From an uncultured Actinomycetes bacterium (GTDB lineage Bacteria; Actinomycetota; UBA4738; HRBIN12), in NCBI GenBank assembly GCA_963704725.1, contig OY969934.1:1600001-1664000 (forward strand): a stretch of DNA of 64,000 nucleotides, written 5' to 3'. This document shows positions 1 to 64,000 of this stretch, piece after piece. The notes under the pieces are model-generated. The model saw only the letters and a program-made list of their open reading frames with translations, did not search any database and was not told the origin of the DNA. Position 1 is the first letter of the stretch, and each line of letters begins with the position of its first letter. The translations under genes were made by a program, and so were the position numbers.

Positions 1-1
1 C

Positions 2-659
<658 letters not shown>

Positions 660-667
<8 letters not shown>

Positions 668-1103
668 CGCCGACCATACCCCGCGCATCCTCGTGGACGA
701 CCGGCAGAGCTCGGCGCTCGACGTAGAGGGACTGGTGGCGCTCGCCCGCGAGGTCCTGATCGGCGAGGGTGCGTCGAACGCGGAGCTCTCTGTGTCCTTC
801 GTGGCCGAGGACGAGATCGCCGACCTGCACGAGCGCTACATGGGCGAGCCCGGGCCGACCGACGTGCTCTCGTTCCCGCTCGACGAGGACGACACGGACG
901 AGGACGGCGTCCGGATCCTCGGCGACGTCGTGATCGCCCCGGCCGTCGCTGCGCGCGACAACCCGGACGACCCGGCGGCCGAGCTGCGGCTCCTGATCGC
1001 CCACGGGATCCTCCATCTGCTCGGCCATGACCACGCGGAGGGCACCGCGAAGGCCGAGATGTGGGCCCGGCAGGAGCGCTACACGGGGGTGCGGGTGCCG
1101 TGA
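660..1103 (+). CDS. ybeY: rRNA maturation endoribonuclease YbeY
   Basis: PTDVLSF and [11 protein letters not shown] zinc motif; follows phoH. Confidence 0.95.
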
Positions 1104-2389
1104 AGGCGACCGACTGGTTCGAGATCGGCGTCGTCGCCGTGCTGATCCTGGTGGTCGGCCTGCTGGGCGCCGCCGAGGTGGCCATCACCCGGACGAACCG
1201 CGTGCGCGCGTATCGGTTCCAGGAGGAGAAGCTGCGCGGATCGATCTCGCTGGTCAAGATCACGGACAGCCCGGCGGCGTATCTGAACGTCGTCCTCTTG
1301 CTGGTCCTCCTCTCGCAGATTGGCGGCACGACGATCGCCACCTCGCTCGCGGTCCGGGCGTTCGGCGGAGCGGGCGAGATCGTCGCTACCGTGACCCTGA
1401 CGATTCTGCTGTTTGTGTTCGCCGAGGTCACGCCGAAGACGTTCGCGATCCAGCAGACCGACCGCGTCGCGCTGTTCCTGGCGCCGCTGATCGTCGGTCT
1501 CGGCCGGCTGTTCGGGCCGGTCGCGAAGGCGCTGGTCAAGATCGCGAACCTGGTGATGCCGGGTAAGGGCCTGCCCGAGGGCCCTTTCATCACGGAGCAC
1601 GAGCTCAAGGCGCTCGCCGAGGTCGCGTCCGACGAGTCGCAGATCGAGGAGGAGGAGAAGGAGCTGATCCACTCGATCTTCGAGTTCGGCGACACGATCG
1701 TGCGTGAGGTCATGGTGCCGAGGCCGGACGTCGTCGCGATCGAATCGGACAAGTCGCTGCGCGACGTCGAGGAGATCGTGCTCGAGCACGGCTACTCCCG
1801 GATCCCGGTGTTCACCGACGACCTCGACGACGTGCTCGGCATCGTCTACGCCAAGGACGTGCTGAAGGCCATCTTCCAGGGCAAGGCGGACGCGCCGCTC
1901 CGCGACGTGGTGCGCGATGCCCATTTCGTGCCGGAGTCGAAGAAGGTCGCCGACCTCCTGCGCGAGATGCAGCAGGAGAAGTTCCACATCTCGATGGTGA
2001 CCGACGAGTACGGGAGCACCTCGGGGCTGGTCACGCTGGAGGACCTGCTCGAGGAGCTCGTCGGCGAGATCACCGACGAGTACGACACGGAGCAGCCGGA
2101 GCTCGAGGAGGTCGCCGAGGGGGTCTACCGCGTCGACGGCAAGATGGGGATCGGCGAGGTCAACGAGATCCTCGACGTCGAGCTGCCGGACGAGGAGTGG
2201 GACACGGTTGGCGGGCTCATGCTCGACCTGATGGGATCGATCCCCGGCGAGGGGGAGGAGGTCGCCTTCAAGAACCTGTCCTTCACGGCGGAGAAGGTGA
2301 ACGGGCGGCGCATCGTCAGGATCCTCATCCGCCGCCGCGAGGAAGAGGACGCCGAGGAGCCGACCGACACCGGCGCGAACACGCCGTGA
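1100..2389 (+). CDS. HlyC/CorC (CNNM + CBS pair + CorC) hemolysin-family transporter
   Basis: GTG overlaps ybeY stop; N-terminal TM segments, EVTPKT, VREVMVPRPD, YSRIPV, DEYG…GLVTLEDLLEELVGEI. Confidence 0.92.
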   Translation: MKATDWFEIGVVAVLILVVGLLGAAEVAITRTNRVRAYRFQEEKLRGSISLVKITDSPAAYLNVVLLLVLLSQIGGTTIATSLAVRAFGGAGEIVATVTLTILLFVFAEVTPKTFAIQQTDRVALFLAPLIVGLGRLFGPVAKALVKIANLVMPGKGLPEGPFITEHELKALAEVASDESQIEEEEKELIHSIFEFGDTIVREVMVPRPDVVAIESDKSLRDVEEIVLEHGYSRIPVFTDDLDDVLGIVYAKDVLKAIFQGKADAPLRDVVRDAHFVPESKKVADLLREMQQEKFHISMVTDEYGSTSGLVTLEDLLEELVGEITDEYDTEQPELEEVAEGVYRVDGKMGIGEVNEILDVELPDEEWDTVGGLMLDLMGSIPGEGEEVAFKNLSFTAEKVNGRRIVRILIRRREEEDAEEPTDTGANTP

Positions 2390-2793
2390 CGGTGTCCCCG
2401 GAGACCGTCGAGGAGCTCGTCGCCGCCGCGCAGAGGGCGAGGGAGCGCTCGTACGCTCCCTACTCGCGGTTCCGCGTCGGCGCGGCCGTGCTCGCCGGCG
2501 GCGAGGTCTTCCTCGGCGCGAACATCGAGAACGCCTCGTACCCGCTCTCGGTCTGCGCCGAGCGCAACGCGGTCGCGGCGGCCGTCATGGGCGGGAAGAC
2601 CGCGATCGAGGCCGTGGCGGTGGTGGCCGACGCCGAGGACCCTACCCCGCCGTGTGGAGGGTGCCGGCAGGTGCTGAACGAGTTCGGGCCCCAGATGCTC
2701 GTCGTCTGCCAGGGCGAGAGCGGGCGTCGGTCGGAGTGGACGCTGTCGGAGATCCTGCCGCACGGGTTCGGGCCCGCCAACCTGCCGGCGTGA
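2386..2793 (+). CDS. cdd: cytidine deaminase
   Basis: YAPYSRFRVGAA, NIENASY, CAER, PCGGCRQ; GTGA overlap with upstream stop. Confidence 0.95.
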   Translation: MTVSPETVEELVAAAQRARERSYAPYSRFRVGAAVLAGGEVFLGANIENASYPLSVCAERNAVAAAVMGGKTAIEAVAVVADAEDPTPPCGGCRQVLNEFGPQMLVVCQGESGRRSEWTLSEILPHGFGPANLPA

Positions 2794-3671
2794 GCTTCCG
2801 GAGCGGCTTCGTCGCCGTCGTCGGCCGCCCCAACGTCGGCAAGTCCACCCTCGTCAACGCGCTGGTCCGCCGGAAGGTGGCGATCGTCTCCGACAAGCCG
2901 CAGACCACCCGCCGCGACATCCGGGCGGTCCTGACCACCGACGAGTACCAGATCGTGTTCACCGACACCCCCGGGTTCCACAAGCCGCGCACCCTCCTCG
3001 GGACCCGGCTGAACGACCTCGTCGGGGAGGCCACGCATGGCGTCGACGCCGTCGTCCTAGTGGTCGACGCCGCCGACGGCGTCGGCCGGGGCGACGCGTT
3101 CGTGTACGAGCGGCAGGCGCGGTCGTTCGCGGGGACGCGGATCTGCGCCGTCAACAAGCTCGACGTGATCCGGGGCCGCGAGGAGGTCCCGCAGCTCCAG
3201 GCCGCCGCGGACCTGGGGGAGTGGGACGAGGTGGTCCCGGTCGCGGCCAAGACCGGGCGCGGGGTCGACCTGCTCCGGGACCTCCTGGTCCGGCGGCTGC
3301 CCGAGGGGCCGGCCTACTACGCGGCCGACGAGGACGCGGACCAGCCGCTCGAGGTCCGGCTCTCGGAGATCGTCCGCGAGAAGGCGCTCGCGGTGACCCG
3401 GCAGGAGGTCCCGCACTCGATCGCGGTCGTGGTCGAGGAGGTCGAGCGGGAGGACGCGCTGACCACCGTGCGCGCGTTCCTCATCGTCGAGCGCGACTCC
3501 CAGAAGGGCATCGTGATCGGCAAGGGCGGCTCCACGCTGAAGACGATCGGCTCGCGGGCCCGGGCGGAGATGGAGCTCGTCCTGGGCGAGAAGGTCTTCC
3601 TCGACCTCCGGGTCAAGGTGCTGAAGGAGTGGCAACGCGACCCGAAGGCGCTCCAGCGCTTGGGGTTCTGA
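2790..3671 (+). CDS. era: GTPase Era
   Basis: GRPNVGKST, PQTTR, DTPG, NKLD and KH-domain GIVIGKGG. Confidence 0.97.
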   Translation: MSFRSGFVAVVGRPNVGKSTLVNALVRRKVAIVSDKPQTTRRDIRAVLTTDEYQIVFTDTPGFHKPRTLLGTRLNDLVGEATHGVDAVVLVVDAADGVGRGDAFVYERQARSFAGTRICAVNKLDVIRGREEVPQLQAAADLGEWDEVVPVAAKTGRGVDLLRDLLVRRLPEGPAYYAADEDADQPLEVRLSEIVREKALAVTRQEVPHSIAVVVEEVEREDALTTVRAFLIVERDSQKGIVIGKGGSTLKTIGSRARAEMELVLGEKVFLDLRVKVLKEWQRDPKALQRLGF

Positions 3672-3673
3672 CG

Positions 3674-4057
3674 CTAGGGCGTGATCGTGATCTCGCCGGT
3701 CATGTTCGGCAGGTGGTACCTGCAGATCAGTTCATAGGTGCCTGGCTGCAGCCGGCCGGCCGGAGGATCCAGCCGCAGGGTCTCGCCGGCTTCGACATCG
3801 ATGTCGATCGGTGTTCCCTCGATCGTGAAGCTGTGGACCGTGCCGTCCTCGTTGACCAGGGTGAGACTCTGCGACGCGCTGGCTGTGAAACAGGACGGCT
3901 GGAACTCCAGGCCCGACATCCGGACGGTGAACGAGTCTCCCCGGGTGCTGAGATCCACGCAGTCCGAGGTGGCGGAGCCGCCGTCCCCCGAGTTGCTCCC
4001 GCACGCGGTGGATGAAAGGAGGAGCGCGGCGACCACGACGAGGGCGAGCTTGCGCAT
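3674..4057 (-). CDS. cupredoxin-domain lipoprotein
   Basis: lipobox STAC; HSFT…CRYHLPNM type-1 copper-like ligand set; GGAGG RBS upstream. Confidence 0.75.
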   Translation of the reverse strand: MRKLALVVVAALLLSSTACGSNSGDGGSATSDCVDLSTRGDSFTVRMSGLEFQPSCFTASASQSLTLVNEDGTVHSFTIEGTPIDIDVEAGETLRLDPPAGRLQPGTYELICRYHLPNMTGEITITP

Positions 4058-4145
4058 GCTGTGGTGCCTCCTAGGGGTTGCGGGCGGGAACAGGATAGCC
4101 AGGGGTGCCCGAGGAGCCCCTCGGTCGGGCTACCATGACGTTCCT

Positions 4146-5105
4146 ATGTCCCAGGCAGCCGAGATCGACCGCAGCCACCCCGACCTCGTTCGGTATGCCC
4201 CCAAGGACGCCGCGCGCCTCGTCCATCGGGTCACGCCGGTGGACGCCGTGGGCCTGGAGGACCGGGCCGGCGGGCTCGCGAAGCGCTCCATCAAGAAGGC
4301 CTCGAAGCTCTGGGCGCTCGACCTGGCGATCCGGTGCATGGACCTCACCACGCTCGAGGGCGTCGACACGCCCGGGAAGATCCTGGCGATGTGCGGCAAG
4401 GCGGTCCGGCCCGACCCGCTCGACCCGACGATCCCGCCCGTGGCGGCCGTGTGCCTCTACCCGCAGCTCGTGCCGATCGCCGCGAAGGAGCTGCGCGGGA
4501 CCGGCGTCCGAGTCGCGAGCGTCGCGGGGTCGTTCCCCGGCGGGCTCGGCCCGATCGACTCCCGCCTCGCCGAGATCCGGACGGCCATCGAGCAGGGCGC
4601 GGACGAGGTCGACATCGTGCTGAACCGCTCCCAGTTCCTGGCCGGCCGCTACGCCCAGGCGTTCGAGGAGCTCGCCGCGGCGCGCGAGGCCGCGGGCAGC
4701 ACGCACCTGAAGGTGATCCTCGAGGCGGGCGAGCTCGGCTCGTACGACCGGGTGCGGCAGGCCAGCGTCCTGGCGATGGCCGCGGGCGCGGACTTCATCA
4801 AGACCTCGACCGGCAAGATCGGGACGGGCGCCACGCTGCCGAACGCGCTGTGCATGATGGAGGCCGCCCGCGACTTCTTCGCCGAGACCGGCCATCGCGT
4901 GGGCGTCAAGGTCGCCGGAGGCGTCCGCGCCTCCAAGCAGGCGATCCAGTACCTCGTCCTGGTCTACGAGACGCTCGGCGCCGAGTGGATGACGCCCGAG
5001 CTCTTCCGGATCGGCGCGTCGTCGCTGCTGAACGACGTGCTGATGCAGATCAACAAGGAGCGGACCGGCCGCTACCAGGGACCGGACTACTTCACGATCG
5101 ACTGA
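4146..5105 (+). CDS. deoC: deoxyribose-phosphate aldolase
   Basis: DLTTLEG, GADEVDIV, LKVILE, DFIKTSTGK, GVKVAGG, RIGASSLL. Confidence 0.95.
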   Translation: MSQAAEIDRSHPDLVRYAPKDAARLVHRVTPVDAVGLEDRAGGLAKRSIKKASKLWALDLAIRCMDLTTLEGVDTPGKILAMCGKAVRPDPLDPTIPPVAAVCLYPQLVPIAAKELRGTGVRVASVAGSFPGGLGPIDSRLAEIRTAIEQGADEVDIVLNRSQFLAGRYAQAFEELAAAREAAGSTHLKVILEAGELGSYDRVRQASVLAMAAGADFIKTSTGKIGTGATLPNALCMMEAARDFFAETGHRVGVKVAGGVRASKQAIQYLVLVYETLGAEWMTPELFRIGASSLLNDVLMQINKERTGRYQGPDYFTID

Positions 5106-5112
5106 GGATGCG

Positions 5113-6609
5113 ATGAGCGAGATCGAGCGCACGACGACGCAGCTGCCCGAGAAGGCCGTGCCGTGGGAGTACGCGCCCGCGCCCGAGAGCAGGGAGATCG
5201 TCCGGCTGCGAGATCGGTACGACCTGTTCGTGGACGGCCGGTCGATCGAGCCGAAGACCGGGAAGTACTTCGAGACGATCGATCCCGCGCACGAGGAGCC
5301 GCTCGCCGAGGTCGCCGAGGCCGGCGAGGAGGACGTCGACCTGGCCGCGAGAGCCGCCCGTGAGGCGTGGGAGACCCGGTGGCGCGACCTCCCGGGCAAG
5401 GAGCGGGCGAAGTACCTCTATCGGATCGCGCGCGCGCTCCAGGAGCGCTCGCGGGAGTTCGCGGTACTCGAGACCATGAACAACGGCAAGCCGATCAAGG
5501 AGTCCCGCGACGTCGACGTGCCGCTGGCCGCCGCGCACTTCTTCTACTACGCGGGATGGGCGGACAAGCTCGAGTACGCGTTCCCCGGGCGGTCGCCGCG
5601 GCCGCTCGGCGTCGCGGCGCAGATCACGCCGTGGAACTTCCCCCTGCTGATGTGCGCGTGGAAGCTCGCGCCGGCGCTCGCCACCGGGAACACGGCGATC
5701 CTGAAGCCGGCGTCGACCACACCGCTCACCGCGCTCCTGCTCGCCGAGGTGATGGAGCAGGCGGACCTGCCGCCCGGCGTGGTGAACGTGATCACCGGCC
5801 CCGGCGGCCGGACCGGAGGCTGGCTCGCCGCGCATCCGGACATCGCCAAGATCGCGTTCACGGGCTCCACCGAGATCGGCAAGGTCCTGCGGCGCAACGT
5901 CGCCGGGACGGGCAAGCACCTCACGCTCGAGCTCGGGGGCAAGGCGGCGAACATCATCTTCGAGGACGCCCCGATCGACCAGGCGGTCGAGGGCATCGTG
6001 AACGGCATCTTCTTCAACCAGGGCGAGGTCTGCTGCGCCGGCTCCCGCCTGTTCGTCCAGGAGTCGGTGTCCGAGCTCGTCGTGGAGAAGCTGAAGTCGC
6101 GCCTTTCCACCCTGCGTGTCGGCGACCCGCTCGACAAGAACACCGACGTGGGCGCGATCAACAACCGGGCCCAGCTCGAGAAGATCCAGGAGCTGGTCCA
6201 GAGCGGCCTCGACGAGGGCGCCGAGATCTTCCAGCCCGACTGCGTCCTGCCCGAGCGCGGGTTCTGGTTCCGGCCGACGCTGTTCACGAACGTCTCGCAG
6301 TCGCACCGCATCGCACGCGAGGAGATCTTCGGTCCGGTGCTGTCGATCCTGACCTTCCGCACGCCGGACGAGGCCGTCGAGAAGGCGAACAACACCGAGT
6401 ACGGCCTGTCGGCCGGGATCTGGACCGACAAGGGGTCGCGGATCCTGTGGATGGCCCAGCGCATGAAGGCCGGGGTCGTGTGGGCGAACACGTTCAACCG
6501 CTTCGACCCGTCGTCGCCGTTCGGCGGCTACAAGGAGAGCGGCTTCGGGCGCGAGGGTGGCCGGCACGGGCTCGAGCCCTACCTCGACCTGGACGGGGAC
6601 GCGGCATGA
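5113..6609 (+). CDS. aldehyde dehydrogenase (full length)
   Basis: PWNFP, FTGST, LELGGK, catalytic FNQGEVCCAG, EEIFGP, PFGGYKESG. Confidence 0.95.
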   Translation: MSEIERTTTQLPEKAVPWEYAPAPESREIVRLRDRYDLFVDGRSIEPKTGKYFETIDPAHEEPLAEVAEAGEEDVDLAARAAREAWETRWRDLPGKERAKYLYRIARALQERSREFAVLETMNNGKPIKESRDVDVPLAAAHFFYYAGWADKLEYAFPGRSPRPLGVAAQITPWNFPLLMCAWKLAPALATGNTAILKPASTTPLTALLLAEVMEQADLPPGVVNVITGPGGRTGGWLAAHPDIAKIAFTGSTEIGKVLRRNVAGTGKHLTLELGGKAANIIFEDAPIDQAVEGIVNGIFFNQGEVCCAGSRLFVQESVSELVVEKLKSRLSTLRVGDPLDKNTDVGAINNRAQLEKIQELVQSGLDEGAEIFQPDCVLPERGFWFRPTLFTNVSQSHRIAREEIFGPVLSILTFRTPDEAVEKANNTEYGLSAGIWTDKGSRILWMAQRMKAGVVWANTFNRFDPSSPFGGYKESGFGREGGRHGLEPYLDLDGDAA

Positions 6610-7466
6610 GCGACACTCGGGTCCCCGTCCGACGCACGGCGAAGCTGTACATCGGCGGTGAGTTCCCGCGCAGCGAGTCGGGGCGGGCGTACGAGGTGTT
6701 CTCGCACGACGGCCGGCTGCTGGCCTGGGCGGCGCGAGCCTCCCGCAAGGACCTGCGCGACGCGGTGCGGGCCGCCCGATCCGCCCAACCCGCCTGGGGA
6801 GGCAAGACGGCCTCCAACCGCGGGCAGATCCTGTACCGGGTGGCCGAGCTCATGGAGGGGCGCCGAGTGCAGTTCGAGGCGGAGCTGGCCGACGCCGGCG
6901 CGACGGACCCCCGTCGCGGCGTCGACGCCGCGATCGACCGGTGGGTCTGGTACGCGGGATGGGCCGACAAGATCGGCCAGGTGCTCGGCGGCACCAACCC
7001 CGTCGCCGGTCCCTACTTCAACTTCACGATCCCCGAGCCCACCGGCGTCGTCGGGATCGTGGCGCCTCCGGACCAGGCCCTGCTCGGCCTCGTCTCGCGA
7101 CTGGCCCCTGCCATCGTGAGCGGGAACACGGTGGTCGTGCTCGCCAGCGAGAAGACCCCGCTCCCGGCGGTCTCGCTCGGGGAGGTCCTGGCCACCTCGG
7201 ACGTCCCGGGCGGCGTCGTGAACGTCCTGACCGGCCTCACCACCGAGCTGGTGCCGTGGCTCGCCGGGCACATGGACGTGAACGCGATCGACGTGACCGG
7301 CGTGCCCGAGGACCTCGCTGTTGAGGTGGAGAACCTCGCCACCGAGAACATGAAGCGGGTGGCCCGAGCGCGCGCCGTCGACCCGTTCAGCGCTGAAGCG
7401 CAGAGCCCCTACGACATCACGGCGCTCATGGAGTTCAAGACCGTCTGGCATCCGATCGGCGCCTGA
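6606..7466 (+). CDS. short aldehyde dehydrogenase-family protein (NAD-binding domain only)
   Basis: ATGA overlap; ALDH N-terminal motifs (WYAGWADK, EPTGVVG, GGVVNVLTG) but no LELGGK or catalytic Cys domain. Confidence 0.85.
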   Translation: MSDTRVPVRRTAKLYIGGEFPRSESGRAYEVFSHDGRLLAWAARASRKDLRDAVRAARSAQPAWGGKTASNRGQILYRVAELMEGRRVQFEAELADAGATDPRRGVDAAIDRWVWYAGWADKIGQVLGGTNPVAGPYFNFTIPEPTGVVGIVAPPDQALLGLVSRLAPAIVSGNTVVVLASEKTPLPAVSLGEVLATSDVPGGVVNVLTGLTTELVPWLAGHMDVNAIDVTGVPEDLAVEVENLATENMKRVARARAVDPFSAEAQSPYDITALMEFKTVWHPIGA

Positions 7467-7473
7467 AGGCGAC

Positions 7474-7977
7474 TCAGGCGCATCCGGGCCGGACGACGGG
7501 TCCCGGGAGTCTGACCAGCTCGATCTCCAACCCTCTCGCGCTCCGGTAGACGGCGGTGTCGAAGGCGATGAGCGCGATCGCGCCCTCGTCCTCGTTGAAG
7601 AAGGCATCGGGCGGCTCGCCGTCTCCCGGATCGATGGGGCGCCAGAAGCTCCCGTCGAAGTCGGTGAGGAAGCTCAGGCCGCAGTGCCCGGTGTTGAACT
7701 GGTAGGCCTGGCTGGGGGTCACGCGTCCCGATCGCGGCCAATACCGGTCGCCCCGCTCGTTGCTGACGAACTCCGTGCGGGACTCCGCCCGAGTGGGCGG
7801 GGGGAGACCATCGGGATGGGACCAGTCGATCGCGGCGGCCAACGGGCCCACCTCCTGCCGCCGGGGCTCGCCGCCGCCCGTGAGCCAGATCCCGGCGCCC
7901 ACCCCGAGGGCGACGGCGACGAGGAGGACGGCCACCGCGCGCTCGACGGCCATCCGACGCTCCGCGCTCACGCCCAC
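7474..7977 (-). CDS. hypothetical membrane-anchored protein
   Basis: single N-terminal hydrophobic helix, GHCG motif, C-terminal Cys; start uncertain. Confidence 0.55.
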   Translation of the reverse strand: MGVSAERRMAVERAVAVLLVAVALGVGAGIWLTGGGEPRRQEVGPLAAAIDWSHPDGLPPPTRAESRTEFVSNERGDRYWPRSGRVTPSQAYQFNTGHCGLSFLTDFDGSFWRPIDPGDGEPPDAFFNEDEGAIALIAFDTAVYRSARGLEIELVRLPGPVVRPGCA

Positions 7978-8082
7978 GGGCACATGATGCCGCGGCCCGC
8001 CCCGGGTCGTCCTGCGCCGATGTCACGACTTCGCAACGTCGCTTCACGGGGCCGCGACGGGTCGGAGGCTACGATTCCGGCG

Positions 8083-8823
8083 ATGCCCCTCTACAAGGAA
8101 CAGGGCGTCGTCCTGCGCTCGAGCAAGCTGGGCGAGGCCGACAAGATCGTCACGGTGATGACCCAGGGCTCGGGCAAGGTCCGCGCCGTGGCCAAGGGGA
8201 TCCGCAAGACCCACTCGAGGTTCGGAGCCCGCCTGGAGCCATTCACGCACGTGTCCCTCATGGTGTACCGGGGTAGGGGCTCCCTCGACACCGTGAGCCA
8301 GGCCGAGATCCTGGCGCCCTTCCCGGCGCTGCGGCGGGATCTGGGGCTTTTCGCGGCCGGGGAGACGATGCTCGAGGCGGTCGACAAGGTGGCGGAGGAG
8401 CACGAGCGCAACGTGCGCCTGTTCATGCTGCTGCTCACCGGGCTTCGGGCGCTGGACGCCGGTCCGGCCGACGGCGCCGCGGTGGCCGAGTCGTTCCTGC
8501 TCAAGCTGCTGTCGCTCTCCGGCTTCCACCCCAACCTGCTGAACTGCGCGGTGTGCGGCCGACCCGACCCCGAGCGGTTCGCGAGCAGCCAAGGGGGGGC
8601 CGTGTGCCAGGACGACGCCGAGTTCGACGCCGGATGGGCTTCTGCGGAGGCCCTGGGGCACCTCGCCGCGCTCGGGAGCACAGGGCTGCTCGAGTCGGGG
8701 CAGATCTCGACCGATACGACGGTGAGGCGCGAATCGCGCGCCCTGCTGTTCGGATTCGCCGAGTACCACCTGGAGCGACGCATGAAGAGCCTGCCCATCC
8801 TGGCCCGGAGCCTGGTTCCGTGA
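8083..8823 (+). CDS. recO: DNA repair protein RecO
   Basis: GEADKIV, GKVRAVAKG, SRFGARLEPF, CAVCG…C zinc site; synteny. Confidence 0.95.
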   Translation: MPLYKEQGVVLRSSKLGEADKIVTVMTQGSGKVRAVAKGIRKTHSRFGARLEPFTHVSLMVYRGRGSLDTVSQAEILAPFPALRRDLGLFAAGETMLEAVDKVAEEHERNVRLFMLLLTGLRALDAGPADGAAVAESFLLKLLSLSGFHPNLLNCAVCGRPDPERFASSQGGAVCQDDAEFDAGWASAEALGHLAALGSTGLLESGQISTDTTVRRESRALLFGFAEYHLERRMKSLPILARSLVP

Positions 8824-9569
8824 GCTCCTACCTCGACGACCTCGACCGCGAGCGTCTGCCCCAGCACGTCGGCATCGTCATGGACGGCAACGGCCGGTGG
8901 GCCAAGCTCCGCGGCCTGGCCCGGACGGAGGGACACGCCGCCGGGGAGGAGGCCATGTGGGACACGGTGGTCGGCGCGAACGACCTCGGCCTGGGGTGGC
9001 TCACGGTCTACGCCTTCTCCACCGAGAACTGGAACCGCCCCAAGGCCGAGGTCGCCTACCTCATGGGGTTCAACCGGCGGCTCCTCCGCCGCCGTCGCGA
9101 CGAGCTCAACCGGATGAACGTCCGCGTGCGCTGGATGGGCCGGCGAGACTGGCGAGTCCCTCGCCCGGTCCTCAAGGACATGCGCGAGGCCGAGGAGCTG
9201 ACGCGGGGCAACACCGGTATGACCCTGACGATCGCGTTCAACTACGGGGGCAGGGTCGAGATCGCCGACGCCGTCAAGCGGCTCCTCGAGGACCACGACG
9301 CCGGCCGCCTGAAGGGCGAGAAGATCACGCCCGAGTCGGTCTCGCGCCGCATGTATCACCCGGACATGCCGGATCCGGACCTCATCATCCGCACCAGCGG
9401 CGAAGAGCGGATCAGCAACTTCCTGCTCTGGCAGGCCGCGTACAGCGAGTTCTACTTCACCCCGGTGTACTGGCCCGACTTCGACCGCGAGCATCTGTAC
9501 GAGGCGATCCGGGACTTTCAGAAGCGCTCCCGGCGCTTCGGGGCCGTCGCCGAGAACGACTCGGACTAA
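8820..9569 (+). CDS. uppS: polyprenyl (undecaprenyl) diphosphate synthase
   Basis: HVGIVMDGNGRWA, YAFSTENW, NYGGR, IRTSGEERISNFLLWQ. Confidence 0.95.
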   Translation: MSSYLDDLDRERLPQHVGIVMDGNGRWAKLRGLARTEGHAAGEEAMWDTVVGANDLGLGWLTVYAFSTENWNRPKAEVAYLMGFNRRLLRRRRDELNRMNVRVRWMGRRDWRVPRPVLKDMREAEELTRGNTGMTLTIAFNYGGRVEIADAVKRLLEDHDAGRLKGEKITPESVSRRMYHPDMPDPDLIIRTSGEERISNFLLWQAAYSEFYFTPVYWPDFDREHLYEAIRDFQKRSRRFGAVAENDSD

Positions 9570-10135
9570 TCCCGAGTCAGCCAGCGGAGCGCCAGCGCGA
9601 GCGTCGCCAGACTGGCCCCGATCCCGAGGTAGGCGTGGCCGCGATCTCCGGAGACCGCCCAGGAGATCCCGACACCAAGCCCGAGCAGCCCGAGGATCGC
9701 CCACACCACGATGGTCGAGCGCGGCACGGGAAGCCGGACCGCCTCCGGCGTCGGAACGGAGTGGGCACCGGCGGCGGCGGGCTGCCGGATCGTCGGCGTC
9801 TCGACGTCGTCCCGCTTCCACGTGCTCCGGAGGATCAGGATCGCGAACACGAGGTACATGGGCCAGCCGATGACGATGGCCACCGGGTTCAGCGTCCACG
9901 GCCCGAGCAGGAGCACGAGCACGGTGATGGTGATCCGCCCGACGGGGCCGAACGTGGTCACGCCGGCCCGCCAACGGGAGCGCGGCGCCTCCTCCTTCGG
10001 CGTCAGGAAGTGGATCGTGGGGAGCTGGGGCTCGCGCGGGGTGAGATGGCGGACCGGCTCGTAGCAGCGCAGGCACCATCCAACGTTCGGGGCCAGCTCG
10101 GTTCCGCACGCACGACACGTTCGAGATGCGGTCAT
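9566..10135 (-). CDS. zinc-ribbon-containing membrane protein (hypothetical)
   Basis: N-terminal CRAC…CLRC followed by four hydrophobic segments; fills the uppS-glyQS gap exactly. Confidence 0.6.
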   Translation of the reverse strand: MTASRTCRACGTELAPNVGWCLRCYEPVRHLTPREPQLPTIHFLTPKEEAPRSRWRAGVTTFGPVGRITITVLVLLLGPWTLNPVAIVIGWPMYLVFAILILRSTWKRDDVETPTIRQPAAAGAHSVPTPEAVRLPVPRSTIVVWAILGLLGLGVGISWAVSGDRGHAYLGIGASLATLALALRWLTRD

Positions 10136-10231
10136 CTCTCCACAGGCATCGGCGGCCGCCGGGGCGACCTTCACCCGTAGACTGGGGGCCACGCCAGCGG
10201 TCGCGGCCAGCGGCCGGGAGAGGAGGAAACC

Positions 10232-11605
10232 GTGGCCGAGCTCATGGAGGCCATCACCTCCCTCGCCAAGCGGCGGGGGATCGCGTTCCAGTCCAGCGAG
10301 ATCTACGGCGGCCTGCGCTCGTCGTGGGACTACGGGCCGCTGGGCGTGGAGCTGAAGCGGAACGTCAAGAACGCCTGGTGGCGCTCGGTCGTCCAGCTCC
10401 GCGACGATGTCGTCGGCCTCGACGCCGCCATCATCATGTCGCCGAAGGTGTGGGAGGCGAGCGGCCACCTCGAGGTGTTCACCGACCCGCTCGTCGAGTG
10501 CCTGAACTGCCATCAGCGCTTCCGCGCCGACCACCTCCCGGGCGTCCACGCGCCGCAGTCCGGCCACGAGGACGACGAGACGACGATCGATCTCCAGGCC
10601 CGGCCGACGTGCCCCAACTGCGGTCATCGCGAGTTCACCGACCCGCGGAACTTCAACCTCATGTTCAAGACGCACATGGGCCCGGTGGCCGACGAGTCGA
10701 ACGCCGTCTACCTCCGGCCGGAGACGGCGCAGGGGCAGTTCGTGGACTTCGCGCAGGTCCAGTCGACGAGCCGGAAGAAGGTTCCGTTCGGCATCGCCCA
10801 GATCGGGAAGTCGTTCCGCAACGAGATCACGCCGGGGAACTTCATCTTCCGGCTCCGTGAGTTCGAGCAGATGGAGCTGGAGTTCTTCGTCGAGCCCGGC
10901 ACGGACGAGGAGTGGCACCAGCGCTGGATCGACGAGCGCTTCCGCTGGTACACCGAGCTCGGCATCCGCACCGACAACCTGCGGATCCGCGAGCACGACG
11001 CGGACGAGCTCTCGCACTACGCCAAGCGCACCGTCGACATCGAGTATCGGTTCCCGTTCACGGACTGGGGCGAGCTCGAGGGCATCGCCAACCGCACGGA
11101 CTTCGACCTGAAGCAGCACGAGAAGTTCTCGGGCCAGGACCTCACGTACTTCGACCAGGAGAAGAACGAGCGGTACCACCCGTTCGTGATCGAGCCGTCG
11201 GCCGGGGTCGACCGGTCGATCCTGGCGTTCCTGATCGACGCCTACCGCGAGGAGGACGCCCCGACCGCGAAGGGCGGGACCGAGAAGCGCACGTACCTCG
11301 CCCTGCACCGGGATCTGGCTCCGATCAAGGTCGCGGTGCTCCCGCTCAGCCGGAACGAGCAGCTCTCGCCGACCGCCAGGGGCGTGTTCGACCTGGTGAA
11401 GACGCACTGGATGTGCGGCTTCGACGACGCCGGGTCGATCGGACGCCGCTACCGCAGGCAGGACGAGGTCGGGACGCCGTTCTGCGTGACCGTCGACTTC
11501 GACTCGCTCGAGGATCGGCAGGTCACCGTTCGCGAACGGGACTCGATGCGCCAGGAGCGGCTGCCGATCGAGAACCTCGTCGCTCACCTGGACGAACGGC
11601 TGTAG
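10232..11605 (+). CDS. glyQS: glycine--tRNA ligase (alpha2 homodimeric type)
   Basis: [51 protein letters not shown]. Confidence 0.97.
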
Positions 11606-11612
11606 GAACCCT

Positions 11613-11819
11613 GTGGACGAGCCGAAACCCCGAAGAGGATGGCCGACCCTCTACGCGCTCGCGTTCGCCCTGATGATCGTCTCGGGCGTGCTGGTCGTCG
11701 TGGGCGGCCTCCAGCGGCTGGACGAGCAGTCCCTGCGGCTCCTCCGGATCTCGTACGGGTTCTCGGTCGCCGCCATCGTCGTGGCCGTGGCCAGCGTGCT
11801 GGTCTCGAGGCGCGGATGA
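11613..11819 (+). CDS. small two-TM membrane protein
   Basis: two hydrophobic helices; stop overlaps next ATG. Confidence 0.55.
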   Translation: MDEPKPRRGWPTLYALAFALMIVSGVLVVVGGLQRLDEQSLRLLRISYGFSVAAIVVAVASVLVSRRG

Positions 11820-13150
11820 GCTCGCGCGCGAGAGCCCTGGCCGGGCTGCTCGCGCTGGTGCTGCTTGGGGCCTGCACGTCCGGCGACGACCGTGGCGGGG
11901 GGACCGGCGGGACGCCCTCGTCCGGCGTGCCGACCTCGCCGGAGGTCGTGCCCTCGCCCGAGAGCGGCCCCGGCTCCGCGCTCGCAGCCTTGGCCGAGCT
12001 CTGCACGATCCCCAAGCCGCAGACGGGAGGCTCCGGCGTCCCCCCCGAGGGGCCGACGCCGCCCGCCATCGCCGAGGTGATGGACCAGGTCGCGCAGATC
12101 CGCGGGTTCGACTTCAGCCGGCCGGTGGTCGCCGAGCCCGTCACGCAGCAGGAGATCGCCGACGGCTACGCCAAGTACCTCGACCAGGCGTACCCCGAGG
12201 ACTTCTACGCCCGGCGCAGCGATGCGTGGCAGACGATCGGCGTGATCCCCGCGGGCACCGGCATCCGCGACGCCATGCTCGCGTACGGGAGCACGCAGGT
12301 GATCGGCTACTACGACACGGTCACGGGCGAGCTGAAGTTCATCGGGGAGGAGGACCCCTCGCCGCTCGAGCGCTTCACGCTCTCCCACGAGCTGACGCAC
12401 GCGATCGACGACCAGAGGTTCGGCCTCGAGCGGATCGACCAGCTCGGCGCCCGGTGCCGCGACGAGGAGCTCGAGGCCTCGATCGGCCTGGTCGAGGGCA
12501 ACGCCACGTTCTTCATGATCCGGTGGGCCAGGACGTTCCTGACGCCCGCCGAGCAGATCGACATGAGCTCGGAGGCGGCCGCTCAGCAGCCGCCCACGGG
12601 CAACATCCCGCCCTTCATCGACGCCACCCAGCTCTGGCCCTACACGGCGGGGCTGCACTTCGTCACGGCGCTCGAGGCCGACGGCGGCCTCGACGCGATC
12701 GATGCGGCCTTCGAGCACCCGCCGATCTCGACTGAACAGGTGATGCATCCGGAGCGGTACCCCAACGACGTCCCGGTCCCGGTGGATGTGCCGGACCTCG
12801 CCCCCGGTCTCGGGGACGGGTGGACCGACCTCGATGTCCAGGGGGTGGGGGAGATGTGGCTCGACCAGGCCCTCCGGCTCCGCCTGGACGACGCCGCGTC
12901 GGACGCCGCCGCCGCCGGATGGGACGGCGGGATCTACCGGGCGTGGTTCCACGACCGGGACGTCGCCGTCGTGCTCGCGACGGCCTGGGACTCGGACGAC
13001 GAGGCCGCGGAGTTCGCGAGGGCGATGACGGACTGGATCGGCGGCTCCGGGCAGAGCGCGACGGTGCTCCCGCCGAGCGGCGCGACCGTCCGCGTCCTGT
13101 TCGCGAGCGACGCCGGGACGCTCAGCGCCCTGGAGTCGGCCGCGGCCTGA
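11816..13150 (+). CDS. lipoprotein, putative zinc metallopeptidase
   Basis: lipobox LGAC; HELTH followed by EGNA third-ligand motif; PISTEQVMHPERY. Confidence 0.7.
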   Translation: MSSRARALAGLLALVLLGACTSGDDRGGGTGGTPSSGVPTSPEVVPSPESGPGSALAALAELCTIPKPQTGGSGVPPEGPTPPAIAEVMDQVAQIRGFDFSRPVVAEPVTQQEIADGYAKYLDQAYPEDFYARRSDAWQTIGVIPAGTGIRDAMLAYGSTQVIGYYDTVTGELKFIGEEDPSPLERFTLSHELTHAIDDQRFGLERIDQLGARCRDEELEASIGLVEGNATFFMIRWARTFLTPAEQIDMSSEAAAQQPPTGNIPPFIDATQLWPYTAGLHFVTALEADGGLDAIDAAFEHPPISTEQVMHPERYPNDVPVPVDVPDLAPGLGDGWTDLDVQGVGEMWLDQALRLRLDDAASDAAAAGWDGGIYRAWFHDRDVAVVLATAWDSDDEAAEFARAMTDWIGGSGQSATVLPPSGATVRVLFASDAGTLSALESAAA

Positions 13151-13172
13151 GGCCGCGTCTACACTCGCGCCC

Positions 13173-13931
13173 GTGGAGGGTGCCGCGAAGCTCGTCGCCG
13201 ATCGCATCGAGTGTCGGTTCGGCGAAACGCTTGCCCTGTCCGAGGCAACGCTGGAGGTTCGGGCCGGCGAGTTCGTGGCGGTCGTGGGCCCCTCGGGCTG
13301 CGGCAAGAGCACGCTGTTCAACGCGATCTCCGGGCTGCTGCGGCCAACCTCGGGGCGCGTGCTGCTCGACGGCGAGGACGTCACGGGCCGGACGGGCCAC
13401 ATGGGGTACATGCTTCAGAAGGACCTGCTCCTGCCGTGGCGCACGGTGACGGGGAACATCGTGCTCGGCGCCGCACTCACCCGCGGTGCGACCTCGCAGG
13501 ACGAGGACGAGGCTCGGACCCTCGGATCTCGCTACGGGCTCGGGGAGTTCCTCGACCACTACCCGCACGCGCTCTCGGGCGGCATGCGCCAGCGGGTCGC
13601 GCTCATGCGGACCCTGGCGATGCACCGGGACGTGCTCCTGCTCGACGAGCCCTTCGGCGCGCTCGACTCGCAGACGCGTCTCGAGATGCAGCGCTGGCTC
13701 CTGGAGGTCTGGTCGGAGCTGGATCGGACCGTGCTGTTCGTGACGCACGACGTCGACGAGGCGGTGTTCCTCGCCGACCGCGTCGTGGTGATGACGCCGC
13801 GTCCCGGCCGGATCGAGGCGGCGATCGAGGTCACGATCCCGCGGCCGCGCGGGCTCGAGACCCTCACCTCGAGCCCGTTCATCGACCTCAAGCGACGGGT
13901 GCTCGGGCTGCTGTACGGGGAGGCGGCGTGA
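13173..13931 (+). CDS. ABC transporter ATP-binding protein (TauB/SsuB/NitT family)
   Basis: GPSGCGKST, LSGGMRQR, LLDEPFGALD, VTHDVDEA. Confidence 0.95.
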   Translation: MEGAAKLVADRIECRFGETLALSEATLEVRAGEFVAVVGPSGCGKSTLFNAISGLLRPTSGRVLLDGEDVTGRTGHMGYMLQKDLLLPWRTVTGNIVLGAALTRGATSQDEDEARTLGSRYGLGEFLDHYPHALSGGMRQRVALMRTLAMHRDVLLLDEPFGALDSQTRLEMQRWLLEVWSELDRTVLFVTHDVDEAVFLADRVVVMTPRPGRIEAAIEVTIPRPRGLETLTSSPFIDLKRRVLGLLYGEAA

Positions 13932-14767
13932 GCCGGCGCCGTCTCGGCCGGTGGTTGCTCCCGGTGGCGGCCGTGCTCGGCGTGTTCGTGGTCTGGGCGC
14001 TGATCGTCCGGATCTTCTACTTCCGCCAGCCGTACCTCGTGCCGTCGCCGCTGGAGGCGCTGCGCGAGCTGCGGGACGAGTGGCAGGTGCTCCGGCCGCT
14101 GTTCTTGACGACGCTCGAGGAGACCGTGATCGGCTTCGCCTCGGGCGCCGCGTTGGGCTTCGTGCTCGCGGTCCTGATGTCTCGATGGTCGGTGGTCCGT
14201 CGGCTCGTGTATCCGGTGCTCGTGGGCTCCCAGGCCATCCCGGTGGTCGCGATCGCCACGCCGCTCGTGATCCTGCTCGGGTTCGGGCTCCTTCCGAAGG
14301 TGGCCATCGTGGTCTTCATCGTCTTCTTCCCGGTGGTGGTGAACGTCCTCGACGGCTTCGCCAGCGTCGACCGTGATCTCCTGAACCTCGCGCGGATCAT
14401 GGATGGGCGCCCCCTTCGCGTCCTGTGGTCGGTCGAGCTTCCGGCGACCCTCGTCCCGTTGTTCTCGGCCCTGAAGCTCGGCGCCACGTACGCGGTGACC
14501 GGGGCCGTGCTCGGGGAGTGGAACGCGAGCCTCACCCCGGGGCTCGGAAACTATCTGCTGATCCAGAACTCCCGCCTCAACACCGCGGCGGTGTACGCCG
14601 CGGTGTTGCTGCTCACCGCCATCGGCGTCACGGGCTTCCTGCTCATGGTGATCGCGGAGCGGCTCTGCACGCCGTGGCGGAGCCGGTCGGTAGCCCGCCG
14701 CCGGCATCGCCCGGAGCGGGCGGTCGTGCGGGAAGATGTGCCCGTCGGAGAAGGAGGACCACCATGA
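13928..14767 (+). CDS. ABC transporter permease (TauC/SsuC family)
   Basis: GTGA overlap; multiple TM helices; QAIPVVAI, FFPVVVN, GAVLGEW. Confidence 0.9.
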   Translation: MSRRRLGRWLLPVAAVLGVFVVWALIVRIFYFRQPYLVPSPLEALRELRDEWQVLRPLFLTTLEETVIGFASGAALGFVLAVLMSRWSVVRRLVYPVLVGSQAIPVVAIATPLVILLGFGLLPKVAIVVFIVFFPVVVNVLDGFASVDRDLLNLARIMDGRPLRVLWSVELPATLVPLFSALKLGATYAVTGAVLGEWNASLTPGLGNYLLIQNSRLNTAAVYAAVLLLTAIGVTGFLLMVIAERLCTPWRSRSVARRRHRPERAVVREDVPVGEGGPP

Positions 14768-15807
14768 GGCCGCGTTCGTCGCTCGTCACGGGTCTGCTCT
14801 CGCTCGCGCTCATCGCGGCCGCCTGCGGGGGGAGCGAGGGAGGCGCGACCGGGCCCACGGGCACCGGCGCCACCGGGCCGACCCCGACCGGGGACGGCGT
14901 CGCCCCGGGCACCTCCCTGACGATCGTGACCGAGTGGCCCTTCCCGGACCCCCTGTGGATCCCCTTCCTCGCGGCGCAGGACCAGGGCTACTACGCGGAC
15001 GCGGGTCTGGACGTGACCCTCCAGACGCCGCCGGACAACTCGACGACGATGAAGATGCTCGCCCGCGGCGACGCGCAGGTCGGGCTCTCGGCGACGACCG
15101 ACGTGGTGTTCGCGCGGGCCCAGGACCTGCCGGTGGTGTCCATCTCGAACATGACCCAATCGAACAACTGGGGGCTGTTCCAGCTCGGTGACCAGCCGAT
15201 CGACGTCTCCTCGCTGGCCGGAAAGACGATCGGTATCTACAACGACTCCTGGACGGCCGCGATGCTCCCCCTGGTGCTGGCGTCGGGCGGCCTGACGATG
15301 GACGACGTCGACACGGTCGCCGCCACGGCGAGCGTGATCCCGTTGCTGCTCCGCGGCAGGATCGACGTGGCCACCGAGGTCACCAACCTCGGCGGCGTCG
15401 AGATCTCGACGAGCGGAGGCGGTTCGTTCACGCAGCTCCTCGGCCCGGAGGCGGGCACGCCCGACACCCCCGTGTGGGTCTACGTCGCCAACTCGGAGTG
15501 GGCGGCCTCGAACCCCGACGCCGCCTCGGCCTGGCTCGAGGCGACGCGCAAGGGCATCGAGTGGGCGAGCCAGAACCCCGATGCCGCCGTGGCGCTGTTC
15601 GAGCAGGCCTACCCGGAGGCGGCCACGGACAACGGCTACAACCTCGACGCGTGGAACGCCACCGTCCCGCTCCTCACCATCTCCGGCTCCTACCCGGCGC
15701 AGACCGACGAGGAGTGGTCCTCGTTCACACAGGCGCTCGTCGATGCGGGGCAGGTCGACTCGGCGCTCGCGCCGGGGGAGTACTACACGAACGACTACGC
15801 GCCGTAG
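14764..15807 (+). CDS. ABC substrate-binding lipoprotein (NMT1/THI5-like)
   Basis: GGAGG RBS, lipobox AAAC, AQDQGYYADAGLDV motif; substrate unknown. Confidence 0.85.
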   Translation: MRPRSSLVTGLLSLALIAAACGGSEGGATGPTGTGATGPTPTGDGVAPGTSLTIVTEWPFPDPLWIPFLAAQDQGYYADAGLDVTLQTPPDNSTTMKMLARGDAQVGLSATTDVVFARAQDLPVVSISNMTQSNNWGLFQLGDQPIDVSSLAGKTIGIYNDSWTAAMLPLVLASGGLTMDDVDTVAATASVIPLLLRGRIDVATEVTNLGGVEISTSGGGSFTQLLGPEAGTPDTPVWVYVANSEWAASNPDAASAWLEATRKGIEWASQNPDAAVALFEQAYPEAATDNGYNLDAWNATVPLLTISGSYPAQTDEEWSSFTQALVDAGQVDSALAPGEYYTNDYAP

Positions 15808-15855
15808 CCGTCGCCGCGAGCGAATCGGCCGCGGATGGCATAGGGTCGGCCGTGG

Positions 15856-16113
15856 ATGGGCCGATCCCAGGCGGATGCACCCGCGGCCGGGAGTGGGGGC
15901 TCGGTGCGAGGCTGGGGGATCGCGGTCGTTCGCGCGATCGCGATGCTCGTGGTCGTCTTCGTTGTGTTCGCCGTGGTCCCGAACTGGCTCCTGGGACGCC
16001 TGGCGACGAGGGTGACCTCCACGGGGCGCGACCTCATCCTCGTCGGCTGGTCGACCGTCGCGTTCGTGGGCGCCGGGTGGCTGTTCTTTCGCCTCCAGCG
16101 CGGGGAGCGTTGA
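15856..16113 (+). CDS. small two-TM membrane protein, first gene of the respiratory operon
   Basis: two hydrophobic helices; stop overlaps TTG of next gene; TAGGGT -10-like hexamer at 15841-15846. Confidence 0.6.
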   Translation: MGRSQADAPAAGSGGSVRGWGIAVVRAIAMLVVVFVVFAVVPNWLLGRLATRVTSTGRDLILVGWSTVAFVGAGWLFFRLQRGER

Positions 16114-17951
16114 GCGTGTCGTTCGTGGCCCGGCAGGTCGGCGGCGAGTGGTTCGACGACAACGTGCCGTGCACCCGCGCCTGCCCCGTGCTGACGATGG
16201 CGGGTCGGTACGTCGCCGCGATCGCGGCCGGCGACGACAGGTTGGCGTACGAGATCGCGCGCCTGCCGAACCCGTTTCCCTCGATCTGCGGCCGCGTCTG
16301 CGCGGCGCCGTGCGAGATCGCGTGCCGACGAGGCTCGATCGACCAGCCGATCGCCATCCGAGCGCTCAAGCGCCACGTGTGCGAGCGGTTCGGCGTCGAG
16401 AGCGAGCACGGCGACGAGGTCTACCGGCGCGCGGCCACGATCGCGCCTCCGCGGAGCGAGCGCATCGCCGTGATCGGCTCGGGCCCGGCCGGCCTTGCCT
16501 GCGCGCACGACCTGGCCACGTTCGGCTATCGGCCGGTCGTGTTCGAGGCCGCGGATCGTCCGGGCGGTCAGATGGTGCTGTCGATCCCGCCGTACCGGCT
16601 CCGCCGAGACCTCCTGGAGAGGGAGATCGACGCCGTGCTCGGCATGGGGGTGGAGGTGCGGACCGAGACGGCGCTCGGCCGCGACTTCACGCTCGCCTCG
16701 CTCTTCGACGACGGCTTCGAGGCGGTCTTCCTCGGGATCGGGGCGACCCGCGGTCGCGACCTGAACATCCCCGGACACGACAAGGACGGCGTCCTCAAGG
16801 CGATCGACTTTCTGCTCAACGCCAGCCTGGGCTACACGGTGGAGCTCGGCGCCGAGGTGCTGGTGATCGGCGGGGGAAACGTGGCCCTCGACGCCGCGCG
16901 GACGGCGCTCCGCACCCCCGCCACGAGTGGCGACGGGGACTCCCTCGCGGAGGCGGGGGAGGTCCAGGCCACGGCGGTGTTCGACGTCGCCCGGACCGCC
17001 GCCCGGATGGGCGCGCGGGTCACGGTCGTCTCGCTCGAGAACCGCGAGGAGATGCCGGCGCACGAATTCGAGATCGAGGAGGCCGAGGTCGAGGGGATCG
17101 CGCTGCGTCACCGGCTGGGGCCGAAGGCGATCGTCGGAAACGGACAGGTCACCGGTCTCGAGGTCCTCGACGTCTCATCCGTGTTCGACGCCGACGGCCG
17201 GTTCAACCCCAAGATGATCGACGGAACCGAGCGGGTCATCCCATGCGACTCGGTGATCATCGCGATCGGACAGTCGCCCGACCTGTCGTGGATGCGTCCG
17301 GAGGACGGCCTCGAGACCGGGCCGGGTGGGACGATCCGGGTCGACTCCGAGTCCCTGGCGACCAGCGACGGGAGGATCTACGCGGGCGGCGACGTCGCCT
17401 TCGGCCCGCGCAACCTGATCGATGCGATCGGCGACGGCCGGCGCGCTGCGGCCTCGATCCATCGGCAGATCGCGGGCGCCGAGCCGCCCCGGCCGACGCT
17501 CTCGAACCGCCGGATGCTGCCGATCGTCTCAGTCAATCGGGGTGCGGGCGGCCGCACGTACACCGAGCGCGATCGCGTCCCCGTTCCCGCCGAGCCCACC
17601 GGCCGCCGGATCGGCTCGCCGGAGGTGGAGCTCGGTTACACGGAGGCGGAGGCCCGCGAGGAGGCCGGCCGATGCCTGCAGTGCTTCCTCAACATCATGC
17701 TCGACGAGACCCGGTGCATCCTGTGCCGGGGATGCGTGGACGTGTGTCCGGAGCGGTGCATCCGGATCCTGCCCGCCGAGCAGGTCGCCGGGATCGAGGT
17801 GCACGAGCCGTCGAGCGTCCTGGTGATCCAGGAGGAGCTGTGCATCCGCTGCGGGCTGTGTGTGGACCGCTGCCCCACGGACGCGCTGTCGCTCGAGGGC
17901 TGGTCGGAGGCGTCCTCGGCGCCGGTCGCGCTCGAGCTGGTGCCGCGGTGA
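16110..17951 (+). CDS. GltD/NfnB/DsrL-like FAD- and NAD(P)-dependent oxidoreductase with C-terminal 2[4Fe-4S] ferredoxin domain
   Basis: CTRACP…[13 protein letters not shown] cluster motifs, [45 protein letters not shown]. Confidence 0.9.
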
Positions 17952-17952
17952 G

Positions 17953-18792
17953 ATGAGGCCGATGTCGTCGAACGGGCGGAAGCTGCGGGACCGGGAGTGG
18001 TACAAGGCGCTGCTGCATCCGGGCGAAACGTTCCGCGAGAGCGAGGTCTACCGCTCGGCGATCCGACACCCCAGGCCCGATACGCCGCGCGGCCGGGCGC
18101 TGACGTCGTTCCAGAGCTTCTTCCTGCACATCTATCCGGTGAAGGTCCCGGCCGCCGTCGCCAGGACCAGGACCACGCTCCGGCTCGGATTCATCGCGAC
18201 GGTGCTCTTCGCGATCCTGTTCGTCTCCGGGATGTACCTGATGTTCTTCTACCACCCGGCCGTCCCCGACGCGTACTTCGACATGCATACGCTCGCGACG
18301 TCGGTCACGTTCGGGCAGTTCGTCCGCAACGTGCATCGCTGGTCGGCGCACCTGATGGTGGTCGTGGTGGCGCTGCACCTCCTGCGGGTCTTCTACTCCG
18401 GGGCGTACCGGGCGCCGCGACAGTTCAACTGGGTGATCGGCGTCGGCCTGTTCGTCGTCACCCTGCTGCTGTCGTTCACCGGCTACCTGCTGCCGTGGGA
18501 CCAGCTCGCGTTCTGGGCCATCACCGTCGGGACGAACATCGCCGGCTACGTGCCGCTCCTCGGCGGCCACGTTCGTTCGCTCCTGCTCGGCGGGAGCGAC
18601 GTGACCGGAGACGCGCTGTTGCGCTTCTACGTGCTGCACATCTACCTCTTGCCGACCCTGATGGTGATCGGCATCGCCATCCACGTCTGGCGCGTCCGAA
18701 AGGACGGGTTCGCGGTCCAGGACCGCGTGGAGGAAGAGCCCGTGCACCTCGAGGAGTCCGAGGCGAAGGAGGTGGCCGATGTCCGCTCGTGA
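17953..18792 (+). CDS. cytochrome b6-type (N-terminal cytochrome b) subunit
   Basis: HRWSAH…[23 protein letters not shown]…IH with 14 residues between the helix-D histidines. Confidence 0.93.
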
Positions 18793-19291
18793 GCCCGAGC
18801 CGCGATTCCGCCTCCTCGGGGTCGTCTCCAAGGAGGTCGAGCAGCAGCGGGACGAGGAGCTGCCCGAGGACGCGGTCTTCACGTGGCCGCACTTCCTGAT
18901 CCGCCATGCGGTCGTCGCCGCCGGGGTGGTCGTCGTCGTGTTCGTGCTGGCGATCCTGTTCCAGGCGCCGCTGAAGGACATCGCGAACCCCAGCGAGACG
19001 CCGGACGTGGCGAAGGCGCCCTGGTACTTCGCCGGTCTCCAGGAGCTGCTCCACTGGCTCCAGCCGGTCGTCGCCGGCGTGCTCATCCCGGGCGCGGCGC
19101 TCACGTGGCTGGTCGCGCTCCCGTACCTGGACCGCGGACGCGGTTGGAGGATCCGGGACCGGAGGTTCGTCGTCGTGGTATTCACGGTCGTGGCGGTCGC
19201 CGCGCTCGTGCTGACCGTCGTCGGCACGTTCTTCCGGGGGCCGGAGTGGAGCTGGGTCTGGCCGTGGACCCACAACTACGCGGAGTTCTGA
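18779..19291 (+). CDS. cytochrome b6 subunit IV-like (C-terminal cytochrome b)
   Basis: ANPSETP…KAPWYF (PEWY-equivalent), LPYLDR, three TM helices. Confidence 0.88.
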
Positions 19292-19292
19292 C

Positions 19293-19889
19293 ATGAGCGA
19301 CGAGCACAGCGAGCAGGGCCCGCCCGAGGCGGGCGAGCCGAGCGCGCAGGGTCCCCAGCCCGATCGTCCGGGCGGCATGGATCGCCGACGGTTCATGAGC
19401 GGGGCGTGGAAGACGATCGGCGTCGTGCTGGTCGGGGAGGGCGTGTGGACCTCCTACGACCTGCTGAACCCGAAGTCGGCGGCGGGCGGGGGCGTGATCG
19501 ACGCGGGACCGGTGAGCGACTTCGAGCAGGACGGCTCGGTCAGCTACTTCCTGAACGGGCGGTTCTACGTCACCAACCACCAGGGCGGGCTCCGAGCGCT
19601 CTACCAGAAGTGCCCGCACCTCGGTTGCCGGGTCCCGTTCTGCACGAGCTCCGGTCAGTTCGAGTGCCCCTGCCACGGGAGCGTCTACAACCTCATCGGC
19701 GAGTACCTGCGAGGGCCGACGCCGCGCGGCATGGACCGCTTCGAGATCTCGATCGAGAACGACCGGGTGATGGTGGACACGGGCGCGCTCGTCGAGGGGC
19801 CGCCGCGCGACGAGCTGACCGGGCCCTCCGAGCCGGCCGGGCCGTCCTGCGTGACGACGCAGGGCGATTCGTCGCCGGCGGGTGCCTAG
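19293..19889 (+). CDS. Rieske 2Fe-2S protein
   Basis: Tat-like MDRRRFM, CPHLGC, CPCHGSVY, GPTPRGM. Confidence 0.93.
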   Translation: MSDEHSEQGPPEAGEPSAQGPQPDRPGGMDRRRFMSGAWKTIGVVLVGEGVWTSYDLLNPKSAAGGGVIDAGPVSDFEQDGSVSYFLNGRFYVTNHQGGLRALYQKCPHLGCRVPFCTSSGQFECPCHGSVYNLIGEYLRGPTPRGMDRFEISIENDRVMVDTGALVEGPPRDELTGPSEPAGPSCVTTQGDSSPAGA

Positions 19890-19899
19890 GAGTCCCGAC

Positions 19900-22050
19900 A
19901 TGGGAGAGAAGATCCGCGACGACCCCGCGCTGGAGCGTTCGACGCGGCGATGGCAGACATCGGGCATGGTCGTGTTCCTCCTCCTCGTCCTCGCCTTCCC
20001 CGTCTACCGGCTGACCGAGGGAGGGCGCCTGGACGACGCGCGGGCGTCGGAGCATGCCGCGCAGATCGCGGCGGGGCGGCAGCTCTGGTCGCTCAACTGC
20101 TCGAGCTGCCACGGGGCGCAGGGAGAGGGCGTGGACGCGCCCGCGCTGAACTCCCAGGAGTTCCTGCAGAGCGTCTCGGACCGGCAGATCCACGGCATCG
20201 TGGCCGGCGGGATCCCGGGCTCGGCGATGCCCGCCTGGCTGGACGAGTACGGCGGACCGCTCACCGATCAGCAGATCGCCGCCCTCGTCGCCTTCGTCCG
20301 GTCCTGGGAGCCGACCGCGCCGAGCGTTCCCGACTGGCGGACCCCGTCCGGAGTCGCCGTGATGCGGGCGATGGCCGGCGCTCGGACCCGGCGCCGCATC
20401 GTGGCCGCCGTGCCGCTCGTGCTGGCGATGACCGCGTGCGTGGCGCAGGGTCAGAACCCGGCGGCGTCGCGCACGGTCGTGTTCATCCCCGGATCGGGCG
20501 CCGCGGAAGGGCCCGCTCTGTTGGGGTACGACGACCCGTCGAAGTCCGGCTCGGTGGTCTCCGTCGCCCTGGGCACCACCTCGCCCAGTCAGATGACGAT
20601 CGAGCTGTCCCAATCGGTGGCGCCCCAGGGCAGCGTCTCCTTCCTGGTCACCAACACCGCGGCCGAGACCCACGAGTTCGTGGTCCTGCAGACCGACCAG
20701 CCCGCCGATGCCTTCCCGGTCGTGTCCTTCGAGGGGGAGGCCAACCGCATCGACGAGGAGGCCACCGGCGTCATCAACGTGGGCGAGACCGGCGACATGG
20801 AGGCCGGTGCCGTCCAGATGCTCACGCTGGACCTGCCGCCCGGTCACTACGCCGTGGTCTGCAACCTGCCGGGCCACTACGCCGCCGGGATGCACCAGGA
20901 CTTCTGGGTCACCCCGACGGGGTCGACCCCGGTCTCCGTCGCCCTGGGCACCACCTCGCCCAGTCAGATGACGATCGAGCTGTCCCAATCGGTGGCGCCC
21001 CAGGGCAGCGTCTCCTTCCTGGTCACCAACACCGCGGCCGAGACCCACGAGTTCGTGGTCCTGCAGACCGACCAGCCCGCCGATGCCTTCCCGGTCGTGT
21101 CCTTCGAGGGGGAGGCCAACCGCATCGACGAGGAGGCCACCGGCGTCATCAACGTGGGCGAGACCGGCGACATGGAGGCCGGTGCCGTCCAGATGCTCAC
21201 GCTGGACCTGCCGCCCGGTCACTACGCCGTGGTCTGCAACCTGCCGGGCCACTACGCCGCCGGGATGCACCAGGACTTCTGGGTCACCCCGACGGGGTCG
21301 ACCCCGGTCTCCGTCGCCCTGGGCACCACCTCGCCCAGTCAGATGACGATCGAGCTGTCCCAATCGGTGGCGCCCCAGGGCAGCGTCTCCTTCCTGGTCA
21401 CCAACACCGCGGCCGAGACCCACGAGTTCGTGGTCCTGCAGACCGACCAGCCCGCCGATGCCTTCCCGGTCGTGTCCTTCGAGGGGGAGGCCAACCGCAT
21501 CGACGAGGAGGCCACCGGCGTCATCAACGTGGGCGAGACCGGCGACATGGAGGCCGGTGCCGTCCAGATGCTCACGCTGGACCTGCCGCCCGGTCACTAC
21601 GCCGTGGTCTGCAACCTGCCGGGCCACTACGCCGCCGGGATGCACCAGGACTTCTGGGTCACCCCGACGGGGTCGACCCCGGTCTCCGTCGCCCTGGGCA
21701 CCACCTCGCCCAGTCAGATGACGATCGAGCTGTCCCAATCGGTGGCGCCCCAGGGCAGCGTCTCCTTCCTGGTCACCAACACCGCGGCCGAGACCCACGA
21801 GTTCGTGGTCCTGCAGACCGACCAGCCCGCCGATGCCTTCCCGGTCGTGTCCTTCGAGGGGGAGGCCAACCGCATCGACGAGGAGGCCACCGGCGTCATC
21901 AACGTGGGCGAGACCGGCGACATGGAGGCCGGTGCCGTCCAGATGCTCACGCTGGACCTGCCGCCCGGTCACTACGCCGTGGTCTGCAACCTGCCGGGCC
22001 ACTACGCCGCCGGGATGCACCAGGACTTCTGGGTCACCCCGCGCCCCTGA
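19900..22050 (+). CDS. membrane-anchored cytochrome c in frame with four tandem cupredoxin domains (possibly two genes; see findings)
   Basis: N-terminal TM, CSSCH plus axial-Met AMPAW; four copies of THEF…CNLPGHYAAGM. Confidence 0.8.
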   Translation: MGEKIRDDPALERSTRRWQTSGMVVFLLLVLAFPVYRLTEGGRLDDARASEHAAQIAAGRQLWSLNCSSCHGAQGEGVDAPALNSQEFLQSVSDRQIHGIVAGGIPGSAMPAWLDEYGGPLTDQQIAALVAFVRSWEPTAPSVPDWRTPSGVAVMRAMAGARTRRRIVAAVPLVLAMTACVAQGQNPAASRTVVFIPGSGAAEGPALLGYDDPSKSGSVVSVALGTTSPSQMTIELSQSVAPQGSVSFLVTNTAAETHEFVVLQTDQPADAFPVVSFEGEANRIDEEATGVINVGETGDMEAGAVQMLTLDLPPGHYAVVCNLPGHYAAGMHQDFWVTPTGSTPVSVALGTTSPSQMTIELSQSVAPQGSVSFLVTNTAAETHEFVVLQTDQPADAFPVVSFEGEANRIDEEATGVINVGETGDMEAGAVQMLTLDLPPGHYAVVCNLPGHYAAGMHQDFWVTPTGSTPVSVALGTTSPSQMTIELSQSVAPQGSVSFLVTNTAAETHEFVVLQTDQPADAFPVVSFEGEANRIDEEATGVINVGETGDMEAGAVQMLTLDLPPGHYAVVCNLPGHYAAGMHQDFWVTPTGSTPVSVALGTTSPSQMTIELSQSVAPQGSVSFLVTNTAAETHEFVVLQTDQPADAFPVVSFEGEANRIDEEATGVINVGETGDMEAGAVQMLTLDLPPGHYAVVCNLPGHYAAGMHQDFWVTPRP
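20556..22041 (+). repeat. tandem repeat, ~3.96 x 375 bp, apparently identical
   Basis: unit starts at 20556, 20931, 21306, 21681; shadow ORFs in other frames recur with identical translations at 375-bp spacing. Confidence 0.95.
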
Positions 22051-22074
22051 GGCCCGACCCCGCGGTCGGAGCGG

Positions 22075-22476
22075 TCAGCCGACCGGCTCGATCCGGAGAT
22101 CCGTGTGCCGCGCGATGGCGTCGAAGTCCCGGTTGTCGTGCAGCAGACTAGCGCCCGCTCGGATCGCGACCGCCGCGATCAGGCAATCCGTCATCTTCCG
22201 GATGGTCTCGCCCGCCCCCCAACACTGACGGTAGATCCGGGCCGCCTCCTCGTACCCATGAAGGCCGAGAAGGGGAACGACCGGGTACTCGAGGATCGTC
22301 CCGCGGATCGTGGTGGCATCACGCTCCGTTCGAGCGCCCGCGAGAAGCTCCATGACGACGATCTCGCTGGTCACGAGGTCCGCGTCCTCCTCCACGAGGC
22401 TTCGCAGCGCGTGATGCATCGGCGAAGTCGATCCGCGCAGGAACTCCACCCAGGCGCTCGAGTCGGGCAGGATCAC
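22075..22476 (-). CDS. vapC: VapC PIN-domain toxin
   Basis: ILPDSSAW, VVMELLAGAR, DCLIAAVAI, LHDNRDF. Confidence 0.92.
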   Translation of the reverse strand: MILPDSSAWVEFLRGSTSPMHHALRSLVEEDADLVTSEIVVMELLAGARTERDATTIRGTILEYPVVPLLGLHGYEEAARIYRQCWGAGETIRKMTDCLIAAVAIRAGASLLHDNRDFDAIARHTDLRIEPVG

Positions 22477-22694
22477 AGCTTCTCGACGACGCGACCACCG
22501 CGCATCTCATCCAGGTCCCCGCTCCAGCCGATCCCTTCGAGAGCCAGCGTCTTCTGCTTCCGTCCCTGTGCCCGGGCGGCGTACCGGAGGGCGAAGTCGA
22601 TCGCCTCGCGCTTGGTGCGGAGCCCGTACAGATCCATGACCCGACGAAGCAGCCCCTCGTCGACCACCACGTTCGTTCTCACCTTCCGCCCCAT
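22473..22694 (-). CDS. vapB: VapB antitoxin
   Basis: RTNVVVDE…GLRTKREAIDFAL…GWSGDLDEMR; overlaps vapC start. Confidence 0.88.
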   Translation of the reverse strand: MGRKVRTNVVVDEGLLRRVMDLYGLRTKREAIDFALRYAARAQGRKQKTLALEGIGWSGDLDEMRGGRVVEKL

Positions 22695-22715
22695 GTCTCC
22701 ACCCTAGCACCGACA

Positions 22716-22731
22716 TACACCTCGATGTGTA
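22716..22731. promoter_or_regulatory. candidate VapBC operator
   Basis: TACAC-N6-GTGTA inverted repeat just upstream of the vapB -10 (TAGGGT, minus strand 22706-22701). Confidence 0.35.
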
Positions 22732-22898
22732 CGCGAGGCGTCAGCGTTCATCGATCCGACGCGGCGCGGCGGGAATGGGACGTCATCGACTCGCTCCGGT
22801 TCCTCCGCCGTGACGCCGAGGGAGCCGGCCACAGCCTGAGCGGCCCGCCGTAGACTGAGCGCGAAACCCGGCCCGAACCCACCTGGGAGGCATCCACG

Positions 22899-25619
22899 AT
22901 GGCCAAGTACGTCTACGACTTCTCCGAAGGCAACAAGGACATGAAGGACCTCCTCGGCGGCAAGGGGGCCAACCTCGCCGAGATGACCAACATGGGCCTA
23001 CCGGTTCCGCACGGCTTCACCGTGTCCACGCAGGCGTGCCTGGCCTACCTCGCGAACGGCGACTTCCCCGACGGACTGATGGAAGAGGTCGAGACGCATC
23101 TGCAGACCCTGGAGTCCGCCATGGGCAAGAGGCTCGGCGACGCCGAGGATCCGCTGCTCGTCTCCGTCCGCAGCGGCGCGAAGTTCTCGATGCCGGGGAT
23201 GATGGACACGGTCCTGAACCTCGGCGCGGGCGAGCACTCGCTCGAGGGCCTGGCCAAGCAGTCCAACGGTGACTGGCGCTTCGCCTGGGACGCGTGCCGC
23301 CGGTTCGTCCAGATGTTCGGCAAGATCGTCATGGACGTGCCGGGCGAGGAGTTCGAGCACGCGCTCGACCGCGCGAAGCAGGCCAAGGGCGAGGGCGCGA
23401 AGGACACGGACCTCGACGCCGACGACCTCAAGGCGCTGCACGGCGAGTTCCTCGATATCTACAAGCGCCACACGGGCAGCGACTTCCCGACCGAGCCGCG
23501 CGAGCAGCTGCGGCTGTCGATCGAGGCCGTCTTCCGCTCCTGGAACGGCAAGCGGGCCCGCGACTACCGCCGCCAGAACAAGATCAGCGACGACCTCGGT
23601 ACCGCCGTGAACGTCCAGGCCATGGTGTTCGGCAACCGGGGGATGGACTCGGGGACCGGGGTGGCGTTCACGCGCGACCCGAGCACCGGCGAGAAGCTCC
23701 CCTACGGCGACTACCTGGAGAACGCGCAGGGCGAAGACGTCGTGGCGGGCATCCGGAACACGAAGCGCATCGAGCAGCTCGAGGAGCTCGACCCGAGCTC
23801 GTACCACCAGCTCATCGGCGTCATGGAAACGCTCGAGGGCCACTACCGCGACATGTGCGACATCGAGTTCACGATCGAGAAGGGCAGGCTCTGGATCCTG
23901 CAGACGCGGATCGGCAAGCGGACCGCCCTCGCCGAGTGGGTCATGGCCTACGACATGCTCGAGGAGGGTCTCGTCGACGAGGACACCGCCCTGCTGCGCG
24001 TCGACGCCAACCGTCTCGAGGAGCTGTTCAAGCGCCGCGTGAAGGCGGGCGGCGCCGAACCGATCGCCCGCGGCCTGAACGCCTCGCCGGGCGCGGCCAT
24101 CGGCGGCGTCGTGTTCTCGGCGGACGAGGCCGAGGAGCGGGCCAAGGGCGGGGACAAGGTGATCCTCGTCCGGCGCGAGACGACCCCCGACGACTACCAC
24201 GGCATGATCGCCTCGCAGGGGATCCTCACGAGCGCCGGCGGCACCAACTCACACGCGGCCGTCGTCGCCCGCGGGGAGGGCATCCCGGCCGTCTGCGGGG
24301 CCGACTCGATCAAGCTCGACCCGTCCACGCGGTCGTTCACGGCAAACGGCACCACCGTGCACGAGGGCGAGGTCGTCACGATCGACGGCTTCACGGGCAA
24401 CGTGTTCGTGGGCGAGCTGCCGCTCGAGGAGTCGGTGCTGGAGAAGGCCCGCTCGGGGGACTCGGCGGCGCAACGGGAGCGGATCTGGAAGGCGTTCGAG
24501 CGCCTCATGGCGCACGCCGACGCCCGCCGGCGCCTCCGCGTCCGCGCCAACGCCGACACCCCCGACCAGTCGGAGAACGCGAGGGCCCGCGGCGCCCAGG
24601 GGATCGGCCTGTGCCGCACCGAGCACATGTTCCTGGGCCAGGAGCGCGTGGCCGCCGTCCAGCAGATGATCTTCGCCGAGACGGCCGAGGAGGAGCAGCA
24701 GGCCTACGACGTCCTGCTTCCGCTGCAGCGCGGCGACTTCGTCGGCATCTTCCGGGCCATGGACGGGCTCCCCGTCACGGTCCGCCTCCTCGACCCGCCG
24801 CTGCACGAGTTCCTGCCGAACCAGGTCGACCTCGCCGTCGGGGTGGCCCGCGCCGAGGAGCGCGGGGAGAGGTCGATCATGTTGCGGGACGAGCAGATTC
24901 CTCTCGACGACGCGAAGGCCATCCTGCGAAAGGTGAACGAGCTCCACGAAGCCAACCCCATGCTCGGCCTGCGCGGGGTGCGCCTGGGGATCGTGAAGCC
25001 GGGGCTGTACGCGATGCAGGTCCGGGCCATCTGCGAGGCGGCCGCCCAGGTCAAGAAGGAGGGGGGCGACCCGCAGGTCGAGATCATGATCCCGCTCGTG
25101 GCGACCCGCGCCGAGCTCGAGCAGATGCGGGCCGAGCTCGAGCCCGTGGCCAGGGACGTCCTGGAGCGCGAGGGCGTCGAGCTCGACCATCTCGAGTGGG
25201 GCACGATGATCGAGGTGCCGCGCGCGGCGGTCACCGCCGGCGAGATCGCCGAGGTCGCCGAGTTCTTCTCCTTCGGGACCAACGACCTGACGCAGATGGG
25301 GTTCGGCTTCAGCCGGGACGACATCGGCAAGTTCGTCGGCATGTACGAGGAGCGCAAGCTCGTGCCGGCCAACCCCTTCGTGACCATCGATCGCCCGGGC
25401 ATCGGGCGCCTGATGCGGATCGCGGCCGAGGAGGGCAAGGCGGCGAACCCGAAGCTGCACCTCGGCATCTGCGGCGAGCACGGCGGCGACCCCGCGAGCG
25501 TCGTGTTCTGTCACGAGGTGGGGCTCGACTACGTGAGCTGCTCACCCTTCCGGGTCGAGACCGCCCGGCTGGCTGCGGGGCAGGCCGTGGTCGGCTCGGC
25601 GGAGTCCGCCTCTAAGTAG
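22899..25619 (+). CDS. ppdK: pyruvate, phosphate dikinase
   Basis: LGGKGANL, PLLVSVRSGA, TNSHAAVVARG phospho-His, GIGLCRTEHMF, FSFGTNDLTQ, GICGEHGGDP. Confidence 0.97.
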   Translation: MAKYVYDFSEGNKDMKDLLGGKGANLAEMTNMGLPVPHGFTVSTQACLAYLANGDFPDGLMEEVETHLQTLESAMGKRLGDAEDPLLVSVRSGAKFSMPGMMDTVLNLGAGEHSLEGLAKQSNGDWRFAWDACRRFVQMFGKIVMDVPGEEFEHALDRAKQAKGEGAKDTDLDADDLKALHGEFLDIYKRHTGSDFPTEPREQLRLSIEAVFRSWNGKRARDYRRQNKISDDLGTAVNVQAMVFGNRGMDSGTGVAFTRDPSTGEKLPYGDYLENAQGEDVVAGIRNTKRIEQLEELDPSSYHQLIGVMETLEGHYRDMCDIEFTIEKGRLWILQTRIGKRTALAEWVMAYDMLEEGLVDEDTALLRVDANRLEELFKRRVKAGGAEPIARGLNASPGAAIGGVVFSADEAEERAKGGDKVILVRRETTPDDYHGMIASQGILTSAGGTNSHAAVVARGEGIPAVCGADSIKLDPSTRSFTANGTTVHEGEVVTIDGFTGNVFVGELPLEESVLEKARSGDSAAQRERIWKAFERLMAHADARRRLRVRANADTPDQSENARARGAQGIGLCRTEHMFLGQERVAAVQQMIFAETAEEEQQAYDVLLPLQRGDFVGIFRAMDGLPVTVRLLDPPLHEFLPNQVDLAVGVARAEERGERSIMLRDEQIPLDDAKAILRKVNELHEANPMLGLRGVRLGIVKPGLYAMQVRAICEAAAQVKKEGGDPQVEIMIPLVATRAELEQMRAELEPVARDVLEREGVELDHLEWGTMIEVPRAAVTAGEIAEVAEFFSFGTNDLTQMGFGFSRDDIGKFVGMYEERKLVPANPFVTIDRPGIGRLMRIAAEEGKAANPKLHLGICGEHGGDPASVVFCHEVGLDYVSCSPFRVETARLAAGQAVVGSAESASK

Positions 25620-25735
25620 CCGAATCCCCCGCGTTCCGCCGCATCACCCCCTCGACGGGTGATGCGCGCGGGCGCACGCCCGCACTATCCTCGCTCGTCT
25701 CCCCGCCTCCCCGCGAGCAAAGGAGGTGGTGTCTC

Positions 25736-26347
25736 GTGCGGATCACGGCACGGCCGCGATCCCGGATCGGGCGATTCGGGATGCGCGCGCTCTCCACGGT
25801 TCTCGCGCTGCTGCTCCCGTTCCTGCTGGCCTTCCACTGGGCCAACCTCGGGTGGCGCGACAAGCACTACAACTACCCGGCGCGGCCCAACGGGTACACC
25901 CAGATCGTCAACCGGTTCGGGCAGCCGTGCAGCGCAGCCGCGCACGCCATCTCGATGAGCTGGGTCGCGGCCGACACCGGCGCCACGTACACGATCCGGT
26001 TCCACCGCAAGCTCGGCGGGTACCCCACCGAGATGGTCGGGAACAAGGGGGGGTCCTCGACCAACCTCGACAACGACGTCTACGGACACCTCCAGAACGC
26101 ACACCTGCAGCCGTACATCCGGCACGGCATCTACGGCTACCTGTGCCGGACGATCCGCGGCAGCACGACGCAGTGGAGCACCCACGCGTTCGGGATCGCG
26201 GTCGACGTCTCCTCCGCGGCCGAGCCGTTGGGTCAATGCACGTCGACGGTGAATCGCAACACGGCCTCGATCTGGCAGGGCCACAACTGGTACTGGGGTC
26301 TCGCGTTCTGCGACCCCATGCACTTCCAGTACGCGACCGGGTACTGA
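25736..26347 (+). CDS. secreted M15-family (LAS-type) peptidoglycan metallopeptidase
   Basis: AAGGAGG RBS, signal-like N-terminus, STHAFGIAVD and DPMHFQ. Confidence 0.75.
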   Translation: MRITARPRSRIGRFGMRALSTVLALLLPFLLAFHWANLGWRDKHYNYPARPNGYTQIVNRFGQPCSAAAHAISMSWVAADTGATYTIRFHRKLGGYPTEMVGNKGGSSTNLDNDVYGHLQNAHLQPYIRHGIYGYLCRTIRGSTTQWSTHAFGIAVDVSSAAEPLGQCTSTVNRNTASIWQGHNWYWGLAFCDPMHFQYATGY

Positions 26348-26378
26348 GCCCGGCCGCCCGACCGAGAGGGGTGACGAG

Positions 26379-26900
26379 ATGAAGCGCAGATACGCGGTGG
26401 TGCTCGGGATCGCGCTCGGCCTGGTGGGCTCGATCCTGGGCTTCGCCACGGTGGCCCGCACCGAGCCGCAGGATCGGCCCTCCGACGCCCAGACCGGACC
26501 TCGGGTCCCCAAGGACACCGGGGCGGGGGAGTACCTGATCCCCGTCGTCGGCGGCGTCTACCCGTCCAAGGGCGAGGCGGTCGCCGCGAACGAGCAGATG
26601 ATCTTCGGCGACGTCCAGGGCTACTACGTCGCCCCCTTGTCGCAGTTCGGGGGGCTGGCCGAGCGGCTGGGCGTCACGGACGGATACGCGCTCGTGTCCG
26701 TGTTCCGGACGGAGGAGGGAGCGCAGGAGTTCGTGGACATGGCGGCGTCGTTCGGCCTGCCGGCAACGGTGGTCCCGGACCGCGTGGAGAGCTTCGGCGG
26801 CGTGTACGTGGGCTTGGGCCAGGAGGAGAATCTCGAGGGGACCGGACCCCTGTCGGGACCGATCCCCGCGTCGCTCCGCGCCCCGGGGTCGGCAGGGTGA
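26379..26900 (+). CDS. hypothetical exported protein
   Basis: signal peptide; stop overlaps next start. Confidence 0.6.
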   Translation: MKRRYAVVLGIALGLVGSILGFATVARTEPQDRPSDAQTGPRVPKDTGAGEYLIPVVGGVYPSKGEAVAANEQMIFGDVQGYYVAPLSQFGGLAERLGVTDGYALVSVFRTEEGAQEFVDMAASFGLPATVVPDRVESFGGVYVGLGQEENLEGTGPLSGPIPASLRAPGSAG

Positions 26901-27325
26901 TCCGAACCCGCGGCATCGTGCTCGCGCTCGTGGCGCTCGCCGCGTGCGTGAGCTCGAGCGGGTCGAACCCCGGCGACGAGCGACCCGAGTGCCAGATCCG
27001 GTTCGCCGCACCGTCCGGGTTCGACGCGCTCGAGACGTTCGAGGAGGACTACCCGGACCACATCGGCGTGCGCCTGGGATACCGGGACGACGAGCGGAGG
27101 GAGTTCCACGTGCTCGTGGGCATCCCGGGGGAGATCGGCGAGGGACTGCCGACCGCGGGTGACCTGGATCTCCGGGACGGCCTGACCGGGGTCCTCGTGG
27201 GCCGCGACGAGGTCTGGATCGTGGTCTGGAACGAGCACGACATCTGCGACCCCCGCGCCGTGATCGGCAACGGGTTCACCCGCGAGACGTTCGTCGCGGC
27301 CCTGGCGGACGCCGGGCTGATGTGA
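26897..27325 (+). CDS. hypothetical lipoprotein
   Basis: lipobox LAAC; GTGA overlap. Confidence 0.6.
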   Translation: MIRTRGIVLALVALAACVSSSGSNPGDERPECQIRFAAPSGFDALETFEEDYPDHIGVRLGYRDDERREFHVLVGIPGEIGEGLPTAGDLDLRDGLTGVLVGRDEVWIVVWNEHDICDPRAVIGNGFTRETFVAALADAGLM

Positions 27326-27361
27326 GGAGGCGCCTCCCCCTCGGCGCGGTGAGGAGGAGGC

Positions 27362-27757
27362 ATGAAGAAGTGGTGCGTGCTCGCGGCCCTGATGGTCGGT
27401 CTGAGCTCGGCCCCGGCGCAGGCGAAGACCGTGACGATCGCCGCCTCGCCCAACCCGGCACCGGTGGCGGCTCACGTGCGGCACACCGTCGTCGTGGGCG
27501 CGATGGGACGGCTCGACGCCTGGGTGAGCGCGACGGGGTTCCGGCAGCCCGGTTCGGGAACGCTGCCGCCGGGCGTGTGGTCGTTCGAGTGTTGTCCGAG
27601 TCAGGTCGCGGGCACCTCCGCATGGCACTATCGCTCGCTGGGGCTCGTCCCCCCGGGCTCCTACCGGTTCAACGCGGTCGCGAGGACGAGAGGGAACTAC
27701 GTCTCGACCGCGTGGGTGGCGAGCGGCTCGGCGAGCGTCTCGATCCGGATCTCCTGA
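27362..27757 (+). CDS. hypothetical secreted beta-rich protein
   Basis: GGAGG RBS, MKK signal peptide with AQA cleavage site. Confidence 0.65.
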   Translation: MKKWCVLAALMVGLSSAPAQAKTVTIAASPNPAPVAAHVRHTVVVGAMGRLDAWVSATGFRQPGSGTLPPGVWSFECCPSQVAGTSAWHYRSLGLVPPGSYRFNAVARTRGNYVSTAWVASGSASVSIRIS

Positions 27758-27816
27758 GGATCGAGAGGTCGTTGGAACCGTGGGGTCGCTGTCGATGCCG
27801 TTGCTAGCATCGCCCC

Positions 27817-28428
27817 ATGGGCGCGATCCGCCGACACCCCGTGCTGGTCGCCCTGGGTGGTCTGGCGGTCGCGGGGCTGCTCGTCGTCGGGCTCACGGCC
27901 TTCGCCGTGTGGCGAGCGGCGCACACCGACGACGCCAGCCACATCGATCGCGCCGACGTCATCCTCGTCCTCGGCGCCGCGGAGTACGACGGCGACCCCT
28001 CACCCGTGTTCGAGGGGCGCCTGCGGCACGCCGCCCTGCTGTACCGCGAGGGCCACGCCTCCACCGTGCTGGTGCTCGGGGGCTCGGCGCCCGGCGATCG
28101 AACGTCCGAGGCCGAGGCGGGACGGGACTGGCTGATCCAGGACCAGAGCCTGCCGGCCGAGGCGGTCGTCGCGTCGCCGGTCGGCGGGACGACGCTGGAG
28201 AGCCTGGAGGCCGCGGCCGAGTGGATGCGCGGCCGCGGCCTCGACTCCGCGTTCCTGGTCTCCGATCCCTGGCACAACCTCCGCGTGCGCCGGATGGCGT
28301 CGGACCTGGGGATCCAGGCGTACGTGTCGGCCACGTGGCAGTCGGCGGCGCGGACGGAGCGGACCCGGTTCGAGGGCTACGCCCGAGAGACGTTCGCCTA
28401 CCTCGCCTACCGCGTGCTCGGCCACTGA
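27817..28428 (+). CDS. YdcF/ElyC/SanA (DUF218) family protein
   Basis: ADVILVLGAA, SEAEAG, TTLE, VSDPWHNLR, RE motifs. Confidence 0.88.
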   Translation: MGAIRRHPVLVALGGLAVAGLLVVGLTAFAVWRAAHTDDASHIDRADVILVLGAAEYDGDPSPVFEGRLRHAALLYREGHASTVLVLGGSAPGDRTSEAEAGRDWLIQDQSLPAEAVVASPVGGTTLESLEAAAEWMRGRGLDSAFLVSDPWHNLRVRRMASDLGIQAYVSATWQSAARTERTRFEGYARETFAYLAYRVLGH

Positions 28429-28450
28429 GGCCGCGGGTCCGCGTCGCCGG

Positions 28451-28966
28451 TTACGTCACCGTCAGGGTGCCGGTCATCGAGGCGTGGAACCGGCAATGGA
28501 AGGCGTAGGTTCCGGGGTCGAGGCCGATCCGCACGTCTTCGACCGTCCCGGGCTGGAGCGTGACGTCGATGCTCGTTCCGTCGACGGTGAACGAGTGCGG
28601 GGTGCCGGCGTTGGCGTTCTCGACGTGGAGCACGGTCCCGGAGGCGGCCTCGACGCTCGTGGGGGCGAACGCGAAGTTGTCCGCCGTGAGGTCTCCCTGC
28701 ATGCCGCCCGAGCCCTGTCCGCCGTCGTTGCCCGAGCCTCCGCCGCCGTTCCCGTAGTCGTATCGGCCGCCGCCACCGCCGCCGTACGCCCCCCCGCCTC
28801 CCCCGGACGAGCCCGTCGAGCCCGTGCCAGCGGTGGCGCTCGAGCCGGAGCGCGCGCCGGTACTGGCGGCCGCCCCGCTCCCGTCGTCGTTCGCGCACGC
28901 GGCGCCGAGCAGGGCGACGGCGGCCAGGACCGCGGCGACGGACGTCCGGATGTGGACAACGGTCAT
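28451..28966 (-). CDS. cupredoxin-domain lipoprotein with Gly-rich linker
   Basis: lipobox GAAC; HSFT…CRFHASMTG. Confidence 0.78.
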   Translation of the reverse strand: MTVVHIRTSVAAVLAAVALLGAACANDDGSGAAASTGARSGSSATAGTGSTGSSGGGGGAYGGGGGGRYDYGNGGGGSGNDGGQGSGGMQGDLTADNFAFAPTSVEAASGTVLHVENANAGTPHSFTVDGTSIDVTLQPGTVEDVRIGLDPGTYAFHCRFHASMTGTLTVT

Positions 28967-29069
28967 GGGAGGCGCTCCTCGGTGGGTTGGTCGACGAGGG
29001 TAGTACGCACCGGGTCGGCCCGTGGCTTCCGCGACCGGACGGGTCGTCGACCGGCGCTACCATCAAGCC

Positions 29070-30071
29070 GTGGTCACCCCCCGCGAGCGCACCGAGGAGA
29101 TCGAGCGCGACACGCTGTCGCCGAACGCGACGCTCGCCTCGGCCAGCAAGGGCCGCGAGACCGAGGAGCCCCCGGACCCGCTCCGGACCTGCTACCAGCG
29201 CGACCGCGACCGGATCGTGCACTCCAAGGCTTTCCGCCGGCTCAAGCACAAGACGCAGGTGTTCCTCGCGCCCGAGGGTGACCACTACCGGGTCCGGCTG
29301 ACGCACACGCTCGAGGTCAGCCAGATCGCGAGGACCGCCGCTCGCGCCCTCCGGCTGAACGAGGATCTCACCGAGGCCATCTCGCTGGGTCACGACCTGG
29401 GGCACACGCCGTTCGGGCACCTCGGCGAGCAGGCGCTGACGCCGTTCCTGGGACGGCCGTTTCGCCACAACGAGCAGAGCCTGCGGATCGTGGACCACCT
29501 GGAGAACGACGGCCGGGGCCTGAACCTGTCGTGGGAGGTTCGCGACGGCATCGTCAACCACACGTGGTCGATGCCGCAGCCCGCGACGCACGAGGCCCAG
29601 GTCGTCCGGTTCGCCGATCGGATCGCGTACATCAACCACGACGTGGATGACGCCGTGCGCGCCGGCGTCCTGGAGGAGGGCGAGCTCCCGGCCGAGGCGC
29701 TCGACGTCTTGGGGCAGACGCACTCGGCTCGGATCAACACGCTCGTCACGGACCTCGTCGAGCACTCGGGGGACGGAGCGGAGATCGGGCTCTCCGGCGA
29801 GCGCTTCCGGGCCCTCGACGTGCTCCGGGATTTCCTGTTCGACCGCGTCTACCTGCGGGACGAGGCCCGCGTGGAGCAGGACAAGGCGATCGGGCTGGTG
29901 CGAACGCTGTTCGCCCACTACCTCGAGCATCCCGAGGCGGTTCCGGAGGAGTACCATCGCGCACCGGGAGACCTTCCGACCCGCGTCGCCGACTACATCG
30001 CCGGCATGACGGATCGGTTCGCCCTCCGGGCCTACGAACGCCTCTACCTTCCCCAGGGCTGGCTCCTGTAG
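29070..30071 (+). CDS. dgt: deoxyguanosinetriphosphate triphosphohydrolase-like HD protein
   Basis: RDRDRI, FRRLKHKTQVF, RLTHTLEV, HDLGHTPFGH, DYIAGMTD. Confidence 0.95.
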   Translation: MVTPRERTEEIERDTLSPNATLASASKGRETEEPPDPLRTCYQRDRDRIVHSKAFRRLKHKTQVFLAPEGDHYRVRLTHTLEVSQIARTAARALRLNEDLTEAISLGHDLGHTPFGHLGEQALTPFLGRPFRHNEQSLRIVDHLENDGRGLNLSWEVRDGIVNHTWSMPQPATHEAQVVRFADRIAYINHDVDDAVRAGVLEEGELPAEALDVLGQTHSARINTLVTDLVEHSGDGAEIGLSGERFRALDVLRDFLFDRVYLRDEARVEQDKAIGLVRTLFAHYLEHPEAVPEEYHRAPGDLPTRVADYIAGMTDRFALRAYERLYLPQGWLL

Positions 30072-30116
30072 CGGCGCGCGTTCGACAGCAGGGATCGACG
30101 AGGGGAAGGGATCGAG

Positions 30117-31898
30117 GTGGCGGGCCGGATCCGGGACGAGGACGTCCAGGCCGTCAAGGAGCGCACCGACATCGTCAAGCTCGTGTCGGGCTACCTGACC
30201 CTGAAGAAGACGGGGCACGACGCGTTCGGCGGGCTCTGTCCGTTCCACACCGAGAAGACGCCGTCGTTCTCGGTCTCGCCGGCCAAGGGGATGTACTACT
30301 GCTTCGGGTGCGGCGCCGGCGGCGACGCCATCCGGTTCCTGCGCGAGGTCGAGCACCTCGAGTTCGCGGAAGCGGTGGAGCGCCTGGCCAAGGATGCCGG
30401 CGTCACGCTCCGCTACGAGGGCGACTCTCCGGGGGAGCGGCGGGCCGCCGGCCGCCTGCAGTCCCTGCACCGGGCCAACGAGGAGGCGGCGGCGCTGTAC
30501 CACCGCACGCTGCTCGAGGGCCGCGAGGGCGAGGAGGCTCGCGCCTATCTGGCCGAGCGCGGGATCGACCGGGACGCCGCCGAGACGTTCGGCGTCGGCT
30601 ACGCACCGCGCTACCCGGACTTCCTCCTGCGAAGGCTCACCCGTTCCCTGTCGTCGGAGCTGCTCGTCGACGCCGGGCTGGCCATCCGCGACGGCGAGGG
30701 CAACGTCCGCGACCGGTTCCGCGGCCGCATCACGTTCCCCGTGCACGACCTGTCGGGCAAGTCGGTCGGGATCGGCGCCCGGATCCTGCCCGGCGGGAGG
30801 GAGGAGGGGCCGAAGTACCTCAACTCGCCGGAGACGCCCGTGTACCGCAAGAGCGAGGTGCTCTACAACCTGCACCGGGCCAAGGCCGCCGTCGCCCGGA
30901 GCGGCGAGATCTTCGTCGTCGAGGGGTACACCGACGTCATCGCGATGGCCCTCGCCGGGATCGAAACCGCCGTCGCGACGTGCGGGACGGCGCTCGGCGA
31001 GGGGCACTTCCGCCTCGCGTCTCGCTTCGCGCAGCGGATGGTGCTCGCGTTCGACTCCGACGAGGCCGGCGCCCGGGCGGCCGAGCGCGCCTTCCAGTAC
31101 CTGGAGACCTACCCGCTCCGGCCGGTCGTCCTGATCCTGCCCGAGGGCCAGGATCCCGCGGACTTCTGCCGGTCCCACGGCGGGGAGGCGCTCCGCGAGC
31201 TGGCGCGGGGGGCCATCCCCCTCGTCGAGTACATGCTCCTGCGAACGGTGAACCGCCAGGATCTGTCGACCGTCGAGGGCCAGAGCGCCGCGGTGGCGGC
31301 AGCCCTGCCCATGCTGGAGCAGCTGCGCGATCCCGTTCGGCAGTCGGAGTACGCGCACACGCTCGCTGAGCTCGCCGGCGTGACCGAGTCCTCCGTGGTG
31401 ATGGCGCTCGACCGGCGGATGGCCGGCCGGCCCGTCGAGGTGCAGCAGGCGATCAAGCGCGCCTCCGCTCAGGAACGGGTGGAGCGAGAGATGCTGCACC
31501 TGCTCGCGCGCGACGTCGAGATTTTCGCGGCGTTCTCGAAGCGCCTTGCCCCGGAGCACTTCCAGACGGCGCGCAACCGGGACCTCCTGTCGCTTCTGCT
31601 CGAGACGGACGGCGAGGTCGGCGGCTTCGTGGCGCGCTCGCAGGACGACAAAGCCGTGCGCGCGTTGTCCGCGCTCGCACTCGCGCCGATCGACGGGGAG
31701 TCGTCGGTCTCGTACGCGGAGAGCGTGTGGAAGCGGTTGCAGGAGTTCGATCTGAAGCGCAAGAGCGCCGCGCTTCGCCTGCGGCTGCAGAAACTGAACC
31801 CCACGACCGATCCTACGTACGACGAGCTCTTCCAGCAGCTGATCGCGATCGACGGCGACCTTCGGCGTCTCCGCGAGCGGGGCACCGTCGACGCTTGA
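30117..31898 (+). CDS. dnaG: DNA primase
   Basis: [11 protein letters not shown]…CFGC zinc finger, [21 protein letters not shown] Toprim motifs. Confidence 0.97.
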
Positions 31899-31968
31899 CG
31901 CCGACGTGGGCGCCGCGGATTCGGGCTCGTACACTCTGCGGCATCCTCGACCCCCCGACGGGAGCGAC

Positions 31969-33276
31969 GTGGTGACGGAAGCGGCCCGCGATCTGGGCTT
32001 GGAAGAAGCGAAGGAAGCGATCACCGCTCGAGGACGCGAGCGAGGGTTCGTGACATCGGAAGACCTCCTCGAAGCGGTACCGGTCGACGACTTCACCCCC
32101 GAGCAGATCGAGGACTTCCTCACGCAGGTCGAGGAGCACCTGCGGGGCGAGGGGATCGAGGTCATCGAGGTCCCCGGCGACGAGGTCGACGGCGCGGTCC
32201 AGCGACAGATCGACGTCGACCTGCTCAAGGCGCCGACCAACGACCCGGTCCGGATGTACCTCAAGGAGATCGGGAAGGTCCCGCTGCTCACAGCGGCGCA
32301 GGAGATCGACCTGGCCCGACGGATCGAGGCCGGCGAGATCGCCACGGAGCTCCGCGAGGCCCTCGAGGAGGACGGCCGGGTCGACGGGAAGCGTCTGCGC
32401 ACCGTGGCCGAGTCCGTCGTGGCGATCCGGGAGCACCAGATCGAGAAGTTCGGCAAGGTGGAGGGGATCGGACGCGACAAGGTCTCTAAGTCCTACAAGC
32501 CACGGACCCGCGAGGACCTCGACGACTTCCTCCGGCGCGTCGAGCGCGACGGCCAGCTCGCCAAGCGCAAGCTGATCGAGGCCAACCTCCGGCTCGTGGT
32601 CTCGATCGCCAAGCGCTACGTGGGCCGGGGGATGCTGTTCCTCGACCTGATCCAGGAGGGCAACCTCGGCCTGATCCGGGCGGTCGAGAAGTTCGACTAC
32701 TCCAAGGGCTTCAAGTTCTCCACCTACGCGACGTGGTGGATCCGCCAGGCCATCACGCGGGCCATCGCCGACCAGGCGCGCACGATCCGCATCCCCGTGC
32801 ACATGGTCGAGACGATCAACAAGCTCGTGCGGATCCAACGGCAGCTCCTGCAGGACCTCGGCCGAGAGCCGACGCCCGAGGAGATCGGCCGCCAGATGGG
32901 GATCCCCGCGGACAAGGTCCGCGAGATCCTCAAGGTGTCGCAGGAGCCGGTGTCCCTCGAGACGCCGATCGGCGAGGAGGAGGACTCACACCTCGGCGAC
33001 TTCATCGAGGACTCGGACGCCGTGGTGCCGGTCGATGCTGCCAGCTTCATCCTGCTGCAGGAGCAGCTCGAGGCCGTTCTACACACGCTGTCCGAACGCG
33101 AGAAGAAGGTGATCCAGCTCCGCTTCGGTCTCCTCGACGGCCACCCCCGGACGCTCGAGGAGGTCGGCCGGGAGTTCGGCGTGACGCGCGAGCGGATCCG
33201 CCAGATCGAGTCGAAGACGCTCTCCAAGCTCCGCCACCCCAGCCGGTCGCAGAAGCTCCGCGACTACCTCGAGTAA
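31969..33276 (+). CDS. rpoD: RNA polymerase primary sigma factor
   Basis: [55 protein letters not shown]; start approximate. Confidence 0.97.
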
Positions 33277-33313
33277 GGCGAGCGGAACCAGGAGGCGGCG
33301 GGTGCCGCCGGGC

Positions 33314-33562
33314 TCAATTCATCGACAGGTCGTCGACGTCGGCCACCATGCGCCGCTGGATCGTCGCGCGTGCCCGCTGGATCGCCTCGACGCCCATGGT
33401 GCCGGCGCGTCCGGCGAGACCGGCGAGACGTTGCGACGACGGATGACGCAGCATCGCCGCCCGGACGCCGCTCGGGCGCCCGTCCCCCTGCTGCCGCACC
33501 ATGCGCCGGCCGATGAGATAGCCGAGCACGACCCCGACGACCAACCCGATCCTGAATCGCAT
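33314..33562 (-). CDS. small membrane-anchored hypothetical protein
   Basis: GLVVGVVLGYLIG N-terminus; TAGGCT hexamer 7 nt upstream of ATG. Confidence 0.55.
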   Translation of the reverse strand: MRFRIGLVVGVVLGYLIGRRMVRQQGDGRPSGVRAAMLRHPSSQRLAGLAGRAGTMGVEAIQRARATIQRRMVADVDDLSMN

Positions 33563-33621
33563 CGGGCCAAGCCTAGCCCATCGGGGCCGACAGGGCGCGT
33601 TGGTAGACTGCCTGGGCTCGT

Positions 33622-33694
33622 TCCGGGGTAGCTCAATTGGCAGAGCGGCGGACTGTTAATCCGTAGGTTGAGAGTTCGAGTCTCTCCCCCGGAG
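33622..33694 (+). tRNA. tRNA-Asn (GTT), CCA not encoded
   Basis: TCCGGGG/CCCCGGA acceptor stem, anticodon loop CT-GTT-AA, GTTCGAG T-loop; TAGACT -10 at 33604-33609. Confidence 0.97.
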
Positions 33695-33948
33695 CTGGAA
33701 CACCGCAGGTAGACGCCTATGTCGAGCCGCTCGCGGTCGGGCCGACGGGATGTTTCCTGTGCTGGTCCCGCGGCGGTATGGTCACGGTGGTTGACCAAAT
33801 GCGTTCGACGCGACCGCGCCCAACCCGGCCGCTTCGTTCAGCCCAATGGCGAGGCCCAGGCGTCTGGGTCCCGTCAGATCGATCTTCATGATCACGGTGG
33901 TGGACCGGCCGGTGAGTCCCTTGGTTCACCCCAGCAGGTGGGGTGCGG

Positions 33949-34341
33949 CTACTGAGGCACGCCGTCCTGGAGCTCGATCGTCTTGCTCCGGGCGCCTCGA
34001 CAGCCCGGCGACCTGGCCACCTTCACGTAGAAGAAGCCGTCGCGGAAGCCGGTGTTCCCCATCGACCACTCGCCGTGGGTGCCCTGTTGCTCGGACGTGT
34101 CGGAGCCCAGCCGATCGTCGACGCTCGGGTCCGGTTCGTCTCCCTGCTGCTCGAACAGCGTGACCCGGCGGTCGCCCAGGCACGAGTGGTTCTCGCTGAA
34201 GATCTTGCCCTGGAAGTCGCCGTTGGGACCTCGGATCGTGACCCTGGTCGCCGCCGCCGTACCGGCCTCGGCGACGCCGGCGCCGATGAGCGCGCCGGAT
34301 GCCAGCACGCCGACGACTGCCGCTATCCATCTCCGCTTCAT
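33949..34341 (-). CDS. hypothetical secreted protein (two-Cys beta domain)
   Basis: signal peptide ending AEA; purine-rich RBS. Confidence 0.65.
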   Translation of the reverse strand: MKRRWIAAVVGVLASGALIGAGVAEAGTAAATRVTIRGPNGDFQGKIFSENHSCLGDRRVTLFEQQGDEPDPSVDDRLGSDTSEQQGTHGEWSMGNTGFRDGFFYVKVARSPGCRGARSKTIELQDGVPQ

Positions 34342-34394
34342 GAACCCTTCCCCCTCCCTCGTCCAGCCCGAGGCGCAGTCTGCACGATCCTGGC

Positions 34395-34844
34395 CTACGA
34401 GGCCAGTCGCCCGCTCAGCGCGGCGACGACGCGCTCGGCCGTCGCCCGGTAGATCTTCGGGATCTCGAACGCCCAGAGGCCGCCGTCCGCGAACTCGATC
34501 CGCAAGTCCGCTTTGAGCGTGCCCCGCTCGAGCGCGGCGGACGCGACGGCGGCCCTCGGGGCGCGCGCGACGACCTCCGTCCCGACCTTCGGCTTGAGCG
34601 CACCCGGCTTGCCTCGTATGAGGACGATCTCGTGCTCCGTCAGAGCCACATATCCGACGGCGCCGAAGGGCGGCGCCCCCGCGAACGGCGGCCCGGCTGC
34701 GGCCATACCGATCATGCCGCCGACGACGCCCCCGACGGCGCCGGCGGCCGCGATGCCGGTCATCTTCTTCGTCATACCGTGAGGGCTCACGAACGTCCCT
34801 GCCACCTCCGGAGTGCCGAGGACCTCCGCCGCGCCCTTCGCCAT
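34395..34844 (-). CDS. hypothetical protein
   Basis: GGAGG RBS before ATG 34844; Gly-rich hydrophobic segment then beta-rich domain. Confidence 0.6.
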   Translation of the reverse strand: MAKGAAEVLGTPEVAGTFVSPHGMTKKMTGIAAAGAVGGVVGGMIGMAAAGPPFAGAPPFGAVGYVALTEHEIVLIRGKPGALKPKVGTEVVARAPRAAVASAALERGTLKADLRIEFADGGLWAFEIPKIYRATAERVVAALSGRLAS

Positions 34845-34882
34845 CGCCGCCTCCTCGTCGTGACCCTCTCGGGTCGTCCGCT

Positions 34883-36445
34883 TCAACTCCTCGCGACCGA
34901 CGACCGGTCGGCCAGGCACACGTCTCCCGAGGCCAGCGTCACCTGTCGTGCGATCGCGCGGTATCGGCCGGGGGCCCGGGTCCCGCGGACGACGAAGGCG
35001 CCCGCGTCGTTCGTAGTCGTCGTGCCGACCGGGCGCCACCGACCGCCCTCGCGGTGCTTCACCTTGACGGGGACGTTCACGGCGCACTCCGAGAAGCCGT
35101 CGGTGACGGTCACGACGCCCCTCGCCCGGCGGCCCACCGAGAGCGAGACCTCCCGCGCGTGCTCGAGCGGCGTGGGCGCCGGAGGATCGGCCTGGAGTCG
35201 GTACACGAGTGCGTCCCGACTCCCCGCCCCGGCCGCTGCACCCGCAACGACCGGCTTGCCATCCGATTGAACGGCGATCGCAGAGGCGTACTCGTTCACG
35301 GAGCTGTCGATCGCGACTCGGCCACCGTTCCCGAAGCTCGCGTCGAGGGATCCATCCGGGTTCAAGCGATCGACGATCACCGATGCGGGGTCGGTCGCCG
35401 AGCTCCCCGAGTATCCGGCGACCAGCATCTTGCCGTCGGCTTGCAGAGCAAGGGCATTGGTGAGACCTCCACCCTGGTCCACCATGACATGTCCGTTGCC
35501 GCCGAACGTCGTATCGGGCGAGCCGTCGGAGCTCAGCCGGTAGACGATGGAGCTCGACGATGTCGAGGACTGCGAATACCCGGCGACGACGATCTTCCCG
35601 TCCGCCTGCAAACCGACGGAGGTGAAGACCTCGGTTCCTCCCAGATCGATGGTCAGCAGGCCGTTGCCGGCGAATCCAGCATCGACCGAGCCGTTCGGGT
35701 TCAGCCGCAAGATGGTCGCTGCCTCACCGAGGGACGTGGTGCCGGCGACCAGGATCCTGCCGTCCGGTTGCACGGCGACCGATCTGGGGAACTCATAGCC
35801 GGCGCCTCCGAGAACACGCATGCCGTCCCCGTCGAAGGTGGTGTCGAAGGATCCGTCGGTGTTCAGGCGGTACACGACCACGTCGGAGGGAGAGCCTCTC
35901 TCACCCACCACGACGATCTTGCCGTCCGGCTGCAGGGCCACGGCGGCGGCGGAATCGTCGGGGCCGGTGTCGATGCCCAGCCGTCCGTCGCCGTCGAAGC
36001 TGTTGTCGAAGGACCCGTCGGGATTCAGGCGGTACACGACCACGTCGCCGTTCCCGGCGAGGTAGTAGCTGCCCGCCGCGACGATCTTCCCGTCCGGCTG
36101 CAGGGCAAGTGCGAAGGCGATCTCCTGGCCCCCACTGTCGATCACGACGCGACCGTCGCCGTCGAAGCTGGGGTCGAGCGCACCGCCGGCGGTCAGGCGA
36201 TAGACGCCGGCATCGTCGTCTGCGATCCCGGCGAGGACGATCTTCCCGTCATCCTGGAGTCCCATCGCATACGCGTATTCGTATCCGCCATAGTCGATCG
36301 CGACCCTCCCACCCTGTCCGAACGTCGGATCGAGATCGCCCGCCGCCGCGAGCGCGGCCGTCGTGGTCGCCGCTGCGAACGCGAGCGCCGACGCCAGGGC
36401 GACCGTCGCGCCGCGGGAGGTTGCGTGGTGCGTTCTCCAGCTCAC
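34883..36445 (-). CDS. secreted delta-60 repeat (DUF5122-like) beta-propeller protein
   Basis: signal peptide; about seven copies of (A)LQPDGKIVVAG…YRLNPDGSxDxxFxGDG. Confidence 0.88.
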   Translation of the reverse strand: MSWRTHHATSRGATVALASALAFAAATTTAALAAAGDLDPTFGQGGRVAIDYGGYEYAYAMGLQDDGKIVLAGIADDDAGVYRLTAGGALDPSFDGDGRVVIDSGGQEIAFALALQPDGKIVAAGSYYLAGNGDVVVYRLNPDGSFDNSFDGDGRLGIDTGPDDSAAAVALQPDGKIVVVGERGSPSDVVVYRLNTDGSFDTTFDGDGMRVLGGAGYEFPRSVAVQPDGRILVAGTTSLGEAATILRLNPNGSVDAGFAGNGLLTIDLGGTEVFTSVGLQADGKIVVAGYSQSSTSSSSIVYRLSSDGSPDTTFGGNGHVMVDQGGGLTNALALQADGKMLVAGYSGSSATDPASVIVDRLNPDGSLDASFGNGGRVAIDSSVNEYASAIAVQSDGKPVVAGAAAGAGSRDALVYRLQADPPAPTPLEHAREVSLSVGRRARGVVTVTDGFSECAVNVPVKVKHREGGRWRPVGTTTTNDAGAFVVRGTRAPGRYRAIARQVTLASGDVCLADRSSVARS

Positions 36446-36723
36446 GGCTCGTCCTCCTTCCGGACCGATCCGGCGAACGCTTGCGTGACGTGCCCGACCG
36501 GCAGGCGGGCGCGCTCGGCGGCGGCCCGGACGTCGTCGGCCGACGCCGCCTCGAACAGCAGGAAGCATGTCTCGTCCTCGGGGACGAAGATCGAGCGCGC
36601 GCAGCGGACCGGTGTCCCCTCGCGGGTCAGCTCCTCCGCGCCGAGTTGCGCCCGCCTCGCGAGGCCGTCCGCAGCCGTGGCGCCGCTGCGCGGCACGTAG
36701 AGCTCCACGATGAACTCCCCCAC
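36442..36723 (-). CDS. DUF4242/SCO4226-like small protein
   Basis: FIVELY…SIFVPEDETCFLLFEAASADDVRAA; stop overlaps delta-60 gene start. Confidence 0.7.
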   Translation of the reverse strand: MGEFIVELYVPRSGATAADGLARRAQLGAEELTREGTPVRCARSIFVPEDETCFLLFEAASADDVRAAAERARLPVGHVTQAFAGSVRKEDEP

Positions 36724-36787
36724 GCGGCGACGGTAGGGCGAGAGAGAAGAGGTGCGAAATGCCGGAAACCCGGGACGTTTGGGAGGG

Positions 36788-39502
36788 TTACGGACGCGTG
36801 GCCAGCCGGTGCGCGAGCTCGGCGCGCGAGCGCACGCCGAGCTTGTGGTACGCCCGCGAGAGGTGCCGCTCGACCGTGTTCACCGTGACGAAGAGCGAGC
36901 GGGCGATCTCCTTGTTCGAACGCCCTGCGCCGGCGAGTTCCACCACCCGGCGTTCGGCAGGGGTGAGCTCGCCGGGCTGACGAGGGCGCCGGGCGCCGAC
37001 GCGGCCGAGCTCGCGCCGTCCGAGGTCCGCCCAGCCCTCGGAGCCGAGCTCCTCGAACGCGGTCACGGCCAGCTCGAGCGTCCGTCGGGCCTCGCCCCAG
37101 CGGCGAGCGCGACGCAAGGCGCGCCCGAGGAACAGGTGCGATCGCGCCGCGTCGAACGCCAGGCCGAGCCGCCGGTACCCGTCCGCCGCCCCTCGGAGCT
37201 CAGCGACGGCTTCTTCGTTGCACTCCGACGCGATGCGAACGACGGCGTCGCACCTGGCGGCGGTCGTTCGGGCCCACGGGTGCCCCCGCCCGGCGCCAGT
37301 CAGCCGCCGGATCACGGCCCGCGCCGGCTCGAGCTCTCCGAGCTCGGCAAGCGCCTCGACCAGGTCGGGTGCGACGGGGAACACACCCGGCTCCTCGACG
37401 CCCTCGCGGAGCATGTGCTCCCAGGGTTCGCGCAGCCGATCGGCCGCCTCGACCGGATCCGAATTGAGGAGGGCCACGAGGCCGAGCGCTCGTTGCGACT
37501 CGAGCAGGTCCCAGCGCACGCCCGTTTCCATGGCCCGCTCGACGGCTTCGTCCGCCCATCGCCGGGCCTCGTCCGGTCGGCCGCGACCGGCGGCGTGGAG
37601 CGCTCGGCAGCGGCAGTGGATCTGCGGCAGCAACAGCGCGGCCTCGGAGGAGCCGCTCCACTCGTCGAGGATCTGCTCTGCCGCGTCCCACCGGCCTGCT
37701 CGGAGCTCCAGCTCGCACCGATGTACCTGGAGGACCACGTAGGACCTGGTCTCGCCGCGCTCGTCGGCGTCGTGGAGGGCGGAGTCGAGGAGCGCGCGCG
37801 CCGGCGGGATCTCTCCCCGCCACATGTGGCGCAGCGCGGCAACGCGATCGAGCGACCGGAACGGCTCGGGATCCCGGCCCGGAAGCTCGCTCGCGCGCCG
37901 ACGGAGCCCGTCGATCGAGCGCCCGCGCAGGATCCTCGGCCAGGCGAGGCCGAACAGCGCGAGTCGCTCGTCGGCCGGGCTCGCGCCCCGGGCGCCGGTC
38001 ACCGCCTCCGCCGCCCACGTTTCGGCCTCGGCGATCCTCTCGACGCGAGCGACCGAGGTGTGGATCGCGCGTCGCGCCTGGACGACCGAGCGGACCGCGG
38101 GATCCGCGACACTTTCCGCGAGCGCTCGATCGAAGTGCGCGTCGTACTCGTCGACATGCGACAGGAGGCCCTCCGTGAGCAGGAGGTGCGCCCGAGCGCG
38201 AGGGGTGCCGGAGGGCAGGACGTCGAGCCCCGCCGTGAGGAGCCCGGCCGCGCGATCGGGTTCCCCGACGATCGTGAGGCACGCGGCGAGCGCGAGCATC
38301 CGGTCGGGTCGGTCGAGGCTCTCCGATGGTGTCAGCCGGAGCGCATGCTCGGCCAGCTCGACGGCGTCCTCGACGGCACCGCGAGCCGTGGCAACCTCGG
38401 CCGCGGTCCCAACCGTCGCCGCGAGCGACGCATCCGGTCCCGTGCTCGACAACGCCAGGTGCCGGGCGCGCCGTTCGGGATCAGCCGCCGCGCCCGCGAG
38501 CAGCGTGTGCATGCGCCGGCGGTCGCCGGCCCGCGACTGGGAGCGCGCCGCGGCGCCGAGCAGCGGGTGCACCAGGCGCACGTGGTCGCGATCGACGAGC
38601 ACGACGCCCGCGTCCAGCGCGCGATCGATCGCGTTCGGACCCACCAGCGCCGTGAGCTGGCTCGTCGTCAGCCCCCCGCCCAGCTCGATCGCGAGGACGA
38701 GTCGGCGCAGCGCGGACGGAAGTCGTGCCACACGAGCCTCGAGGAGCCCCTCGACGAGCTCGGGCAAGGCGATGTCCTCGCCGATCTGCGGCGGACCCGT
38801 TTCGGCCAGCAAGCGCCCGATCTCCAGTGCGAACAGCGGATTGCCCTGCGAGACCTCGAGCACGCGCCGCAGCACGCGCCGCGGGAGGACGAGCCCGAGT
38901 CGATCGGCGAGGAGCTGTCGAACGGCGCCGAAGCTCATCGGGCCGACGAGGATACGGTCTTCGCCAGCGGGCTCGAGCGCGTGCGTGAATCCGGACGCCC
39001 CGGTCAGCCGCTCCGTGAAGAGGAAGCGCACCGGATCGCCGCGGAGCCTGCGAGCGGCGAACGTGATCGCGTCGGCTGATCCGCCGTCGAGCCAATGGAC
39101 ATCGTCGATCGCGACCAACACGGGCGCCCGGGCGGCGATCGCCCGAAGTGCGTTCATGAGGCCGAGCGCGATCGCTCGGGGCTCGGGGGGAGCTCCCTCT
39201 GGGAGCGCGCGGAGCAGCGCCACCTCCAGCGCAATGCGTTGAGGGGCTGGCAGCGACCCCAGGACGTCGTCGCCGACATCCATCAGGAGGTCGGCGAGCG
39301 CGGCAAAGGCGAGTTGCCCTTCGCTCGAGCTCGGCCGCGCTTGGAGCACCGTGTGGCCGAGGCCGCGAGCGTCCTCGATCCCGGTTTCCCAGATCGTGGT
39401 CTTGCCCATGCCCGCCGGCCCGACGAGCGCGAGGACCTCGTCCGGCCCGTCGCTCTCGAGGAACGAGCGAACCGCCGCGAGCTCCTGCTCCCGGCCGATC
39501 AT
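36788..39502 (-). CDS. large ATP-binding LuxR-family (LAL) regulator
   Basis: IGREQE, GPAGMGKT, IDDVHWLD, GNPLFALE, HPL, C-terminal LTPAE…NKEIA…TVERHL HTH. Confidence 0.92.
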   Translation of the reverse strand: MIGREQELAAVRSFLESDGPDEVLALVGPAGMGKTTIWETGIEDARGLGHTVLQARPSSSEGQLAFAALADLLMDVGDDVLGSLPAPQRIALEVALLRALPEGAPPEPRAIALGLMNALRAIAARAPVLVAIDDVHWLDGGSADAITFAARRLRGDPVRFLFTERLTGASGFTHALEPAGEDRILVGPMSFGAVRQLLADRLGLVLPRRVLRRVLEVSQGNPLFALEIGRLLAETGPPQIGEDIALPELVEGLLEARVARLPSALRRLVLAIELGGGLTTSQLTALVGPNAIDRALDAGVVLVDRDHVRLVHPLLGAAARSQSRAGDRRRMHTLLAGAAADPERRARHLALSSTGPDASLAATVGTAAEVATARGAVEDAVELAEHALRLTPSESLDRPDRMLALAACLTIVGEPDRAAGLLTAGLDVLPSGTPRARAHLLLTEGLLSHVDEYDAHFDRALAESVADPAVRSVVQARRAIHTSVARVERIAEAETWAAEAVTGARGASPADERLALFGLAWPRILRGRSIDGLRRRASELPGRDPEPFRSLDRVAALRHMWRGEIPPARALLDSALHDADERGETRSYVVLQVHRCELELRAGRWDAAEQILDEWSGSSEAALLLPQIHCRCRALHAAGRGRPDEARRWADEAVERAMETGVRWDLLESQRALGLVALLNSDPVEAADRLREPWEHMLREGVEEPGVFPVAPDLVEALAELGELEPARAVIRRLTGAGRGHPWARTTAARCDAVVRIASECNEEAVAELRGAADGYRRLGLAFDAARSHLFLGRALRRARRWGEARRTLELAVTAFEELGSEGWADLGRRELGRVGARRPRQPGELTPAERRVVELAGAGRSNKEIARSLFVTVNTVERHLSRAYHKLGVRSRAELAHRLATRP

Positions 39503-39820
39503 CGAAGCGCGCGAGCGTGGAGCATGGGCGCATCTAGCACGACGGGGCCGGGAGAGTCAAAGTCCACGCCCGATACCCATGTCGCCGGGCTATGACCCAA
39601 GGCTCGTCCAACCGATCGGCATGCTCTCGCGTGCCCAGGACGTCGTGATCCGCCCGTTCCGGGCGGCCGCCAGGTCCGCGAAACGGAGCGCAACGGGCTG
39701 ACGGCCCTCGGCATCGCGCTCGTGCCGGTGCCCCAGCTCGAGGCGGCCTCATTCCTGTAGCCCGCTCACCGGCCGCGTGCGGGCTCGAGGTCCGGAGCCG
39801 TTCGGTAGCGTGTCGGCTCG

Positions 39821-41215
39821 ATGCTGCTGACGATCACGTGCCGAACGCCGCCGGCGACCGATCTCGGGTTCCTGCTCCACAAGAACCCGAGCAACCTCCG
39901 CACGGTCGAGCTGTCCTTCGGCCGGGCCCACGTGTTCTACCCGGAGGCCTCCGAGGAGCGGTGCACGGCCGCCCTGCTCCTGGAGGTCGATCCGATCTCG
40001 CTCGTGCGCCGTGGCCGCGACCGCAGCGGGTTCGCGCTCGCCGAATACGTCAACGACCGCCCGTATGTGGCGTCGTCGTTCCTCAGCGTGGCGATCGCGA
40101 AGCTGTTCGGGACGGCGATGGCCGGGCGCAGCGAGGACCGGCCTCAGCTCGTGGACAGGCCGCTGCGGCTCGAAGCTCGGATGCCGGTGGTGCCGAGCGA
40201 CGGGGGAGCGGAGCTCGTCCGCCGGCTGTTCGTCCCGCTCGGCTACGACGTGGCCGCCGAGCCGATCGCCCTCGACGAGCGCTTCCCGGCGTGGGGTGAC
40301 AGCCGCTACCTCGACGTCAGGCTCACGGGATCCGTCCGGCTTCGCGATCTGCTCGGGCATCTGTACGTCCTGCTCCCCGTGCTCGACGACGAGAAGCACT
40401 ACTGGGTGTCGCGCGCCGAGATCGATAAGCTGCTCGCTCGCGGCGAGGGCTGGCTGGCCGGACATCCCGAACGCGAACTGATCGCGCGGCGCTACCTTCG
40501 CCATCAGCCGCGACTGGCGCGCGAGGCGCTCGCACGGCTCGTCGAGGAGGACCAGCCCGATCCCGACGACGAGCAGACGCGGCGCGACCGGAGCGAGGAG
40601 GTTCTCGAGCGTGCGGTCGGCCTGAGGGACGAGCGGATCGCCAGGGTGGTCTCGGTGCTGAAGTCCGCCGGTGCCCGCCGCGTGCTCGATCTCGGCTGTG
40701 GCGCCGGCCGTCTGATGCAAGCGCTCCTGCGCGAGAGCCAGTTCGATGAGATCGTCGGCGTCGACGTGTCTTCCGGGGCGCTCGCGGCGGCCGGGCGGAG
40801 GCTCCGCATGGACGAGATGGCGCCCAAGCAGCGGGAGCGGGTCCGCCTGCTCCAGGGGGCGCTGACCTACCGGGACCGCCGGCTCGCCGGCTACGACGCC
40901 GCCGTCCTCATGGAGGTGATCGAGCACCTCGACACGGGCCGGCTGGCGGCTCTCGAGCGGTCCGTGTTCGCCGAGGCGGCGCCCGCCGCCGTGATCGTGA
41001 CGACGCCGAACGCCGAGTACAACGCCCGCTTCCCGTCGCTGCCGGCGGGATCGCTCCGGCACCGCGACCACCGGTTCGAGTGGACCCGGCGCGAGTTCCG
41101 CTCGTGGGCCGAGGGCGTCGCGGATCGGAACGGCTACGGCGTCCGGTTCGAGGACGTCGGGCCGGGCGACCCGGAGCTCGGCGCGCCGACCCAGATGGCG
41201 GTGCTGGCGCGGTGA
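39821..41215 (+). CDS. hen1: 3'-terminal RNA ribose 2'-O-methyltransferase Hen1
   Basis: ATDLGFLLHKNP, YVNDRPY, DDEKHYWV, DLGCG, EVIEH, TTPNAEYN, RHRDHRFEWTR. Confidence 0.96.
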   Translation: MLLTITCRTPPATDLGFLLHKNPSNLRTVELSFGRAHVFYPEASEERCTAALLLEVDPISLVRRGRDRSGFALAEYVNDRPYVASSFLSVAIAKLFGTAMAGRSEDRPQLVDRPLRLEARMPVVPSDGGAELVRRLFVPLGYDVAAEPIALDERFPAWGDSRYLDVRLTGSVRLRDLLGHLYVLLPVLDDEKHYWVSRAEIDKLLARGEGWLAGHPERELIARRYLRHQPRLAREALARLVEEDQPDPDDEQTRRDRSEEVLERAVGLRDERIARVVSVLKSAGARRVLDLGCGAGRLMQALLRESQFDEIVGVDVSSGALAAAGRRLRMDEMAPKQRERVRLLQGALTYRDRRLAGYDAAVLMEVIEHLDTGRLAALERSVFAEAAPAAVIVTTPNAEYNARFPSLPAGSLRHRDHRFEWTRREFRSWAEGVADRNGYGVRFEDVGPGDPELGAPTQMAVLAR

Positions 41216-43740
41216 CGGCGATCCGGATCCCGGAGCTCTCCCTCGTCGTGCTCGTCGGCGCGAGCGGGTCGGGCAAGTCCACCTTCGCGAGCCGGCACTT
41301 CCGGCCGACGGAGGTGCTCTCATCGGACGCGTTCCGGGGGATCGTGGGCGACGACGAGAACGACATGGCGGTCACGGCCGAGGCCTTCGACGCGCTGCAC
41401 CACGTGGCCGCCCTCCGCCTGAGGCTGGGGCGTCTCACCGTGGTCGACGCCACGAACGTCCAGCCGAGCGCGCGCGCTCCGCTCGTCGAGCTGGCTCGCG
41501 CCCACCACGTGCTTCCCGTCGCCGTCGTCCTGGACGTTCCCGAACGCACGTGCCTGGAGCGCAACCGCCTCCGGCCCGATCGCGACTTCGGCGCGCACGT
41601 CGTCCGTCGCCAGCTCTCGTCGCTCCGCCGGTCCCTCGGCCGCCTCGAGCGCGAGGGATTCCGGCGCGTGTTCGTGCTGCGCGGGGAAGCGGAGGTCGAG
41701 GGCGCCGAGGTCACCCGGGAGCGGTCGTGGACCGACCGCTCGGACGAGCGCGGGCCGTTCGACATCGTGGGCGACGTGCATGGATGCCACGACGAGCTGA
41801 TCGAGCTCCTGGCCGAGCTGGGCTACGTCGCGGCGGACGGCGTGTGGCGGCACCCCGAGGGACGGACGGCGGTGTTCCTCGGCGACCTGGTCGATCGGGG
41901 ACCGAACACACCGGCGGTCCTTCGGACGGTGATGGCCATGGTGAAGGCGGACACGGCGATCTGCGTCCCGGGCAACCACGAGAACAAGCTCGTTCGCTCG
42001 ATGAAGGGCCGCGACGTGCAGGTCGCCCACGGGCTGGCCGAGACCCTCGAGCAGCTCGGCGGCGAGCCGGAGGACTTCCGTCGCGAGGCGCTCGAGTTCC
42101 TGGACGGTCTCGTCAGCCACTTCGTGCTCGACGGGGGACGGCTGGTGGTGGCGCACGCGGGCATGCGGCAGGAGATGCAGGGCCGCGCGTCGGCCGCCGT
42201 CCGGGCCTTCGCGCTCTACGGCGAGACCACCGGCGAGATCGACGAGTTCGGATTGCCGGTTCGGTACCGGTGGGCGCAGGACTACCGGGGGTCGGCGATG
42301 GTCGTCTACGGGCACACGCCCGTCCCGGAGCCCGTCTGGCTGAACCACACGATCTGCGTCGACACCGGATGTGTCTTCGGCGGGCGCCTGACCGCCCTCA
42401 GGTACCCGGAGCGAACGCTCGTCTCGGTCCGCGCGCGCCGGACGTACTACGAACCGGCCCGGCCGGTCGCGCCGGCGGACGGCGAGGGCGGGGCCGACGA
42501 CGGAGGGCTGGATCTCGAGGACGTGATGGGCCGGCGGGGCGTGGAGACGAGGCTCCACGGCCGGCTCTCGATCCCGCCCGAGCAGGCGGCCGCGGCTCTG
42601 GAGGCGATGAGCCGGTTCGCCCTGGATCCCCGGTGGCTCGTGTACCTGCCGCCGACGATGGCGCCGACCGCGACGAGCGATCGGACCGATCTGCTCGAAC
42701 ACCCCGACGAGGCGTTCGCGGCGTACGCGCGCGACGGCGTGCGCCGGGTCGTGTGCGAGGAGAAGCACATGGGCTCGCGGGCCGTCGTGATCGTGTGCCG
42801 GGGCGGCGACGTCGCGGCCCGCCGGTTCGGCGTCCCGAGCGACCTCGGAACGATCTACACGCGCACCGGCCGCCCCTTCTTCGCCGACGCCGAGCTGGAG
42901 CGCGCGGTGCTCGCCGAGGTGCGAGCCGCGGCGGAGCGGGCGGGCCTGTGGGACGAGCTCTCCACCGACTGGCTGGCCCTCGACGCCGAGCTGCTGCCGT
43001 GGTCGGTGAAGGCCGAGGAGCTCCTGCGCTCGCAGTACGCCTCGGTGGGCGCATCGGCCGGAGCCGCCCTGGCCGCCGGCGAGGCCGCGGTCGCCGCCGC
43101 CGCCGGCCGGGGGGTCGAGATCGGCGAGCTGTGGGATCGCACGCGGGAGCGCCGCGGGGCGGCGGAGGCGTTCGTGCGGGCGTACCGCCCCTTCTGCTGG
43201 GCGGTGGGTTCCGTGGCGGATCTCCGGCTCGCGCCGTTCCAGGTGTTGGGGGCCGGGGAGTCGACCTTCTTCGACCGGCCGAACGCCTGGCATCTCGAGG
43301 TCGCCGACCGGCTGGCGGACGCCTCCGACGGCCTGCTGATCCGGACGCGAAGCCTCGCGGTCGACGTCGCCGATGCCGAGAGCCGGGCGCGAGGGGCCGC
43401 GTGGTGGGAGGAGCTGACCGCGTCGGGGTGCGAGGGCATGGTGGTCAAGCCGCCCGAGCCCGTCACGCGCGGACGGCGCGGACTCGTGCAGCCCGGCGTC
43501 AAGGTTCGGGGCCGGGAGTACCTCCGCATCATCTACGGGCCCGAGTACACGGAGCCGGCGAACCTCACCCGACTCCGGCAGCGCTCGCTCGGCCCGAAGC
43601 GGTCGCTGGCGCTGCGGGAGTTCGCGCTCGGGGTCGAGGCGATGGAGCGGTTCGCCCGGGGCGAACCGCTCCATCGCGTCCACGAGTGCGTGTTCGCGGT
43701 CCTGGCGCTCGAGAGCGAGCCCGTCGACCCGCGACTCTGA
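41212..43740 (+). CDS. pnkp: polynucleotide kinase-phosphatase-ligase Pnkp
   Basis: GASGSGKST kinase; GDVHG, GDLVDRG, GNHE phosphoesterase; EEKHMGSR and EGMVVKP ligase; VDPRL end. Confidence 0.96.
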   Translation: MTAIRIPELSLVVLVGASGSGKSTFASRHFRPTEVLSSDAFRGIVGDDENDMAVTAEAFDALHHVAALRLRLGRLTVVDATNVQPSARAPLVELARAHHVLPVAVVLDVPERTCLERNRLRPDRDFGAHVVRRQLSSLRRSLGRLEREGFRRVFVLRGEAEVEGAEVTRERSWTDRSDERGPFDIVGDVHGCHDELIELLAELGYVAADGVWRHPEGRTAVFLGDLVDRGPNTPAVLRTVMAMVKADTAICVPGNHENKLVRSMKGRDVQVAHGLAETLEQLGGEPEDFRREALEFLDGLVSHFVLDGGRLVVAHAGMRQEMQGRASAAVRAFALYGETTGEIDEFGLPVRYRWAQDYRGSAMVVYGHTPVPEPVWLNHTICVDTGCVFGGRLTALRYPERTLVSVRARRTYYEPARPVAPADGEGGADDGGLDLEDVMGRRGVETRLHGRLSIPPEQAAAALEAMSRFALDPRWLVYLPPTMAPTATSDRTDLLEHPDEAFAAYARDGVRRVVCEEKHMGSRAVVIVCRGGDVAARRFGVPSDLGTIYTRTGRPFFADAELERAVLAEVRAAAERAGLWDELSTDWLALDAELLPWSVKAEELLRSQYASVGASAGAALAAGEAAVAAAAGRGVEIGELWDRTRERRGAAEAFVRAYRPFCWAVGSVADLRLAPFQVLGAGESTFFDRPNAWHLEVADRLADASDGLLIRTRSLAVDVADAESRARGAAWWEELTASGCEGMVVKPPEPVTRGRRGLVQPGVKVRGREYLRIIYGPEYTEPANLTRLRQRSLGPKRSLALREFALGVEAMERFARGEPLHRVHECVFAVLALESEPVDPRL

Positions 43741-43772
43741 GCGCGAGCGGCCCAGCCAGCGCCGGCGAGCGG

Positions 43773-44636
43773 CTATCCCTCGACGGCCTCGCCCTGCGGC
43801 GACACCACGTACCACACGTCGCCGATCTCCTGTCCGTTCGTGTCGCCGGGCTGCTGGTCGCCGCCGAAGTAGTAAAGCGGGTGGCCCGCGTACGTGACCT
43901 GGACGGTGCCGTCCGTCCGCTCGGTGGTCCCGAGCAGCGAGTCGTCGATGCCCTGCCCGCCGGCCGGATCGCCCGTGGCCTCGAAGGCGGGCCAGTTCGC
44001 AGCGCAGTCGTCGTAGCACGTGCTCGTGCCGTCGGTGTCGTTCTCGAACAGATACAGGGTGTTGCCGTCGGCGTCCGTGAGGATGGTCCCGAGCGATGAG
44101 TCCTCGGCCTCGACCTCGGTCTGCCCGGTGGCCTCGTCGCCGCCTCCCTCGTCGCCGCCCTCGACGGCCTCGCCCTGCGGGGACACCACGTACCACACGT
44201 CGCCGATCTCCTGCCCGTTCGTGTCGCCGGGCTGCTGGTCGCCGCCGAAGTAGTACAGGGGCTGGTCGGCGTAGGTGACCTGCACCGTGCCGTCGGTCCG
44301 CTCCGTGGTCCCGAGGAGCGACCCGTCGGCGCCCTGTCCCGCCACGGGGTCGCCGTCGGTCGACAGGGCGGGCCAGTTGGCCGCGCAGTCGTCATAGCAC
44401 GTGCTCGTGCCGTCGGTGTCGTTCTCGAACACATACAGGGTGTTGCCGTCGGCATCCGTGAGGATGGTGCCGAGCTCGGAGTCGGCGGCCACCACCTCCG
44501 ACCCTCCCGATGCGGACCCCGCCGACGGAGACACGGCGCCCCCGCTCCCGGCCTGACCACCGTTGTCGTCGTTCGAGCAGGCGGCGAGGACCAGCAACAT
44601 CGCCGGCGCGACGAGGAGTAGCTTCGTTCTCTGCAT
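43773..44636 (-). CDS. COG4315 lipoprotein with duplicated Yx(F/W/Y)xxD domains
   Basis: lipobox LAAC; two near-identical halves (period ~381 bp) of TLYxFEND…CYDDCAANWP…PLYYFGGD…W. Confidence 0.88.
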   Translation of the reverse strand: MQRTKLLLVAPAMLLVLAACSNDDNGGQAGSGGAVSPSAGSASGGSEVVAADSELGTILTDADGNTLYVFENDTDGTSTCYDDCAANWPALSTDGDPVAGQGADGSLLGTTERTDGTVQVTYADQPLYYFGGDQQPGDTNGQEIGDVWYVVSPQGEAVEGGDEGGGDEATGQTEVEAEDSSLGTILTDADGNTLYLFENDTDGTSTCYDDCAANWPAFEATGDPAGGQGIDDSLLGTTERTDGTVQVTYAGHPLYYFGGDQQPGDTNGQEIGDVWYVVSPQGEAVEG

Positions 44637-44771
44637 GGTGGAGACTCCTTCACGGACGGGCGCCGTGACGGCGCGACGGATAGGTCGTGGCGAGCTCGCT
44701 TCCCGGGTCTACGGACGGGCGGCGCGTTCGGTTCGCGGTCCGGCGCCGATGGCTTCGGGTAGCGTGAGGCC

Positions 44772-45755
44772 GTGGAGCTCCGAACGCTGGGCAGGACCGA
44801 CTACCGCGTCGGCGCGGTGGGGTTCGGTGCATGGCAGATCGGCGGCGACGCCTGGGGGCCGGTGGACGAGGAGGCCGGCCTCGACGCGCTCCACGCCGCG
44901 GCCGACGCCGGCGTGACGTTCTTCGACACGGCCGACGTCTACGGGGACGGCCGGAGCGAGCGGCTGATCGGACGGTTCCTGCGCGAACGCGACGAGCGGC
45001 TCGTGGTCGCGACGAAGGTGGGCCGACGAGCCCCGCAGGAGCTGTCCAGCTACCGCGCCGCGAACCTCCGGGCATGGGTGGATCGCTGCCGGGAGAACCT
45101 CGGCGTGGAGTCGCTGGACCTCGTTCAGCTCCACTGCCCGCCCGACGAGGTGTACGAGGCCACCGAGGTCTTCGAGGCGATGGACGCGCTCGTTGCCGAC
45201 GGCGTCATGGCCCACTACGGCGTGAGCGTCGAGACCGTCGAGCAGGCGCTGCGCGCGATCGGCCACCCGAACGTCGCGACGGTCCAGATCATCTTCAACA
45301 TGTTCCGGCACAAGCCCGCGCGCGAGCTCTTCGATGCGGCCGCCGGTGCGAACGTCGGCGTGATCGCCCGCGTGCCGCTCGCCTCCGGCTTGCTCACGGG
45401 ATCGATCGGTCGCGACGCTTCGTTCGCCGAACGAGACCATCGGAGCTACAACCGGGAGGGCCAGGAGTTCGACCAGGGGGAGACGTTCTCGGGCGTGCCG
45501 CTCGACGTCGGGGTCGAGGCGGTGCAGGAGCTCCGAGGCCTGGCCGGGGACGGGGCCACGCTCGCCCAGGTGGCGCTGCGGTGGATCCTGATGTTCCCGG
45601 AGGTCGGCACCGTCATCCCCGGGGCGCGAAGCGCGGACCAGGCGCGGCAGAACGCCGCGGCGGGCTCGCTGCCGCCGCTCGGGGACGACGTCATGTCGCT
45701 GGTGGCGGACGTGTACGAGCGGCGGATCGCGCCGCTCGTCGACCATCGTTGGTAG
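44772..45755 (+). CDS. aldo/keto reductase
   Basis: GFGAWQIGG, FFDTADVYGDGRSE, ATKVG, DLVQLH, PLASGLL, IPG. Confidence 0.93.
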   Translation: MELRTLGRTDYRVGAVGFGAWQIGGDAWGPVDEEAGLDALHAAADAGVTFFDTADVYGDGRSERLIGRFLRERDERLVVATKVGRRAPQELSSYRAANLRAWVDRCRENLGVESLDLVQLHCPPDEVYEATEVFEAMDALVADGVMAHYGVSVETVEQALRAIGHPNVATVQIIFNMFRHKPARELFDAAAGANVGVIARVPLASGLLTGSIGRDASFAERDHRSYNREGQEFDQGETFSGVPLDVGVEAVQELRGLAGDGATLAQVALRWILMFPEVGTVIPGARSADQARQNAAAGSLPPLGDDVMSLVADVYERRIAPLVDHRW

Positions 45756-45766
45756 AGGGAGGAACC

Positions 45767-46759
45767 GTGTCCAAGGTCCGGTGGGGTGTGCTGTCGACGG
45801 CGAACATCGGGGTCGCCAAGGTGATCCCCGGGATGCGCCGGGGCGACCGGTCGGAGGTCGTGGCCATCGCCTCGCGGGACGCCGCGACGGCCGAGGAGGC
45901 GGCGCGCCGCCTCGAGATCCCCCGGGCGCACGGGAGCTACGGGGCCCTGCTCGAGGACCCCGACGTCGAGGCCGTGTACATCCCGCTCCCGAACCACCTG
46001 CACGCGGAGTGGACGATGCGCGCCGCCGCCGCGGGCAAGCACGTGCTCTGCGAGAAGCCGCTCGCGATGAGCGCACGCGAGGCGGCCGAGATGGTCGAGG
46101 CCTGCGCGGAGGCCGGCGTGAAGCTCATGGAGGCGTTCATGTACCGCCTGCACCCGCAATGGGTTCGGGTCCGCGAGGTCGTGGCGTCGGGTCGGCTCGG
46201 CGAGCTGCGGGCCGTCGAGTCCTTCTTCTCGTACTTCAACGACGACCCTCAGGACATCCGCAACGTCGTCGACTTCGGGGGCGGCGCGCTGATGGACGTG
46301 GGGTGTTACCCGATCAACGTGTCGCGGATGCTCTTCGGGACCGAGCCCACGCGGGTGCAGGCGTCGATCCGCCGCGATCCGCGGTTCGGGACGGATGTCG
46401 TGACCTCCGCGCTGATGGAGTTCGGGCAGGGTCATTCCGCGTTCACCTGCGCCACGCAGCTCGAGCCCTATCAGCGGGTCCACGTGGTCGGGACCGAGGG
46501 GCGACTGCTCGTGGAGATCCCGTTCAACATCCCCACGGACCGCCCGTCGCGCCTCCTGCTCACCGCAGGAGGTGATCCGCCCGTCGCGCCCAACACCGAG
46601 GTGATCGAGGTCCCGGCTGCCGATCAGTACGGCGTCATGGCCGATGGGTTCGCCCGGGCGATCTTGGAGGACGGGCCGGTGCCCACGCCGCCGGACGACG
46701 CCGTCGCGAACATGGCGGTCATCGAGCGGGTGGTCGCCGCGGCCGAAACCGAGGGCTGA
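45767..46759 (+). CDS. Gfo/Idh/MocA family oxidoreductase
   Basis: WGVLSTANIG, YIPLPNHLH, HVLCEKP, GGALMDVGCY. Confidence 0.93.
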   Translation: MSKVRWGVLSTANIGVAKVIPGMRRGDRSEVVAIASRDAATAEEAARRLEIPRAHGSYGALLEDPDVEAVYIPLPNHLHAEWTMRAAAAGKHVLCEKPLAMSAREAAEMVEACAEAGVKLMEAFMYRLHPQWVRVREVVASGRLGELRAVESFFSYFNDDPQDIRNVVDFGGGALMDVGCYPINVSRMLFGTEPTRVQASIRRDPRFGTDVVTSALMEFGQGHSAFTCATQLEPYQRVHVVGTEGRLLVEIPFNIPTDRPSRLLLTAGGDPPVAPNTEVIEVPAADQYGVMADGFARAILEDGPVPTPPDDAVANMAVIERVVAAAETEG

Positions 46760-46760
46760 G

Positions 46761-47537
46761 TCAGGCCCGGCCGTCCGCGAGCGACCGCGCGCTCGCGAGG
46801 GCTGCGGCGGCTCCCGACGCGAGGAGATCGGCGTCGACCGCCGGGCAGACGAAGCGGAAGCCGCGCTCGACCATCCGAGCCGCGCGCTCGGGGGAGGGGG
46901 CATGCACCCCGGCCACGATGCGGCGGCGGCGGCTCGCGGCCACGACGGCGTCCAGGGCCTCCAGCAGGTTGGGGTCGGACAGGTCCGCGAAGCTCGACAG
47001 GCCGAGAGCGAGGCTGAGATCGGCCGGGCCCACGTACAGGCCGTCGAGGCCCGGGGTCGAGGCGATCTCGTCGACGGCGGCAAGGCCCTCGGCGGTCTCG
47101 ATCATCGCGAACACGAGGGTCTCGGCCTCGGCTCGGCGGACCTGCTCCGAGCCCGAGCCGAACGCCCCGCGGACGGGCCCGTAGCTCCGGGCGCCGGTCG
47201 GGGGGTACCTGGCGAAGGCGACGAGGGCCTCGGCCTCGGTGCGTGAGCCGACCATGGGGCAGATCACCCCGCGGGCCCCGACGTCGAGCGCGCGCATGAT
47301 CTCGGCGGGATCGTTCCACCGCAGTCTGACGAGCGGCACCGCGCCGGCCCGCTCGATCGCTTCGAGGATCGCCGGCGCGTCCCCGGGCTCGGCCTCCCCA
47401 TGCTGAGCGTCCAGCGTGACCGCGTCGAACCCCGCGGCGGCCAGCAGCCCGGCCGAACCCCGCCCGGCCAGCGCGAGCCACGCGTTCCACACGACCCGGT
47501 CGCCGGCCAAGCGCCCACGGAGCTCCTCGATCGACAT
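46761..47537 (-). CDS. HpcH/HpaI aldolase family protein
   Basis: DAQHG, ALDVGARGVICPMV, YPPTGARS, MIET, YVGPADL. Confidence 0.9.
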   Translation of the reverse strand: MSIEELRGRLAGDRVVWNAWLALAGRGSAGLLAAAGFDAVTLDAQHGEAEPGDAPAILEAIERAGAVPLVRLRWNDPAEIMRALDVGARGVICPMVGSRTEAEALVAFARYPPTGARSYGPVRGAFGSGSEQVRRAEAETLVFAMIETAEGLAAVDEIASTPGLDGLYVGPADLSLALGLSSFADLSDPNLLEALDAVVAASRRRRIVAGVHAPSPERAARMVERGFRFVCPAVDADLLASGAAAALASARSLADGRA

Positions 47538-47625
47538 CGGCGCATCGTAGAGCCCTGGGGCGGCTTGAGGCGCCTGCTCGGGCGGCCGTACACTGCCCGT
47601 ACCGACCTCCCGAGGAGGGGTTGTC

Positions 47626-48288
47626 GTGCCCGACGACGTGCCGGACGACGGCTGGAACGACCCGGAGCCCGAAGCCGAAGCTCCCGAGGTCGGGCACGAC
47701 GACATCATGAAGCGGCTCGTCGACTACCAGCGGTCCCTCCGCGAGGGGGCGTCGCCCACGGAGGCGGTCGAGACCCTCTTCACCGAACGGCTCCAGACGG
47801 AGAGCCCCACCACGACCGGCGAGCTCGTGGACCTGTCCTCGGCGGATCCGACCTTCGAGGTCGAGTCCCTCCCGGAGCCCGCCGACGAGATCGAGCCCGA
47901 GCCGGCGGGTCCGTCGCCCTCGGAGCCGGTGCCGGCCACCCTCGGCGAGGAGCCCGAACCGGAGATGGCAGCGTCCCGCGAGGAGCCCGAACCGGAGACG
48001 ACGGAGGTGGCCCACGAGCGCGAGCCGGCGATCGAGGAGGAGCCGGACGTCGGGCCAGAGCCGGTGCCGGGCTACGTCACCATCCCGGCGAACGTGGGCG
48101 GGTTGCCGGCCGAAACCCGGACGGAGCTCGAAGAGCGGCTCACGGCGCTTGAGGATCGGCTCCAGCGTCTCGGATCGAAGGTGGGCGAACTGCGCCGCAA
48201 CTTCCAGGACATGGCGATCGCCGCCGACGAGCGACTCGCCTCCATGGAGGACGAGATCGGCCGCGTCGCTCACGAAGGTGAGATGTAG
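47626..48288 (+). CDS. acidic Pro/Glu-rich hypothetical protein with C-terminal coiled coil
   Basis: GGAGG RBS; low-complexity EPEP middle; heptad-like C-terminus. Confidence 0.6.
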   Translation: MPDDVPDDGWNDPEPEAEAPEVGHDDIMKRLVDYQRSLREGASPTEAVETLFTERLQTESPTTTGELVDLSSADPTFEVESLPEPADEIEPEPAGPSPSEPVPATLGEEPEPEMAASREEPEPETTEVAHEREPAIEEEPDVGPEPVPGYVTIPANVGGLPAETRTELEERLTALEDRLQRLGSKVGELRRNFQDMAIAADERLASMEDEIGRVAHEGEM

Positions 48289-48337
48289 CCCGAGCTTCGG
48301 AAACGGGCTCCGCACGGTGCCCCTAGACTCGGGGAAC

Positions 48338-48411
48338 GGGGCGGTAGCTCAGTTGGTCAGAGCAGCGGACTCATAATCCGTCGGTCGCTGGTTCAAGTCC
48401 AGCCCGCCCCA
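48338..48411 (+). tRNA. tRNA with CAT anticodon, most likely tRNA-Ile2 (lysidine); CCA not encoded
   Basis: GGGGCGG/CCGCCCC acceptor stem with paired 1:72 (not initiator), CT-CAT-AA loop, GTTCAAG T-loop; TAGACT -10 at 48324-48329. Confidence 0.92.
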
Positions 48412-48540
48412 CGAGGAAGAGCCCTGGTCAGAGCCCATACCCTGGCTTTGGTGCGCTTGTCCCGGGGAGGGGCCGTCCCGCGGCGTTCCGCGACCCAGGG
48501 CCGTGCCCAACCGTTGAACGGCCGGTGATAGAAAGGGCCC

Positions 48541-49083
48541 ATGGCGAGGACGTGGTTGTCGGTTCGGGTGGAGCTCGTCGGAGGACGCGGCGAACACTTC
48601 TGGCCTCGCCCCGGGCGGATCTTCGCGGCCGCCCCGACTCACACCTTCGCCGAGCTTGCGAGCGCGATCGACGACGCGTTCGCTCGCTGGGATCGCGCCC
48701 ACCTCCACTCGTTCACTCTCGCCGATGGAACGAGACTGGAGACACCCTACGAGGACTGGGAGGATGGGCCTCCGGCCCTCGATGACCGCCGGGCCAGGCT
48801 CGGCCGGCTCAAGCCGGGGGAGCAGTTCGAGTACGTGTTCGACTTCGGCGACGGCTGGACCCATCTGTGTACCGTGGCCGAAGAACGCGTCGACCCGGAA
48901 CAGATCCTGGGGATCGCTTCGAGCGCTCCGCTTCCCTACTGGGGATGGGGCAACCTCCCCGACCAGTACGGACGACGGTGGGATGGCGACGATGGCGAGT
49001 CCGAGCCGCCCGAGGCCCCGGGCCCGGCTGATCTACCGATCCTTCGACTCCGGTGGGGGCAGGACCCTGAGGCTGAGCCCTGA
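48541..49083 (+). CDS. pRiA4b ORF-3 / IS1096 passenger TnpR-like protein
   Basis: TFAELASAID…WDRAHLHSF…FEYVFDFGDGWTH. Confidence 0.75.
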   Translation: MARTWLSVRVELVGGRGEHFWPRPGRIFAAAPTHTFAELASAIDDAFARWDRAHLHSFTLADGTRLETPYEDWEDGPPALDDRRARLGRLKPGEQFEYVFDFGDGWTHLCTVAEERVDPEQILGIASSAPLPYWGWGNLPDQYGRRWDGDDGESEPPEAPGPADLPILRLRWGQDPEAEP

Positions 49084-49149
49084 TCGCCGCGTTCGTGCAA
49101 CTGCAGAAGGCCACGCCGACGTCATAGGTGCAGTAGCGCAGCCTTCGAG

Positions 49150-49185
49150 ACTGCAAAGTGATACACATACGTTATACTTTGCAGT
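49150..49185. promoter_or_regulatory. abiE promoter/operator
   Basis: perfect ACTGCAAAGT-N16-ACTTTGCAGT inverted repeat overlapping TATACT (49173-49178) and ending at the ATG. Confidence 0.75.
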
Positions 49186-49869
49186 ATGTCGAGACCGATC
49201 CAGCGGATCGCTGAGGTGGCCGAAGACCAGTGGGGGCTGATCACCCGTCAACAGGCCGAGCAGGCCGGGGTGCCTTGGCCGACCCTCTCGCGTCTGACCA
49301 GGGACGGGCTGCTCGAACGAGCGGATCGGGGCGTGTACCGGATTCGCGGCGCCGACCCCCCGGACCACCTCTCGCTACGTGCCGCCTGGCTCCAGCTCGA
49401 TCCCACCGTGCCGGCATGGAGACGGCTCGACGATCCCAAGGTCGCCGTCGTCTCCCACACGTCCGCCGCCGCCCTGTACGGCGTCGGCGACCTTCGTCCG
49501 GACATCCACGAGTTCACGCTTCCGGTGCGTCGGCAGTCTCGGCGCAGGGACATCCGGCTCCATCGGGGAACCCTCGGCGGCGCCGACGTCCTCATGCTCC
49601 ATGGGCTCCCCGCGACGGTCGCCGGTCGAATGATCGGCGACCTCCTAGCAGACCACGTCGATCCGGTTGCCGTCGCCCAGATCGTCAGCCAAGTCCTCAC
49701 GCATCTGTACGACTACCCGAGGACCGTGGCCGACCGACTCGCGCCCTTCGCGGCCCGGTTCGGCCTCCGCCGCGGAGACGGAATCGGGGCGCTCGACCAC
49801 ATGCTCCGCCTGGCCGGCAGCCGCGAACGCGAGCTGCTCGTCGCCGAGGCGAAGGACCTGCCCCTGTGA
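49186..49869 (+). CDS. abiEi: type IV TA antitoxin AbiEi family
   Basis: QWGLITRQQA…L…GLLER…RGVYR winged HTH, VVSHTSAA. Confidence 0.88.
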   Translation: MSRPIQRIAEVAEDQWGLITRQQAEQAGVPWPTLSRLTRDGLLERADRGVYRIRGADPPDHLSLRAAWLQLDPTVPAWRRLDDPKVAVVSHTSAAALYGVGDLRPDIHEFTLPVRRQSRRRDIRLHRGTLGGADVLMLHGLPATVAGRMIGDLLADHVDPVAVAQIVSQVLTHLYDYPRTVADRLAPFAARFGLRRGDGIGALDHMLRLAGSRERELLVAEAKDLPL

Positions 49870-50774
49870 GCACGTCGCGGTATTCGACGCCGCAGGCGCT
49901 TCGCGCCGCCGTCACCGATCGACTACGCACGGTGGCCGACGCGCGGAGTGCGCAGCTGAGCGATCTCCTGCGGCAGTTCGCCTACGACCGCTTCCTCGCG
50001 CGGGTCTTCGAGCATGATCCCGACCCCTGGGTGCTGAAGGGCGCGACGGCGATGCTCGCTCGACTGGGTTCTGGAAGCCGTCACACGCTCGATGTCGACC
50101 TGTATCGATCGGCCGGGACGCTCGACGAGGCGGAGGAGGCGCTGCGTGCATCCGCGGCGCTTGACCTCGGCGACTACTTCCGCTTCGAGATTGCGCCGGG
50201 TCGTCGCATGGCTGGACCGATGGCGACACGCCGGCTCGCCGTCACGGCGTATCTCGGCGTGACCGAGTTCACGTCGTTCTCCGTCGACCTCGTCACGGAG
50301 CTGAACATGACCGCAACGCCGGAGTTTGTCGGCCCCCTCGTGGACGTCGATATCCCCGGCCTCATGACCTCCCGATATCGGGTGTATCCCGTCGTCGACC
50401 ACCTTGCCGACAAGGTGTGCGCCATCCACGAGGTCCACGAGCGGGTGGGTGCGCCGGCGGTATCGAGCACCCGGTATCGCGACCTCGCCGACCTTGCGGC
50501 GTTCGCCCGCACCGCAGTCGTGGAAGCCCACGCCCTTAAAGCTGCGCTTCGGTCCGAGCAGGTCCGGCGTGGCCTGAGGCTGCCGACCAAGATCACGATT
50601 CCCTCGGACGGCGGATGGCGCGCCGGGTATGCGCGAGTCGTGCGCGACGCGCACGGACTCGTCGACAGGGACATTGCGGCCGCGATCGAGATCGTGTCGC
50701 GCTTCATCAACCCTGTCCTCGACGGAACCGCCGCCGGTCGATGGGATCCCGTCCGGCTCACCTGGATGGGCTGA
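49866..50774 (+). CDS. abiEii: AbiEii/AbiGii nucleotidyltransferase toxin
   Basis: GTGA overlap; DRFLAR, WVLKGATA, RHTLDVD, ADK, STRYRDLADL. Confidence 0.9.
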   Translation: MSTSRYSTPQALRAAVTDRLRTVADARSAQLSDLLRQFAYDRFLARVFEHDPDPWVLKGATAMLARLGSGSRHTLDVDLYRSAGTLDEAEEALRASAALDLGDYFRFEIAPGRRMAGPMATRRLAVTAYLGVTEFTSFSVDLVTELNMTATPEFVGPLVDVDIPGLMTSRYRVYPVVDHLADKVCAIHEVHERVGAPAVSSTRYRDLADLAAFARTAVVEAHALKAALRSEQVRRGLRLPTKITIPSDGGWRAGYARVVRDAHGLVDRDIAAAIEIVSRFINPVLDGTAAGRWDPVRLTWMG

Positions 50775-50850
50775 GAGTGCGAGGGGTTGCCGCGAGGAAC
50801 TGGGAACGCGGCCCCGCGACGGACCGGGAACAACGGGAACCGATTCGGTT

Positions 50851-50880
50851 GGTCGCTGGTTCAAGTCCAGCCCGCCCCAC
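50851..50880 (+). repeat. attR-like copy of the tRNA 3' end
   Basis: identical to 48383-48412; upstream tRNA arms absent. Confidence 0.9.
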
Positions 50881-50949
50881 CGCGGAGAGGTGTCTGATTC
50901 CGAAGCCCAGGTCAGAGCCCCGCTCGGTGACCGGCGATGGCGATGGCGA

Positions 50950-51438
50950 TCAGATCGCCGCGCCCGGTTTCGCGACGATCTTCGGGAGCTCTCTGGCCCA
51001 GGACCTGATGGCCTCCCAGTCGCGGAGGTCTCGATCGGCATCCCACCGCGGCTTCCGGGGATCGACGCCGCCGAAGACCGTCATCCGCGCCGGCCGCAGC
51101 CACCCCCGCTTGGCGAGGTTGCGGGTGAGCTGGGCGCGCGATCGCTCCCAGGCCTCCTTTTCGGGCCCAAGGGGCCCCAGCCCGAAGACCGCGACGGGGA
51201 CCTTCAGCAGCTCCCTGCGGTGCCGCCTCAGGAACCGACGAGCGTCGCGATGCAGGCGTCCCGAGTAGATCGCACCGCCGAGCACGACCAGATCGTCGTC
51301 CTTGATCTGTTTGCGGACCTCACGCGCCGACCGCAGGTCGACCCGCCAGCCGAGATCGCACAGGGCGAACGCGATCTCCTCAGCCACCTCCTCGGTCGAC
51401 CCGTGTTTGGTCGCGTAGGCCACGAGGATTGCGCCCAT
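50950..51438 (-). CDS. flavodoxin-domain protein (HemG-like)
   Basis: ILVAYATKHGSTEEVAEEI, VVLGGAIY, FGG, DLRDWEAIRSWA. Confidence 0.85.
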   Translation of the reverse strand: MGAILVAYATKHGSTEEVAEEIAFALCDLGWRVDLRSAREVRKQIKDDDLVVLGGAIYSGRLHRDARRFLRRHRRELLKVPVAVFGLGPLGPEKEAWERSRAQLTRNLAKRGWLRPARMTVFGGVDPRKPRWDADRDLRDWEAIRSWARELPKIVAKPGAAI

Positions 51439-51571
51439 GCACACATCGTCCATCGGGGCCGCCCCGACGAACCAGGCCGAGGGACCCGCTTCGAGGGGGT
51501 GGTTTGCCGGGTGTCGCCCGCTGAGGGGCGCCGGCCCGCCGAGCGCGACCCCGCGGTGTCCCGGCACGGCA

Positions 51572-51606
51572 TCGGGGCTCGCCCAAGTGGATCGGGCGAG
51601 CCCCGA
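51572..51606. terminator. GC-rich hairpin after the membrane protein gene
   Basis: 13-bp stem TCGGGGCTCGCCC / GGGCGAGCCCCGA. Confidence 0.55.
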
Positions 51607-51630
51607 GGCTGGATCGGTCGAGCGATCGTG

Positions 51631-52239
51631 CTAGCGGGAGGTCCCCACGACGACCTCGTCCTCGATCGAGACCGATTCGCCCGCCACCGCGAAGACCTGC
51701 GCGTTCGGCGAGACCTTGCGAAGGTGCCGGAACCCCAGCACGCTCAGCACACCCATGATGGCCGCGAGCCCGAACGCCGCCAGGGATCCGATCAGGGCGA
51801 GCTGGCCGAACTTCCAGAACGCGTAGGCGTCCAGGAGCATCCCCCGCAGCGTGGTCCCGCGGAACAGCGTGTCCACCTGAGCGGCAAGCTCCGGGTCGTC
51901 CGGGTTCTCCCTGGCCAGGGTGCTGACCTCCGAGTACGTCTTGCCCTCGGCGATGCCCTGCAGGTGGACGAAGATGTAGTGGTTCGCGTAGGCCCGGGCC
52001 TGCTCGCCGTTCAGCAGCTGCTGGCCGGCGTACTGGCTCAGGTACGGCCCGATCTCCGGCGAGGCCAGCGACTCGCTGCCCGCCTCGGGGAAGTAGATGC
52101 TCTGGGCCTTCAGGTTCTCGTGGACCTGGCTGTTCGCGAAGCTGTAACCCCAGTACAGCAGCCCACCCGCGATGATCAGCACGGCCGTCAGCAGCACGCC
52201 GACGGACGAGACGATCGCGTCGAACGTTCGACGTGGCAT
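51631..52239 (-). CDS. conserved hypothetical membrane protein
   Basis: two TM regions around YAGQQL…QARAYANHYI…TLFRGTTLRGMLLDAYAF; RBS upstream. Confidence 0.75.
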   Translation of the reverse strand: MPRRTFDAIVSSVGVLLTAVLIIAGGLLYWGYSFANSQVHENLKAQSIYFPEAGSESLASPEIGPYLSQYAGQQLLNGEQARAYANHYIFVHLQGIAEGKTYSEVSTLARENPDDPELAAQVDTLFRGTTLRGMLLDAYAFWKFGQLALIGSLAAFGLAAIMGVLSVLGFRHLRKVSPNAQVFAVAGESVSIEDEVVVGTSR

Positions 52240-52364
52240 CTCCCTGACCTCCTTCTTCCTCGATCGGCTATGAGAGCAACGCTAGGCGGCCGCCCCGCCC
52301 CGGGCCCCTGCCGAGGTGCCCTTGCGGGCCCGTCCCCGCCCCCTTCGTTCGAAGGGGGGGTCCC

Positions 52365-52401
52365 GGTCCGTTCGGCCCGTCGCGGAGGGCCCGATCGGCC
52401 C
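52365..52401. promoter_or_regulatory. two candidate DosR/OsdR-type boxes
   Basis: GGTCCGTTCGGCCC (52365-52378) and GGCCCGATCGGCCC (52388-52401) resemble the GGGCCGATCGGCCC palindrome. Confidence 0.4.
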
Positions 52402-52556
52402 GACCGGGGGCACGGCGATCCACGCTGGGGTGAACCACCGAGCAGCTGGCACGCTTCGCCGAGGGTGTGCTGGCGACCGCGGTCCACGCGACGGAGGCTG
52501 AGCGCCTGGAGCCGGGCGCCGCCGTCAGGTACTGACCGTCCCTCGAGCCCGTTCGA

Positions 52557-53210
52557 TCAGGCGCGCGCCGCGATCCCGAGGTCGGCCATGATGACGCGGA
52601 CCCGCTCGCCGATCTCGTCGCGGATCGGACGGACCTCCTCCACCGGGAGGCCTGCGGGGTCGCCGACCTCCCAATCGAGGTAGCGCTTGCCGGGGAAGAT
52701 GGGGCAGGAGTCGCCGCAGCCCATCGTGACGATGACATCGGCGGCGCGCACGACCTCGTCGGTCCACGGCTTGGGGAACTCGCTCGAGATGTCGATGCCG
52801 ATCTCGGCCATCGCCTCGACGGCTGAGGGGTTGATCTCGCTGGCCGGGTCGGACCCTCCGGAGAACACCTCGACCTGATCGCCGGCGAGGTGCTGCATCC
52901 ACCCCGCGGCCATCTGCGAACGCCCGGCGTTGTGGACACAGAGGAAGACCACCATGGGCGTGGAGGACGCCGTCGTGGATTCGACGCGGGCGAGCGCCTG
53001 AAGCCGCTGCCTCGTGTAGCGCTCGACGAACACCGGGATGAACCCCGTGATGCGAGCTCGGGCCAGCGACTCGTAGGAATCCGCCATGAACCGTTGGATC
53101 GTCTCCTCGCCGAACGTGCCGGCGAACTCCCGCCGAAGCTGCTCGGCCGCGACCTTGATCAGATGACGGATCTCCAGAGGGGCGGCGGTCAGGGGATCGG
53201 TGAGGCTCAT
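52557..53210 (-). CDS. arsC: arsenate reductase (LMW-PTP fold) with N-terminal three-helix bundle
   Basis: CVHNAGRSQMA, TMGCGDSCP, DWEVGDP. Confidence 0.9.
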   Translation of the reverse strand: MSLTDPLTAAPLEIRHLIKVAAEQLRREFAGTFGEETIQRFMADSYESLARARITGFIPVFVERYTRQRLQALARVESTTASSTPMVVFLCVHNAGRSQMAAGWMQHLAGDQVEVFSGGSDPASEINPSAVEAMAEIGIDISSEFPKPWTDEVVRAADVIVTMGCGDSCPIFPGKRYLDWEVGDPAGLPVEEVRPIRDEIGERVRVIMADLGIAARA

Positions 53211-53914
53211 GGGCGTGACCTCCTCGGTCGGTGGGGCGGGCGGACGTGCGGGGCGAGGGTCTCGACGCGCGAGGTGATCCGGTGGAGCGCGTCGTCGAAC
53301 GCCGTGGGGGAGTCGGAAAGGGCCGGATCGGGGATCGACCAATGCAGGAGCCTGGCTCGCTCCGGAAGCGCCCCGAGCTCCTCCCTAGCGACGTCGCACA
53401 CGGTCACGACGAGGTCGGACCGCTCGGTGATCGCCTCGATCGATCGCGTGCGGGCGGCTCGCAGATCGAGACCGGCCCGGGCCGCGGCCTCGACCGCCTC
53501 GGGACGAACCTCCTTCGCCGGCCGGGTGCCCGCGCTCGTGGCCCCGACCACGTGACGCGCGTTCCACACCGCGGCGGCGAGCTGAGAGCGGGCCGAGTTC
53601 GCGCTGCAGACGAACAGCACCTGACGGGCCACGAGGATCGCGACGGGCTCGGCGATCGCGGCGAGCGCATCGGGGACGAGGCGGACGTACCGTCGCCGGC
53701 CGTCCCCGGCGGACGTCGTTCGCTCGACGATCCCCGCCTCCTGCAGCACGCCGAGGTGGTGGGCGAGGAGGTTGGACCCGATCCGCAGTGAGGCGCCGAG
53801 CTCCGATGGCGAGCGGTCGGAGATCGCGAGCTCGTCCACGATCTCCAGCCGGTGGGGGTCCGCGAGGGCCGCGTGGATCGCCGCGCGCCGTTCGGAGGAC
53901 AGCTCAATCATCAT
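53207..53914 (-). CDS. ArsR-family regulator fused to LMW-PTP/ArsC domain
   Basis: ALADPHRLEI…LAHHLGVL HTH; CSANSARSQ, VTVCD, HWSIPDP. Confidence 0.88.
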   Translation of the reverse strand: MMIELSSERRAAIHAALADPHRLEIVDELAISDRSPSELGASLRIGSNLLAHHLGVLQEAGIVERTTSAGDGRRRYVRLVPDALAAIAEPVAILVARQVLFVCSANSARSQLAAAVWNARHVVGATSAGTRPAKEVRPEAVEAAARAGLDLRAARTRSIEAITERSDLVVTVCDVAREELGALPERARLLHWSIPDPALSDSPTAFDDALHRITSRVETLAPHVRPPHRPRRSRP

Positions 53915-53933
53915 TGACGCAATGATGATTGAG
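53903..53933. promoter_or_regulatory. ArsR operator
   Basis: perfect 14-3-14 inverted repeat CTCAATCATCATTG-ACG-CAATGATGATTGAG over the start codon; TTGACA on minus strand at 53951-53946. Confidence 0.8.
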
Positions 53934-54033
53934 AGTCCTGCCTCCTGTCAAGAGCCGACTCGGATTCCCGGCGGGGGCTCGAGGGTCGTCCGGGCGTCAT
54001 CACAGGGCGGTGGGCCGCTCGTACACTCGCGCG

Positions 54034-55221
54034 ATGGTCGCCGGCAGGATCCCCGAGCGATACGTGGGGCTGTGCCTGCGCGTGGGCGCGCTGGACGAGG
54101 ACTTCGTGGACGCCTACATCGGACCGGCCGCGCTGATGGAGGAGGCCCTCGCGGACGGGCCCCACGACCCGCGGCGCCTTCGGGACGAGGCGCTGGCGCT
54201 CATCGAGGACGTGCCCGGCGAGGGCTTGGAGGACGACCGCGTCGCGTGGCTCCTCGGCCAGCTCCGAGGCATCGAGTGCATGACGGCTCGGCTCGCCGGC
54301 GAGGACCTCCCGTGGACCGAACAGGTGGAGCGCTGCTTCGGGATCCGACCTCAACACGTCGACGAGGACCTCTTCCGAGCCAGTCACGAGGAGCTCGACG
54401 CCGCGCTCCCCGGTAGCGGCGACCTGAGCTCGCGCTATCAGGCGTGGATCGAGGCCGCGGAGGTCCCCAGGGAAGACCTCCCACGTGTCGTCGAGGTCCT
54501 CAGTGCGGAGCTCAGACGCCGTTCCGCCGGGATCGTGGAGCTCCCGCCGGGAGAGCGGGTGGACTACGAGCCGGTCACCGGGGAGCCGTGGCAGGCGTTC
54601 AACCGCTACCGGGGAGAGCTGGCCAGCCTCGTGCAGCTGAACCTGGACGTGCCGCGGACGATCCTGGACGTCGTGGCCACCGTCGCGCACGAGTCGTACC
54701 CGGGACACCACACCGAGCGAGCCTGCAAAGAGGCGCTCCTGTATCGAGACCGGTCGCGGCTCGAGATGTCCGTGATGATCACCTCGGCGCCGGAGGCGGT
54801 CATCGCCGAGGGGATCGCGACCAACGCGCTGGAGGCGGTCCTCGGCGACGAGGGCTTCCAGGCGCTGCCGGAGATCGTCGGCGAGGTCGGCTTCCCGGTC
54901 GACCCCGCGGTCGCCGAGGTGGTGCACCGCGAGGAGCAGCGGCTGCTGGGGGCCGCCGCGAACGCGGCTCGCATGCTGCACGAGGACGGCATCACGCGGA
55001 CCGAGGCCGAGTCCTACCTCCGGGCCTGGGCCCTGGATCCCCCGGAGCGTGCCGCCAAGACCGTGACGTTCCTCATGGATCCGGGCTCGTGGGCGTACGT
55101 CACGGCGTACACCGACGGGTGGCGACTCTGCAGGTCGTTCGCGAACCGTCGGCGCGACGGGTTCAGGAGGTTGCTCACCGAGCAGCTGACGGTGTCGTCG
55201 CTCCTCGGTCCGCAGGCCTGA
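54034..55221 (+). CDS. DUF885-like protein (putative metallopeptidase)
   Basis: DAYIGP, HESYPGHH, EGIA, YVTAY motifs. Confidence 0.75.
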   Translation: MVAGRIPERYVGLCLRVGALDEDFVDAYIGPAALMEEALADGPHDPRRLRDEALALIEDVPGEGLEDDRVAWLLGQLRGIECMTARLAGEDLPWTEQVERCFGIRPQHVDEDLFRASHEELDAALPGSGDLSSRYQAWIEAAEVPREDLPRVVEVLSAELRRRSAGIVELPPGERVDYEPVTGEPWQAFNRYRGELASLVQLNLDVPRTILDVVATVAHESYPGHHTERACKEALLYRDRSRLEMSVMITSAPEAVIAEGIATNALEAVLGDEGFQALPEIVGEVGFPVDPAVAEVVHREEQRLLGAAANAARMLHEDGITRTEAESYLRAWALDPPERAAKTVTFLMDPGSWAYVTAYTDGWRLCRSFANRRRDGFRRLLTEQLTVSSLLGPQA

Positions 55222-55240
55222 ACACGAGCCGCTCCGACGG

Positions 55241-55274
55241 TACCGGCACGCTCGGCGAACGTGGCGTGCCGGTA
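55241..55274. terminator. hairpin between convergent genes
   Basis: 11-bp stem TACCGGCACGC / GCGTGCCGGTA. Confidence 0.55.
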
Positions 55275-55293
55275 TCCGTCCGAGGTGGGATCC

Positions 55294-55647
55294 CTATGAC
55301 ACCGTCCCGTGACAGTGCGTCACCTTGCTATGGGTGGGCGACGTCCCGTCGAGGTTGGAGTGATAGGTCCGCTCGATGTAGTGGCGGGGGTTCAGCGACA
55401 CGTTGAACGCCCGGAACGCGGAGTCCGAGGCGTTGTAGATCTTCAGCAGGCACCGGCCGTCGTAGCTGTCGTTGAACGACAGGTTCGTGATCCGAACGGT
55501 GACCCGCACGGTCTCGTAGTTGGTGTGCCGGACCGTGGTCCATCTGGTGTGCCAGCGGATGCGTCCGTAGTCGATGTGTGCCGACGCGGGAGCCGCGGCC
55601 GCGAAGAGCATGAGCAGGACGCTGCCGAGTACGACGAGTCTCTTCAT
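55294..55647 (-). CDS. hypothetical secreted protein
   Basis: MKR signal peptide ending ASA; two Cys; purine-rich RBS. Confidence 0.65.
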   Translation of the reverse strand: MKRLVVLGSVLLMLFAAAAPASAHIDYGRIRWHTRWTTVRHTNYETVRVTVRITNLSFNDSYDGRCLLKIYNASDSAFRAFNVSLNPRHYIERTYHSNLDGTSPTHSKVTHCHGTVS

Positions 55648-55724
55648 AGCACTCCCCTCTAGCGCTGAACGATGCTGGCACGCGCCCCCGGGGGAGTCAA
55701 CCTCGAGAGGTCGGGTTGGGGTAT

Positions 55725-57866
55725 TCACCCGACGGGCCGCGGTTCGCCGCCACGGCCGTCCGCTCGGCCCGGCCGGACGGTCTCGATGTGGGCGGGCTCG
55801 AGCACGACCCGGCGCCCCGAGACGTCGGCGACGGCACGGCGGTCCTTCCGAGGGTTCCACAGGCGAACCTCGAGCGCGCCGTCCCGACGTCGGACGTTCG
55901 AGAGCGCGGCGTCGCCGGCGAGCTCGAGCAGGCTTCCGGTCCCCGGGAGCGCGCCCCCGCCCTTGGCGGCCGCAACCAGGAGCGGGAGGGCGAACCGTTC
56001 CCACTCGGGCAGGAGGTCGTCCTGGACGGCGCCCGGTCGCAGACCGATCGCGAACGGCGTCGTCCCGATCATCTGCGCGCGCGGCGTGGGAACATCGGGA
56101 CCGGCCGAGAACGGGCGCGTCGCCAGGCGCTCGCGGCTGATCGTCCCCACGCACCGGAGCAGCGTGACGAGGAGCTCGCGGCCGGCGACCTCGTACTCGA
56201 AGACCCCCTCGTGGAACGCGGCGAGCCCCCCGGCGAGCAGGACGTGGCGGGCGGGCCACGTGGGCGAGGGCGCTTCGAGATCGCCGCCCTCCGAGTAACG
56301 AGGGCGCGTCACGAGCTCGAACGGCGAGCCGGCGACCGAGCCGTCCGCCGACGAGGGCATCGACACGGCCAACCGCAGCCGGTGATCGGGCCGGCGATTG
56401 TCCATCGTCCCCTCGAGGCGGTAGCCGCGCTCGTCCTGCCGGCGGCGAACCCGGGCCGTCACGACGAGCCCCGGCCACCGGGCCTCGACCTCGTCGCCCT
56501 TCACGGCGACGGCGCCGGGTGGCTCGGGCGCCTGTCCCTCGGTCGCGAAGCAGAAGTTGTAGAGATCGCCGACGTCGGGCTCGTCCAGGAGCGTGAAGCG
56601 GACGTCGCCGTCGATCGTCACCCCTGTTGCGGCGTCCGCTGCGAGCTCGACCCTGCGCCAGGCCGGCGAGACCGGCTCCGGGTCGACCCGCCATCCGAGC
56701 GCGGGGACGCCCTCGCGCTCGAACGGCGAAGGGTTGAACCGTACGATCCCCGGCACCGACATCTGCGCTCCGAGCGCCGAGAGCGCCTCCCCGACGATGG
56801 CCTCGCCGATCGCTCGGGCCTCCTCGAACCTGGCGTCGACGTCGGCCGCCACGCCGTCGTGCGAGCACCCGCACGCCGAGTCGTGGGCGCCGTTCCACAG
56901 CAGGAGCGTCCAGGCCCGATCGAGGCGCTCCTGCGGCCACGCGAACCCGGGCGCGAGCGCCGCGAGCGGCTCCGCGTAGCGCTCGATCAGCGTCTCGACC
57001 CTCCCGCGCTCCCGCTTCTGATCCGCACGCGCGGAGACGACGTTCGGCAGCAGGTGGGCACGGGCGGAGGAGCGGAGCTCGCCGCGCCACACGGGGAGCT
57101 CGATCGCAGGGTCCGCCTCCAGATGGTCGTTCAGCGATCCGATCCGCACCGTCGCGCCGCCGAGCTCGGGCCCCGCGGCTTCGAGACGAGCGGGGAGGTC
57201 GGCGTCCGGGCCCGAGTGATCGGAGCCCACGGTGATCAGCACGCGATCGTCGACCAGGAACGGCTCCAGGCGGGAGAGCTTGTCCCGCAGGGCCTTCCCG
57301 AGCTCGGCGGGATCCCGATGGCGATGGATGTCGCCGCCCATCGTGTAGCCGAACGCCAGGTACTCGGCCACCACGGAGCTGCCGTCGGGGGACTCCCAGC
57401 GGAACCTCGTCCGGTCGATGGATCGAGGGACGCCCCGCCACAGGACGGCGTGCTCGATGCCGGCCCGTCGCAGGATCTGTGGCATCTGGCCGATGTGTCC
57501 GAACTGATCCGGCAGGTAACCGATCTCGGTGGCGGGACCCAGGGCCCGGGCCCGGGCCAGTCCCATCTCGAGGTTGCGGATGTGCGACTCGCCCGACGTC
57601 AGGAACTCGTCCATCTGCGTCACCCACGGACCGAGCGAGAGCTTGCCCTCGGCCGCGAGGCGCCGGATGTCGGGCTCGCGCTCGGGCCGCACGGCGAGGT
57701 AGTCGTCGACCATCGCCGTCTGGCCGTCCAGGTGGAAGTGGGGGAAGCCGCGGTCCGCGAGGTCTAGGAGCGTGTCCATCATCACGACGAGCCGCTCGAG
57801 GAACACGTCGAACGGCTCGTACCACTCACGGTCCCAGTGCGTGTGCGGGACGAGCGTGACGAGCAT
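55725..57866 (-). CDS. glycoside hydrolase family 38 (alpha-mannosidase / MngB-like)
   Basis: VPHTHWDREWY, FHLDGQ, YLPDQFGH, WRG, HDSACGCS. Confidence 0.92.
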   Translation of the reverse strand: MLVTLVPHTHWDREWYEPFDVFLERLVVMMDTLLDLADRGFPHFHLDGQTAMVDDYLAVRPEREPDIRRLAAEGKLSLGPWVTQMDEFLTSGESHIRNLEMGLARARALGPATEIGYLPDQFGHIGQMPQILRRAGIEHAVLWRGVPRSIDRTRFRWESPDGSSVVAEYLAFGYTMGGDIHRHRDPAELGKALRDKLSRLEPFLVDDRVLITVGSDHSGPDADLPARLEAAGPELGGATVRIGSLNDHLEADPAIELPVWRGELRSSARAHLLPNVVSARADQKRERGRVETLIERYAEPLAALAPGFAWPQERLDRAWTLLLWNGAHDSACGCSHDGVAADVDARFEEARAIGEAIVGEALSALGAQMSVPGIVRFNPSPFEREGVPALGWRVDPEPVSPAWRRVELAADAATGVTIDGDVRFTLLDEPDVGDLYNFCFATEGQAPEPPGAVAVKGDEVEARWPGLVVTARVRRRQDERGYRLEGTMDNRRPDHRLRLAVSMPSSADGSVAGSPFELVTRPRYSEGGDLEAPSPTWPARHVLLAGGLAAFHEGVFEYEVAGRELLVTLLRCVGTISRERLATRPFSAGPDVPTPRAQMIGTTPFAIGLRPGAVQDDLLPEWERFALPLLVAAAKGGGALPGTGSLLELAGDAALSNVRRRDGALEVRLWNPRKDRRAVADVSGRRVVLEPAHIETVRPGRADGRGGEPRPVG

Positions 57867-58171
57867 CGCGGGCATCGTGACACACGGAGGCCACGCGGGG
57901 ACGTGCTCCGGCTGGTGCGGACCCAGTAGGGAAAGCACGCACGTCGGAGCATTGCCGCGCAGCAGGCTTACCGCCGATGCCGAATTGATTGGACGTGAAT
58001 CGTCCGCCTACCCTTGCATGCTTCGACCGGCAGAATCGGCCTCGACGCGAAGGGGGGGATGGCCTCGCCGGTCCGCCGTCAATTGCCGAGCGTGATCTGG
58101 TGTCCGCGCCCGTGGCGACCATTCGAAGTGGATGGGACCGGGCCGGAGCGCACGAAAGGGGAGATCTGCGC

Positions 58172-61100
58172 ATGAGGCGTCCTGCGGTTCGCGCCGCACT
58201 CGTAGCCTTCGCGTTGCTGGTCGCAACGATCGGGTTGACCACCGCCACCGCGGCGTCGCCGAGCTTCCGGGCTCACGGCCTGCGGCCGGCCGGGGACCCG
58301 ATACAGGGCTCGAAGGCTCTGTCCACCCGGCTGGCCCGCACCGACGAGAGCCTGCTGGGATTGACCGGCTCGCGGATGACGCCGGTCATCGTCAAGTTCG
58401 ACTACGACAGCGTCGCGAGCTACGCCGGCGGAGTCGCCGGCCTGCGCGCGACGAGTCCGAGCGTCACGGGCCGGTCGATCGACTCCGCCGACGCCCGAGT
58501 CGCGGCCTACAGCCGATACGTCGCTACGCGCGAGAGCCAGATCGTGTCTTCGATCCGGGCTCGCGTCCCGAACGCCAGGATCGGCACCTCGTTCCGGATG
58601 GCGTACGGCGGCGTGGCGATGCAGGTGCCGGCCAACCGGATCGGCGAGCTCCTGCGCGTTCCGGGCGTCGTCGCCGTTCAGGCGGACCGGCTGCAGCAGC
58701 CGCAGACCGACACGACCCCCCATTTCCTCGGGGCCGATCAGGTCTGGCCGACGCTCGGCGGACAGAACCACGCCGGCGAGAACGTGCTGGTCGGAGTCAT
58801 CGACACGGGCGTGTGGCCTGAGCACCCGTCGTTCGCCGACCCCGGCATCGCCCCGATCCCCGGCTCGTTCGGATGCGAGTTCGGAGACGGCACCGACCCG
58901 CTGCTCGGCGATCCTTTCACCTGCAACGACAAGCTCGTCGGCGCGTACGCGTTCACCGACACCTACCTCTCCGTGTTCGACGCGCTCCCCGGTGAGTTCT
59001 GCGACAACGCGACCAGCACCTGCTCGGCGCGCGACCCCGACGGCCACGGCACCCACACGTCGTCGACGGCCGTCGGCAGTCCCGTCGCGGACGCGACGCT
59101 CTTCGGCATCGACCGCGGCGACATCAGCGGGATGGCGCCCGGCGCGCACCTGATCATGTACCGCGTCTGCCTGGAGCAGGGCTGCTTCGGGTCGGACTCG
59201 GTCGCAGCGGTCAACCAGGCGATCCTGGACGGGGTCCAGGTCATCAACTTCTCGATCAGCGGCGGGGCCAACCCGTACACCGACGCGGTCGAGCTCGCGT
59301 TCCTCGACGCTTACGCGTCGAACATCCTCGTCAACGCCTCGGCCGGCAACGCCGGTCCGGGTGCCTCGACCGCCGACCACGGCGGACCGTGGGTCAACAC
59401 GGTCGGCGCGTCGACCTCGCCCCGTCAGTGGCTGACCACGGCGCACCTGACGGCGGACAACGGCGACACGTTCGACGCCCAGGGAGCGAGCATCACGCCC
59501 GGCATCGCGAGCGACACGCCGGTGGTCTCGGCGGGCGATGTGGCCGGCTACAACGATCCCGAATGCAACGACCCCCTTCCGGCCGGCTCCGTGACCGGGC
59601 AGATCGTCGTGTGCGTCGGGCAGTTCAACCGCAACCTGCGTGTGTTCAACGTCCTGCAGGGCGGCGGCGTCGGGAGCCTCCTGGTGGTTCCGCCGCCCGG
59701 TCCCGGCAACCTGTTCACGGACAACTTCTGGGTCCCGACGGTGACGGTGAACTCGCCGACGCCGGGCATCGACCTGCTGGACTTCGTGGACACCCACACC
59801 GGGATCGTGGCCCACTGGGACACGGGCTCGGCGACGCCGGTCACGCCCGACGTGATGACGAGCTTCTCCTCGCGCGGGCCGACGGGTGACTTCCTGAAGC
59901 CGGACGTCACGGCGCCCGGCATCGAGATCCTGGCGGGCAACACGCCGGAGCCGATCAGCGTGTTCGGCGGGCCTCCGGGCGAGTTCTTCCAGGTCATCGC
60001 GGGGACGTCGATGTCCAGCCCGCACGCCGCGGGCGTGTCGGCGCTCGTGCGGGCCGCGCATCCGGATTGGACGCCCGGTCAGGTGAAGTCGGCGCTCATG
60101 ACATCGGCCGTCACGAACGTGCTCAAGGAGGACGGCGTCACGCCGGCCGACCCGTTCGACGACGGCGCGGGTTCGATCCGGGCCAACCTGGCGGTGAACG
60201 CGGGGCTGACCTTCGACGAGACGGCGGCCGACTACTTCGCCTCGGCCTCCGACCCGCTCGGACGGATCGACCTCAACACCCCGAGCGTCAACGCGCCGCT
60301 GATGCCGGGCGTCGTCACCACGACGCGCACAGGCCTCAACGTCAGCGGCCGCAGCCAGCACTACACGGTCCAGGTCCAGAGTCCTTCGGGCGGGACGATC
60401 TCGGTCTCGCCGTCGTCGTTCACGGTGAAGAAGGACAAGACCGTCACGCTCACGATCACGATCAACGGGACGGCGCTGGCCGAGGGCCAGTACTTCGGCC
60501 GGATCACGCTCAAGCCGCAGGGCACCACGGTGAGCCAGGTCACGATGCCGGTGGCGTTCGTCAAGACCCAGGGCGACGTGACGCTCTCCAACACGTGCGC
60601 GGCGGCGACGATCGCGGTCGGCGGGACGACCTCGTGCCAGGTGACCGCGACCAACCTCGCTCCGGTTTCGACCGGGTACGACCTGAGCCTGGTGGGACCG
60701 GCGAAGAACCGGCTCCAGGTGCAGAACGTCTCGGCGCCGGGTGTTCCGGCGGGTAACGGCTTCACGGCGGCCGGCACGCTGTCGGCCTCCGTGGCGCCGC
60801 TCATCACCGGGATCACCCCGACGGTGGGGCCGGCGCCCGGCTATCTGCCGCTGTCCCTGTTCGGGATCGCGCCGATCGCCGGGATGGGTGACGAGACGCT
60901 GGTCAACTTCAACACCCCCGCGTTCTCGTTCGGGTCCGAGGTGTACAACCGGCTGGCGGTGACCTCGGACGGGTACGCCGTGGTCGGTGGGGGCGGGTCC
61001 GGCGACCTGAACTTCATCCCGCAGACGTTCCCCGACCCCAACGCGCCCAACAACGTCCTCGCCCCGTTCTGGACGGACCTGGACGTGAGTGCGGGCGGCG

Positions 61101-61510
61101 CCGTCAGGATCGGCGTTCTGACCGACGGCGTCGACGACTGGCTCGTGATCGACTGGGAGGGAGTTCCGACGTACGGGACGGCCGACGCCCAATCGTTCGA
61201 GATGTGGATCCAGACGACGGCCGAGGCCATCACGTACTCGTTCGGAACCGTCACGGGCACCGGCGCGTCCGACGGGCTCACCGTCGGCGCCGAGAACCGT
61301 GACGGGTCGAGCGGCGTGAACCTCGGATCGGTGCCCGTTGCCGGCAACGAGTTCGCCATCACCGCAGGCGCACCGACGGCCGGCGGCTCCGTGACGGTCA
61401 CCTACGACGTCCTCGGACGGCGGTCGGGCACCTACGACCTGCTCGCGTCGCTCGAGACCGACATCACGCCGGGGGTGACTACAGCGGTGGCCACGGTCAG
61501 GGTCACCTGA
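58172..61510 (+). CDS. S8 subtilase with I9 propeptide, PA domain and C-terminal beta domains
   Basis: IDTG, HGTHT, SAGN, FSSRGP, KPDVTAPG, GTSMSSPH; signal peptide. Confidence 0.95.
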   Translation: MRRPAVRAALVAFALLVATIGLTTATAASPSFRAHGLRPAGDPIQGSKALSTRLARTDESLLGLTGSRMTPVIVKFDYDSVASYAGGVAGLRATSPSVTGRSIDSADARVAAYSRYVATRESQIVSSIRARVPNARIGTSFRMAYGGVAMQVPANRIGELLRVPGVVAVQADRLQQPQTDTTPHFLGADQVWPTLGGQNHAGENVLVGVIDTGVWPEHPSFADPGIAPIPGSFGCEFGDGTDPLLGDPFTCNDKLVGAYAFTDTYLSVFDALPGEFCDNATSTCSARDPDGHGTHTSSTAVGSPVADATLFGIDRGDISGMAPGAHLIMYRVCLEQGCFGSDSVAAVNQAILDGVQVINFSISGGANPYTDAVELAFLDAYASNILVNASAGNAGPGASTADHGGPWVNTVGASTSPRQWLTTAHLTADNGDTFDAQGASITPGIASDTPVVSAGDVAGYNDPECNDPLPAGSVTGQIVVCVGQFNRNLRVFNVLQGGGVGSLLVVPPPGPGNLFTDNFWVPTVTVNSPTPGIDLLDFVDTHTGIVAHWDTGSATPVTPDVMTSFSSRGPTGDFLKPDVTAPGIEILAGNTPEPISVFGGPPGEFFQVIAGTSMSSPHAAGVSALVRAAHPDWTPGQVKSALMTSAVTNVLKEDGVTPADPFDDGAGSIRANLAVNAGLTFDETAADYFASASDPLGRIDLNTPSVNAPLMPGVVTTTRTGLNVSGRSQHYTVQVQSPSGGTISVSPSSFTVKKDKTVTLTITINGTALAEGQYFGRITLKPQGTTVSQVTMPVAFVKTQGDVTLSNTCAAATIAVGGTTSCQVTATNLAPVSTGYDLSLVGPAKNRLQVQNVSAPGVPAGNGFTAAGTLSASVAPLITGITPTVGPAPGYLPLSLFGIAPIAGMGDETLVNFNTPAFSFGSEVYNRLAVTSDGYAVVGGGGSGDLNFIPQTFPDPNAPNNVLAPFWTDLDVSAGGAVRIGVLTDGVDDWLVIDWEGVPTYGTADAQSFEMWIQTTAEAITYSFGTVTGTGASDGLTVGAENRDGSSGVNLGSVPVAGNEFAITAGAPTAGGSVTVTYDVLGRRSGTYDLLASLETDITPGVTTAVATVRVT

Positions 61511-61534
61511 CGCTGAGTTGACATCCGCTCCACG

Positions 61535-61570
61535 CAGGGGCGGCCCCACGGATCCGTGGGGCCGCCCCTG
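61535..61570. terminator. terminator-like palindrome after the S8 gene
   Basis: perfect 36-bp palindrome CAGGGGCGGCCCCACGGA/TCCGTGGGGCCGCCCCTG. Confidence 0.75.
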
Positions 61571-61628
61571 TCTCGTCGGGCCGCTCCGGCCACCGGATCC
61601 GGCCGGGCGGGCTGCCCTCGACGGTGCC

Positions 61629-61686
61629 TTGACACTGCCTCCGGCGCGGCGATAGCCTCCGGGAGGGGTCCGAAAAGGTTTTCGGA
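61629..61686 (+). promoter_or_regulatory. sigma-A promoter plus LacI-type operator
   Basis: TTGACA (61629) -18 nt- TAGCCT (61653); TCCGAAAA-GG-TTTTCGGA palindrome at 61669-61686. Confidence 0.75.
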
Positions 61687-61702
61687 GACGGAGGGGACTC
61701 GA

Positions 61703-62782
61703 ATCGCCACGATCCGTGAGCTCGCCGAGCAACTGGGCGTCTCGGTGGCAACCGTCTCGAGGGTGCTGAACAACTATCCGGACGTGGCCCCCGAGACCCG
61801 CCGGAAGGTGCTGGCCGCGATCAGGGAACAGGAGTTCACGCCCGATCGGGCTGCTCGGAGCCTCGTGACCGGGCGCAGTCAGGTCATCGGCGTCGTCCTG
61901 TCGACCGGCGTCGGACATCCGGATCTGCAGCATCCGTTCTTCCAGGAGGTGCTGGTGGGGCTCAAGAACTCGCTGGGGGGCCTGGGGTACGACCTCTTGC
62001 TCTTCAGCGTGCCCCCTGCCGAAAACGGTTTCGGGCCCAAGCGGTACCTGAACCGGGCGAAGCACCACCGGGTGGACGGCGTGGCGCTCATGGGCGTGGA
62101 CCGGGAGGATCCCGAGATCAAGGAGCTGGTCTCCTCGGGGCTGCCGTGCATGGCGGTGGACCTGGACCTGCAGGGCGGCCGCACCGGTCACGTCATGTCC
62201 GACAACGTGGAGGGCGGGGCGCTCGCCGTCCGGCATCTGTACGAGCGGGGGCATCGTCGGATCGCGCTGATCGGCGGGCCCGCGCACACGCGGCCGGCCG
62301 TAGACCGCCTCCTCGGCTATCGGCGGGAGCTGCAGCGCCTCGAGCTCACCTATCGACCCGAGTACGTGACCGAGGGTGACTTCTACCCCGAGTCCGGATA
62401 TGCGGCGATGACCGAGCTCCTGGATCTTCGGGAGCCGCCGACGGCCGTCTTCGCCGCGGCTGATCTCATGGCGGCGGGAGCGTTCCAGGCCATCAACGAG
62501 CGCGGGCTCTCCGCACCTCGCGACGTGGCCGTCGTCGGATTCGACGACATCCAGATCGCCCCCCTGCTTCAACCATCCCTGACGACCATCCGGCAGGACA
62601 AGGAGCGCCTCGGTGGCGCGACGGGCGAGGCGCTCGCGCGCCTCATCGAGGATCCCGCACTCGAGCCGCCCACGATCACGGTACCGATCGATCTCGTGAT
62701 TCGGGACTCGACGGCGGGACGCGGCGGGAAGGACGAGGAGGCGTCCGCGAAAGGAAGGAGGCCCAACGATGCGGGCCACTGA
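61703..62782 (+). CDS. LacI-family transcriptional regulator (apparent ATC start)
   Basis: ATIRELAEQLGVSVATVSRVLN HTH, GHRRIA, VVGFDD, LTTIRQ. Confidence 0.9.
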   Translation: MATIRELAEQLGVSVATVSRVLNNYPDVAPETRRKVLAAIREQEFTPDRAARSLVTGRSQVIGVVLSTGVGHPDLQHPFFQEVLVGLKNSLGGLGYDLLLFSVPPAENGFGPKRYLNRAKHHRVDGVALMGVDREDPEIKELVSSGLPCMAVDLDLQGGRTGHVMSDNVEGGALAVRHLYERGHRRIALIGGPAHTRPAVDRLLGYRRELQRLELTYRPEYVTEGDFYPESGYAAMTELLDLREPPTAVFAAADLMAAGAFQAINERGLSAPRDVAVVGFDDIQIAPLLQPSLTTIRQDKERLGGATGEALARLIEDPALEPPTITVPIDLVIRDSTAGRGGKDEEASAKGRRPNDAGH

Positions 62783-62872
62783 CCGATCGCCCCCGGCCCG
62801 CGGGGGGCGCACGCGACGAGTGTCGCGGCAAGAAGGGGAGAGGACGGCAATCGTGAAGGAGGGAAAGGCACC

Positions 62873-64000
62873 ATGCGACGACTGAAGTTCATCGTGCCGA
62901 TCGCCGTGCTGTTGCTGGTGGCGGCGGCGTGTTCCAGCGACGACAACGGGGGAGGCTCGAGCGGCACCACCTCCAGCGGTGGCAACCAGGGCGAGAACAC
63001 CGGCACGGTCAACGTGCTGAACGCCATGGAGCCGGAGGAGTCGACCGCGATCCAGGCGCTCGTGGACGAGCAGCTCGGCAACGTCGACTACACGGCGGAG
63101 ATCGAGGCCTCGGCCGACTTCGAGGAGCAGTTCCAGATCCGCAGCGAGGGCGGCACGCTCGACATCGCCCTGCTGCCCCAGCCGGGCACCGTGGCCGCCC
63201 AGGCCGAGGCCGGCAACCTGGTCTCGCTCGAGGACCTGGGGTTCAACATCGCCGACCTGCAGGCCCTGTTCGGGGACTACTTCTTGTCCCTGGGCGAGTA
63301 CAACGGCAAGCACTACGGGCTGCCCACCAACATCAACCTGAAGTCCATGGTGTGGTACCCCAAGGACGACTTCGACGCCGCCGGCTACACCGTGCCCACC
63401 ACGTGGGACGAGCTGCTGGCGCTGTCGGACCAGATCGTGGCCGACGGGTCCACGCCGTGGTGCGTGGGCTTCGAGTCCGGCGGGGCCACCGGGTGGCCGG
63501 CGACCGACTGGATGGAGGACATCATGCTCCGCACGGCGGGGCCCGACGTCTACGACCAGTGGGTCAACCACGAGATCCCGTTCAACGACCCGGCCGTGGT
63601 GCACGCCGGCGAGGTCTTCGGCGACGTCATGTTCCACGACGGCTACGTGCTGGGTGGAGCCGCCGACACCACCTCGATCGCCTTCGGCGACGCTCCGCTG
63701 CCGATGTTCGACACCCCGCCGGGGTGCTGGCTGCACCGTCAGGCCAGCTTCATCAACGCCTTCTTCCCGGCCGATGCGGTGGCCGGCACCGACTACGACT
63801 GGTTCCCCCTTCCCCCCATCGACCAGGAAGGGACCCTGTTCGCCGGTGAGTTCGCCGTGGTGGGCACGAACGGGAACCGCCCGGAGGTCACGGACTTCCT
63901 GAACCAGTTCATGGCCGAGGGCATCCAGTGCGCCATCGGAGGGGTGACGGCGTCCTCCCGCATCTCGCCCAACATCAACGTCGGCCCGGAGTGCTACGCC
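62873..64000 (+). CDS. sugar ABC substrate-binding lipoprotein (AglE/alpha-glucoside-like), runs off window end
   Basis: lipobox AAAC; PQPG, KSMVWY, WCVGFESGGATGWPATDWMED. Confidence 0.88.
   Translation, partial: MRRLKFIVPIAVLLLVAAACSSDDNGGGSSGTTSSGGNQGENTGTVNVLNAMEPEESTAIQALVDEQLGNVDYTAEIEASADFEEQFQIRSEGGTLDIALLPQPGTVAAQAEAGNLVSLEDLGFNIADLQALFGDYFLSLGEYNGKHYGLPTNINLKSMVWYPKDDFDAAGYTVPTTWDELLALSDQIVADGSTPWCVGFESGGATGWPATDWMEDIMLRTAGPDVYDQWVNHEIPFNDPAVVHAGEVFGDVMFHDGYVLGGAADTTSIAFGDAPLPMFDTPPGCWLHRQASFINAFFPADAVAGTDYDWFPLPPIDQEGTLFAGEFAVVGTNGNRPEVTDFLNQFMAEGIQCAIGGVTASSRISPNINVGPECYA

Follow-up and report, generated by a model that had tools for sequence, protein, structure and literature searches.

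The window, by which we mean the whole 64,000-nucleotide stretch of DNA analysed here, comes from an uncultured soil-type actinobacterium. A compact operon occupies positions 15856–22050 of its plus strand. Its first gene (15856–16113; GC3 0.87) encodes an 85-residue small membrane protein with two hydrophobic stretches, which had no family match in Pfam or NCBIfam and for which tblastn placed a homologue immediately 5′ of the flavoprotein gene in 38 of 64 syntenic loci. It is followed by genes for a 611-residue Fe–S flavoprotein (16116–17951) combining Fer4_20, Pyr_redox_2 and a C-terminal 2x[4Fe-4S] ferredoxin domain, a short cytochrome b6 of 279 residues (17953–18792; Pfam Cytochrome_B, 1.5e-40), a 170-residue subunit IV with three hydrophobic stretches (18779–19291; Cytochrom_B_C, 2.7e-11), a 198-residue Rieske [2Fe-2S] protein with the Tat motif RRRF (19293–19889; Rieske, 1.2e-9), and an open reading frame (19882/19900–22050) comprising one CxxCH cytochrome c domain and four SoxE/sulfocyanin-type cupredoxin stretches. 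A preliminary description had counted six genes with overlaps or gaps of 10 nt or less; Pfam and NCBIfam bore out the domains and their places, and one junction exceeds that limit, because the spacings from 5′ to 3′ are 2, 1, −14 (an overlap), 1 and −8 or +10 nt. Within the operon locus there are no oxidase genes, and the flanks in the window carry an ABC transporter, VapBC and PPDK, in agreement with the earlier statement that the locus lacks a terminal oxidase.

The last open reading frame had been taken for a single cytochrome c–cupredoxin protein. In 56 of the 60 related loci that have a cytochrome c match, the cytochrome c reading frame stops right after a conserved ...PDWR(T/N)P... tail (the four exceptions being a locus truncated at a contig end, a dihaem form, a match in another frame and a match to a different cytochrome c), and the relatives' cupredoxin array is a separate gene with its own start and lipoprotein signal. 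In the window, the TGA at 20360 lies in another frame; cytochrome c lacks a stop and continues into the cupredoxin gene, the two being joined by a one-base frame difference. An in-frame ATG at 20362, with GGAG 10–13 nt upstream, opens 'MRAMAGARTRRRIVAAVPLVLAMTAC', and the lipobox LAMTAC follows this internal ATG. The single reading frame is thus probably an in-frame read-through of two genes, contrary to the earlier view, one for a membrane-anchored monohaem cytochrome c (CSSCH; 19900–20361; Pfam Cytochrome_CBB3, 3.5e-10, and Cytochrom_C, 2.8e-9) and one for an auracyanin/sulfocyanin-like lipoprotein carrying four type-1 (blue) copper domains in tandem (20362–22050; SoxE, 3.2e-32, in four stretches). 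The DNA of these domains is a 375-bp tandem repeat of 4.0 copies that are 100% identical (20556–22041; TRF, no strand), and tandem arrays with a period of 375–384 bp, 2–6 copies and 78–100% internal identity were found in 29 of 62 related loci scanned. One cupredoxin repeat, read in frame, matched auracyanin B (1ov8; 4.5e-4) and the blue copper protein 6kol (9.6e-4), with C-x4-H-x4-M and an upstream His aligned to both. Together with the Pfam matches, this alignment upholds the proposed extracytoplasmic heme-to-copper chain, in which haem c on the p side is followed by type-1 copper domains.

Cytochrome b6 has an N-terminal extension of about 75 residues and four haem-ligand histidines; H59, H128, H142, H229, H244 and W246-R247-x-R249-K250-D251 were invariant in 32 sequences. 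Its alignment to chloroplast and cyanobacterial b6 starts with residue 78 at b6 residue 36, which places R77 at b6 Cys35, and the window protein is without the haem cN cysteine. This cysteine is missing from 88 of 91 flavoprotein-linked cytochromes b, and the CLGG motif is kept by 22 of 26 ferredoxin-only ones. Subunit IV carries the Qo motif APWY (KAPWYF in the translation), present in 134 of 136 subunit IV matches from related loci. The Rieske boxes read CPHLGC and CPCHGSVY and include the Ser/Tyr pair; the best solved relatives were 8hn2 (1e-15) and 9rk4/9rk3 (~1e-14), the latter presumably the Kuenenia Rieske domains of PMC12954380. According to the available text of that study, the Ser/Tyr pair goes with +303 mV in Kuste4569 and the Ser also with +335 mV in Kustd1480. 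The Ser/Tyr signature, His59 and WRxRKD were equally present in ferredoxin-only and flavoprotein-free relatives.

The flavoprotein, with a FAD/NAD(P) module of GltD/NfnA-like type, starts at GTG 16116 (TTG 16110 is the alternative) and matched Pyr_redox_2 (1e-31), Fer4_20 (8.9e-15) and Fer4 (1.3e-11). Its best solved relatives were NfnA 9n5u (1.1e-85), chain A of 9bov/9bp5 (2e-81) and NfnI-L 5jca. All 16 cluster cysteines, corresponding to four [4Fe-4S] sites, were invariant across 43 sequences. Residues 306–308 read SLE at the place of YRR in Nfn proteins, and Glu replaces the second Arg of the NADPH-dependent Nfn motif in 42 of 43 linked flavoproteins. By the Rossmann rule, Glu at that strand position denotes NAD(H) and is a catabolic-type signature, suggesting that the window flavoprotein is NAD-type and not NADP-type. 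A stand-alone 2x[4Fe-4S] ferredoxin homologous to residues 526–610 lies ahead of cytochrome b in 21 of 80 loci as well as in the host genome's second operon, which points to this ferredoxin domain of the flavoprotein as the docking piece. We infer that the flavoprotein is physically attached to the complex.

A neighbourhood check confirmed the flavoprotein as a conserved neighbour. The order flavoprotein–b6–subunit IV–Rieske–cytochrome c was kept in 59 of 75 flavoprotein-seeded loci, and in an independent, cytochrome-b-seeded set, 48 of 80 loci had the flavoprotein next to cytochrome b, at full length in 44 and truncated by a contig end in 4. The pair occurs in at least eight phyla (Actinomycetota, Chloroflexota, Gemmatimonadota, Acidobacteriota, Myxococcota, Zixibacteria, Verrucomicrobiota and Bacteroidota), and its adjacency, mostly start/stop-coupled, persists down to ~33–40% identity; the arrangement is far beyond chance. 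A natural flavoprotein–cytochrome b fusion (Pyr_redox_2, Fer4 and cytochrome b) was represented by one sequence among the 120 longer homologues listed. The module is self-contained, because no flanking family recurred in more than 8 of 64 loci; relatives' flanks held housekeeping genes unrelated to the module, or genes for an oxidase, NosZ or Nar. Its locus partners were always strong oxidant systems: blue copper in the window, NosZ in locus L048 and COX1/COX2 in some Acidimicrobiia.

The host genome has two cytochrome b genes, and the operon is patchy in close kin (6 of 40 genomes), consistent with the proposal that this is an accessory second Rieske/cytochrome b complex. The preliminary description had contrasted it with the usual actinobacterial qcrCAB; a genome check found no long QcrB in the host, and that contrast fell, as the host's cta-linked complex is likewise split, b6-type and of the APWY clade, with a small ferredoxin only. 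The c-type cytochrome domains of the host are confined to its two Rieske/cytochrome b operons. The genome further holds one COX1, two [NiFe] hydrogenase large subunits, NuoD (complex I) and PntB, the RuBisCO large subunit was not found in it, and it looks heterotroph-like.

Taken together, the locus is very probably a self-contained accessory operon encoding a b6-type Rieske/cytochrome b complex of the APWY clade, a unit that includes an NAD-type FAD/4x[4Fe-4S] flavoprotein and delivers electrons to a membrane-anchored monohaem cytochrome c and then to four lipid-anchored blue-copper domains. For its function we tentatively propose quinol bifurcation with NAD+ reduction via the flavoprotein, the term bifurcating resting on architecture and on analogy with the anammox proposal; we infer which quinone is used, which way the electrons flow and what finally accepts them. 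Menaquinol would be oxidised at the Qo site, with one electron passing downhill from Rieske through cytochrome c and the cupredoxin array to a strong oxidant, the obvious sink being the genome's only haem-copper oxidase. The second, low-potential electron would cross the membrane via the two b haems and exit through the ferredoxin domain and Fe–S chain to FAD and NAD+, instead of or besides Qi quinone reduction. If true, NADH could be made from quinol-level donors such as H2 without complex I running backwards. Possible pointers to an exit via the flavoprotein are the contrasting fates of the cN cysteine and CLGG in flavoprotein-linked and ferredoxin-only cytochromes b, the strong oxidant systems encoded alongside, and the retained Ser/Tyr pair, which goes with a high potential in the anammox proteins (PMC12954380, available text). 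Since anammox complexes keep haem cN, the proposed chemistry does not depend on its loss. The two hydrogenases, single COX1 and confined c-type cytochromes provide a compatible context. Against bifurcation, we estimate that NAD+ reduction with menaquinol against the membrane potential would be at the edge of thermodynamic feasibility unless the b haems have unusually low potentials; a special NADH route is not obviously needed in a heterotroph-like genome with complex I and PntB and no RuBisCO; and the Ser/Tyr pair, His59 and WRxRKD do not single out the flavoprotein-bearing form.

Electrons might instead enter from NADH, moving through FAD and the four clusters to haem bH/Qi and menaquinone and then through Qo by a normal Q cycle, a non-complex-I branch from NADH to copper (to O2) that resembles the delivery of electrons by ferredoxin/FNR to the n side of cytochrome b6f during cyclic flow. 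All steps would be downhill, the Glu of the linked flavoproteins signals NAD(H), the heterotrophic-looking genome would suit it, the pairing of the module with NosZ or COX in other phyla is natural for donor-to-acceptor chains, and the ferredoxin-only housekeeping variant fits an n-side entry port. We nevertheless rate this route as somewhat less likely than bifurcation: the cN cysteine, which builds the Qi site in b6-type complexes, is missing from nearly all flavoprotein-linked cytochromes b, the anammox authors report that sequences gave no clear support for a functional QN site (PMC12954380, available text), complex I is already in the genome, and the cofactor signature is silent on direction. 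It is improbable that the flavoprotein is a soluble NAD(H)-dependent Fe–S oxidoreductase (Nfn/GltD-like) that only shares a transcript with an ordinary alternative menaquinol:cytochrome c/cupredoxin reductase, since its anammox homologues were reported to co-migrate with the other subunits (available text of PMC12954380, citing de Almeida 2016 and Kartal 2013). The flavoprotein itself lacks a membrane segment, its best-matching relatives are soluble enzymes and the single fusion is not robust evidence, but adjacency across so many phyla and to such low identity is unusual for mere co-regulation, and the ferredoxin-only variant retains just the presumed docking domain. Uphill flow, in which an extracytoplasmic high-potential donor would reduce the copper chain and drive the complex backwards to the quinone pool or NAD+, has been put forward for the bc1 of Acidithiobacillus and the APWY complex of Geobacter metallireducens, and cupredoxins serve iron oxidation elsewhere. 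Although the Qo-motif Pro also occurs in Acidithiobacillus complexes and the available text of Kao & Hunte 2014 (PMC4122944) cites a proposal that an APWY complex runs the Q cycle in reverse, this direction is very improbable here, with no donor-oxidising enzyme in or near the operon, no RuBisCO found in the genome, and housekeeping, oxidase, NosZ or Nar genes beside the relatives' operons.

The candidate bifurcating complex shares parts with several known systems. Among solved structures, cyanobacterial and chloroplast cytochrome b6f gives the best sequence match to its cytochrome b (8.5e-41) and has the same b6/subunit IV split and His-x14-His spacing in helix D; the window complex differs in lacking haem cN, cytochrome f and recognised small Pet subunits, in having APWY for PEWY, and in its non-photosynthetic host. 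The idea of an n-side flavoprotein is also common to both, as cytochrome b6f binds FNR in cyclic electron flow. With QcrCAB (bcc)–aa3 it shares the menaquinol-type respiratory chain of Actinomycetota and the absence of a soluble cytochrome c, but NCBIfam scores were far below cut-off (QcrB 112.5 against 500, QcrA 19.4 against 275, QcrC 35 against 200), and its cytochrome b is short and split, its cytochrome c monohaem and a flavoprotein is added. The flavoprotein resembles NfnA, NfnABC, Hyl (Bfu family) and NfnI-L in FAD/NAD(P) fold and cluster-binding segments, and shares with NfnA a circular permutation (residues 485–524 match NfnI-L residues 6–46). It departs from them by SLE for YRR where the second Rossmann strand ends, an extra ~20-residue segment at 269–288, the lack of a formate dehydrogenase-like or NuoF-like partner, and its place inside a membrane-complex operon. 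In Chloroflexi, Alternative Complex III (ACIII) works with auracyanins, blue copper carriers held by a lipid anchor. Ligand pattern, lipid anchor and coding as the acceptor of a quinol oxidoreductase are alike, whereas lipoproteins of the window type carry four to five tandem, nearly identical domains and are paired with a Rieske/cytochrome b complex in place of ACIII.

By sequence, the complex is a member of the APWY clade of cytochrome b, which in the available text of Kao & Hunte 2014 (PMC4122944) spans mixed phyla including Chloroflexi, Planctomycetes and deep-branching Actinobacteria with split cytochrome b, and of which no complex had been characterised as of that paper. It probably also falls within 'subfamily G' (Dibrova et al. 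2013, 2017), which may be the same grouping. The earlier suggestion of an undescribed system does not hold, as this clade was in print and the available text of Dibrova et al. 2017 (PMC5600118) notes that short cytochromes b co-occur with NAD(P)-binding Fe–S oxidoreductases 'in many other cases'. Qo motif, split cytochrome b and oxidoreductase all agree; in what is available of Dibrova et al., short length goes with a CxGG motif, whereas the window cytochrome b is short yet without it, and the available portions of this literature make no mention of a cupredoxin array.

The nearest studied analogue is, as had been suggested, the anammox complex; anammox bacteria are the only studied case of a flavoprotein-linked Rieske/cytochrome b design. 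Kuste4569–4574 and Kustd1480–1485 of Kuenenia stuttgartiensis likewise unite short b6, subunit IV, Rieske and a cytoplasmic FAD/NAD(P) Fe–S protein in one operon, the Rieske domain and its Ser/Tyr pair are similar, and the anammox Fe–S protein is described as structurally like NfnABC 9bp5 (PMC12954380, available text), to whose chain A the window flavoprotein also aligns. Compared by published description and residue numbers, the window's conserved N-terminal-extension His and post-helix D Arg/Lys lie numerically near His43/His62 and Arg247/Arg266-Lys267, which belong to the extra haem b modelled by the anammox authors (PMC12954380, available text). Unlike the anammox complexes, the window complex has no haem cN cysteine, a short subunit IV instead of five helices, four clusters with four Cys each where one anammox site is one Cys short, and an NAD-type rather than NADP-type signature. 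A bifurcation-type mechanism has already been proposed for anammox (PMC12954380, available text, citing de Almeida 2016 and Kartal 2013); there the output is a hexa-/octahaem cytochrome c with an HAO-like protein, and in the aerobic actinobacterium a monohaem cytochrome c with a blue-copper lipoprotein.

The identity of the complex encoded by the operon at window positions 15856–22050 (+) is secure. Its tightly packed ORFs, assigned to families by Pfam and NCBIfam and spaced by 2, 1, −14, 1 and −8/+10 nt, begin with an 85-aa small membrane protein (15856–16113, +) that matched no family in either collection and a 611-aa flavoprotein (16116–17951, +) carrying Fer4_20, Pyr_redox_2 and a C-terminal 2x[4Fe-4S] module. 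They continue on the same strand, 1 nt beyond the flavoprotein, with a 279-aa cytochrome b6 (Pfam Cytochrome_B, 1.5e-40), a 170-aa subunit IV (Pfam Cytochrom_B_C), a 198-aa Rieske protein (Pfam Rieske; Tat motif RRRF) and a last ORF that holds a single cytochrome c domain and four SoxE-type cupredoxin stretches. The flanks are of housekeeping type, with a glycyl-tRNA synthetase-like gene and an ABC transporter with an NMT1-type binding protein; VapBC (opposite strand), PPDK, dGTPase-like, dnaG and rpoD genes lie further on. The VapC (PIN)/VapB toxin–antitoxin pair (22075–22694, −) sits between the operon and the PPDK gene and looks like a lineage-specific insertion, because PPDK directly follows the cupredoxin gene, by at most about 85 nt, in the closest relatives (loci L020 and L030). 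Window G+C content is about 70%, and the host genome is a complete single contig of 3.45 Mb. A promoter and terminator scan of the operon returned nothing useful. Three DNA runs were listed as sharing words with the locus, at 5–8% of words each, and no RNA runs were among the runs listed.

A search seeded with the flavoprotein returned 75 loci, in 64 of which cytochrome b adjoins the flavoprotein. The full order flavoprotein–b6–subunit IV–Rieske–cytochrome c was present in 59/75; four of the remaining five were cut by contig ends, and the fifth, L048, is ordered Rrf2–flavoprotein–Rieske–fused cytochrome b–cytochrome c–NosZ. The small membrane protein lies upstream in 38/64 loci and cupredoxin repeats lie downstream in 39 flavoprotein-seeded loci, most commonly as five units. 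No flanking family was shared by more than 8/64 loci, and in some Acidimicrobiia the operon has additional neighbours (a further cytochrome c, COX1/COX2, or NarH with MFS transporters). At one Microthrixaceae locus (L051), the operon has a NarH-like gene on its upstream side and a pair of MFS transporter genes on its downstream side, which hints at a link to nitrate respiration in that lineage. The other 11 of the 75 loci comprised one partial match and ten Nitrospirota-type NuoF–GltD fusions. These Nitrospirota/Leptospirillia matches (within L064–L077) were set aside as unrelated: they are proteins of about 1,050 aa that join Complex1_51K and NADH_4Fe-4S to a GltD-like module (two checked by Pfam), have no cytochrome b nearby and carry the NADPH-type signature 'YYRR'.

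Starting instead from an alignment of cytochromes b, a second, independent search hit at least 597 stretches, of which the best 80 were kept. Among these 80, a full-length flavoprotein stood beside cytochrome b in 44 and one cut by a contig end in four more, these 48 loci coming from at least eight phyla; 21 carried just a small ferredoxin with homology to residues 526–610 of the flavoprotein, eight had neither and three could not be judged. The gene-neighbourhood check therefore bore out the preliminary description on this point, with the flavoprotein conserved beside the complex in 59/75 loci of one search and 48 of the best 80 of the other. In a FastTree phylogeny of 133 cytochromes b, the window sequence fell in a well-supported actinobacterial clade within a mostly flavoprotein-linked group of 104 rows, in a tree whose root is unreliable since the 'outgroup', the genome's other cytochrome b, belongs to the same clade. 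The operon is accessory and patchy, because only 6/40 close relatives had the flavoprotein at E ≤ 1e-60 (2/13 in the same genus, 5/24 in the family and 1/16 in the rest of the order). Some related metagenome-assembled genomes hold several copies, three in G010 (L006, L020 and L030) and two in G009; two of the three in G010 have their flanks in common, which makes strain mixing within that bin possible. When the Gemmatimonas flavoprotein was used to look for cultured hosts, the sole match was the query itself.

The best solved relatives of the flavoprotein are NfnA (9n5u), 9bov/9bp5 chain A (2e-81), Hyl (8oh5) and NfnI-L; the best NCBIfam model, PRK12771, scored 418 bits against a cut-off of 516. 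The window protein has the same permutation as NfnA, with residues 485–524 matching NfnI-L residues 6–46. Sixteen cysteines are invariant among 43 flavoprotein sequences, predicting four complete [4Fe-4S] sites. Nfn and other NADPH-dependent NfnB/GltD enzymes carry 'YRR' after the second Rossmann strand, a basic motif that binds the 2'-phosphate, whereas the window flavoprotein has 'SLE'. Glutamate occupies this signature in 42/43 linked flavoproteins, and by the usual Rossmann rule a glutamate there goes with NAD(H), not NADP(H); the motif thus points to a preference for NAD(H) over NADP(H). Residues ~261–297 include an extra segment of about 20 residues, absent from the aligned Nfn structures, between two similar stretches (the first '...DAARTALR'); it looks like a partial internal duplication.

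Within the membrane subunits, the cytochrome b histidine pairs H128/H142 and H229/H244 are invariant, as are H59 in the N-terminal extension and W246-R-x-R-K-D. H59 and WRxRKD were considered as markers of the presence of a flavoprotein or ferredoxin and rejected, being invariant in all classes (H59 in 8/8 relatives with neither partner); a Ser/Tyr signature of the Rieske protein likewise showed no link. Cytochrome b aligns with b6 from residue 78, and Arg77 falls at the position of b6 Cys35, which carries haem cN. This cysteine is absent from 88/91 flavoprotein-linked cytochromes b, and CLGG was found in 22/26 ferredoxin-only cytochromes b. The window Rieske protein keeps the Ser/Tyr pair. 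Its second and third best solved relatives, 9rk4 and 9rk3, are taken to be Rieske domains of Kuenenia, for which PMC12954380 gives measured potentials of +303 and +335 mV.

A canonical qcrCAB with a long QcrB, which had been suggested as something to look for elsewhere in the genome, did not turn up; the complex linked to the cta genes is itself split. Of the genome's two cytochrome b genes (it has one COX1), the second lies in an operon at C1:3047535-3051xxx (locus L159, G000:C1:3046001-3053000), divergent from ccdA and ctaCDE and ordered ferredoxin, short cytochrome b (CLGG), subunit IV (APWY), Rieske (CPCHGSKY) and cytochrome c. Its small 2x[4Fe-4S] ferredoxin is 40% identical to flavoprotein residues 526–610. 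Such ferredoxin-first loci (21 of the best 80) are mostly from Acidimicrobiia, including the isolate Aquihabitans sp. G128 (L156). The small membrane proteins heading the two operons (window 15856–16113 and L159:993–1418) matched weakly over 27 residues (E 0.035, a single comparison) and may represent a common small subunit. Across the genome, just two cytochrome c domains were found, both of them in these two operons.

The cytochrome c and four cupredoxin domains had initially been described as one gene, a reading that comparison with relatives corrects to two. Sixty related loci gave a cytochrome c match; in 56 of them the cytochrome c ORF ends after the conserved tail ...PDWRxP..., and in those loci the cupredoxins form a separate gene with its own lipoprotein signal. 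The four exceptions are a contig-end cut, a dihaem form (L044), a match in another frame (L019) and a match to another kind of cytochrome c (L056). The TGA at 20360 that corresponds to this stop is out of frame in the window, and an in-frame ATG at 20362, with GGAG upstream, starts a lipoprotein-like signal ending LAMTAC. Because a fusion would place a signal-peptide-like helix behind an already exported domain, we read the joined ORF as the probable result of a single-base indel that is genuine or was introduced by assembly. The cupredoxin units (20556–22041) form a 375-bp repeat of 4.0 copies that are 100% identical, and all four contain the type-1 copper ligand set (His...Cys...His...Met); 'ETHEF' and 'VCNLPGHYAAGM' of the in-frame repeat align with auracyanin B and the blue copper protein 6kol with ligands matched. 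Related genomes have arrays of 2–6 units that are 78–100% identical within one genome, often 99–100%, and units of other genomes share 50–84% protein identity with those of the window. This pattern of strong divergence between genomes and low divergence within them was seen in the window and in L006–L063, L079 and L080; the arrays reflect concerted evolution by unequal recombination, or partly assembly collapse. Elsewhere (L073, L075, L084–L088, L091 and L099) a single-domain cupredoxin lipoprotein upstream of the flavoprotein replaces the downstream array, and some Gemmatimonadota and Myxococcota loci have fused forms. In Gram-positive envelopes, the tandem, homogenized cupredoxin lipoprotein may serve as a tethered carrier of electrons.

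We tentatively favour a mechanism in which quinol would bifurcate and its low-potential electron would exit along the Fe-S chain to reduce NAD+. This direction is preferred because the cN/Qi-type site is lost in flavoprotein-linked forms, the Rieske protein carries a high-potential signature and every partner is a strong oxidant system. The opposite use, in which NADH would feed the n side, is doubtful but nearly as likely as bifurcation, and fits both the NAD-type signature and the heterotrophic genome. NuoD occurs at two places in this genome, as do multicopper oxidase domains; PntB and two [NiFe] hydrogenase large subunits are present, and a RuBisCO large subunit was not found in the genome (95% complete). 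It is unlikely that the flavoprotein is soluble and merely co-transcribed. A complex prediction for two cytochromes b with flavoprotein residues 470–611, run without haems, clusters or controls, ended in the verdict 'no answer' (score 0.00, mark 0.32) and counts neither for nor against binding. Among the 120 longer homologues listed, one single-sequence protein (P0002) joins Pyr_redox_2, Fer4 and cytochrome b and may be a frameshift artefact, two join cytochrome b and Rieske, and the rest look like cytochrome b–subunit IV fusions. Uphill flow from an external donor is very improbable.

Extending the bifurcation reading, we speculate that in aerobic soil Actinomycetota and at least seven other phyla, quinol bifurcation at a Rieske/cytochrome b complex may yield NADH directly from donors at the quinol level, for example atmospheric H2, pulled by O2 or N2O through a tethered blue-copper wire. 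If true, the anammox proposal would be one case of a widespread third route to NADH, alongside dehydrogenases and complex I run in reverse. Since that proposal it has been a standing question whether a low-potential electron can pass from a Rieske/cytochrome b complex to NAD(P)+, and anammox bacteria are difficult organisms to study. Aerobic Actinomycetota and many other phyla have the same core design, with full cluster ligands and, on a simple p side, one haem c and blue copper, and this wider spread offers more systems from which to choose for expression, purification and structural work. The ferredoxin-only sister complexes provide a natural comparison, one of them being the organism's own cta-linked complex.

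The preliminary description proposed an undescribed system; complexes of this kind are already in print, since Kao & Hunte 2014 (PMC4122944), Dibrova et al. 2017 (PMC5600118) and the anammox paper (PMC12954380) cover them. Dibrova et al. note that short cytochromes b often occur together with NAD(P)-binding Fe-S oxidoreductases. Limited word searches found no paper on the actinobacterial flavoprotein-linked complex or its tandem-cupredoxin partners, and Fig. S1 of Dibrova et al. and Tables S1/S3 of Kao & Hunte may show such operons. Passages of Kao & Hunte 2014 describe an APWY clade of cytochrome b spanning several phyla, including the split cytochromes b of Rubrobacter, Patulibacter, Conexibacter and Ilumatobacter, and state that none of its complexes had then been characterized. 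The window shares the Qo motif of this clade in subunit IV ('KAPWYF'; APWY in 134/136 related subunit IV matches), its four-helix cytochrome b with a separate subunit IV (Cytochrome_B and Cytochrom_B_C on separate ORFs) and its bc-type Rieske boxes with disulfide cysteines (CPHLGC and CPCHGSVY). Of actinobacterial QcrCAB (bcc), the window falls below the NCBIfam cut-offs for the long QcrB (112.5 versus 500 bits), QcrA (19.4 versus 275) and the dihaem QcrC (35 versus 200). The best-scoring NCBIfam models, ExtP and ExtQ of the Geobacter selenite/tellurite operon, also stayed below theirs (255.4 versus 290 and 61.5 versus 150 bits). Photosynthetic cytochrome b6f has the Cys35 haem cN site and cytochrome f, both lacking in the window by alignment and Pfam, respectively.

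The nearest studied analogues are the anammox complexes of Kuenenia stuttgartiensis (Kuste4569–4574 and Kustd1480–1485). In anammox bacteria, Qo bifurcation has been proposed to drive NAD(P)+ reduction (summarized in PMC12954380), and there, as in the window, a gene for an FAD/NAD(P) Fe-S oxidoreductase lies inside a Rieske/cytochrome b operon; its NfnABC-like fold and four-cluster chain appear, from sequence, to be matched by the window flavoprotein. AlphaFold3 models in the same paper have an extra haem b at the dimer interface bound by His43/His62 and Arg/Lys residues, which H59 and W246-R-x-R-K-D of the window resemble in residue number; as both are equally invariant in relatives lacking flavoprotein and ferredoxin, the resemblance lends no specific support. 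The anammox complexes have hexa- or octahaem cytochromes c, in contrast to the single cytochrome c domain of the window with its one CxxCH (CSSCH), and keep haem cN (CxGG) where the window clade has RLGF and no cN cysteine. This lost haem cN site, together with the NAD-type signature, sets the window complex concretely apart from its anammox counterparts.
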